Source of the DNA: Eledone cirrhosa
Taxonomy: Eukaryota
Assembly: GCA_964016885.1 (NCBI GenBank)
Contig: OZ024742.1
Location: 90,706,001-90,770,000, forward strand
DNA: 64,000 bases
Direction of reading: 5' to 3'
The notes below the pieces were generated by a model that had not been told where the DNA came from, ran no database searches, and saw only the letters and a program-made list of their open reading frames with translations. Both the position numbers and the translations under genes were made by a program. Below are positions 1 through 64,000 of the stretch, piece after piece. Numbering within the stretch: position 1 is the stretch's first letter; every line of letters starts with the position of its first letter.

Positions 1-377
1 TCTGCGATTGTATTTAGGGAAGTGGGGCGAGGGCGGACCGATAAGAGTGTATGCACAAAAGAAAAACATTGTGTAAATAAATTTTTGAAAGTAAAACGCA
101 AGTGTCATCTTTTGATAAGAAAACGAAAAAGTGATTGAGCGAGAAATGTTTTGGAGGAAGGTCTTTGGAGGCCAGATGAGGTTAAATGAATTAAATGACC
201 ATTAGTGAAAGAACTTTCATAAGCTGAAATAAAATGTTTAAAAGAGATCAAATGTATTTGTACAAAACAATAAAATGATTAGATAAATTGAATAAAGAAC
301 TCTAGTACCACGCATGCACACACACATACACATGTATAAATGAATATAACTACACAAACACATACATACATACATAC

Positions 378-713
378 ATGGTGGCTGCCAACTCGTTTTC
401 GAGTACGGCCACAATTTTATATCCATGTAGGAGAACCTCTACTGATGCGCTGGACAAGTGTGACTTTTTAGTCCAGCCAGCGACTTGAAAACTCTGGTAC
501 AAACACTACACTTATGACAATTACTGACACATAGTGCTGGGCCCATTGTACCCTGTGATGACAAGTGCAGAGAGATCTCCAGATATAAAGCAATGTCTGT
601 GCCGTGAAGCTTTTATAGTGAGCAAAGGCACTGCAAGATGATATTTACCAAAAAGAACAAGTCAACATCATTGGATACCATCAGGGTTGCAGGTGTTATA
701 TCAGAGTTTTCCT
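378..713 (-). repeat. Dispersed repeat, truncated inverted copy of the 19229-19840 element
   Basis: Reverse complement of ~19478-19840 with small indels; both copies end at the same GGTGGCTGCC boundary next to a microsatellite. Confidence 0.8.
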
Positions 714-736
714 ACATACATACATACATACATACA

Positions 737-767
<31 letters not shown>

Positions 768-2099
768 GCATATGTATATATACAATGCAATTCATCTAAC
801 ACTATCTTTTTACCACGTCCTAGATCCACAGAGTGGTTATCACATGATCATGAGTTTTATGATTTTGATATATACATATATATAAATAAATCTTATATAT
901 ACATACACACACATATATATATATATGTGTGTGTGTATAGGTAAAAGTATAGGAAAACTATACTGTCCTCAGCAGGACGGCGCATGCTTCAGTGAACAAC
1001 GACAAAAACTATGTTGCAAGTAAAATATCGGTGTGTTTACATAGAATGGCTATATATATATATATATATATATAACATATAACATTGATTCTCTTGTGTC
1101 TGTGAACTGGTTCATGTAGAACAATGTCCACAGATCAAGATACGTAGTCATAATAAGTACACATATCAGGGTGGATAATCAAATATCTATTTGACTAAAT
1201 AGACAAACAACAGCAAGTACACTTCTATAGCTATCAACGTTCACTATGGCCACGAGAAAACGGCATTTTAAACTCACAAGTATTTTTTTTAAAGCAGAAT
1301 TGAATGTATATTGTTTTGTTTACTTTGTGTTACTTTGTGTTATTAACTCTATTCAGTTTATTCGTTTGCACGCGATGCCTTTACATGTAAATATCTATCT
1401 GTATGTATGACCGTGTGTTTCTTCTGGTTTTATTTTAAAATTTCTCACCAATAGATAATGGTTCTGATTCCAACCCCGAAACATGACTCTGGACTTTTAG
1501 GTAGTAAAACATGAATGTGTGTATCTTCACTCACTTGCATGCGTACATGCATGCATATCTTTGAATTGGTGTTTTAGCTTACCGTGTAAGACAAGAAATA
1601 TGTGTAAAAAAAAACATGGTAAAATGGGGACAGTTTATATTCGAGAGCAATATTTTGTTAATTTTTAACAACTTCAAAATTCTACGTAAATGATGTACAT
1701 ACTAATATATCTTCGCTTTAGAGGTGAACATTACAACTTTTTTTTTTCGTGTCTTGAATGAATATGGCCTTGAGAATGTTCAGATATTGGTTTTTAAAAA
1801 TTCATGATGTAATGGAGTTGTGAAATATGCTAAATAACACTTAAAACATTTTAAATATCAAAATGTTGAAACTCTGCAAATATATATCTCCATTCATGAT
1901 TCTGGTTATACACTGGGTTTGGAGTTTTGTTCTATTCGCAGACATAGAATAGGAATCGACTTATATTCAAATCGACTTTTATTCGAGTACGGACGGTACG
2001 TATATTTATATTTACATGTTTGTATGCTTATGCAAATGCATGTGCACTTAATGCAGGCTAAAGTTATAAGATGTTTTACATATCTTCTCAATCCTATTA

Positions 2100-3250
2100 A
2101 ATCATTTAGATAGTAGTGTGCTCATATATTTTGTATTGTGATGCTGGGTCTCGCAGTTCTGTTGTTGATTGGTGCGTAATTATGCAACCCACTAGTCACA
2201 AATTCAAATGTAATGTTAGAGACCTAAGTGTTGTATATGCAGATTTATCGTTTTATTATATCTTTTACCATATGTTAAGGCTTGCACTGCAACTGATTTC
2301 TATTACTGTGCACATTTTCTTTTCTTCGTTCCATACGAGTATGTATAGTCGGTAATGCTTCAATTTTGCAAAGCTTTTGACTAGAACCTTCCACCAGTGT
2401 TCTTTTATAAATGGGTGTGTTGTCTGAACTTCTTTCTGCATCATGCATTGTACCAGAATATCATGCTTCGTCAATATAGCGTATTGTGGTGTGAGTTATA
2501 TATTCAGTGGTAATTTCGTTGAGCGTGCATTGCTTGTTACATATAGGAATTTTATAAGCTTTCCTATCCTCTTTGTACGTTAGACATGTTTATTTATTTA
2601 TTTATTTTTTGTTTGTTTTGTTCGTGAAATACGGAAGCATTGGTTTCAAAGCGAAAACTAATATAATTATTTCTCGTGCAAGCTACGCTAATATATCTAA
2701 GCTATATTCACTCTGACATTCTTTGTCAACATAGGCATTCTTATGTTGCAGCAAAGCAGTGAAACATCTCTGGTTGTTTTACTATGGTAACCAGTGAAGA
2801 AATACTTTGTAAAAAGCTTTTCCCCAACTCATTTGTTCTACTGGACTTAAAATATGTATACATTTCAAAGCTTCAAAAACTGTTTAAGTAAATGCTTTAT
2901 TTCTACATTCTTCTTCGTTATGGAGCTGAAAATTTCTGTTATGGGGTGAATAATTTTCGGATTTTAGTATAATGGCCCAGACCTTATCTAGCGTTCAAAT
3001 AAATGGGATAAATATTGGTATGAGTAAAGGAACTGCGAAGACATCTTGGGGCATTGAGTTATTGCATGTAGATCATAAGTTTAATGCGTATGCTACGATG
3101 TTCTTGCTACAAGTGTCTCCTAGTCTATTGGTGCAGTTATTTTGTGGTGTAGTAATATTTCTTCGAGGTATTTCATTTCAATATATCATTCTAGTTCCGT
3201 AGACAAGGAAGAGTTGTTCTTGGCATTTTATATCAATTACATAAGTCATT
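2100..3250 (-). pseudogene. Highly decayed REL-type non-LTR retrotransposon fragment
   Basis: Minus-strand peptides KHDILV..., EHWWKV...KLKHYRLYILVWNEEKKMCTVIEISCSASLN (like HNKPDIVIW...IEISCP) and DVFAVPLLIPIF; many stops and frameshifts; boundaries approximate. Confidence 0.45.
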
Positions 3251-4252
3251 ATTGAGTTCATAACTCCAAGTCAAATATAACGAATATAAATACTGTCTGT
3301 GATATTTGTTCGTACAGACAATTCACCCACGTCATCAGAAATATAGTGAACCAACGATCGGCGTAATGGAACCTGTAAACATGGAGGTATTATTCAACAA
3401 ATGCCTTATCATATGAACAAATAACATTGCTCTAATCGATCTGGTTTATTTGTGAGTTACACTAGTCAACTGAACTATTATGTGCGATACATAAACATGT
3501 ATATATTACTAATTTGTCATTTATATGCATTGTTTTATTGTATCTTTAATCGTGAATATTTATTTCTCTTGTCTTATCGTTGTATTATTTTTATCTGTAT
3601 CTAGATAGTGGTTGTAATAATGTAGTATTCATGCCTGCCCTTTTCTGGTAATGTGTTGTTACTCCATTTATATTTGTTTAAGGGAGAAGGTTTGTTCTGC
3701 TTCTGCTTCCTATAGTGTCTCCTTGACATGCTTAAATGTCGTATCGATTGCAAAGGACATTTTATGTCAATGCTGTTTGTCAATCCGCCGTTTACGTTTA
3801 TATCTGTGGCTCGGTGGCCTCTTTTCATTATACACACACCAGTTTTCTTTGATTTTTTTTCGTTATACGATCAAGCAGTTTCTCCTGCAAACGTTTTAGG
3901 GGGATGTTCTTACATTTTTCATCTAGGCACCTCATGCGGTATCGAGTGGTCAGTGAAAATGTCAAATGAAAATGGCGAAAGATTGCGATAACCAATCAAA
4001 TTATTTATTTATCTTATAATTAATAAATATTAAATTTGTACTACAATCAACGACTAGACTCTTATACGTACAAAGCACGCATATATATATATGTGTGTGT
4101 ATACATATATAAAATGCACGATTTGTTATATCTCCATTACGTTGTTTTGAGACGCGTTTCGCTGTTGATCAGCTCAAGGTTCGATCCGTATCGATCTACC
4201 CCAACTCTGGAATCAAAAGCTCGTCGGACCTCTGTTGTGGTGACGTTACAAT

Positions 4253-4289
<37 letters not shown>

Positions 4290-4542
4290 CAGAGAAAGAT
4301 GGACTGACAAAATGACTTTCCTTTCTGAAGGAAAACGTATGTGAAAATTAACTTTTCTTCCCCTCTTTATATTTTCTTTTTTTTTTTGTTATTATCATTA
4401 TCTTCACTATTTGTACAAATATGCAACTCAACAATGTTCTGCATGCATATCCACAATTAATAATGCATTTAATGCTGAAACCGGTATATCTCTTCAACAT
4501 TTTCTACAGAAAAAAATCTTTCTCCTTTCTACTATTTGTATG

Positions 4543-4574
<32 letters not shown>

Positions 4575-4975
4575 TATATATATATATATACATAAAACAT
4601 TTATTTGTTTGTATGTTTAAACAAGTATTAATTTAGAAACAGAAAGATGTGGCGATTTAATCAGCTCATATCTATACAATAAAAATAAATATCATACTAA
4701 CTTCAAAACATTGAATAAGATAACATTCTTTATCTAGAATACTGGAGACCTCTTAATGATAGAGGATTAACAGTAAACTTCCTTTAACATTGTGAGATAT
4801 ATGCATATATATATATAAAATGACATTTTAACTTTGATATATCCGGCAATAATTTGCTTATTTTATAATCTGAAAGTGGTTACAGGTCTTCAGATTTTCA
4901 TTACACTTGTAATGTATAAAAGCTACTTGAAAGATATGGAAAGTGAAAAAGAGATTGTGTATGTGTGTGCGTGTT

Positions 4976-5026
<51 letters not shown>

Positions 5027-5140
5027 ATATATACATTATATATATAAACATACATACATTATATATATATATATAAATACATACATTATATATATATATA
5101 TATAAACATACATACATTATATATATATATAAATACATAC

Positions 5141-5194
<54 letters not shown>

Positions 5195-5224
5195 CATACA
5201 TTATATATATATATATATATATAC

Positions 5225-5421
5225 GTTATTCCGGGTTGAATCGGAGGTAACCACAGTAAGTAAGGTACTCAATACATAGCAGAGTATAAAAGTTTTAATA
5301 TAGATGAGATTCTACAGGACTAGAACTGTTTCATTCATTAGAAATCATCAGGAATCTCCTGATGATTCCTGGTGATTTCTAATGAATGAAACAGTTCTAG
5401 TCCTGTAGAATCTCATATATA
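5225..5421 (-). mobile_element. Penelope-like terminal fragment with fold-back palindrome (5299-5421)
   Basis: Inverted repeat arms of ~55 bp between (TA)n tracts; contains a hammerhead motif. Confidence 0.65.
5306..5358 (-). ncRNA. Minimal type I hammerhead ribozyme
   Basis: Minus strand GAGATTC-CTGATGA-TTTC TAAT GAAT-GAAA-CAG TTCTAGTC CTG-TA-GAATCTC: stems I, II and III pair, core intact, GUA site. Confidence 0.75.
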
Positions 5422-6780
5422 TATATATATATATATATAAACATACATACATTATATATATATATATAAATACATACATGATATATATATATATATATAT
5501 ATATAAACTAAATTTTATATATGCTCTGATATTGTAAAACTAATGTGACTGGAAATTAACTGATTGGATTAAATTCCGAATTGTCTTTTACCTATCTTAC
5601 TGTTGACTATATAATCACATTTGAGCTGTGAATTATTCTTTGGCTTATATGGATCTAAACTACATTATATAAATATATATATAATTATTATGTATATATG
5701 TAGGTAGTAGCTAAGTATTTATATGCACACAGACATATGTGTTTATGTGTGTGGAGTATTAGTAGCGAGATCACACACCGTGCATTCAATATGTTAATAC
5801 TTTTACTTCGTGTTTTTCCACGATCACCTATCTATCAAGCAATTGTCTGAAAGTGATACACCTGAAAAGCTCTTGACAGTAATTTTATTTTATCTGGGTG
5901 GGCGTGGTATCTAGCAAGACTCTAGTGTCTAGGCTGTATCTATAATGTAGACTATCTATGTTTATTAATTATTTTCCGTTTTTTTTTTTTGTATAGCTAT
6001 TTGTTTGGTTTCTTAAGTTGTTTAATTCTCCTTTTAAATACTTATAGTTTGTTGATTTTATGTTCTTATTTTCTTATATTCCTTTGATCTATTCGTTTCT
6101 TTTTATCTTAAAGAGAAAGTTGATAAATCTTTGCTGGTTTATGTGGGTGTTAAAATGTGTCATGGTAGATAAATGAGAGAAAATAAATTATATTGTTTTA
6201 TAGTTTATGGACAAGACCACCAATATTCTAATTGAGTTGTAGTCGTTTAAATCAATCTGTGTTATCAACTCACGGTTGAAAAACAACACCCTCTATGTAC
6301 AGAAAAAAAAAATCAATTTGTTAACTACCGAACCTTAATGATTACTTATGAAGCACAATGACAGAAATTTAATGGGTGGGATCATTAAACGTAAACACTT
6401 GAATGTTACTTCATTCAATCGACCGCAAATTGACAAAATATAAAGTTGGTTTCGGTGAGATTTTTAACTCATGGCGAGAACACGATTCTGCTAATTTATA
6501 CCCAATGACGAATATCATTTTACTTTTTATCACATCATATAATTAATTTCTAATTAGATTTATAATGCGCCTTTTAGTAAATTCAGTAACACGTAGCTTA
6601 TTCCTGGAATGTTTATACGTTGAACCAAGGATTATTACCCTTTCGGGGGGCCAGTGGCGTATTCAAGTTTTGAAGAACAGGTGGGTTCATATCTGCTGAT
6701 AAAATTAATAATCTTTTAATTTTAGTAATTCATAGGCAATGCAACTTAATACTCATAAGACTTAAACCGTTATATATATA

Positions 6781-6975
6781 TAGGAACAAGTATGGCCCCG
6801 ACGGCAGAGCTCAAGCCGTTTCGACAGCTATTTCAGTCCAGAAATAGCCGTCGAAACGGCTTGAGCTCTGCCGTCGGGGTCATACTTGTTCCTATTACAC
6901 ATTCTACTACCCTAAGTATTGAGTACTTTGATTCGTTATGGTCCATCTGGTTCCTTACCACAATTCCTTCGTTAT
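6781..6975 (+). repeat. Fold-back cassette (palindrome 6781-6894) plus tail; same family as 24551-24770
   Basis: Arms TAGGAACAAGTATGGCCCCGACGGCAGAGCTCAAGCCGTTTCGAC... and its reverse complement; includes a hammerhead 3' half GAAA-CGGC..GCCG-TC. Confidence 0.75.
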
Positions 6976-7146
6976 ATATATATATATCTGTGTGTGTGCG
7001 CGCGTGCGGGTGTGTATATAAGGTTTACTGAACACTCAAGCCGAAACCACTTGGCGCTGTGGTCGGGATTTTACATATCTCTATACCCACTCTACATCTC
7101 CCCATGCATCGAGTACTCACGTGATTAGTGGTCTCCACTGTATGTT

Positions 7147-7184
<38 letters not shown>

Positions 7185-7720
7185 AGCAAAATTAGAATGT
7201 TTTTTTTGTTTGTTTTTTGGGGTTCCAATATAGCGGATGTGTAAATGCATTCGTGTGTTTTATATCGAATTATATTAATATTCGAATCATTGGCTAGCAA
7301 ACAGCATCATTACGCTATATTTTTTAGATGACCATCACCATCCTTTTGTTCTAGCGGTGACAGGGAGAAACAATCGACAATAATATTTTTTCTGGGTTAT
7401 TGCCTTTTGTCAAGATTCTGTATCTCTCTCCTATCATTCGCTAGAACTCTTGAGAATATATAGTATTCGGTAAATTATACATCGGCTATTTATAAAGTAT
7501 ATCTAGTCTATGAATAAACCTTTTGAAAGCCATCAGCGATGGATTTTAAAACTGATGACGTAGCGCCATCTAGCGTGTTCCAGGCAAACGCAAAGTGAGT
7601 AACTGACGATGAGGAAGATCGTTTTTGACTCTGGCGTTATCAAGACAGTGCTCCTTTACCCTGCTCCCTGCTGGAACTCAGTATAGGCGGACTTATATAG
7701 TTTTGACACCTATGTACATA

Positions 7721-9150
7721 CAGGGTGCGGACGATATTTTCGCAAGATTACTGTCTATGAAAAAAGTAACACAGTAGTTTTATTTTTTAAGATATATTTA
7801 TCAAACTTGGGTCAGTTTGTCTTCATGACTTGTTCTTTCGATCTCGCTCGATAAACCCGCCATTGGCCTTGATGGCGGCCTCAAGGTGGCCTCAGAACCG
7901 GCTATAGGCCTTCGTCACTGTTCCCTGACTTAGGCCCCTAAAGGCAATTGTGATCCTGGCCTTCAGATCGTCTTTCGTATTGCAGCTAGATCTGTTGGTG
8001 TCTCGTTCCACTGCGCCCTACACAAAGAAGTCGAAGGGGTTGCAGTCAGGCGAGCTGGGAGGCCAGATGTCAGGTGAAGTGTGGTCGACGAAGTTCTCTG
8101 ACAGCCAGACTTGAGTCTTTCGGCTGGTATGGCAGGGCGCTGAGTCTTGCTGTCACACGTACGGCCTACCTGCAGCTACCTGGTCCATCCAGGGCTTTAC
8201 TACCTCGCTCAGAACGCGGATGTAGCCATCGGTGTTTAGCTTGACGCCCTCAGGGAAGAAGTGAGGTGGCATGACGTCACCTTGACTGCTGCCGACACCT
8301 AAGACCAATGTTGTCGCTGGAAACTTTGTCTGCATGACTCTGGGCACGTCTTTGGATGAGACAGCGAGCCACCTGTTGTTCTGGGAGTTGATCTTCTGGT
8401 CTTGGCAGAAGTTTTTCTCGTCGGAGAAAAACCACAGCATGTCTGGCTCCAGTGGGTGTTTCAACTTGTTGATCAGCTTCTTTGACAGAAATTGTCCTTT
8501 CCTCATCTTGTATGAAACGTAGCGAATGTCTTCATGTACCACCAGCCTAATGAGCTTTTCATTCACGCTTTTCTCCCTTGCAATGGCACGCATCGACTTG
8601 CTAGGTTCATTCTTGATGATATCCTGAACTTCAGCGACGAACTCGGGCGTTCTGAAGGCGTCAGATCGTCGATCATGTGTTTTCCTCTCTGATGTTGCTT
8701 CGTAGTCGAATCCTGAATCTTCCAATTCCTTTCTGACCTTTTCCACCATTCTCCTGCTGACGCTAAGAAAGTCTGACATTTCCTTATTTGTCCTCCCGGC
8801 GCGGATTCCAAGAAGAACTCCGTGTCTCTTCCACAAATTTGGAGATTCAAAATTATTCATAATCAATTATTCTGAAAATAAATAATGGAAATATAGTCCT
8901 TGCCATTCTGAGTTTCAGTATAGTTATGAAGACAAGAGTGACAACGGAAGCAAAATTGAAAGAATTTATCGACGGACGATTTCAAGTGAAAGGGTTCTAC
9001 CAAGAGCATTGAACTTTCCCTCATCATAACGCCGAAATAATGTATCCCGCCTACGTAAATTTTTTTCTACTTTCTATTTACTGATTTACATCAGCACTCG
9101 CTTTTACCGGATTCTCATAAATTTACACAATTTTTCATGTCGACCCTAAT
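7721..9150 (-). mobile_element. Tc1/mariner DD37D (maT-type) transposon relic
   Basis: ORF 8153-8866 with HTH-like N-terminus and WFFSDEKNF. Read through stops it continues *QQDSAPCH...WPPSSPDCNPFDFFV*...GGFIE, with 37 residues between the 2nd and 3rd Asp. TA|CAGGGTG end at 7719-7727; other terminus degenerate and approximate. Confidence 0.85.
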
Positions 9151-9233
9151 TGTGCTGTTATCTGATATTTAGTTAGCCATTGAATTTGTTTAAAGATTGT
9201 TTAAATACTAATATATTTGTTTCTCTGTTATAG

Positions 9234-9409
9234 GAATGGCGACAGATATCGATGATACCTGGGACATATCGAATTTTAAAGAACACGATTTTGAGGAGTT
9301 TTGTGTCTGTATTGTTCACGATAGACAGTTTGAAGAAGAACATCCAAACAGAGCGCAAGCATCCTTACCAAGAAACCTAACGTTAAAAGAATCCTACGCA
9401 ATGCCAGAG
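9234..9409 (+). CDS. PRDM1: Exon of PRDM1/Blimp-1-like gene (N-terminus and start of PR/SET domain)
   Basis: Pyrimidine tract + AG acceptor (9232-9233), ATG at 9236, GT donor at 9410 (phase 0). Translation MATDIDDTWDISNFKEHDFEEFCVCIVHD...RAQASLPRNLTLK resembles the Blimp-1 motifs EFEEKCTYIVND...QAEASLPRNL. Confidence 0.88.
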
Positions 9410-9964
9410 GTACATATATAGAATCTGACTATATTGTATTTTAATATGAATGTTTGCATTGTTAAGGCAAAACGGTTGAGTGGGTAGTGTCTTTGTTTAC
9501 CTTCCAACCATTAATGTTATGATTTTAAATTCTTTGCATAGATTTCGTTGCGTTCCCGAGTCAAAAGCTTTATTCTACCAGTTTCAGATCATCTTGTATA
9601 ATTCGGTTTGTATAACCTATGTGATAATTCGGTTTGCATTATTACCAGAAAAATAGGAACTCTCGTCTCTTCCTATCATCAAGCCAAGCACCATAGCCTT
9701 AACATATATTTGGGGGCTTATGAGCTTATTATATTATACCTATATGATTTCATTTCTGTTTTATCTGTCTCACATAATTTCTTTCGGTCATTTGGGGCCT
9801 TCTTTATTTATAAATCATTACGCACGAAATGTTGCTCTCCTTCCATTTCGTATGTACTCTATTTATTTTCAGTCATACATGCTGATTATTACTAGGGACC
9901 AATGATCAAGAATGGCAGACCCAATACTACGCTTATTCTCGACGTTGCCAGCACACTATCATTA

Positions 9965-10147
9965 TGAATTGGCAGTACCAGTAGAGGGTCGGACGCCATG
10001 CTTTGACGCATAGAGTTACGGTCCTTGCCATTCTGAGTTCAAATCCCGCCGAGGTTAACTTTGCCTTTCATCCTTTCGGGGTCGATAAAATAAAGTACCA
10101 GTAATACACTGGGTTAATTGCTGGCCTTGTGCCAAAAGTAGAAACAA
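9965..10147 (+). mobile_element. tRNA-derived SINE (family A)
   Basis: A-box-like TGGCAGTACCAG, B box GAGTTCAAATCCC, conserved body CCGAGGTTAACTTTGCCTTTCATCC...GGGTCGATAAAATAAAGTACCAG; many copies in window. Confidence 0.85.
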
Positions 10148-11704
10148 TTATGAAGAGCATTAGAATTAAAGTTAATAAACAAATATTTACTAGAATTATT
10201 ACCTTCAAATTATGAAACATCAATTTCATGTTCAAATCCATGCCGTGTTCTAGCACGTCCCTCGTGGTCTCAGTCCGCAGGAATATAGAAGAAAAACGTA
10301 TAATGTATTGACGGTATTTACAGCTAAGTAGACTGCATCCGTTGAAAATTAATTGATTTATATGTGGAGAATAACGGAATGCATAACAGCATAGTTCTGA
10401 TAGAAAAAGTGTAGTCAACCGAATAAACCAGAGCCTATTACTAGCATTTATTTGTATACTTTAAATCTAATTTTGTCGAAACTTATGTTTGCTTTGCACT
10501 CACTCATTCGTTGAATAAAGTAGCAGTAATTTGTTAGGTTTCATTCAATCCGTTAAACGTCTATATTATAAACCTAATATTTAGTCATATTAGATTTTTA
10601 AATTATTGCATTTTACATTGTCACCAAGCTTGAATATTTTAGCATGAAACAAACGAAACCATTATGCGTTCCCACTTTATTTTATGAGCATGTCAAGTAA
10701 AATAAAATGGTTTGTATTCAAGAATCGAAAGCGGACCGTGGACATTGATAGCCGGTGGTTTATGTTTCTTAGTAAAAATATAATGACAAAATCAATAACG
10801 AATCGGTATATTAGCAAGAGCTGTTTCGGGATTACAATAGTCTTGTAATATGTTAACAGGAAAGAGAGTGTAATGCCCCGATAGGTTGGATTTAGAATTT
10901 TTTTTTAATTGCATCAGCAATAACATCGACAAAAATACGAATAGTATAAATAACAAAATAATACAAATAATAGATAAAGGGAGCTGTGAGTAGCAGTACG
11001 AGTGTAGTATGTCTTGTGCCTTCTAGCGATGTGCAATATGAAGCGATCGATCTCAAAATATAATGTATCCAATTTACCTACACAGCAGACACGTAATCAA
11101 GGATTATTTTAGGAAAAGCAATCTGCTTCTGGATGTTTTGCGAAAGAAGACGAAAGGAAGAATAGGAAAACATGGGCTTGAAGTATAAGGGAAACAGTAG
11201 GGAAGAAAACTGAGGTAGACGGGAAAAAATGAATGATGATGTAAGGTATAAGGAAAGAAATGAAGATGATATAGAAAATATAAACAAAGGATCATACGAA
11301 AAAGAATTATAATGATGATATAGTGAACATGTTGGTGAAGTAGGTGAAACGTAAGGGTGTGATGTTGATGAGGGAAATATAAGGGAAGGAGGAATTGAAG
11401 AGAAAGAAGGTGGTATTCATAGGTGATTGTGTTTAACGTGGAGGTAGTAGTAGTAGCGTTGGATCATTGTTGTACTGGTAGGTGTTGTAGTGTCTTTGAA
11501 AGTAGTGATAATTTTGCTGTCGGCAATCAGTGATACTGCTGGAGGTATGACATAATGGTGGCGTAGATATTGTATTAGATAACCAGCTAAATTATCTTTA
11601 AGTTCAATTCTACTTTAAGTATTGTCTATGCAGGGTTTTCCGCGACTGAAGTGACAATTCAACCAGGCTTCAGTGGGGGTGATGACGGTGATGTTTGGAC
11701 ACCT

Positions 11705-11783
<79 letters not shown>

Positions 11784-12254
11784 AAGTTGACGTGGAAATC
11801 CTCGTTCTGGTGCTCTAGCAGGAGGTTAGTCCATCGGGTGTGAGAGATCCTTGGTACTTGTTAGGGCATCAATCTAGTAATTGGAAAACTCTGATCTAAA
11901 ACCTCCGACTCGATGGCAGGCAATGATTTTGAACTCTTTTGGATGCCTGTCACCGTGCAAAGTGTGTGATTGCACTAGGGCAAGACAATATCTCTTAAAA
12001 TAGTTTCAAGTACAGGCATCACTTGATCTAAAAACCTTTCACGTGTATTACATGAACATGGCTAGCCGTAGCCGAAATAGGTTTTATATTTTCTTTCGCT
12101 GCAGCAAATGCAGAAAGGAATGTAAATGTTTGTTAGGTCTAAGAAGACATGTTAGTGTCACACCTGCGTAAGAAAAGTATCATGTTATTTTTATTCTCAG
12201 AATCGAGATGCATCCATCATGTATGTATGAATATATGTATTTTTCTCAGAATAT

Positions 12255-12510
12255 AACTAGGCATGTGATTAAGGTATTCGGCTCACAATCGTATGACTAT
12301 GAGTTCGATTCTCGGGGGCACATGGCTTCCTTTAGCCAGATACTTTATTTCACGTTACTCCAGTTCACTCAGCTGGCAAAAATGAGTTGCATCTGTAACT
12401 CGAAGTGCCAGCCGTGTTACATTCTGTATCTCCCTGAAAATTACGTTTAGGGTGCGCGTGCCTATGGAATGCTCAACTATGTGTGCGTTAATTTCATGAG
12501 TAGGTTGTTC
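12255..12510 (+). mobile_element. tRNA-derived SINE (family B, diverged)
   Basis: GAGTTCGATTCTC B-box-like; ACTTTATTTCACGTT shared with 50657-50870. Confidence 0.55.
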
Positions 12511-13649
12511 TAGGAACGTCTGTTCCTCATCCCACCAAATCCACTATTATTAAAGTTAAGCACTGGTTTTATGACATTCAACCACGCCCATCCACCCTCC
12601 TTGTATTAGTGGTGATAGTTGTAAAAGTCATCGTTGTTGCGTGTGTTTTGGCGGGAAAGCTGTTTAACTGAAGTAGTATATAGTAATGGTAGCGGTGTTG
12701 AGAGAGGTCAGAGGTCGCGTTAGTGGTGGAAATGGCAGCTGTCCAGCTTCTTCTTTACCTCCCGGGGATGAGATACAACTGTAACAAAAATTTGGTCTGG
12801 CAGTATTTTGGAAAAATCTTTAAAATAACATCGTCATATACTGATTTCAATGAAAGCGGTGTGAAAAAATATGAGGTTTATTCAACGAGATAACAAGAGA
12901 TAATAAAAATGATTCTAGGGGGGGGGGGGGTCTTTTATGATAACGAAGATGTTGGTGCTGGAGGCGGAGTTGCTGGAGGTGATTGCAGTAATAAGTATGA
13001 ACAAAAAACAGTATGAACAAAAAGGAAGTATTATGTGAAAAATATTATAAAAATATCCCAAATCGAAGACAAAAGATATTTTGCTACTCTCACAATATAA
13101 AGCAATAGTGCTGTGGCAGTAACAGCAATAGTTGTGCAGCTAGATGGGGAGGGATAGTAAAAGTAAATAACAAGTTTAACAGCAGCTAAACGGTTTCTAC
13201 AAAAGCTGTAAGAAAACAAAAGCCAGTTAACTGTCACCAATGCCAATAACACCATGTATCCCCCTCCTACACATTTCCCTTTATATGTATATACACACAC
13301 AAACACACACGCATATATATATATATATATATATATATTCTAGTAATATGAAAATATCAACAGCAATGTATATCCATAAATCAATTTGCATATATTGAAT
13401 TTCATATTGAAATTACCGTGTATATATATATATATGTGTGTGTGCCAATAATAACATCATGTCTCTACCTCCTACCCCTTTCCCTTTATAAATATACACA
13501 CAAACACGTATGTATGGATATGTGGGTGGGGGTGTCTACTTTTTCATGCTTCAAGTAATTAAATAACGACCCTAATGTATATTTCAGATGTTTTAGACAA
13601 AGTTAATTAAGTTTAACACGTCATCATCAAATATGAATTAATTTAGTAT

Positions 13650-15080
13650 GTGATACGCAGAAGCCAAATATCATTATTTTTTCTATTGCATTTAAACTGA
13701 GCTGTTAGCTGTTTACGCTTTGTAGATTCTTCTGTCAACAACGTAGTAGGTTTTAATCATGTCTCCTGAAATATAGTTATCTTTGCAGTAGTTCTTAGAC
13801 ATCTCTAATAGAGTTTTGCCAATTTGGGTACAAAATATATCGATAGCTTGAAGATAGCTCGTGTTTGTGTCATTCGAAAAACTTCTACCATACATATATT
13901 GAGCATTGATGACTCCCTTATTGTGCAATCTCAAGAGTTTATATGTTAGGCAGTAGAATCTCTTTGAAATAACTTTAATTACATGCCATGTTGAGGTAAT
14001 TATTTTCAGTGTGGGCTTCAGATGTATTTCCCATTTCAAGTCAGATTGTAACCAAATAATAAGAATCTTTGTAGATTTTTGCTCTATCAATAGGTGACTC
14101 ATTAAGTATATTTCAACACATTGATAATTGGTAGGTTCAGGAATATGGAAGTGACTCAATTGGGTTTTAGATGGATTAAATTGTTGACCATTTTCTTTTG
14201 CCCATTTAGTTGCAATTGATAGGGTTGTGTATAATTTGGTTTTGTTGTTGTTGATGATACTAGATGAAGTATATAAGTTAATATCATCTGCAAAACCTGA
14301 CACTGCCACAATGTTATTTAGATCGTTGTGTAATATAGAAAGAGAACGGGTGAGACTGGGGAACCCTGTGGGAGGCCCTTTAGAAGGTAAATAATTTTGC
14401 TTTCTCGTTTCCGAGAATCAGACTTGTACTACGATTAGAGAAAACGCTTTGAATCCAGTTGCAATGATAGTTAGGAATTTAAAATAATGTAATTGTTTAA
14501 TCAGAATGTCAGAACCTACATTATAATAAGTTCTAGTTTGATCAAACTGGTTGATTTCTTTTCAGGAGTTTTGAGTTTCTGATGAAAGTGGTTATTTCAT
14601 TTACAAAATTCTCCGTATTTCTATTCGGAGATACGGGAAAAAGTATTCATTGTCTATCCTATATAAGATAATCTATTACATATAATTTATTCTAGCATGT
14701 AAGACTACTTATTCCAGTTATTAAACGCTATAACCTGGTAACATGATATTTGTCCTTATTTGGTGGCCTATTGGTATTACTAATGTATGGGTAAATTATA
14801 CTATTAAAAATGTTTATCACTATTACTTGTATTATACTCCATGCTTCATTGATGATCAACTTAGATATTCCATCTGGACTTATGGTCGTTTCCTCTTTTA
14901 ATTCATACTTAACTGCTAGTAGATCTTTTTTCAATAATAGGAGGGAAAATTTAGATTCGGAGTAGCACCTTTGCAATTAGTATTGGGTTCTGTAAACGAA
15001 ATATTGTCGAAAATGGATTCTACAAATAGCGATGTATGATTGAATGTGTCTGAGATTACCTCTTTACTGTAATGATGTAT
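13650..15080 (-). pseudogene. Decayed LINE reverse transcriptase
   Basis: Minus-strand SPDGI (14728-14976), KGLPQGSPVSPVLF (~14340-14380), GFADDI and FNPSKT (13713-14309); fragmented by stops and frameshifts. Confidence 0.75.
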
Positions 15081-15127
15081 TAATAGCCCTTGATTTGCTG
15101 GGGGCGGGGAGCATCATACACACACAC

Positions 15128-15211
<84 letters not shown>

Positions 15212-15385
15212 CATACGAGCCAGAAGAAAATATATATCGCTACCACTGGGATTGTTTGATTTTTAATGTTAGTGTTTGTACATAATTTTATAAAAATCTA
15301 TCCACACTTAAGTTTAAAAAAGAAAGAATTAAATATTCAGAACCCAAGCAACGCCTGGTGCAATTATTCATATATATATATATAT

Positions 15386-15620
15386 ATCACTGAAAAAAAG
15401 AGAATCAGTGTTGCGACGAATGGAATTTATTGGACATGTTACAATCGCTTCTCTGGCGACCAGCTGGGCGCCAGAGAAAGGATTGTAATATGTCCAATAA
15501 ATTCCATTCGTCGCAACACTGATTCTCTTTTTTTCTGTGATATCATACTCTGCTCTATGAGAGCATCGAGTGTTCAAACGGCCTACCGTATACGGACGCT
15601 TTAAGCATCCAACACCAATT
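15386..15620. repeat. Fold-back palindrome (15386-15543) plus segment; rearranged relative of 24782-25022
   Basis: ~75 bp arms AGAGAATCAGTGTTGCGACGAATGGAATTTATTGGACA / reverse complement; 15544-15620 is the reverse complement of ~24782-24862. Confidence 0.8.
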
Positions 15621-15631
15621 ATATATATATA

Positions 15632-15732
15632 TATATATATATGTACCTACATATATATGTACCTACATATATATGTACCTACATATATATGTACCTACAT
15701 ATATATGTACCTACATATATATGTACCTACAC
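15632..15732 (+). repeat. Short minisatellite (ATATATATGTACCTAC-like unit, ~5 copies)
   Basis: Direct inspection. Confidence 0.8.
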
Positions 15733-16219
15733 ATGCAAGCCATGTTTCGTCAGTCAGCTGTGAAAGGAAGGGCACGAAAGCGTTCACCTAATAAAACACA
15801 CATAATAGATTAAATTCGGCATAGTACACATTTAGAAAGTGAGAAACAATACATACATACATACATACTACTATGTGATATCTTGTATTGCAAGAAATAG
15901 AAACCAGAGTTTCGTCAAATTACACCCTGCCATCTTGAAAAAAGATGTCCCAACATATATAATGCATGAGAAAAGAATAAGCGTCTCGTGGTTGCAATGT
16001 CTTTGATCATACCTCTGTATCGGCAGGCTGACTTGTGCCGAACGAAAAACAACAACAACAACAACAACTACTACTACTACTACTATTACTACTACTACTA
16101 CTACTACTACTACAGAAGTAATGACATGTTCCATGAAGTGTAATCGTACCTTGAATCGGAACATGATTTAAACAACCACAAGATTACAACAACTACTATT
16201 ACTACTGCGGTATAACAGC

Positions 16220-17710
16220 TGTTCAACATAGCTCCGCAACACTGGACACTGGACGAGTGCGCGTAGAACGGTTTCGTCCCTGTTCTTATCTACCTGGAGA
16301 TCAGTCCAAATCCGACCCCGAGCAACTTCACCGGTCCGTCCGTCCAGTGCTCGAAGATGCTGTTGAACGGCATAGATTTGTTTCTCCAGGTGCCCAGCTA
16401 AAATCTCACCGACTTTTTCTGGTTCAGTTTGCTCCCGTCAAACATTTATATTCCTCTAAGGAGGAACCAACCACCTCGATTTCCGAGGTATTCGACATCA
16501 TCACGATGATTTCGTCCGCCTATGCCGACGCACGAGTACCAGCTTCAGCAGAAAAGGCTCCAGAGTCAACACGTACGGAAGAGAGAAGTGATGGCACCCT
16601 TCATTGACCGACCACGTGATCTGAAACGGGTCCGAAAGGTGGCCGTTTACCTTGACCACCGAACAAATGCCGCTGTGCATTGAAGCGTCCAGCCACTGAA
16701 GAAGAAACCGAAGCCAGCTGCCTTGAGGTCAGCCTCCAGGAATCGATGGTCGACCTATCGAAAGATTTCAATTGATCTGATCCTGGTAATGTGGGCCTTG
16801 GCCGTTTTTCTGCCCATGTGGGGCGGGTAAATGAAAATTTGGTCCGTTCTACAGGGAGGCACCGTGTGTTCTGAGGTAAGGGCCGCGGTTTTGAACAGCA
16901 CCGAGATGGTGCTGAACTGTCTGGTCCTTGCTATGTACTCCACGTCTTCTGTGATGCATTTCAGAGCAAGGTCCACTTGAGATTGGGAAGGTCAATTCCG
17001 CTTTACGGGTTTGCAATGAAATACATCTATATATTAGCGTCCTTCTTTTCGTTGCTGCCATTATTTCGGCCGGGACGGTTAGGTTGGTCCAGGTTTTTTC
17101 TCGCTTAATTAGCTTGCATGTCTGGGCCAAAGGTTCTTCCTTGTCTGAAATATCCACTTGGAAGAATTGTCTTGGTTTTGCAGTTGTTGTTATTGTTGCT
17201 GGTGCCGGTGTTAGTGGTGTCGTTCGTCTTGTCACCATCCTTGTTCCTCTCATTCCAGGGGTTTTTATTGTTGGTGATGTTGTCATTGTTGCAGTTGTCG
17301 TTGTTGCTGTTGTTGTGGATGTTGTCATTATGGCCGTTTTTGCTCACGTTTGTTTCATTTTTGTTGGTGGTGCTGGTGCTGTTGTTTTTGTTCGTGGTTA
17401 TACTGTTTAGAGTAGTGGTATTTTTCATGATGGTAGTAGTGGGTTTGGTGTCCCTCCGCACAGCGTTTGAGCAGGTGTCACATGACAGCTGGCTTAACGA
17501 GCGGGGATGTATTCCGTCCATATTTTTAAATGAAAAACTATTAGCAAAAAAAAAATAAAATAAAGTTCAAATATTTGGACCCAAGAACCAATTATTATGG
17601 GGTCGTCATTTCACAGGGCAAGACGAGTGTCTTATGACCCCTTTCCAACAAAATACAAATTTAAACAACTTAATTCAACAAACCTATCGCACGTCTTCAC
17701 ACTTTAGTAG
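16220..17710 (-). pseudogene. Probable decayed LINE ORF1 (gag-like) with 5' region
   Basis: GC-richer island with overlapping minus-strand ORFs (Asn/Thr-rich N-terminus, then ...YPPHMGRKTAKAHIT..., and a degenerate knuckle-like GICSVVKVNGHL); GAAGACGTG motif near 17690-17700. Assignment is inference. Confidence 0.4.
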
Positions 17711-19155
17711 ACAATAATAATAACGATAGTTCAAAGAAAGCAGCAATAACAAATAACAACAATCGGGATTTATAATAAAATATACTGTAATAGTGTTTTC
17801 TTTTATAAAAGATAGAAATAGAAATAAAGGTTAAACCTTTTTGGCGGTAGCGTGGGAAAATGTAATGCACGGGTCATTTATATTAGTTCGGGTTTCATCT
17901 GTGATACGAATATCTATGAAGCGTACAGAAGGGTAACGCTTCGTGTTCAGGTAGCACTTTACGGTGGTCTATAGAATATGAGCTGAAATTGGGAACCGAG
18001 CTAAGAGCTGGTCTCCATGGGTGTGATATCAATTTCTTGTCATAGGGCTTACTTTCTCCAACGCACTTCTTTGTACGGTCTGATTGCATTACGCTTTTTT
18101 CTGTAATGATATACGTTATCGCCCCCTCAGTCACTCCCCACTCTCTTTCTGTGTGTCTGTGGGTTTTCGTGCGTGTGTGTACATATTCAGACTATGTGTA
18201 ACAGTGCTATGTATGTATTTGTATTGAGAATTAACACCAGATATACGAGTCTAGAATTGTAAAATGATGAACTCACTGCCATTCGAGTCGATGACTCGGC
18301 ACGAATGATGCCGAGTCATACAAACTAACTTGACATATTTAGCTTAAGTGCATTATGTCATTTTGAAAACATGACAAATAACTTCACTGGCAATTAATAT
18401 AGGGTGGGAGGGATGATCGGAACAGTGCCTGACAAAATAACTTGTGGTATTCAATTCCATCATTTTACATTCTTAATTCCTACGTAAGACCAATATTTCT
18501 TTTTAACTTTCGTTGGTGGAGAAAATGATTACCTGTCCGTATATCAAGTAGGTGACAGTGCTTCAATTCTAAGCTAGACTTTATTCTGCTAGAAATAGCA
18601 ACCCAAATCACCAACAAATTGCAGCTTCGGGTTTAAAAACGTGTAAATTAAATTATTGAATTACACTAGATGCACTAGATACACAGCAGACAAGAAAATT
18701 ATTAATGGCCGTAATGCATTTCATTGTAGTTTTCTACTTAATCCGTGTGACTTGATAACAAGCAACAGCGACACAGTTATAAGCACTGGTTTCGATATAT
18801 TATGTTTTGTCAAAGAAGGAAGTAGCCTGAAAAGGTCATGGTTTGATGACTGAAGCCAATAAACTATTGAGAGGGAAAACATTATTCAGTAATAATTACT
18901 GACATATAGAAACAAATGAATATACACGTACATGGAGTGGTGCTCATATGAAATGGTCAGCGTCTGAAATGCTATCATCGGACTGGTGGATTGCGATGAC
19001 TTCAAAATACAATGTTTGACATTTAGTTACAAGGACTGTTAATTTAAAAAATGGTTACGCTCACACATACCAACCATATATATGTGTGTGTGTGTGTGTA
19101 CATATATATGTATGTATATATATATATATATATATGTATGTATATATATATATAT

Positions 19156-19197
<42 letters not shown>

Positions 19198-19228
19198 ATG
19201 TATGTATATATGTATGTATATATATATG

Positions 19229-19840
19229 TAGTGTCAGGTCACTAGTTGGTGCTACTGGTAACATGTATCCCAGTACAACCTGTCCCATCGTCGGGTCGTT
19301 GGCGACTAAACTGGCAACCCCACCAAGGTTTGTTGGTGAGGAGGGTGACTTTGGACATCCTGCAGGACTAAAAACAAAACCTGTCAAAGGGCAAAGGAGC
19401 TCTTGAGAGTCAATGGCCATCCAAAATCACCGGGAGAGATGACCCCTTAGCCTTTGTCAAGGCAGAATTCTCGGAGAAGGAAAACTCTGATATAACACCT
19501 GCAACCCTGATGGTATCCAATGATGTTGACTTGTTCTTCTTTTTGGTAAATATCATCTTGGTTAAGAGAGTGGGACTGGCTTTGTGCAGTGCCTTTGCTC
19601 ACTATAAAAGCTTCACGGCACAGGCATTGCTTTATATCTGGAGATCTCTCTGCACTTGTCGTCACATGGTACCATGGGCCCAGCACTATGTGTCAATAGT
19701 TGTCACAGGTGTAGTGTTTGTACCAGAGTTTTCAAGTCGCTGGCAGGACTAAAAAGTCACACTCGTTCAGCGCATCGGTAGGGGTTCTCCTACATGGATA
19801 TAAAGTAGTGGCCGTACTCGAAAACGAGTTGGCAGCCACC
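19229..19840 (+). mobile_element. Dispersed element resembling a retrotransposon 5' UTR, between microsatellites
   Basis: Second copy at 378-713; GGAAAACTCTGAT motif also at ~11883; no ORF. Confidence 0.5.
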
Positions 19841-19858
19841 ATATATATATATATGTAT

Positions 19859-19891
<33 letters not shown>

Positions 19892-19945
19892 AATATGTTT
19901 GTGTGTATGTATATATATATATATATATTTGTATGTATATATATG

Positions 19946-20000
<55 letters not shown>

Positions 20001-20380
20001 ATATATATATGTATGTATATATATATATATATGTATGTATATATATATATATATGTATGTATATATATATATGTATGTATATATATATATGTATGTATAT
20101 ATATATATATGTATGTATATATATATATGTTTGTATATATATATATATATATGTATGTATATATATGTATATATATTAATATATGTATGTATATATATGT
20201 ATATATGTATGTATATATATATATGTATATAAATGTATATATATATGTATATATGTATATATATATGTATGTATATATATATATGTATATATATATATGT
20301 ATGTATATATATATATATGTATATATATATAAGTATGTATATATATATATGTATGTATATATATATATGTATATATATGT

Positions 20381-20421
<41 letters not shown>

Positions 20422-20551
20422 TATGTATATATATGTATGTATATATATATGTATGTATATATATATGTATGGATATATATGTATGTATATATATATGTAT
20501 GTATATATATATGTATGTATATATATATGTATATATATATATATATGTATG

Positions 20552-20583
<32 letters not shown>

Positions 20584-20666
20584 TGTATGTATATATGTAT
20601 GTATGTGTATGTGTATATATATGTATGTATATGTATATATATGTATGTATATATGTTTTGTGTATG

Positions 20667-20713
<47 letters not shown>

Positions 20714-20731
20714 GTATATATATATGTATAT

Positions 20732-20771
<40 letters not shown>

Positions 20772-21334
20772 GTATATATATATGTATGTATATATATGTA
20801 TATATATATATATATGTATATATATGTATATATATATATATGTATATATATGTATGTATATATATATGTATATATATATGTATATATATATGTATATATA
20901 TATGTATATATATATGTATGTATATATATATGTATGTATATATATATGTATATATATATATATGTATATATATATATGTATATATATATATGTATGTATA
21001 TATATATATGTATATATATATATGTATATATATATATATGTATATATATATATGTATGTATATATATATATGTATATATATATATGTATATATATATATA
21101 TGTATGTATATATATATGTATATATATATATATGTATGTATATATATATGTATATATATATATGTATATATATATATGTATGTATATATATGTATATATA
21201 TATATGTATGTATATATATGTATATATATATGTATATATATATATGTATATATATATATGTATATATATATATGTATATATATATATGTATATATATGTA
21301 TGTATATATATGTGTATATATGTATGTATATATA

Positions 21335-21404
<70 letters not shown>
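19841..21404. repeat. Compound (TA)n/(TATG)n/(TG)n microsatellite
   Basis: Direct inspection; source of spurious Y/I/C/M/V ORFs. Confidence 0.97.
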
Positions 21405-21410
<6 letters not shown>

Positions 21411-21792
21411 GGTTTTGTATTAGTTTTGCAAGATTTCTTATATAAAAACGTGTGTTGAAACAGAAAGTGTTATTCTTAGGAAGTGTCACGCTGCCGATTA
21501 AAAATAGAAACAAACGCACTTGTTGGATTTCATTTTCATTTATTATAAATTTCCAGCTGGTTTGTTTAACAATCGGATTGTTGATTATTGTCAAATGTCT
21601 TTCGTCACACATACTGTGAACTCCTCAGTAACTGATTTTTTATTTTGTCTCCCCCTTTGGTCTGTTCTACACTATCCTGTTTTTGTAAGCACACAGCACT
21701 AAACAAAACAACTGGAAATTTATAATAAATTGAAGTGGAAACCAAGAGGTGTGTGTGTTTTTCTTTGAAGCACGACTCTGCCAAAGTATGAA
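21405..21792 (-). mobile_element. Penelope-like terminal-repeat relic with degenerate hammerhead (21590-21632)
   Basis: Minus strand CAGTTA-CTGAGGA-GTTCAC..GTGAC-GAAA-GACATTTGACAAT is homologous to 46715-46762 behind the Penelope GIY-YIG. Confidence 0.55.
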
Positions 21793-21793
21793 A

Positions 21794-22004
21794 TTCTTCT
21801 TCTTCTTCTTCTTCTTCTTCTTCTTCTTCTTCTTCTTCTTCTTCTTCTTCTTCTTCTTCTTCTTCTTCTTCTTCTTCTTCTTCTTCTTCTTTTTCTTCTT
21901 CTTCTTCTTCTTCTTCTTCTTCTTCTTCTTCTTCTTCTTCTTCTTCTTCTTCTTCTTCTTCTTCTTTGTATTCTTTGTATTCTTCTTCTTCTTCTTCTTC
22001 TTCT
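21794..22004. repeat. (TTC)n tract, 3' tail of adjacent RTE
   Basis: About 70 TTC units abutting the 3' end of the minus-strand RTE fragment. Confidence 0.9.
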
Positions 22005-22600
22005 CATCCAACTTGTATTGGGAGGGGGGGTCCTTTCAGCAGCAGCCGTCTCTAATTCATCCAGCTGGATCTGCAAGCGAGATCAGTCAAATTTTTTAGA
22101 TTAACCAACCATCTTGGTAGTGGTATGCTCCTGGGTCTCCTACCGGTTGGTTTTACCCGTAAAATCTATCCAGCGATTCTTTCCTGAAACATTCGATCCA
22201 CGTACATATCGAAGCTGTGCTCTCTCAATTTCTATAAGTAGCAGCTGTACCTGGAGCGGTTGCCTGATCTCCGAGCTACGCACACGTTCGAATAACAATA
22301 ATTCAATGATCCTTTCGGAGGAACCCCATTTCGGCTGCTTGTTTACGCGATCGTATTCTTTCGGTCATTATCCAAGATTCGTGACTATAGGTAAGGGCGG
22401 GCACGAATATTGAACTGAAGATAGAGAATTTGGCTTTTACGCCTACTTTCCTACTTCTGATGACAGTATGTCGATGCTGGCGCATTATTGCCCCAGCTTC
22501 TACAATTCTTGCACTTAATGCAACTTCCCGCTTTCCATCACTCATTAACACGGCCACGAATATTTGAACTTCTCCATCATTTGTGTATGCTAAACTAGGA
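22005..22600 (-). mobile_element. 5'-truncated RTE-clade LINE fragment
   Basis: DGKREVALSARIVEAGAIMRQ...KAKFSIFSSIFVPALTYSHESWIMTERIRSRKQAAEMGFLRK is typical of the RTE RT C-terminus; (GAA)n tail. Confidence 0.8.
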
Positions 22601-22822
22601 AGATAGTAGCTGTTTCAATGGTTGAAATTGTGAGAACTTTAACGTGTTTTATGTGTTAATATCTCGATACAATAATTACAGTTTTCATAGCTTAGGCCTC
22701 TGGCTGGGAATGTATTACAATTAATCCTATGCGTGTGCTCCAAAGAGATTTGTTGAGCACATTAGAAACAACGAGATCGAAATCACCGCATATTGATCTA
22801 AACCCATATCATTATTATTATT

Positions 22823-22990
22823 CGGTGGATTGGCAGTATTGGTAGAGAGTCGGACACCATGCTTTGCAGCATAGAGTTACGTCCCTTTATGATCTGAGTT
22901 CAAATCCCGCCGAGGTTAACTTTGCCTTTCATCCTTACGGGGGTCGATAAAATAAAGTACCAGTAATGCACTGTGCCAATCGTAGACAAA
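22823..22990 (+). mobile_element. SINE family A
   Basis: Same A/B boxes and body as 9965. Confidence 0.85.
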
Positions 22991-23005
22991 ATTATTATTA
23001 TTATT

Positions 23006-23432
23006 CGTCGAGTCTCAGTCATTGATGTTATTTAACTGGAAAGTTTGTTCAAATGAATATCAAGCTGCTACCTGCAGCCTCAGATATTCAGGATGTATCG
23101 GATGGTCCTTGCTGTTCCCAGCAAGCATGCCCTTTGAAGCGTTCCATAAAAATGGGGCTGGACTAATCTTCTTTAACCGTCCTTGAAAATTCTTTGAGAT
23201 AGTACATAGTGCTCCTATGACAATCGGGACGACCATGATTTCATTGCAGTTCCAAAACATCTTTTTACCTCCCACTTTAAATCCTAGTCTCGGTTAATTT
23301 TCTCCCTCTCCTTTTCTTGCACTCTCGTGTCGAATGGGCAGGCTACATCTACAATCACTCACGATCTTTGAGTCAGGTCTTTTGTCCGTCTGTATCCTAA
23401 AATCCCATAGCACCTTCACTTGCTCGTTTTCT
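23006..23432 (-). mobile_element. R4/Dong-like 3' fragment (REL domain + 3' UTR)
   Basis: Close homolog of 54938-55400 (VVPIVIGAL..ISKNFQG); flanked by (ATT)n on both sides. Confidence 0.8.
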
Positions 23433-23454
23433 ATTATTATTACTATTTTTATTA

Positions 23455-24310
23455 GGGTGGTGGATTGGCAGTATCGGTAAATCGTCGAGCACCATGCTGT
23501 GCAGCATAGAGTTACCGTTCTTTACGGGCTGAGTTCAAATTCCGCCAAGGTTAACTTTCCTTTTCATCCTATGGGGTCGACAAAAATAAAGAACCAGTAA
23601 TGTACTGAGGTCGATTTAATCGACTTACGCCCCCGCACCCGCAAATTACTGGCCTTGTGCCTATACTAGAAATGATTATTATTATTATAATTATTATCGT
23701 GGATTGACAGTATCGGTAGAGGGTCGGACGCCATGCTTTGCAGCATAGAGTTACGGCTCTTTATGATCTGAGCTCAAATCCCGCCGAGGTTAACTTTGCC
23801 TTATGGGGTCGATAAAATAAAGCCCCAGTCACGCACTGGAGTCGATTTAATCGACTCTCCCCTCCCCCCAAATTACTGGCTTTGTGCCTATATAAGAAAC
23901 AATTATTATTATTCGGTGAATTGGCTGAGGGCGGTGAATTGGCAGTATCGGTAGAGGGTCGCACGCCATGCTTTGACTCATAGAGTTACGACCCTTGCCA
24001 TTCTGAGTTCAAATCGCACCGAGGTAAACTTTGCCTTTCATCCTTACGGGGTCGATAAAATAAAGTATCAGTAATACACTGGGTAATTGCTGGCCTTGTG
24101 CCAAAAGTAAAAAAATTATTATTAGGGCGGTGGGTTGGCAGTATCTCTAGAGCGTCGGACACCATGCTTTGCGGTATAGAGTTATGGCCCTTTATGTTCA
24201 GAGTTCAAATCCCACCGAGGTTAACTTTGCCTTTTATCATTACGGCGGCGATAAAATAAAGTACCAGTAATGCACTGGAAAAAATTGCTGGCCTTGTGCC
24301 AAAAGTAGAA
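23455..24310 (+). mobile_element. Four head-to-tail SINE family A copies (~23455, 23698, 23929, 24124)
   Basis: Each starts GGYGGTGGATTGGCAGTATCGGTAGAG-like, has a B box and ends in TGTGCC..AGAAA + (ATT)n. Confidence 0.88.
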
Positions 24311-24492
24311 TCAATTATTATATTTTATATAGATATATAAATAATTAAAACAGTGACATAAAGAGGTAGTCAAGTTTCGTTGGGTTCTGGGCCCCAATTC
24401 CTTCAGCCTGTCATGAGAAATATAAAAAAACATACCCATTAGATATATATACTGATATATGTGTATACAAAAGGCAAACATGAATAATAAAG

Positions 24493-24550
<58 letters not shown>

Positions 24551-24552
<2 letters not shown>

Positions 24553-24770
24553 CGAAGGAAATGTGGTAAGGAACCAGGTAAACCATAACGCACCAAAGTA
24601 CTCAAAACTTAGGGTAGTAGAGTGGGTAATAGGAACGAGTAGGACCCTGACGGGTGAGCTCAAGCCGTTTCGACGGCTAATTCTGGACTGATAGGAAAAA
24701 AATTCATTTAGTCCAGAATTAGCCGTCGAAACGGCTTTAGCTCAGCCGTCGGGGTCCTACTCGATTCTAT
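24551..24770 (-). repeat. Fold-back cassette (palindrome 24629-24770), family of 6781-6975
   Basis: Homologous tail and arms; a different spacer shows it folded independently. Confidence 0.75.
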
Positions 24771-24781
24771 ATATATATATA

Positions 24782-25022
24782 TAATTGGGGTTGGATCCTT
24801 AAAGCGTCCATATGCGGTAGGCCGTATGAGCACTCGATGCTCTCATAGAGCAGAGAATGATATCTGCTTCGTAGAATCAAGACGTATCTGTGGACTTTGC
24901 GATTTTCAGAGTCAGGTTCGATCATCACATCGATCGTACCTCGGGCTGGTCGCCAGATAAACGATGTAATGTGTCCAATAAATTCCATTCGTCGCAACAC
25001 TGATTCTCTTTTTCTCTGTGAT
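24782..25022 (+). repeat. Penelope-terminal-like repeat related to 15386-15620
   Basis: Shares CCAATAAATTCCATTCGTCGCAACACTGATTCTC; degenerate hammerhead-like layout. Confidence 0.6.
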
Positions 25023-27216
25023 ATATTATATATATATATAACATATTATATATTTATATATATATAATATATTTTATATATATGTAATATATTATATATT
25101 TATATATAGATAATATATTATATATTTATATATATATAATATATTATATATTTATATTTATAATTATATATATATATAATATATAATATATTTATATATA
25201 TATAATATATTTTATGTATATATATATATACATAATATATTATATATTTTTATATATACTGTATATATATATAATATATTATATGTTTTTATATATACTG
25301 TATATATATATATATATATGTGTGTGTGTATATATATATAATATATTATATATTTATGTATATTTTATATATTTCATGTATATATATATATTATATATGT
25401 ATAATATATTATATATATAATATATTATATATATATAATATATTATACATATATATTATACATATATATAATATATTATATATATATAATTATTATATAT
25501 ATATAATATATTATATATATAATATATTATATATATATGATATATTATACATATATATTATACATATATATTATACATATATATAATATATTATATATAT
25601 ATAATTATTTTATATATATAATATATTATATATATATATATAATATATTATATATATAATATATTATATATATATATATGTAATATATTATATATATATA
25701 TTATATATTATATATATAATATATTATATATATGTAATATATATTATATATATTATATATTATATATATATATAATATATTATATATATATATGTAATAT
25801 ATATTACATATATATATATATATATAATATTATATATATATAATATATTATATATATATATAATATATATATAATATATTATATATATATATAATATATA
25901 TATTATATATTATATATATATATATATATATAATACATATATATTATATATATAATATATTATGTATATATAAATATAATATATTATGTATATATAATAT
26001 ATTATATATATATAAATATAATATATTATATATTATATATATATTATATATATTATATATTATATATATATTATATATATATATATTATATATATATATA
26101 TAATATATTATATGTATATAATAATTATATATATATAATATATTATATATATGTATCATATATTATATATATAACATATTATATATATAATATATTTTAT
26201 ATATATTATATTATATATATATATATACATAAAATAAATAAAATATAGATAAATATATAATATATTATATATATACATACATATATATATATATACAGTA
26301 TATATAAAAATATATAATATATTATATATTATATATATATATATAATATATATATATATATACATAAAATATATAAAATATAGATAAATATATAATATAT
26401 TATATATATATACAGTATATATAAAAATATATAATATATTATATATATATATATATATAATATATTATATATATCTATAATATAATATATTATATATATA
26501 ATATATTATATATATATATATATAATATATTATATATATATAATATATTATATATATATATAAATATATAATATATATATAATACATTATATATATATAT
26601 AATATATTATATATATATAATATAATCGTTTCTACTTTTGGCACAAGGCCAGCAATTTTTTCAGTACATTACTGGTACTTTATTTTATCGACCCCGTAAG
26701 AATGAAAGCCAAAGTTAACCTCGGCGGGATTTGAAACCCAGAATGACAAGGGCCGTAAATCAATGCGTCAAATCAAGGACCCGACCCTCTACTAATACTG
26801 CCAATCCACCGCCCTAATATATTATGTATATTATATATATATAATATATTATATATATATCTACATTTATAATATATTATATATATATAATATATTATAT
26901 ATATATATAATATATTATATATATATAAAATATTATATATATATATATATATATATAATAAATTATATATATATAATATATTATATATATATAATATATT
27001 ATATATATAATATATAATATATATATATATATATTTATAATATATTATATATATATAATATATTATATATATATATATGAATAATATATATATATATATA
27101 TATATATAATAAATTATATATATGTATATATAATATATTATATATATAATATATTATATATATATATATTATATATACATTTATATATATATATATAATT
27201 TATTATATATATATAT

Positions 27217-27248
<32 letters not shown>

Positions 27249-27698
27249 ATATATATAATATATTATATATATATATTATATATACATTTATATATATATA
27301 TATAATTTATTATATATATATATTATATATATATATATTTATATATATATATAATATATTATATATATAATATATTATATATATAATATATTATATATAT
27401 ATAATATTTATATATATATAATATATTATATATATATAATATATTATATATATATAATATATTATATATATATATAATATAATATATATATATAATATAT
27501 TATATATATATAATATATTATATATATATATAATATATTATATATATATATAATATATTATATATATATAACATATTATATATATATATATAATATATTA
27601 TATATATACTTATAATATATTATATATATATATAATATATAATATATATATATATAATATATTATATATAATATATTATATATATATATTATATATAT

Positions 27699-27751
<53 letters not shown>

Positions 27752-27752
27752 T

Positions 27753-27796
<44 letters not shown>

Positions 27797-28037
27797 TATA
27801 TATATATATAATATATTATATATATATATTATATATATATATATATAATACATATATAATATATATATAATATATTATATATATATATATATAATATATA
27901 TATATATATAATATATATATATATATAATATATAATATATATATATATGTATTATATATATATATATATATATAATATATAATATATATATATAATATAT
28001 ATATATATATAATATATAATATATATATATAATATAT

Positions 28038-28072
<35 letters not shown>

Positions 28073-28103
28073 ATATATATATATATATTATATTATATAT
28101 ATA

Positions 28104-28142
<39 letters not shown>

Positions 28143-28250
28143 TATATATATATATATATAATATATAATATATATATATAATATATAATATATATATATT
28201 ATATATATATATATATATAATATATATATATATATTATATTATATATATA

Positions 28251-28299
<49 letters not shown>

Positions 28300-28363
28300 T
28301 ATATATATATATAATATATTATATATATATATATATAATATATTATATATATATATAATATAT

Positions 28364-28397
<34 letters not shown>
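25023..28397. repeat. Very long (TA)-rich compound microsatellite interrupted by a SINE
   Basis: Direct inspection. Confidence 0.97.
26625..26814 (-). mobile_element. SINE family A
   Basis: Reverse complement of the family A consensus. Confidence 0.85.
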
Positions 28398-28804
28398 CAC
28401 TTCAGTAAGATGCTGTTCTATGTTGTTCAGTAAGTTGTTTGTTCTATGTTACGAAGAAAGAACCCCTGAAAGATTTTATGAATAAACAGAGGACTAAATG
28501 TATTAAGAATTTCTGAAAACAAAATTAAATCGCTAAAAATAAAGAAAGAAAAGGAAGTAAGAAAAATAAACAGAAGCATTTCACATTTTTAAATGTAGCC
28601 ATTTTCTGGTTGAATGGTCAAACATTTAAGGCACGTTATAGTATTCCTATGATTGAGTAGATATCACTTTTGCAGATATGTTTTCTTACCATTTTTTTTT
28701 GTCTTGTTTTTCCGGTTCTTTTCAGGAGTGAATATTTCTCGTACCAATGTTATAATACGATGGGAAAATGAGTGCATATGTGTGTGGGTGTCCGTGTATG
28801 CATG

Positions 28805-28853
<49 letters not shown>

Positions 28854-28943
28854 GCAGACATACACACACACATACATATACGCACGCGCGCGCACACACA
28901 CACAAACACACATATATATATATATATGTATATATATGTATAT

Positions 28944-29068
<125 letters not shown>

Positions 29069-32000
29069 GAGAGGGTGAAAGAGATAAGCATAATGGTTTC
29101 CATCAAGCCTGTTTGGGTGAATGGAGTAAGTTTTCCTCAAATTGGAGACCCTCCTCGAATGTTTGTTATAATCATGTTACATAAGTAGCAGAAAATTCCT
29201 TGGGTTTAGTTATAGCATCTTTATTTATATTTGATATTTATATTTTATCTTATCTTACTTTATTTTTATTTATTTAATCTTTTTTTACTTAACAAATGCG
29301 TTTGATTTATCTTTACAATTACATACGTTTACATTCATAACGTGAATTTTGTTGATATGCTTCTTCTGCAGAGAAGCCATTAAAAGAACCCTTAATCTCG
29401 TTGATCTTTTTTTGTTGTTGTTATTGTTTTGTTTTGGTAATTTTCCTCTTAATGGCCACCCTTAATCCCTACAAATTGCACTGGTATTCTTATGTTACAT
29501 ATATTCTCAGAACATACGCATACCACAATAATCCCCGCTCCCTGCCAAACATTGTTCTATTATGATTACCTTTTCATAAAGAACTGTAGCCCGAACTAAT
29601 CAAGGTAGCCAATGATGAAGCGTTTATATCATCATTCAATATACTTGCAATAACAGCCTGAAATTCAACATTTTCTACCATAAACACGAAAATTTAATAT
29701 TAGGTAATATAGTACCACTTAGTATACGTCTGTCCGATCAGGTTTGATCTTGGGATCAAACAGCAAGTTTATCAGGAGTGTTTATGCACCAACCACAATA
29801 ATTCTAATCAATATTAACAGGTGGATGAAAGATACAAAAATCTCGGTACTAACAATACTCCAAAATAAGACACATCAACATAAGTGACTGGTGAACCGTG
29901 ACAACTCCCACCTATAGTACATCTACCGAGGTGACGAAACTACGAATTGCCGGTATTACATTGGTAAAATTCACGAGACACCGCAATAGCTGCAGCAATA
30001 AACACAATCTATAGTGCCAATAATTCTGAATTCAGGCCTGCATCGGCTGTAGAATGCAAGGAAGCTTCTCCGCTGTTGCTCGATCTATTAGACCTAGCTG
30101 CCAAAACATCTCCCTGATATTATGTATATTCTGTCATCTTAAAAGAGAAAGAACACATTCAAAGAATAATGATGTGCCAAATGACAGGTGTATTACTGTT
30201 GGAAGAATCTGATCCTAGCTGTGCTCATTCAATGCTAACCAATAGAAACAAAAACAATAAACATCATCTAAGATGCTGGGCACCCTCTCCATTAGAGCGA
30301 TTATATTGATAAGTATTCTATTATTAGCAGATCGCATGTCTGTTTTGTATTTTTAGGATCATACGCTATGTAACTGCCATGGGATTCGGATTTGATTTTA
30401 TTAATATCCGTAGGGAGACAATCTTTCAGCAGAGGGAACAGCTCGCGTGTAAGTGAATTAGAGTGTTTATTTACATGAGCCACATTCTCCATAAATATAT
30501 AATTAATATTTAAGTATCAATAGGCACCAAGATGAAATATCATTCTTGCCGCTTTATCAACGTCTCATTATATTGCAAACTTCTCAAGACAGCTCTTATA
30601 TCTTGACTGTAAAGTGATCTCTAACATATCTCATTTTTTTTAAAGAAATCCAACGGGATTAGTAAATGTTCCACTCTGCCGAAAGAATATTTGGTGATGT
30701 AAAGTGAAATAGTTACAAGCATATCGCTTGTACAATTTATTTGTATTTCTCGCTGTATTTTCTTAGTATCCTCCGATGAGGATGATGTTATCAATAATCA
30801 GGGGACATGATCCATAGAATAGCAAACAAAATGTTTTGTGGTATTTAGCTATGTCGCTTTACAGTCTTAGTTCAAATTTCACCACAGTTGACAGTCTCAA
30901 AGTATAACGTATATACTTAGGCCAGTATTCTCGTGTGGTTACCTTGTACCAATATTCTTACAATCTTAGAAATCAATTATTTTCAAAACATATATCAGCC
31001 AGGAAACGTTTCCAGTGTACCGACTTCAATGAGGAAAGTTTGAGTATCAATTCTATATTCTAATCACTCTGAAGTGAGCGTCTTGTGAACATCTGATAAT
31101 GTTAGCGTAATGTGTCCTTGTTTGACTTTTCTCAGCAGATAGAATGATTTACTGTTCAATCTTCAATATCATAGACAATCACACAGGATTTATGCAATAG
31201 AAAACACTACAATAATATTATTCAGTTTACAAGGAATTGAGCAGTGAAAATAGTCACTGTAGTAAAGAAGGAACTGTACTTGACGTGGAATATCTACAGT
31301 AGAACCTTCAGTGTTCTGCATTTAGATTTGTTCTAGATTAACTTTACATTTGATCTCTCGAAATACGGTGCATCTTTTTTTTGACAACAAAAGATGTTGG
31401 TACCTAATAAAAAATATCTGCTTACATAAGCGAGCTTAGTTTGGGGCTTAGTAACAGTATTTATAATAGATTATAGTTTGATTATACTCTGACAGAAACA
31501 AGCCATAACTTATGGGAGCTGTTCTGGCACATTTGTACCGGAATAACGAATATATGTTCTCAGGAAATATCCTTAATGTCCACGACAAATTAACCTCATG
31601 AATTAGTGTTAATCGGAAATGCGTTTAAGGCTTAAATCATAAATGCAATGCCGTGAATAGAGGAAATCCCGCCAGCTTCTCTTATTAAAAAAATTGTCAT
31701 TAATATACCTTTGCAACAAATAACAAAAACACATTCGGATATTGATATTGATATTGATATAGTGGCGTAAGAATATATATATATATATTCTTATAGTATT
31801 ATTGATTTTCTTTTCGATATGGGTCGGAATTGCCGGATTTATAGGAAACAGGAAAGGCAATTGTCGACGTTCATGATTCTATTAAGAACACGAAAGAGGG
31901 TGGAGAGATAGACGTACATAATTTGAACTACAAAGAAACATTGGAACCGGTTATGTAAATGTCTGTTTGTGCATGTGCGTGCGTGTACACGCGTGTGGAC

Positions 32001-32193
32001 ATAATTATGTTCGTTCCCCACTGAAACTAAATCTGGTATAAATGAAGTGTGCCTTGAATTCTAGAATTTAAACAGAAAATTTTCATTTTAAAGAGATAAC
32101 AGAATTGGTTGCATCCATTAGATTGTGCCCAAGCTGAGGCAACTCCTTCAAGGGAGTTATATATATTATAATAATAACGATAATAATAATAAT

Positions 32194-32377
32194 TGTTTCT
32201 ACTTTAGGCACAAGACCAGCAATTACCAGTGCATTACTGGTACTTTATTTTATCGGCCCCGTAAGGATGAAAGGCAAAGTCAACCTCGGCGGGATTTGAA
32301 CTCAGATCGTAAAGGGACGTAACTATGCTGGAAAGCATGGCGTCCGACCCTCTACCGATACTGCCAATCCACCGCCC
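32194..32377 (-). mobile_element. SINE family A
   Basis: Reverse complement of the consensus, within (TAA)n. Confidence 0.87.
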
Positions 32378-32744
32378 TACGATAATAATAATAAAAATAA
32401 TAATAATGATAATAGTAATAATGGTTTCTTTATTGGTCACAAGGGCTAACATGAAGAAAAACATTACAGACGGTACAGAACGGTACGGGACGATACAAAG
32501 TGGGTTTTGGCCGTGTAAAAAAGGTTATAACAAGATAACAAGATAGAAATATCAAAATAGTAATAATACAAGGACGATTTGTTATGCCTTCATTACGTTT
32601 ATTGATTGGTGCCACGCGTTTCTCTATTGATCAACTCAAGGTTCGATCTGTATCGATCTGGCTCGAATCTTGAATCAGAAGCTCGTCGGACCTCTGCTGT
32701 TGTAATGACAGAATGAACGTATAAAGCTTCACGTTACACTCCCT

Positions 32745-33917
<1,173 letters not shown>

Positions 33918-34057
33918 TAGTGGCAATTCGACATGTTTATAATATCCAGCTTTTATCAGCGACCTGATTTGCGTGTGTGTCACTTTAACGGCTTGACCGC
34001 ATGCGTTGGGCAGGGAGCATAATATTTACTTGCTATACCTTATAGCGTGGAAATAGG

Positions 34058-34138
34058 GCTGTCTGAAGATTCATTTCTTTCCATTGGAAATTCGTTAGAT
34101 TTCCAATCTTTTGGAATGATGAAACCGTCGGTAACAGC
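34058..34138 (+). ncRNA. Type I hammerhead ribozyme with long stem II
   Basis: GCTGT-CTGAAGA-[TTCATTTC..ATTGGAAAT TCGTTAG ATTTCCAAT..GGAATGAT]-GAAA-CC GTC GG-TA-ACAGC; perfect stem I, intact core. Confidence 0.75.
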
Positions 34139-34320
34139 ATCTGAACAGGTGATTATTTAATCATTTTTTAATTTATTTAGAAAATTGTTTAATAACCGTT
34201 TGTTTCGCTACTTTTATATTGTTCTGGTATCTCGAATTAGTGCCATTGAACCACATGTATTATAAACAACTTGAATATTTCTACAAGTACATTGTACCTG
34301 TTGAGGTATCCATCCACTTC

Positions 34321-34393
<73 letters not shown>

Positions 34394-34678
34394 GTATATA
34401 TATGTATATATATATATATATATATATGAATATATATATATATGTATATATGTATATATATATATGTATATATATATATGAATATATATGTATATATATA
34501 TGTATATATATATATGAATATATATGTATATATATATGTATATATATATATGAATATATATATATATGTATATATATATATGTATATGTAGGAGGTGAGT
34601 TTTATTGTAGTACAATAAAGCAATGCAGATATCGGATAAGAAGCACTCTACAGTTTGTGGGACTGGAGTATGCATAGT

Positions 34679-36977
34679 ATAAGATCAAAAGATGGTTAAA
34701 GGAGTTCCATATATTTTATTATGCGCATTTCAAAAACAAACATCCTCAAACAATAATATTTGTGTTTTCATCAGATAAAACAGGAGAACATGATATGAAG
34801 GCTAAAAAACACTTGTTGATAGTGCAGTTTTAAATCAACATATGAAAAGTGGTTTTAGATTGATGTGTGATATTGGGAAAAATATTTTATTTAGAGAGGG
34901 GGGGGAGAAAAGGATGAAAAGGGAAGGAGATGAGAGGGAGAGATGGGTGATAGAGAGAAAGAGATAGTTTTTATAACTGAGAGGAGATATATTTTATATA
35001 GAGGGGTTGAAAACCGTTGGAAGATACTGTATAAATTAAAAATTTTGAAAATTAACGAAGGGAGGATATGTGCGAGGAAAAAATATTTTATTTAGGGAGG
35101 GGGGGGGGGGGGTGGAAAGGATGAAAAAAAAGGGGAGGAGATGAGAGTGAAGGTGGAAAGGGAGAGATGGGTGATAGAGAGAAAGAGATAGTTTTTATAA
35201 CTGAGAAAAAGATATAATGTTTTAATATAGAGAGGTTGGGAACCGTTGGAAGATAATGTAAAAATTAAAGGAATTTGAAAATTAACGAAGGGAAATTATG
35301 TATGAAGATAGAGAGAAAAAAAAAAATAATAATAATAATTGTGGGTGAATATTCTAACGTCAAAAGAAGAAATGTATGTATTGTACAAACTTAAAAGAAC
35401 TAACACTGCTCTCTCAGAACTCATATGGTCCTTAAAAGACAAAAACATTAAATATAACATCTTTTGGAAAAAGATTTCTTCTGCATCCTCATACTTGAAC
35501 AGCTCTCTATCTAAAATCTGTAATCTCTGCCTAAATGAAAAATATACCATTATCTCTAACCTAGAATCCATAATAAATAGACGCTCAGATTTGTTTTCTA
35601 TCTGCCTGCATAAATTCCATAGAACTTTTCACAAAGTATACAGTTAATATTCAATTCTTTATCAATTTAGAATCTTTTCTCAAAGGCACATATACATACA
35701 CCTCTTTAAAATATACCAATCTACCTTACTTTAAAGGGCATTATACACTCTATAATACTCGTTTACTCATTACCCTCATTCTATCTTCTCGTAAAACAAT
35801 AACATTTGTTTTTGACATTTTGAATATTCATCCGCAAACATTATTTTTTCTCTCTATCATAAATCTTTTTAATCTCAATTTCATCCTTAATTTATTATTA
35901 TATTTTTTTTTTTTTTTTTTTTTTAATATATACTCATATATTCTTTAAAATATACCCATCTACCTTACTTTAAAGGGCATTATACACTCTATAATACTCG
36001 TTTACTCATTACCCTCATTCTATCTTCTCGTAAAACAATAACATTTGTTTTTGACATTTTGAGTATTCATCCGCAATCATTATTATTTTTTTCTCTCTAT
36101 CATAAATCTTTTTAATCTCAATTTCATCCTTAATTTATTATTATTTTTTTCTCCCCATCAACGAACTCATTATTAATACATATGAATTCAATATACAAAC
36201 TTTAACTTCACATTATTTTTCTCAAATCCTTCTACACATAAACTTTTTTTCTCTTTGCTAATTTTGAAATTCCCACAATACATACATTTCTTCTTTTGAC
36301 GTTAGAATATTCACCCACAATTATTATTATTTTTTTTTTTTTTTTTTCTCTCTATCTTCATACATAATTTCCCTTCGTTAATTTTCAAATTCCTTTAATT
36401 TTTACATTATCTTCCAACGGTTCCTAACCTCTCTATATTAAAACATTATATCTTTTTCTCAGTTATAAAAACTATCTCTTTCTCTCTATCACCCATCTCT
36501 CCCTTTCCACATTCACTCTCATCTCCTCCCCTTTTTTTTCATCCTTTCCACCCCCCCTCCCTAAATAAAATATTTTTTCCTCGCACATATCCTCCCTTCG
36601 TTAATTTTCAAAATTTTTAATTTATACAGTATCTTCCAACGGTTTTCAACCCCTCTATATAAAATATATCTCCTCTCAGTTATAAAAACTATCTCTTTCT
36701 CTCTATCACCCATCTCTCCCTCTCATCTCCTTCCCTTTTCATCCTTTTCTCCCCCCCTCTCCAAATAAAATATTTTTCCCAATATCACACATCAATCTAA
36801 AACCACTTTTCATATGTTGATTTAAAACTGCACTATCAACAAGTGTTTTTTAGCCTTCATATCATGTTCTCCTGTTTTATCTGATGAAAACACAAATATT
36901 ATTGTTTGATGATGTTTGTTTTTGAAATGCGCATAATAAAATATATGGAACTCCTTTAACCATCTTTTGATCTTATA
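34679..36977 (+). mobile_element. Penelope-like element 3' end with inverted 5' copy of its terminal repeat
   Basis: 34679-35385 is the reverse complement of ~36275-36977. 35386-35647 encodes TALSELIWSLKD..W....KICNLCLNEK..I...INRRSDLFSICLH (PLE GIY-YIG C-terminus). Internal ~240 bp tandem duplication at 35703-36148. Confidence 0.85.
36875..36941 (+). ncRNA. Minimal hammerhead ribozyme (mirror copy on minus strand at 34714-34780)
   Basis: TTTTAT-CTGATGA-long stem II-GAAA-TGCGCA-TA-ATAAAA; palindromic stem III. Confidence 0.72.
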
Positions 36978-37018
36978 TTATATATATGTATATATATATA
37001 TGAATATATATATATATG

Positions 37019-37049
<31 letters not shown>

Positions 37050-37152
37050 GAATATATATATATATATGTATATATATATATGAATATATATATATGTATA
37101 TATATATATATGTATATATATATATGAATATATATATATATGTATATATATG

Positions 37153-37229
<77 letters not shown>

Positions 37230-37260
37230 GTATATATATATATATATATATCTATATATG

Positions 37261-37317
<57 letters not shown>

Positions 37318-37349
37318 GTATATATATATATATGAATATATATATATGA

Positions 37350-37385
<36 letters not shown>

Positions 37386-37446
37386 ATATATATATGTATA
37401 TATATATGTATATATATATATGAATGTAAATATCTATATCTATATA

Positions 37447-37615
<169 letters not shown>

Positions 37616-37666
37616 GTATATATATGTATATATATGTATATATATGTATATATATGTATATATATG

Positions 37667-37700
<34 letters not shown>

Positions 37701-37956
37701 GACATAGAATATTCGAAAATATTCTGTATGTTTATAATAAACATTTTGAAGACCTAATCGCTATAGAATAGAATACGTCACGTATTTTTTCGAATATTCT
37801 ATGTCTATATTCACATATATATCGCTATTTCAGAGCATTTATTCCAATTTCTAATTTCTGCCGGACCGGCAACCGCTCTTTCAAACCAGTTCCTGTACAC
37901 AGCTAAGTATTCTATAAGTCTCTAGCTGTGTCATTCTCGATAAAAGCACTGGATAT

Positions 37957-37999
37957 GTAGTCCTGATGAATTCTAACAAGAATGAAACGCGTAGATTAC
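37957..37999 (+). ncRNA. Minimal type I hammerhead ribozyme, copy 1
   Basis: GTAGTC-CTGATGA-ATTC TAACAA GAAT-GAAA-CGCG-TA-GATTAC; stem I extended by 37933-37948 pairing with 38006-38021. Confidence 0.85.
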
Positions 38000-38266
38000 T
38001 TCCCTTGCTTTTATCGAGAATCTAATTGTAATACGTGACGTATTCTATTCTATAGCGATTAGGTCTTCAAAATGTTTATTATAAACATACAGAATATTTT
38101 CGAATATTCTATGTCTATATTCACATATATATCGCTATTTCAGAGCATTTATTCCAATTTCTAATTTCTGCCGGACCGGCAACCGCTCTTTCAAACCAGT
38201 TCCTGTACACAGCTAAGTATTCTATAAGTCTCTAGCTGTGTCATTCTCGATAAAAGCACTGGATAT

Positions 38267-38309
38267 GTAGTCCTGATGAATTCTAACAAGAATGAAACGC
38301 GTAGATTAC
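38267..38309 (+). ncRNA. Minimal type I hammerhead ribozyme, copy 2
   Basis: Identical to 37957-37999, 310 bp downstream. Confidence 0.85.
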
Positions 38310-38466
38310 TTCCCTTGCTTTTATCGAGAATCTAATTGTAATACGTGACGTATTCTATTCTATAGCGATTAGGTCTTCAAAATGTTTATTATAAACATAC
38401 AGAATATTTTCGAATATTCTATGTCTATATTCACATATATATCGCTATTTCAGAGCATTTATTCCA

Positions 38467-38642
<176 letters not shown>

Positions 38643-38655
38643 ATATATGTATATA

Positions 38656-38688
<33 letters not shown>

Positions 38689-38715
38689 ATATGTGTATAT
38701 ATATATATGTATATA

Positions 38716-38748
<33 letters not shown>

Positions 38749-38779
38749 ATATATATGTATATATGTATATATATATATG

Positions 38780-38858
<79 letters not shown>

Positions 38859-38881
38859 GTATATATATATATGTATATATG

Positions 38882-39087
<206 letters not shown>

Positions 39088-39115
39088 TATGTTTATATAT
39101 ATATGTATATATATG

Positions 39116-39221
<106 letters not shown>

Positions 39222-39224
39222 ATC

Positions 39225-39260
<36 letters not shown>

Positions 39261-39358
39261 ATATTTGTATATATTATATATATATATATATTATATATAT
39301 ATTATATATGTATATATTATATATATATATATTATATATATATCATGTTTATATTATA

Positions 39359-39419
<61 letters not shown>

Positions 39420-39652
39420 TATATATTATGTGCGCATGCGCCACATCCGGGTGTCTGTGTGTGTTTATGTTCATTTATTTATTTGTTTATTTACATGTTA
39501 CTGGTTGGTTGTTTGTTCTATGTGTGTTCTATTTGTTCTCGATATGCCTGACCGACTTAGCTCACTCGATATGCAAATTAGGCTGCTCAGCCGTTAATTT
39601 TCATAAGGAAAGTATATACTTTCGAACGTTCAACTATCTGGCAGATGGGTAT

Positions 39653-39695
39653 ACGGTGCTGATGATAGCTAACAAGCTTGAAACTAGTACATCGT
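39653..39695 (+). ncRNA. Minimal type I hammerhead ribozyme
   Basis: ACGGTG-CTGATGA-TAGC TAACAA GCTT-GAAA-CTAG-TA-CATCGT; 6-bp stem I, palindromic CTAG stem III, same TAACAA loop as the 310-bp array. Confidence 0.8.
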
Positions 39696-39963
39696 TCCTG
39701 TGTCAGGGAATATATATATATACAATATATATATTGTATATATATATATTATTTATATATATATATATATATATATTGTATATATATATATTATTTATAT
39801 ATATATATATATCGTATATATATATATATTATTTGTATATATATATATATATTGTATATATATATATATATATATATTGTATATATATAATATATATATA
39901 TATATATATTGTATATATATATATTATTTATATATATATATATATATATTGTATATATATATA

Positions 39964-40001
<38 letters not shown>

Positions 40002-40015
40002 CATATATATATATA

Positions 40016-40052
<37 letters not shown>

Positions 40053-40130
40053 ATATATATATATTATTTATATATATATATATATTATATAGATATATAC
40101 CTATTATATATATATATATATTGTATATAT

Positions 40131-43100
40131 TGATGGATTTCGCAACTAACTGCACCAGGGTTCCTGTTCCTCAGGGAACCACACTATATGGTATACCTGT
40201 TGATATAGGTCCAGCCCCTGCTTTCCCGGGTCCTGTTTCTGATCATAATGCACCTACAAAGGCATCGAATGATGATGAATCCTCAAATCTCAAGGGACGG
40301 GATTCATCTGATGGAGAAGAAACAGTTCCTAACCAAACAACAAGCAAATCTCGCTTGGCTAGCTGTAAAAAGCGAATAATAGTTATCTCATTGAACACCA
40401 GAACCCTCCTTCCAACAGGTAGACTCCAGGAGCTGGCAGAGAATGCCAAACTTCAGAATATTGACATCCTTGCGGTCCAAGAACACCACCTTTTCCACCC
40501 AAAGGATGATCTCAAGTATCATACACTAGGATCCTACCAACTTGTGACCTCTTCAGCCACCAAAAACCCTGTCAATGCCTCCGTCGGATGAGTCGGCTGC
40601 CTTCTCTCATCTAAAGCCAGCAATAATCTTCTGGGGATTGAAACAATCTCTCCCAGAATCTTGGTGCTTACACTGGAGGGCAATCCTAGAACCACTGCGA
40701 TATGTGTATACAGTCCTCATAACGCCTCTCCTGAGGATGAGGTAAGAGAATTCTACACGACCCTTCGCACAGTTGTTGAGCAAGTACACTTACACAACTT
40801 TCTTATCCTCGCTGGAGACTTCAACGCTCAACTTGGCCCGGAGGAAGTAAAGTTCACATACAATAGGGTTACTAACCGAAACGGGGAATATCCCAAGGAC
40901 TTCATGGAAGAATTCAATCTATTCAGCTCAAATAACAGCTTCATGAAGACCAGAGGCCGGCTTTGGACCTTCGAATACCCAAACCAAAAACGAGCTCAGA
41001 TTGACTATTTGATATTTCGCAAGAAATGGAGAAACTCAATCAAAGATTCTAGATCTTATTCCTCCTTTAGCTCTGTCGGCTCAGATCATCGAGTCATCTC
41101 GGCAACAATCAAACTTAGTCTCAGGATATCCAAGAGGGCCGAACCTCATCCCATGAAAAGTATAGACTGGAAAGCCGTTTCTTCCAACAAACAACTATCC
41201 AATAGCTTCACGCTTCAAGTCTATAACAGATTTCAATCTCTCTCAACTTCTGACATCAATGACGATAATATTGAGGATGTGTATGACTGTCTTAAGCAAT
41301 CAACAGAGGAAGTTGCACTTGCCACCCTACCTAAAAAGAAAAGCTGAAGCCAAATGAAACCTAGTGCCTCAGAGTAGGTAGTTGAGACAAGGGCCCATCT
41401 TAGGTCAATATCTCAATCTCACCATCAATCACCATCTCAAGGGAAAAAGATACAGCTTATCATGGCCAAAAAATCACTAGACGACGCTTATCTTAATGCT
41501 GAAACCGACTATATCTCAGGTAGGATTGATCAGCTATCGCAACATCACATCAGCAAACACCATCATCTTGCTTGGAAGGTTGTCAAAGATCTTTCAGGCA
41601 AACACTCAAACTCTGCAGTTAGAATCAAAGGAGGCTCTGCCAAAAAACGTCTTGAAAATTGGTCTGCTCATTTTAAAAACCTTCTAGGGAAAAAGGCCAG
41701 ACTCTCTGATAACTATCAACTGCCATCCGTTCAGGTTTCAGAGCCTTTAGGAATCAACACCTCTCCTTTCACCATGCCTGAGCTCAAAGAAGCCATCAAA
41801 CAGCTCAAAGCCTCAAAAGCCTTTGGGCCGCATAATATACCTACCCTGATTTGGAAGGATGAGCATTTCCACATCCTTTTGCTCAACTTATGTAACCATA
41901 CTTTCGAGACCAAAAAACCACCTAGCGTCTGGCATGCAGCTCAAATTATCCCCATGCCCAAAAAAGGAGATCTTTCTTTAGCCACCAACTATAGAGGAAT
42001 TTCTCTCATGGAAATTGCTGCAAAAATATACAACAAGCTTGTTCTTAACCGCTTAATCCCATTTCTTGAGCCAATCTTTCGTAACAACCAGAATGGATTT
42101 AGGAGAGGTAGATCAACACTTAGCTAGATTCTCTGCCTTCGCCGACTTCTAGAAGAGTCCCAAAACCGCAATCTAGACCTTGCACTGATCTTTGTTGATT
42201 TTTCAAAAGCCTTCGACTCAGTTGACAGGTCGGGGATGTTTGAAATTCTACAACTCTATGGGATTCCTGATAAAATCATCGCGGCCATACGTGTAATGTA
42301 TACAGATACTAAATCAACTGTCCTGACCCCAGATGAGGAAACACCACCTTTCTCAATCCTCGCTGGAATTTTACAGGGCGATACCCTTGCTCCGTATCTA
42401 TTTATCATTGTTGTGGATTATGTTTTGCGCATGTCTGTGGATAGGATTCAGGATAGGGGATACCAACTACAGCCTAGGAGAAGCTCACGCTACCCAGAAA
42501 AATACTTGACCGACACCGACTTTGCTGACGACATCGCATTGATCAGTTGGTCACTGTAAAATGCTGAGAGTCTTTTGAAGTCATTAGAGCAAGCGTCCAA
42601 CTGTGTTGGACTGTACCTCAACGGATCCAAGACTGAGTATGCGAACAGATGCGCAAACAGCCCAAACTACCCCATCAGAACCCTTAATGGTACCACCCTT
42701 AAGCAGGTGGAAGATTACAAGTATCTTGGCTCATATATCTCCTCCTCCAAAAAAGATTTTCTAACCAGGAAGGGTATGGCATGGTTAGCGTGCAATGATA
42801 TGCACTCCATATGGACATCTCAACTTACCAACAAGCTAAAACTGGAAATATGCCAAGCAACCATTAAGCCCATATTAATTTATGTAACCGAAACTTGGAC
42901 ACAAACATCACAACTTGAGAGGAGATTGGATGGCACATATACCCGCCTCTTAATGAGAGTGCAAAACCTATCCTGGAAACGACATTCCACCTTGTCTAAA
43001 ATCTATGGCAAACTCCCTCGAGCCTCTGCCCTTCTAAAATCCCGGAGAGCTCAATTTGCTGGCCACTGTCACCCTGCCAGCAATGAAATCATATCCGCTC

Positions 43101-43287
43101 TCTTGCTCTGGAACCCTGACTCCAGCCTGACTAGGAGTAGGAAGCTGTCATTCCCTGACGTTATCTCTAGGGATATGGGAATCAGTAGACAGGACCTGGG
43201 GGCAGCGATGGGGGGACAGGGAATTCTGGGGCATGAGAGTGAGATCCGTCATCTCGACAGTAGTCGACGAATGATGATGATGATGAT
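40131..43287 (+). mobile_element. Near full-length RTE-clade LINE (APE endonuclease + RT), nonsense-inactivated
   Basis: [32 protein letters not shown] (APE); NYRGISL, GILQGDTLAPYLF, FADDIAL, YKYLGS (RT). ORF pieces from ATG 40133 all in one frame; (ATG)n tail; possible TSD ATATTGTATATAT at 40118-40130/43286-43298. Confidence 0.93.
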
Positions 43288-43405
43288 ATTGTATATATAT
43301 ATATTATTTATATATATATATATATTATATATATATATATATTATAAATATATATATTATATATATATATATTATAAATATATTATATATATATATATAT
43401 TATAA

Positions 43406-43436
<31 letters not shown>

Positions 43437-43440
43437 ATAC

Positions 43441-43478
<38 letters not shown>

Positions 43479-43488
43479 ATAAAATATT

Positions 43489-43538
<50 letters not shown>

Positions 43539-43580
43539 GCATATATATATATATTATATATATATATATATATTATATGC

Positions 43581-43611
<31 letters not shown>

Positions 43612-43648
43612 AAATATATATATATAATATATATATATTATATATATA

Positions 43649-43694
<46 letters not shown>

Positions 43695-43696
<2 letters not shown>

Positions 43697-43912
43697 AGTA
43701 TTGAAATTTCCGTTGAAAACAGAAAAGGTCATAGAAGTGAAGAGTGCTCTATGTAAGTATCAGAGCAAAATTTAATGTATAAAATTCAATACAATATAAT
43801 TACCGCATTACCAGAGGTTTCCCGAATGAGGCGAATACGAAAGAAACGTCTTCATTCTTTCGTATTCGCCTCATTCGGGAAACCTCTGGTAATGAGGTAA
43901 TTATATTGTATT
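43695..43912 (-). repeat. Fold-back cassette (palindrome 43788-43912) with partial hammerhead
   Basis: ~60 bp arms; minus strand reads TGAAGA...GAAA-CC TCT GG-TA; embedded in (TA)n. Confidence 0.7.
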
Positions 43913-43925
43913 CATTTTTATATAT

Positions 43926-43957
<32 letters not shown>

Positions 43958-43965
43958 ATATTATA

Positions 43966-44010
<45 letters not shown>

Positions 44011-44051
44011 TATATATATATATATATATTATATATATATATATTATATAC

Positions 44052-44113
<62 letters not shown>

Positions 44114-44119
44114 ATATTA

Positions 44120-44162
<43 letters not shown>

Positions 44163-44224
44163 ATATTATATATATTATATATTTATATATATATATTATA
44201 TATATATATTATATATATATATAT

Positions 44225-44321
<97 letters not shown>

Positions 44322-44450
44322 ATATATATATATATATTTTATATATATATTTAATATATATATATATATTTTATATATATATTTAATATATATATATATA
44401 TTTTATATATATATTTAATATATATTTTATATATATATATATATATATTT

Positions 44451-44494
<44 letters not shown>

Positions 44495-44591
44495 ATATAT
44501 TTTTTATTTATATATATATTATATATATATATATTTTATATATATATATATATATTTTATATATATATATATTTTATATATATATATATTT

Positions 44592-44625
<34 letters not shown>

Positions 44626-44759
44626 ATTTTATATATATATATATTATATATATATATATTTTATATATATATATATTATATATATATTATATATATATAT
44701 ATTTTATATATATATATATATATTTTATATATATATATATTTTATATATATATATATTT

Positions 44760-44793
<34 letters not shown>

Positions 44794-44837
44794 ATTTTAT
44801 ATATATATATATTATATATATATATATTTTATATATA

Positions 44838-44885
<48 letters not shown>

Positions 44886-45272
44886 CATATATATTTTATT
44901 TATATATATATATATATATATTTTATATATATACATTTATATTTTATTTATATATATATTATATATACATATATATTTTATTTATATATATATTATATAT
45001 ATATATATATTTTATATATATATAAATTTTATATATATAAACATATTTTATATATATATATTTTATATATATATATATATTATATATATGTATATATTTT
45101 ATATATATAAAAATTTTATATATATAAATATATTTTATATATATATATATTTTATATATATATATATATTTTATATATATATAAATTTTATATATATAAA
45201 TATATTTTATATATATATATCTTATATATATATATTTTATAAATATATATATTTTATATATATATATATATA

Positions 45273-45352
<80 letters not shown>

Positions 45353-45464
45353 TTTATATATATATATATATATATATTTTATATATATATATCTATATAT
45401 ATATATATTTTATATATATATATATATATCTATATATATATATATTTTATATATATATATATAT

Positions 45465-45498
<34 letters not shown>

Positions 45499-45550
45499 AT
45501 ATATATATTATATATATATATATATATTTTATATATCTATATATCTATAT
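43913..45550. repeat. (TA)n/T-rich compound microsatellite
   Basis: Direct inspection. Confidence 0.96.
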
Positions 45551-45735
45551 ATATGGATGTATATATAATGTATTTTGCAATACACTTTATGCTTAATTAA
45601 AAGCATTTTGAAGACCGCATTTTATTGTTTTAGAGTAGTGACAAATTCACTTACTTTAATCTCAGCAAACAGGGGGAGATAAGCCGACAAGGCCTTGTTT
45701 CGCTTTTGTTGAAGCTTATCAAGGCTAACTACACC
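45550..45735 (-). repeat. Partial monomer of the 316-bp array family with U3-A8 hammerhead (45682-45726)
   Basis: Matches ~53612-53797. Minus strand AGCC-TTGATAA-GCTT CAACAA AAGC-GAAA-CAAGGCCTTG-TC-GGCT. Confidence 0.8.
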
Positions 45736-46935
45736 TCCTGAGAGACACATACAACACTTCATCCACCGTATGCAGTTCTCTGGCTACAATCAGAGAGATA
45801 AAATCAGAGTGTATAGAGGAGCCAGAATCAGATGGGAAAAAATGGTAAATAATGATATAAATGGGACCTGCCCCTTTGTATAGGAGCAAATTTTGGAATA
45901 GAATAGAAAGAACTAGGAACAAGGCTAATAGAATAAACTCATCGTATGATAGCAATATGATAACAATAAATACCAGAGTGGAATGTTCATCGATAAAACC
46001 CCTAGAGGTGAATTAGCTTACAAATTTGAAGGGCCCTAGATAAACATAAACTCAATATTAAGATAGTAGAAAGACCAGGTACCTCCGTAAAAACAATTAT
46101 TAGCAAGACATACCCTTTTCAAAGACCCTCATGTATAAATAAGAAACGTATAACCTGTAAAATAAGCCCCCATATTAACTGTAAAACTAGAAATGTAGTG
46201 TATAGCATAAGGTGTACTGAAGGACAATGTAGAGACAAAAATATTGTGTACATAGGTGAGACAGCTCGTAGTGTAGGGGAACGGATAAATGAACACTGGC
46301 GAGACCTTCAAGATACTAAAGAATCATCTGTACTCTACCAACATGCTAAAATAGAACACACGGGTAACTTAGAGAACATAGAAATAAAAATAGAATCTAC
46401 ACACAGAAAAGACGCAATGTTTAGACAAATCACAGAGGCAATAAACATAAAAGAATTACAACCAAAATTAAATAGAAAATATGAGTGGAACAGCAACATC
46501 ACAACTTACAATTAAGGACAAAATGAAAATACACACACACATAGAACAAACAACCAACCAGTAACCTGTAAATAAACAAATAAATAAATGAACATAAACA
46601 CACACAGACACCCGGATGTGGCGCATGCGCAGACTGAGCACACAACACACACACAGAAACAAAATAGCGTAGGACAGAACAAAGGAGAGGCACAAAAACA
46701 AAGAAAGGAATCCCCAGTCACTGAAGTGGTCACATAGTGTGTGACGAAAGAACTATGACAATATATAAACAACTATCTGGTTGTGGAACCAACCAACCAA
46801 ACAGAAATTTATAAATTTATAAATTTATAAATTTATAAATTTATAAATTTATTATAAATTTATTATAATAAATTGAAGTGAAAGCAACTGGTGCGTGTGT
46901 TTCTTATTGGCAACATGACCCTCCCAAAGTATAAC
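45736..46935 (+). mobile_element. Penelope-like element 3' fragment (GIY-YIG endonuclease + terminal region)
   Basis: VVYSIRC..C...VYIGETARSVGERINEH...RQITEAINIK...KLN (46198-46515); degenerate hammerhead at 46717-46759; 46535-46630 has an inverted copy at 39428-39530. Confidence 0.85.
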
Positions 46936-47122
46936 AATATTTATATATATATATATTATATATATATATTATATATATATTATATATATATATATATATT
47001 ATATATGTATATATATATATATTATATGTATATAAATTATATATATATATATATATCACATATATATATATATATATTATATGTATATATATTATATATA
47101 TATATTATATATATATATATAT

Positions 47123-47162
<40 letters not shown>

Positions 47163-47289
47163 GTATCATATATATAATATATATTATATATATATATATC
47201 ATATAAATCTATATATTATATATATATTATATATATATATATATTATATATTTTATATATATATATATCATATATATATATATATATAT

Positions 47290-47321
<32 letters not shown>

Positions 47322-47829
47322 CATATATATGTATATATATATTTTATATATATTATATATATATATATATCATATACATTATATATATATATATCTTATA
47401 TATATATATTATATATATATATATCATATATATATTATATATATACTATATATATATATAATATATATATATATATCATATATATATATATATATATAAT
47501 ATTTATATATATTATATATATATATATCATATATATATTATATATATACTATATATATATATAATATATATATATATCATATATATATATATATATATAA
47601 TATTTATATATATATATAATATATATATTATATATATATTATATATATACTATATATATATATATATAATATATATATATATATCATATATATATATATA
47701 TATGTCATATATATATATATATAATATATATATATATATATAATATATATATTATATATATATATATATAATATATATATATATATATTTATTATGTATA
47801 TATATATAATATATATATATAATATATAT

Positions 47830-48137
47830 ATAGTAATAATAATAAAATTGAAGACTAAAATCCAAAGAGGGCTCGATAAGGGTAAATATATATCAAATAT
47901 ATAAGAACCGTAGAGCAAATATTTATTAAATAACAGATTAAAGTTTAAGCAAAGAATCGCTGCTTTCACCCTTAACGGGATCTTCTGAAACTAACAAAGT
48001 CAATCTGTAAACGCAGAACTGGATATTTCAAAAAACGTTGCAACCAGAGGAAGACAGGAAGACGATACTTTGGTTCGTGGAAACTAGTGTGAAAGCAGCG
48101 ATTCTTTGCTTAAACTTTAATCTGTTATTTAATAAAA
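47830..48137 (-). repeat. Dispersed repeat family (also ~51160-51365, 52010-52500, 53190-53550) with local fold-backs
   Basis: Shared CCTTATCGAGCCCTCTTTGGATTTTAGTCTTCA and GTGAAAGCAGCGATTCTTTGCTTAAACTTTAAT segments; hammerhead-like CAGAAGA-TCCC..GGGT-GAAA. Confidence 0.75.
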
Positions 48138-48209
48138 ATTAATATATATGTATATTATGTATATATATATAATATATATATATATATCTAATATATATAT
48201 ATATATATA

Positions 48210-48934
48210 TAGTATTAGTTATACTATTTATGGTTATGTAAACACAAAACCTTAAGCAGTTGTAAGTATTTTACACACACCCTAAATAGTGGTAGGCAGT
48301 AATGTATTACTACCTTATTACCAGTAAGTTAAGTAGCTCAATGTAAAAACATCAGATGATTTACAGAGCAGTTATATGAAATATAAGAATCAAAGAACTG
48401 TTCAAAACATTATTGTGCTTACAGCTGTTTCCTCCAAACCGAGGTTTGGATTCTTTGGAGCAATTTATTAATGCATGGACAGTTATATGACCTCCTTTTC
48501 AGCCGAGAGGCATACCAATACGTATTCAAACATTGATACATATTCAACATTGTGGGTCAACATTCATTACAGAATTTAGAGCGGCAGTATATAAACAAGA
48601 CGCACATGCGTGCCACACATATAACATTTGCACTATATAACCACTTATCTTCATGTTGTACTTTAACCTATATCTTTGATTTTTGATTGTACCTATTAAT
48701 ATAAATGTAATCTCGAAGTGTGTACTGCCACTCTAAATTCTGTAATGAATGTTGACCCACAATGTTGAATATGTATCAATGTTTGAATATGTATTGGTAT
48801 GCCTCTCGGCTGAAAAGGAGGTCATATAACTGTCCATGCATTAATAAATTGCTCCGAAGAATCCAAACCTCGGTTTGGAGGAAACAGCTGTAAGCACAAT
48901 AATGTTTTGAACAGTTCTTTGATTCTTATATTTC

Positions 48935-48940
<6 letters not shown>
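48210..48940. mobile_element. Penelope-terminal-like cassette with ~215 bp inverted arms (48374-48589 / 48723-48938)
   Basis: Near-perfect inverted repeat; + arm has TGCT-CCGAAGA-A-TCCAAACC TC GGTTTGGA-G-GAAA-CAGCTG-TA-AGCA (48850-48896). Confidence 0.78.
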
Positions 48941-48966
<26 letters not shown>

Positions 48967-49012
48967 AAAACAAATAACGAAACGAAATTAAATTTCGTTT
49001 CGTTTTAACTTA

Positions 49013-50656
<1,644 letters not shown>

Positions 50657-50870
50657 GTGAAGGCGTGTAGCTGACTGGTTAGAGAATTGGATTCGCAATC
50701 GTAAGGTTGTGATTTCGATTCCTGGACCAGGTGTTACGTTATGTCCTTGAGCAAGACACTTTATTTCACGTTGCTCCTTCTACCTGGAGTTGTGACCGAT
50801 AGATAGTATTAGCAATTGGAAATACTAACGGAAACATTTTCCCTCGGTCCGATTTGACGAAAGTCGATCG
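50657..50870 (+). mobile_element. tRNA-derived SINE (family B)
   Basis: GTAGCTGACTGG A-box-like, TTCGATTCC B-box-like, then GTCCTTGAGCAAGACACTT central domain. Confidence 0.65.
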
Positions 50871-51116
50871 TTCCAGATATATATCTATATATATATTTAT
50901 ATATATTATATATCATATATATATATATATATATCATATATATATCATATATATATATATATTATACATATATATATATTTTATATATATATATATATAT
51001 TATATCATATATATATATATCATATATATATTATACATATATATTTTATATATATATATCATATATATATATATATATCATATATATATATATATATCAT
51101 ATATATATATATATAT

Positions 51117-51153
<37 letters not shown>

Positions 51154-51367
51154 ATATAATATTTATTAAAATAACAGATTAAAGTTTAAGCAAAGAATCG
51201 CTACTTCAAAAGATCCCGTTAAGCGTGAAAGCAGCGAATCTTTGCTTAAACTTTAATCTGTTATTTTAATAGATATTTGCTCTAGGGTTCTTATATATTT
51301 GATATATATTAATCCTTATCGAGCCCTCTTTGGATTTTAGTCTTCACGTTTATTATTATTACTATAT

Positions 51368-51443
<76 letters not shown>

Positions 51444-51562
51444 ATTATACAAGGGGTGAAACATCGGAATCCGTAGGTAAATCCTTATGTGGTCCGAGTG
51501 TCATCCGAGGTAAGAGTATATATATATGTATGTCTAATATATTTTTTTATTCTAATTTCAAG

Positions 51563-51685
51563 GAGCTTGGAGTGTGGAGCGTAGATTATATACCCCGAGG
51601 GACGAGGTTTGGACCATTGATCGGAGACAATGTTGGTGGTAGTGAATATGTCTACGATATCAGAGATCTGAAGAAAACATGGCGG
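51563..51685 (+). CDS. PRDM1: Next exon of PRDM1/Blimp-1-like gene (PR/SET domain)
   Basis: T-rich tract + AG at 51561-51562 and GTGAGT donor at 51686; 123 bp, phase 0/0. [21 protein letters not shown]...KKTWR matches Blimp-1 [21 protein letters not shown]...KYFWR and continues in frame from the 9234-9409 exon. Confidence 0.9.
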
Positions 51686-52661
51686 GTGAGTTGCACACCA
51701 AAGAAACTAAATACACAAAAGTATATTTAAAAATACATAATACGATAAAAACTCGCGCACATGCACAGATTTGTGTATTTACATATAGGTATGTGTGTGC
51801 GCTTGTTATATACGTATTTATTTATTTATATACGTTTATTTAATTATTTGTATACATGCACACACACACACACATTTTTATATGTGCGTGTATTTGTATA
51901 CCAATGGCGAGTCTTTTCGCGTATGCTTGTGTATGTACGTATTTCGATGCTTGTATGTATTTATTTAATTTCAATTATCTCTGTATTTTTTTACTTTATT
52001 CTTACCTCTGAAGCGGAGAATCATTCGGTTTCCTAGTTTGAATTTTAGTCTACGACTTCAGTTATCCCATTTATGTGGTTTTGTCTTTGCGTGCAATTGT
52101 TCTCCACGCTCCACATATGACGTATTATATTCGTTTTTTTCCGTTCATTGCCAGAGAACATCTCTATGAACGACCTAAGAGAATATTAGTCTACGACTTC
52201 TTTTATACCATAAACGTGGTTCTGTCTTCGCGTGTAATTGTTTTTCACCGCTCCAATTAATGACGTATTATATTCGTTTTTTCCCGATCTTTGCCAGGGA
52301 ACGTTTCCACGAAGAAAAGTATCGTCTTCCTGTCTTCCTCCGGTTGCAACGTTTTTTGAAATATTCACTTCTGCGTTTACAGATTGACTTTAATCTGTTA
52401 TTTAATAAATATTTGCTCTACGGTTCTTATATATTTGATATATATTTATCCTTATCGAGCCCTCTTTGGATTTTAGTCTTCAAATTTATTATTATTACTA
52501 TATATATATATATATATATATATATTAGTTTTGCGAGGTTTTTTATATGAAATCGTGTGTCGAAACAAATACTGTTATACTTGGGTATAACAATATTCGT
52601 TAGTGTGTGTGTTCTGTTATTAACTCTGGCAATATTACACAAATATGACCCTCCCCAAGTA

Positions 52662-52754
<93 letters not shown>

Positions 52755-53541
52755 TCCTATTCTTTTATTTAACCTGTTTAGCTTGCTATGTTTTTTCGGC
52801 TCCGGTGGCTACGATGACAGCCGTTTTCAGATTATTTGGCCTCTACAACGTATGTTAATTGCTCTGGTCTTCTTTTAGTCCATTGAGCGCTTCCCGCAAA
52901 TCTGGAAAATCGCGTTTCGCTTTGTATTTGACCACAGCCGAAATGCGATCTCGCTGAAATTATATATATATATATGTGTGTGTGTACGTGCATGAATGGC
53001 GTGTGTTTTCGCGTATGCACGTGTATGTACGTATATAGATGTGTGTATAAATATAATTAATTAAAATAAAGTACCAGTAATACACTGGGTATTTGCTGGC
53101 CTTGTGCCAAAAGTAGAAACAATTATTACTTTTATGATTTTAATAACCACTGTCATTTTAGTTCAACTAATTTATTTACATTATTCGTAACTCCGAAGCC
53201 GAGAATCACTCGGTTTCCTAAATAGAATATTAGTCTAATGACACCATTTATACCATAAACGTGGTTTTGTCTTTGCGTGTAATTGTTCTCATTGCCAGGG
53301 AACGTCTTCACGAACCAAAGTATCGTCTTCTTGTTTTCCTTTTGTTGCGACGTTTTTCAAAATATTTACTTCTGCGTTCACAGATTGATTTTTTTTTTGT
53401 TTCAGAAGATCCCCTTAAGGGTGAAAGCAGCGATTCTTTGCTTAAACTTTAATGTAATTTTAATAAATCTTTGCTCTAGAGGTCTTATATATTTGATGTG
53501 TATTTATCCTTATCGAGCCCTCTTTGGATTTTAGTCTCCAC

Positions 53542-53575
<34 letters not shown>

Positions 53576-53577
<2 letters not shown>

Positions 53578-54717
53578 AAATTAGAATTGGAGCTCTGAAA
53601 TAGCAATATATATATGGATGTATATATAATGTATTTTGCAATACACTTTATGCTTAATTAAAAGCATTTTGAAGACCGTAAGCTATTGTTTTAAAGTAGT
53701 GACAAATTCACTCACTTTGATCTCAGCAAACAGGGGAGATAAGCCGACAAGACTTGTTTCGCTTTGGTTGAAGCTTATCAAGGCCAACTACCCCACCTGT
53801 TTGCTGAGATCATTGATGTTATATTCTTATAGAAATCTAGTAAATAATCAGGAGCTGATTATGCAGAGCGGTTGTTGGTCAGGCAGAAATTAAAAATTAG
53901 AATTGGAGCTCTGAAATAGCAATATATATATGGATGTATATATAATGTATTTTGCAATACACTTTATGCTTAATTAAAAGCATTTTGAAGACCGTAAGCT
54001 ATTGTTTTAAAGTAGTGACAAATTCATTCACTTTGATCTCGGCAAACAGGGGAGATAAGCCGACAAGACTTGTTTCGCTTTGGTTGAAGCTTATCAAGGC
54101 CAACTACCCCACCTGTTTGCTGAGATCATTGATGTTATATTCTTATAGAAATCTAGTAAATAATCAGGAGCTGATTATGCAGAGCGGTTGTTGGTCAGGC
54201 AGAAATTAAAAATTAGAATTGGAGCTCTGAAATAGCAATATATATATGGATGTATATATAATGTATTTTGCAATACACTTTATGCTTAATTAAAAGCATT
54301 TTGATGACCGTAAGCTATTGTTTTAAAGTAGTGACAAATTCACTCATTTTGGTCTCAGCAAACAGGGGAGATAAGCCGACAAGACTTGTTTCGCTTTGGT
54401 TGAAGCTTATCAAGGCCAACTACCCCACCTGTTTGCTGAGATCATTGATGTTATATTCTTATAGAAATCTAGTAAATAATCATGAGCTGATTATGCGGAG
54501 CGGTTGTTGGTCATGCAGAAATTAAAAATTAGAATTGGAGCTCTTAAATAGCAATATATATATGGATGTATATATAATGTATTTTGCAATACACTTTATG
54601 CTTAATTAAAAGCATTTTGAAGACCGTAAGCTATTGTTTTAAAGTAGTGACAAATTCACTCACTTTGATCTCAGCAAATAGGGGAGATAAGCCGACAAGA
54701 CTTGTTTCGCTTTGGTT
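53576..54717 (-). mobile_element. 316-bp tandem array (~3.6 units), hammerhead in each unit; retrozyme-like
   Basis: Units start at 53576, 53892, 54208 and 54524 with few substitutions; flanked by (ATT)n; hammerheads at 53742-53785, 54058-54101 and 54374-54417. Confidence 0.88.
53742..53785 (-). ncRNA. Hammerhead ribozyme, U3-A8 core variant
   Basis: GGCC-TTGATAA-GCTT CAACCA AAGC-GAAA-CAA GTC TTG-TC-GGCT; extended stem GATCTCAGCAAACAGG / CCTGTTTGCTGAGATC. Confidence 0.75.
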
Positions 54718-54734
54718 ATTATTATTATTCTTAT

Positions 54735-54920
54735 GGGCGGTGGATTGGCAGTATCGGTAGAGGGTCGGACACCATGCTTTCCAGCATAGTTACGTCCCTT
54801 TACGATCTGAGTTCAAATCCCGCCGAGGTTGACTTTGCCTTTCATCCTTACGGGGTCGATAAAATAAAGTACCAGTAATGCACTGGGTAATTACTGGCCT
54901 TGTGCCTAAAGTAGAAACAA
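54735..54920 (+). mobile_element. SINE family A
   Basis: Complete copy with A/B boxes and (ATT)n tail. Confidence 0.9.
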
Positions 54921-54937
54921 TTATTATTATTATTATT

Positions 54938-57900
54938 GTTCTTTGAGTCTCAGTCATTGATGTTAGTTAACTGGAAAGTTCGTGAAATGAATATCAAGCC
55001 ACTACCTGCAGCCTCAGATATTCAGGACGTATCGGAGGGTTCTTGCTGTTCCCAGCATGCATGCCTTTTGAAGTGTTCCGAAAAGCGGGGCGGGGCTAAT
55101 TTTCTTTAACCATCCTTGGAAACTCTTTGAGATAGTACCTAGTGCGCCTATGACAATCGGGACCACTTTGACTTCATGGCATTTCCAAATCCTTTTTACC
55201 TCCCACTTTAAGTCCTGGTATCGGTTAATTTTCTCCCTCTCCTTCTCTTGCACTCTTGTGTCGAATGGGCAGGCTACATCCACAATCAGGCACAATCTTT
55301 TTTCCTTGTCCAAAACCACGAGGTCAGGTCTATTGTGTTCCAGTTTCTTGTCCGTCTGTATCCTAAAACCCACAGCACCTTCACCTGATCGTTTTCTATC
55401 ACCGACTCTGGCTTATGCTCATACCACTTCTCAGAATGTGGTAAATTGTTTACTTTGCATAGGTGCCTGTGGATCACCCTGCCCATCACATCATGTCTCC
55501 AGCCTTTATTGTGAGTCTGGGCTAGGTGTTTACACTCGGATACAATGTGAGCCACAGTCTCCTCTCTCTCTCCACAGATCCTACACAGTGGGCTAGCCTC
55601 CTCCTTGTAAATATGGTGTTTCAGCCACTTCGTTTTGAGGGCCTGCTCTTGCGCAGCCATTAGGATTCCTTCTGTAGCCTTTTTAAGGTCTCCTCTTTTC
55701 AGCAGTTCCATGTCTGTGGATCTCTGAATTCAGTTTTCTCAAAGAAGGTACTATGAAGGGATTTTTCATGAAGGGTGCTCTTTCGTCGTGTTGTTATTTC
55801 CTCCTTGGACATCCCCAGGTCTATTGTCCTCTCCTTCAGTACAATTCTGAGCATTGGCTCCTTACTATCAGTCACGTATTTGTGTAGGTTGTTTTTCTCC
55901 ATCTGAACACAGTCCTCTATGCTGATAAGACCTCTTCCACCCTCAGATCTCCTTAAGTAGAGTCTATCGACATCACTCCTCTTGTGGAACATATTGTAGA
56001 TAGTCAATAGCTTCCTAGTCTTCCTATCCATTTCCTTTTGTTCAGCAACATTCCATCTCAGAATTCCCGCACTGTACCTAATAATAAACACAGCTCGGGA
56101 ATTTACTGCACTTATGGCATTCCAACTTGTTCAGATGTGATTTTAATACGCTCCTTCCTCTCCGAATGTATTTAGATCTTATCAATTCCTTCATTTTTTG
56201 CTTCTTGGTGTCATCAGCCTTCAGAACACCTCAATATTTGTATCCTTCTTCAGTGTCAATTTCCTTTATCATCTCACCTGTTGGTACCTGGATTCCGTTG
56301 CTTCTGCTCAATTTACCCCTCTTCATCAAAAGGACTCCACAATTACTAATACCCAATTGCATACATATATCATTGCTGAAAATACGAACAGTGTCAACAA
56401 GCACATCCAACTCCTTCTCACACTTCCCGTAGAGCTTAAGATCGTCCATGAAGAGGGGGTGATTGATGGTAAGCTCTCCCTTTCCCAACTTGTATCCTGC
56501 TCTCACTTTTCGCAGTATAATGGTCAGGGGCATCAAGGCAAGGACAAACAACAGAGGGGACAGACTATCTCCCTGGAAGATACCTCTCTTGATCTTCACG
56601 CTTCCCAAGGATTCTCCAGCCGATGTTAACTCTGTTTTCCAGGACTTCATACTTTTGCTCAACAACTGTCTGATGTTATCTGCCACCCTGAAGATCTCTA
56701 GGCTTTTGGTGATCCAAGAATGAGGCACCATGTCAAATGCCTTTCTGTAGTCTATCCATTCCATGGCAAGACCACTGTGTCTCCTCTTGCAATTCCTCAT
56801 TACCATCTTATCAATAAGTAACTGGTCCTTTGTACCACGGGACTTCTTTCGGCATCCTTTCTGTTCGTCCGGTAACAAGTTATTTGTGTGGAGGTGATGG
56901 TAAATTTCCTCAGACACAATGCTTATTAACAGTTTCCACATTACGGATAGACATGTGATAGGTCTATAGTTGGTAACATCATTACCCTTGATTCGGTCTT
57001 TCATTACCAGAACTGTGGTACCTTTTGTCAACCACTCTGGTACCTCACCTGACATCAAGCAGTCATTGAACATGGTTGTCAGTTTCGGGTGGAGGGATGT
57101 TATATTTTTAATCCAATACCCCTGCACACCATCTGGGCCTGGTGATTTCCAGTTGGTTAGTTTTTTGGCCTGCCCCTTAAGAGTTTCAACTGTGATACTC
57201 AAATCAGTTTGTTGGTGTGCCTGTTTACTAATCTACTTTTGTACTGTCTCAATCCACACTGCCTGGTCATTATGTTTAACATCCTACTCCCATATTCCTC
57301 TCCAGGATGTCTTAGTTCGTTCCGCCTCAGGGATCAAGTCGGTGCCTCTTTCTTTCCCTTCAAGCTGTCCAAACAACATCTGGTTGTTGTCAAACATGCG
57401 GTTCTGTCTATACTGACTGACTCTGCTATCGTATCGCCTAATCTTTGCGCTCTTTTCTACAATGCGTTGCTTCAGTTCCTCTATGATAATATTTAGCTTT
57501 TTCCTCCTAGTTTTGTACTTTATTTCCAGTCTATTTTTAGTGTCTATGTTTTGTAGTGTTCCATTCAGTAGGGACTCAAGCTTTCCAATGTCATTTCTCA
57601 TTTCCCTGATTTGACCATTCAGTCGTTTCTCCCACCAAGGTTCTGATCTTTCTTGTTTGTTGTTTCCTCTCGCTTTTATGCCAAGTAATTTCCTCACTGC
57701 ATTTGCTGTTGCTTTGAGGATACTGTTGCACTGGTGAAGGTTCCTCGCCTCAAGGTATGGAATGACTTTGTTTACCTTAGCTTGTTGTTTCTTTTAACTT
57801 TATCCTGTCTACAAATCTTAGGTTCATAGGTTTTCCACTATCATTGTTTATTTCATCTACCACTAAGTTTAGGATATCAACCAAATCTTGTAATAGCCCG

Positions 57901-58172
57901 TCAGCATTAATTTCCTCAATGGCCGTATCTTTGTTCCAGCTATTATTTATTTCAGCATTCAGATCATTGTCTGCTTCGAATGCTTTCTCCGTTCTCTCAA
58001 CCTCTTCTCCACCTTCATCTCCCACTGGCTCGTTTTCCTGGCATACTCCACTCTCCATTTCCAATCTAATCTCTCTGCCGAGTTCCTCCAGTTCCAGCTC
58101 GCTTATCCACCCATTAGTTCTTATTACCCGAGCCTGCCCGGCCAATTTTTGTTCATCTAATTTAAATAGACC
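54938..58172 (-). mobile_element. R4/Dong-like non-LTR retrotransposon (RT + CCHC + REL endonuclease), 5'-truncated and frameshifted
   Basis: NWKSPGPDGVQGYWIK, NYRPITCL, GIFQGDSLSPLLF, LFMDDLKLY, CRICGEREETVAHIVSEC, HNRPDLVV..DVACPFD..KYQDL-like; both ends abut (TAA)n. Confidence 0.92.
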
Positions 58173-58173
58173 A

Positions 58174-58235
<62 letters not shown>

Positions 58236-58236
<1 letters not shown>

Positions 58237-58662
58237 GTTGCATTTATCTTGCTTTATGTTCATACGAGTTATCACCAAGTCACAACCAGTGACCTCAAGA
58301 GACAACAATGTCCGCCATGTTCAAGAAAGAACATACATACACACACATGAATCTTTAGGTGTTTAGACTTGTGATGTACTTATATTGACATAATCTTCCT
58401 TAGTATATGGGCAGTTCCCATTAGTACTATCTTTTGTATTTCTCCTATACGCGGATTTCCTGGGATTTGCGATAAGTAATCATTAGACCCCTTAGGTAAT
58501 ATTCCTAGAGCGCCTACAACCACTGGTATTGTTTTAGTTCTCAATTTCCACATTTTTCCAATTTCTATCTCCAGGTCCTTATACTTGCTCAATTTTTCAA
58601 ATGTTTTTATAGATACATTCTTGTCTATTGGAACGGACATATCAATTAGTAGGCATACCCTC

Positions 58663-58668
<6 letters not shown>
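58236..58668 (-). mobile_element. Second R4/Dong-like family, 3' fragment (REL domain)
   Basis: LIDMSVP..EKLSKYKDLEIEI.KMW....IPVVVGALG...GTAHILRK; bounded by (ATT)n on both sides. Confidence 0.82.
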
Positions 58669-58700
<32 letters not shown>

Positions 58701-58717
58701 AACATGTTATAAACATG

Positions 58718-58767
<50 letters not shown>

Positions 58768-58854
58768 AAAGATTAATATGATTCATTGATTACTCAATGA
58801 ATATAGATTTACAATAGATTAAATGTACTCTACAAGGAAGTTTTCTGGAGTTAT

Positions 58855-59320
58855 TAATATTATTCAGAATATTAATAAATGAAGACATTCACATAATCAA
58901 AATATATGTTTTATTATATATATTTCGAAGGTACTGTGCTGTTTTTTCAGTACCTCCTCGTCAGATAAAATACATGAATCGATGTATGACATACCTCAAC
59001 GGTATTAATATTCTGAATAATATATATATATATATATTATTCAGAATATTAATAAATGAAGACATTCACATAATCAAAATATATGTTTTATTATATATAT
59101 TTCGAAGGTAGTGTGCTGTTTTCTCTGTACGTCCTCGTCAGATAAAATATATGAATTGATGTATGACATACCTCAACGGTCTTGATGGTTCAATTCCAGT
59201 ATTGCCAATACTGAACGAGGACGTACTGAAAAAACAGCACAGTACCTTCGATATATATATATTAAAACATATATTTTGATTATGGGAATGTCTTCATTTA
59301 TTAATATTCTGAATAATATA
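58855..59320. repeat. 177-bp tandem pair plus inverted third copy, hammerhead-bearing
   Basis: 58864 = 59041 offset; 59215-59320 inverted. Minus strand TTTTAT-CTGACGA-GGAGGTACTG..CAGTACCTTC-GAAA-TATATA-TA-ATAAAA at 58909-58970 and 59086-59147. Confidence 0.78.
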
Positions 59321-59770
59321 TATATATATCTATATTTATATATGATAAACAATGAGTTATAGATTTTGTTGATAAGTATTCAACAGAGTTATGTTCAGAA
59401 CAGAGTTCTATTGTATGGGTATGTCACATTTTTATACATCAAATATTGTATTTTGTCTGATGAGGGCATACTATTAATAGTTAAAGTTTTCAACTCATTA
59501 TCGTAAGGTAATAGTTTCGATAACAGTGGTACATTGTGTCCTTGATTGAAGTATTTTATTTCATGTTGCTCATGTTCACTCAACTGGGAAAATTAGTTGT
59601 AGTTGTAATTCAAAGAAGTATGTAACCTGAGTACAAGCTACAAACGATCAATGTGATTTATGTATTCGATCACAAAAATAATATAGTAAACGTTATGAAA
59701 GAGTTGCTACCATAGACCATAAAAGTACAACACTGATTCGAATGCGAACCATTTACCACATGGTGTAAGC

Positions 59771-60057
59771 CAGTCATGGGCAAACTGCGGCCCGCGAAGC
59801 TTTCTGAATGGCTCGCCTCAGTCTCTTAAGTGAAATCTTTCTGATTCTTTTACCCAACTTTTCAATCGTAATTTATCTTTCTATCATTTTTACGATCGAG
59901 GAAACAACCTGTACGAATTCTGAAGAAACAAATCAAAACAACCTGAGTTACTGCCCTTTTTTAATGTGTGCACGAATGTAAATTAGCGCTTGCGGCCCGC
60001 CTGATGATGAGCCATATCTCATGCGGCCCGCTTCTCGAAAAAGGTTGCCCATGACTG
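59771..60057. mobile_element. hAT-superfamily MITE
   Basis: TIRs CAGTCATGGGCAA / TTGCCCATGACTG; perfect 8-bp TSD GTGTAAGC (59763-59770, 60058-60065); subterminal GCGGCCCG motifs. Confidence 0.92.
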
Positions 60058-61090
60058 GTGTAAGCAATGGATACATTGCAATACACTACATCGTACAAAT
60101 CAAATAAACTCTGAATAGAACACCAACGAAAAATAGAGCTGCATTAAGAAAAATCCCGTAATAAAATACACGAATAATCAAGTAAATGATATTCATATCA
60201 CAATACAATTACAAAACCAATATTGCAGACCATTTAATCGACTTTCTCCACACCCAAAATTGTTGGTCTTGTGCCTAAATCAGAAACCAATATTACAGGC
60301 CACAGTACAATTTTAATCACAAAATATAACTTTAACTTGTAATAAATACGTATAATTCTCACGGTAAAATTTAATATTTCAAATTCCACTATTAAAATAC
60401 TGGTGAAGAACGAACTGCATGCAATTTCATAAGGTACATAGCCTACAATAAAAGCGGCAGTAAAAATATATCAACACACTACATCCCAATGAAAATATGG
60501 CGAAATTCTAGCAATGCCGATTAAATTATGGAATTAGGAATGCTGCTGTCCCAAACAAGCTGCAAAACACTTGGAAGAAAATATGAGAAAGTTTTAATAG
60601 AAACGTTAAAACGCGGAACTCTCCTGTCTCTAACAGTTTGTATATCTGATAGAAAGGCTCTTCCTCGATATATATATGTGGTGAGGGGCTAACCTCTCTT
60701 ATTGCACTACATTTTCTATCTAGATGGAAGGAAGCGCACAGTGCGAGGTGTGAAGCAGTTAATATAAGGACTATACATATTGCCAACTTGTGCCGGCGCA
60801 GACGTTAGATTTTATGGCCTGCCATTTGGATAAGACGCCGGTGAGCAAACAGAGACAGTATTAGCGTCAGTGACAGACCAAGAACCTAAACAAACGATAT
60901 ATACACCTACATATAGATACATGTGTCTATATGTATACGTATTTTTATATCGTTTTCCCTACATATACACATACTTGCAATTGTGTTTGTGTGTGAGTGT
61001 ATACATATATATATAAACATATAAACAATCGCATGCGTATGTTTGTGTACGGAAAATGATATAAAAACACATTTACACATAGCTATATGT

Positions 61091-61132
<42 letters not shown>

Positions 61133-61565
61133 GTGTGTGTGTGTATATATATATGTGTGTGTGTCTGTATGTGTGTGTAAACAAGCAAACACCCTTTTAT
61201 ATGACTAATTATAAAAACATTAACAAACTTAATTATAAGTATGTATTTCACTCTACAGGTATCGGACGATATATTTGTATGAATCTCACTCTCTCTCTCC
61301 CTTCTATATACACACGCCCCCACACACACAAACACACACAAACACACATATATCAAGCACATTTGTATGTATATACTTTTACAGCTTATATTTGAACACC
61401 TTACTTTAAAAATATGGACTTCTCATGTTGTCGCTAAGAATTACATAGGAATTGTAGGGCGCCATAATTATTTGGATGGACATATATCATATTATTGTTT
61501 CTTATTCAATGGAAAGTTGTGTGGTGAAATTTAGCGTCAATCTCTTTAGGATGTGAACTAATAAT

Positions 61566-61779
61566 GGTTTCTTATATAGGCACAAGGCCAGCAATTTTGG
61601 GGGAGGGGAAATTCGATTAAATCGACCCCAGTGCGTGAATGGTACTTTATTTTATCGACCCCATAAGGATGAAAGGCAAAGTTAACCTCGGCGGGATTTG
61701 AACTCACACCATAAAGGGCCATAACTCTTTGCTGAAAAGCATGGCGTCCGACCCTCTACCAATACTGCCAATCCACCAC
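61566..61779 (-). mobile_element. SINE family A
   Basis: Reverse complement of the consensus. Confidence 0.85.
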
Positions 61780-62397
61780 TAATAATGAATATAGGGCTAC
61801 ACATTCGCCATTCCCCCAAATGTTTTTTCAAAGTTATTGTCAGAACATCATTCGGCCATAATACATTCCCGTATGCGTGCAAATAAATACACACAAACAG
61901 ACAGACATAACTTTCGCTTTGGAACAACTTTTCCGAATGGACTCAATTCTCACCCCACAGTTCTTATAACCTCATTTTATCCTTGCACTCACACATAAAA
62001 ACACGCATATACACACCAACACCAGCCATCACACAATACACAACCACATTTGCAACATCCGTATATACCACCCAACACACATCTACCTCTGCACACACTT
62101 AACCGTCAATCCTACACTTTCTGACGCATGCACACGTATGTGCACATGCCCCCACACACCAGCGACACACATTCCCGTCCATGTGTGTTTGTATCTCTTG
62201 CAAACGCTTCAGTGTCGCGACTGTGGCGCCGTCGTTGTTGAACGTTTCCTAACATTTACTCCGTCCCCACCACTTCCCGGCTCAATCCACCTCCATGCAC
62301 GTAGCGACTTCATACCTTGGAGCTTAGCCGTTTACAGTCGCACAAACATATTGTGTTATTCGAAGCTAAGAAGCTTCGCTTACGACCATACCACATA

Positions 62398-62582
62398 ATT
62401 GTTTCTACTTTTGGCACAAGGCCAGCAATTATCCACTGCATTACTGGTACTTTATTTTATCGACCCCGTAAGGATGAAAGGCAAAGTTAACCTCGGCGGG
62501 ATTTGAAGTCAGAATGGTAAGGGCCGTAACTCTATGCGTCAAAGCATGGTATCCGACCCTCTACCGATACTGCCAATCCACC
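62398..62582 (-). mobile_element. SINE family A
   Basis: Reverse complement of the consensus. Confidence 0.87.
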
Positions 62583-63471
62583 AAAATGACACCACCATTA
62601 CTATGGATATATACTATAAACACACAGACACCCATCAATACCTGAATTTTAAGTCGTGCTATCCACCACATACAAAACGCAACATCCCATACTGCCTAGC
62701 CATAAGAATTTGTACCATTGTAGAAGATACGAATACCAGGAACAAACGTCTAACAGAACTGAGAGAATTTTTGCTCAAACAAAAATACCCATCTCTACTT
62801 ATAGAAAATGGCATACAGCTGGCTATAAAAATACCTATGCAACAACTTAGGACAACCCAAGGAAGAAGAAACCAAGAACGGTCATACCATTTATAATGAC
62901 ACACAACCCATGTCACCAGAATATCTTCAACACTGCCAAAGCAAACCCATTGATCATTGCTCAAAGTAATGAATTAAAAGGTTTAATCACAGACCGAGCT
63001 TTGATTCTTAGTAAAAGACAGCCGAAAAATTTAGATACAGTGAATGATTGGTTTTTGTTGTTAAGGTCAAACTTTGCCTTTGTTAGTAATTGCTTCAAAT
63101 TTTGTGCCGTTGTGGAACATGTCAGTTCATACATACTGGTCAATATATGAACACAAAAACTGGAAAAATATTCCCAAATGCAAATATGAACTGCAAAAGC
63201 AGAAATCTAATTTACTGCATTAAATGCCCGAATTGTGAAGAACTATATGTGTCGGTCAAACAGAAAATGCACTATCGGAACGTGCACCGACAGCAAATCA
63301 TACACCCAAATGTCCGTCAGATACCCCCTGAGTAACCATCTAGCAGCATGTGGTCAGAAAATATTTATAATATTTCCATTCTACAAACTACACAGCCCAA
63401 GTGAAATCAAGAGAAAAATTAAAGAAAAGAATTATATTGATAAATTCCAACCAAAGTTAAATGAACAATAA
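62583..63471 (+). pseudogene. Penelope-like RT-thumb/GIY-YIG fragment with internal inversion
   Basis: DIYYKHTDTHQYLNFKSCYPPHTKRNIPYCLAIRICTIV..; NCKSRNLIYCIKCPNCEELYV; KEKNYIDKFQPKLN; ~63030-63130 reads coding on the minus strand. Confidence 0.85.
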
Positions 63472-63474
63472 TAA

Positions 63475-63660
63475 TTGTTTCTACTTTAGGTACAAGGCCA
63501 GCAATTACCCAGTGCATTACTGGTACTTTATTTTATCGACCCCGTAAGGATGAAAGGCAAAGTCAACCTCGGCGCGATTTGAACTCAGATCGTAAAGGGA
63601 CGTAACTATGCTGGAAAGCATGGCGTCCGACCCTCTACCGATACTGCCAATCCACCGCCC
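63475..63660 (-). mobile_element. SINE family A
   Basis: Reverse complement of the consensus; near-identical to 32194 and 54735. Confidence 0.88.
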
Positions 63661-64000
63661 TAAATGAATAATAATAATGCTTAGGGGTATTACTTCGGCT
63701 ATGGCTACGCCTACGACTATGTCGACTACCACCACTAACAACAACAACAACAACGATAATAATAATAATATAAGTGATGTTGATGTTGATGTTTACTGAA
63801 GATGTTTTATAAAATCCCTAGAAAATGCTATTTTCATCATTTCTAAAAATAGCAAAACAATTGATGCTTTGGATAGGGTCAAATAGAAGTTGTTAGACAT
63901 GCTCAACCAGCCGTGACGCCCCCTTTTTACTGTATATAAGGCACAGTTTTTAGCCATCTCATTACAGTTGAAAATTGTTAACTTGACTGTCACCACTGAA

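Follow-up and report, generated by a model that had tools for sequence, protein, structure and literature searches.

The window analysed here comprises 64,000 nt of Eledone cirrhosa DNA (contig OZ024742.1), and coordinates without further indication refer to it. Its minus strand carries a tandem array with a period of 316 bp, 3.6 copies and 98% matches, in which three complete units each hold a type I hammerhead, and a fourth hammerhead is cut off by the end of the insertion (Table 1). The array units are ~1% apart and differ from their own majority sequence at 5, 3, 2 and 0 bases. The array has a GC content of 34%, no open reading frame (ORF) of ≥ 110 aa and no LTR, PBS or PPT, the latter two being judged by eye. 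The 5' end of the insertion is truncated inside loop II, its 3' end lies 173 nt past the cleavage site, and the (TAA)n on both flanks would mask any target-site duplication. The array likely sits in an intron of a PRDM1-like gene; because it is antisense to the PRDM1-like exon, it would, if intronic, not cut that pre-mRNA. Elsewhere in the window lie a 5'-truncated solo copy of an older subfamily, a sister retrozyme with a canonical C3-G8 core and a copy of a Penelope-like element (PLE), here named PLE-A. The SINE-like repeat beside the array (54740-54920) also occurs at 23433-24321, likewise within (ATT)n tracts, and is tandem at 23.4-24.3 kb.

Table 1. Features of the array, its relatives and their surroundings in the window
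Feature	Position	Strand	Remarks
Sister retrozyme, canonical C3-G8	37681..38473	+	~310-bp unit, 74-78% over body; C3 at 37963 and 38273
Solo copy, 5'-truncated, older subfamily (~92%)	45546..45740	-	3' end runs into (TA)n
PLE-A copy, 5'-truncated	45740..46938	+	head to head with solo copy at 45740; 3' end into (TA)n
PR/SET-domain exon, best match PRDM1	51563..51685	+	array 1.9 kb downstream, opposite strand
(TAA)n tract, array 3' end	53544..53576	.	likely target; short microhomology to element end
Retrozyme tandem array, one insertion	53573..54717	-	3.6 x 316 bp
Type I hammerhead 3	53738..53789	-	U3 53781, A8 53776; predicted cut 53746^53745
Type I hammerhead 2	54054..54105	-	U3 54097, A8 54092; predicted cut 54062^54061
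Long outer helix prolonging stem I (~16 bp)	54350..54445	-	region folds at z = -6 versus shuffles
Type I hammerhead 1	54370..54421	-	U3 54413, A8 54408; predicted cut 54378^54377
Fourth hammerhead, 3' half only	54686..54717	-	truncated 5' end of insertion; without 3-9 core
(TAA)n tract, array 5' end	54718..54731	.	adjoins SINE-like repeat

The core of the three complete units reads UUGAUAA-GCUU-CAACCA-AAGC-GAAA-CAAGUCUUGUC. It thereby comprises all parts of a hammerhead (U3 U4 G5 A6 U7 A8 A9, a GCUU/AAGC stem II with a 6-nt loop, GAAA and a GUC site), and the type I three-way junction is present with U4 G5 A6 N7 A9, G12 A13 A14, A15.1-U16.1 and H17. An earlier note on this DNA had described the 316-bp array with UUGAUAA in its three complete units and a separate copy with the same core at 45682-45726. 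Both were found as described, the array on the minus strand and the solo copy with U3 at 45722, A8 at 45717 and C17 at 45686. A descriptor combining U3-A8 with stem II matched four times in the window, compared to a mean of 0.06 and a maximum of 1 in 100 block shuffles. The Rfam HH9 model, which has a C3-G8 core and a longer stem I than the array, matches all three full cores with 24 bits (E 0.002-0.003), below its gathering cut-off of 52 bits. When the whole window was scanned with Rfam, no hammerhead was found among the 150 listed of 176 matches, nearly all of which were microsatellite-driven matches to miRNA families. In contigs from four sequencing runs, no variant at position 3 or 8 reached 5%. 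These contigs were not counted as evidence: they carry no information on strand, ends or circularity, unit-length self-closing contigs are also expected from tandem DNA, and the low-depth runs labelled as other organisms may reflect contamination.

The stem III of the array is not an ordinary hairpin but a palindrome (ACAAG-U-CUUGU), and that of the solo copy is a perfect 12-nt palindrome, ACAAGGCCUUGU. In the array, stem III pairs more stably when two copies form it together (-10.1 kcal/mol) than when it forms inside a single copy. Across subfamilies the stem remains palindromic with compensating changes, and its self-duplex energies range from -6 to -20 kcal/mol. Since stem III is palindromic, the array hammerheads are predicted to cleave as dimers, which we consider likely. 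The earlier note had assigned stems I-III; the type I hammerhead stands, and the palindromic, dimer-type nature of stem III had been missed, as had the partner PLE and the window's C3-G8 sister family.

The monomer is predicted to adopt a fold that is not the active one and in which U3-U4-G5 pair with the 5' arm of the stem III palindrome. Imposing the active fold gave -38.4 versus -44.6 for the predicted fold, a gap that is overstated as some stem I pairs were omitted. The alternative helix (pairs 5-15.2, 4-15.3 and 3-15.4) has a probability of ≥ 0.8 in 10 of 18 representatives and of ≥ 0.5 in 13, and is absent or weak in five, among which is a second U3-A8 group described below.

Copy number and the linkage of positions 3 and 8 were assessed by pattern counts over the 3.0-Gb genome. 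The exact 27-nt core of the array family occurs 676 times; the same context with C3-G8 does not occur, another base at position 3 occurs three times and another base at position 8 once. A looser frame was defined by G10.1-C11.1 and a 14-nt stem-loop II and misses cores with other stem II frames. It returned 12,564 C3-G8 matches (16 with the reversed-pattern control) and, for the U3-A8 motif that the earlier note had proposed to search genome-wide, 4,899 matches (control 270). Unlinked variation was rare, with 147 C3-A8 (control 47) and 125 U3-G8 matches (control 117), so that mismatched states make up ~1.5% of the raw matches. As these matches share ancestry, the counts demonstrate linkage and do not represent independent events. 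The earlier note had anticipated that CTGANGA-type searches would overlook this family: with controls subtracted they miss ~27% of the G10.1-C11.1 cores, and CUGANGA-only surveys would therefore pass over about a quarter of such hammerhead cores in this genome.

A search with a body motif, chosen to avoid selecting on the core, gave 5,512 matches, from which 40 further sites were fetched. Among 192 anchored fragments, 109 distinct ones span the whole hammerhead (U-A in 89, C-G in 14 and other states in six); this set derives partly from core-pattern loci, and its U-A/C-G ratio is not a genome estimate. Most of the loci sampled come from the beginning of contig C1. In 54 non-redundant units, variants common to at least three rows occur in none of nine core columns, all eight stem II columns and 40 of 129 body columns. 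The stem II columns are still paired in 45-50 of 53 rows despite this variation, and positions 3 and 8 are paired in 49 of 53 (48 Watson-Crick, one U.G). The pair 10.1-11.1, which is usually conserved, is plastic in this lineage, being C.A or U.U in whole subfamilies (L153-L182; L038, L115, L121). One propagated subfamily (L084, L125, L128, L129) carries an additional A just after stem II, ahead of G12.

A tree was built from homologous units with positions 3 and 8 masked. It forms a ladder. The array family occupies a young tip within a U3-A8 clade (support 100/99) that is itself nested within C3-G8 subfamilies, and two well-supported branches separate this clade from the second U3-A8 group. 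All 33 aligned copies of the second group, which was retrieved with a U-A query, are U-A. A single origin of U3-A8 on the masked tree was tried and is ruled out, as a single U3-A8 clade is rejected with p-AU values of 2.4e-5 (49 rows) and 1.1e-4 (56 rows); six mismatched or gapped rows were left out of these tests, and the grouping was tested after the first tree had been seen. The tree thus indicates that the lineage has swapped between C3-G8 and U3-A8, as pairs, at least twice. Rooted on the C3-G8 sister family of the window, which has an ACGCGU palindrome, A10.1-U11.1 and a GUA site, it allows either two U-A gains or a gain, a reversal and a second gain. Template switching could distort the masked tree. 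The four U3-A8 copies in the window alone represent one inherited event and are not independent evidence.

The switch to U3-A8 probably passed through a short-lived U3.G8 intermediate. U3.G8 is found in both units of one tandem pair (L129), and another such pair is present among the U3-G8 matches of the genome; both fit a wobble intermediate between C3-G8 and U3-A8 without proving one. Family B (L055, L057, L058) has U3-A8 cores with a ACAAUUGU palindrome and showed no body homology to the array lineage by blastn or profile, and is a possible third origin of U3-A8. Other canonical C3-G8 type I families (L031-L042) include arrays of ~466-469 bp with at least 30 units and compensated stem II variants.

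The pair C3-G8 belongs to the active hammerhead fold (PMC3884650). The earlier note had proposed covariation of positions 3 and 8, and this is borne out: because mismatches are few, at least two switches are placed on the tree and the other core bases are invariant while stem II varies with compensation, selection on the 3-8 pair is the best reading. U3-A8 would then likely be a near-isosteric replacement that is tolerated and that selection for cleavage has maintained.

The novelty that the earlier note implied for U3-A8 does not hold, since natural U3-A8 cores were published in 2011 as a covariation with 'several examples', described there as previously found active in vitro (Perreault 2011, PMC3088659), and in 2014 with ~1,300 descriptor matches in Schistosoma in a PLE context (Cervera and de la Pena 2014, PMC4209133). 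The swap reported in 2011 is the same; here it is found in thousands of copies with a phylogeny. The Cercyon PLE hammerheads of Schistosoma share with the present family the covariation, the PLE context and being missed by the standard descriptor. As described in that paper, they are minimal and mostly solo hammerheads with a helix II of 7-8 bp and no helix III, whereas the array family has a 4-bp stem II, a 6-nt loop, a palindromic stem III and a non-coding tandem unit. A closer likeness exists to the metazoan non-LTR retrozymes (Cervera and de la Pena 2020, PMC7229834), which have type I hammerheads in tandem units of 150-450 bp, a GC content below 50%, no ORF, thousands of copies, a short palindromic helix III and coexisting PLEs. 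In contrast to these, as described in that report, the present lineage has a U3-A8 core, traceable pair switching and physical PLE chimeras. Cleavage and circular RNA have been demonstrated for metazoan retrozymes, with circles in coral, mussel and axolotl (PMC7229834), and are predicted for the array. A search of the open-access literature, mostly of titles and abstracts, returned no report of repeated pair switching in one lineage or of PLE-retrozyme chimeras, and the supplements of the 2014 and 2020 papers and of the preprint discussed below could show U3-A8 retrozymes. What is new is hence not the U3-A8 core, which is real and already known, but the repeated C3-G8/U3-A8 switching in one lineage. 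The interest lies in this natural, tree-ordered succession of changes that compensate one another within the active site of a ribozyme, for which the two states and their neighbours are at hand, together with a physical link to a candidate mobilising enzyme.

This link comes from the insertions themselves. Retrozyme copies display a PLE-like anatomy with 5' truncation, inversions, fixed internal 3' ends and a microsatellite target. Inverted pieces are found at 13 of 22 distinct sites among the first 30 loci, and of 28 distinct 3' ends, 26 map to unit position 164 or 190-197, located 140-173 nt downstream of the cut, where they continue into (TA)n or (TAA)n. As the insertion anatomy of the array lineage is the one described for Penelope-like elements (PMC8557442), we infer PLE mobilisation. 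Full-length PLE-A copies in turn end in (TA)n, 129-183 nt past the cut of their own hammerhead, which is minimal and C3-G8. The PLE-A copy in the window has an RT-thumb remnant and a GIY-YIG frame at 46030-46515 (E 2e-4, just under the Pfam cut-off). Its minimal hammerhead (46713-46761, plus strand, C3 at 46721) reads CTGAAGT versus CTGAAGA in other copies and is likely decayed. The idea that the solo copy is a terminal repeat of this adjoining PLE was considered and is ruled out, as the PLE has its own, unrelated minimal hammerhead.

Genome-wide, PLE-A has 40,423 candidate places, and 139 scored copies, the query's own excepted, are 97-99% identical at the aa level; PLE-A is evidently young. 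One copy has an open frame of 1,167 codons without a Pfam match, in which an RT, a Neptune-like CX4CxxC linker and, at the C terminus, a GIY-YIG were read as motifs, and PLE-A is thus an apparently intact candidate enzyme for retrozyme mobilisation. It resembles Neptune/Nematis-type PLEs (PMC8557442) in its RT, CX2-5CxxC linker, C-terminal GIY-YIG and hammerhead in the 3' repeat as well as in its inverted, 5'-truncated copies and microsatellite targets, a likeness based on motifs and not on a tree.

PLE-A or a relative lies within 25 bp at 6 of 120 distinct sites of the retrozyme lineage (~0.16 expected) and within 100 bp at seven (~0.65 expected), the sites being counted by coordinates from 148 records. 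The expectation is rough, since PLE fragments made up of UTR alone do not enter the density and (TA)n is a favoured target of both elements. At four junctions the partners lie head to head (in the window, L017, L053 and L141) and at three they have the same orientation (L020, L060 and L152), with no target tract between the retrozyme and its PLE partner. None of 19 PLE-selected loci contained a retrozyme unit, an outcome to be expected should few PLE copies be chimeric. The retrozyme body profile had no significant match in PLE-A of two long copies, terminal repeat included. Fragments of a second PLE family are present near retrozyme copies at L023, L040, L051, L059 and L060 without direct junctions.

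Mobilisation of retrozymes, as non-autonomous derivatives, by PLEs has been proposed from co-occurrence and pLTR homology in Xenopus (bioRxiv 10.64898/2026.07.22.740005); the present case differs in that it is built on how the insertions are structured and on the junctions, and the partner shows no pLTR homology. For animal retrozymes, mobilisation by Penelope-like elements has so far been argued indirectly, and the present case adds physical evidence. A PLE protein, when purified, was found to nick the two DNA strands at sites rich in AT and to initiate at an internal position of its RNA (PMC11167929).

Taken together, we consider it highly probable that the array was inserted recently and belongs to a non-LTR retrozyme of high copy number. 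The U3-A8 hammerheads of this retrozyme likely undergo self-cleavage as dimers, and a Penelope-like RT likely copied it into (TA)n/(TAA)n. By analogy with the systems cited above, a minus-strand multimer would be transcribed, after which two hammerheads would join by their palindromic stem III and cut after GUC to release 316-nt monomers that may be ligated into circles. The PLE-A protein would then nick AT-rich DNA and start cDNA synthesis 140-173 nt downstream of the cut, and rolling-circle reverse transcription would yield n.x units. Priming on both strands would produce inverted pieces, and the use of PLE RNA as a second template would produce chimeras.

Part of this scheme would be superfluous if the hammerhead were a conserved fold or protein-binding site on a PLE-mobilised repeat for which cleavage is dispensable. 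The Anolis PLE inserts in vitro without a need for hammerhead cleavage and gave no reads ending at the cut (PMC11167929), only one of nine Xenopus retrozyme dimers was cleaved in vitro (bioRxiv 10.64898/2026.07.22.740005), and the monomer fold predicted here is inactive, all of which agrees with such a role. Yet lineages that are 20-25% apart show little or no variation in the catalytic bases G5, G12, A13 and A14 or in the NUH site, and positions 3 and 8, a pair of the active fold (PMC3884650), are paired again after each switch, which makes dispensable cleavage improbable. Less probable still is a satellite that spread as DNA through unequal crossing over, with U3-A8 as two hitchhiking mutations fixed once. 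Some arrays are indeed long, and C>T and G>A changes are common in an AT-rich genome. Against this explanation stand short insertions that number in the thousands and are scattered, with 3' ends at fixed positions, truncated 5' ends and inverted pieces, together with no fewer than two paired switches and compensated stems; these have largely refuted it already.

The identity of the enzyme leaves more room for doubt. The retrozyme may have been mobilised by another RT, either of another PLE family or of a LINE, with the PLE-A junctions resulting from a shared (TA)n target. Other PLE families near three loci without a junction are compatible with this, as are junction partners that range from 58% to 96% identity to PLE-A and a second sister-retrozyme copy (locus L183) that is located within a (TA)n tract, 160 bp away from a PLE-A end. 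The head-to-head junctions speak against it, as no microsatellite separates the partners and the 3' end of each points away from the junction into the target. On balance we regard another RT as unlikely, though clearly less so than the two explanations above, and PLE-A as the likely mobiliser of the array's retrozyme.

The predicted folds add a further layer to this reading. Position 3 is able to pair with 15.4 in 17 of 18 representatives, as C-G, U.G and U-A along the ladder, and the 3-15.4 pairing may hypothetically belong to an 'off' helix of the monomer. A joint reading, which is rather speculative and in our estimate unlikely as a whole, would give position 3 two partners, position 8 when the dimer is active and 15.4 in the predicted monomer 'off' helix. 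The C3-G8/U3-A8 flips would then have occurred repeatedly via a viable U3.G8 with the stem III palindrome co-adjusted, and each chimera would record one event in which the same Penelope-like RT complex copied both its own RNA and a retrozyme circle, thereby naming the spreading enzyme.

The window holds further repeats besides these elements. Two broken non-LTR retrotransposons with RT frames are located at 55014-58253 (minus strand, with an RVT_1 match) and 40592-43405 (plus strand). A frame at 8153-8866 (minus strand) resembles a Tc1/mariner transposase fragment, judged by eye and with a weak HTH match, and an 87-bp near-perfect inverted repeat lies within (TA)n at 43807-43893.
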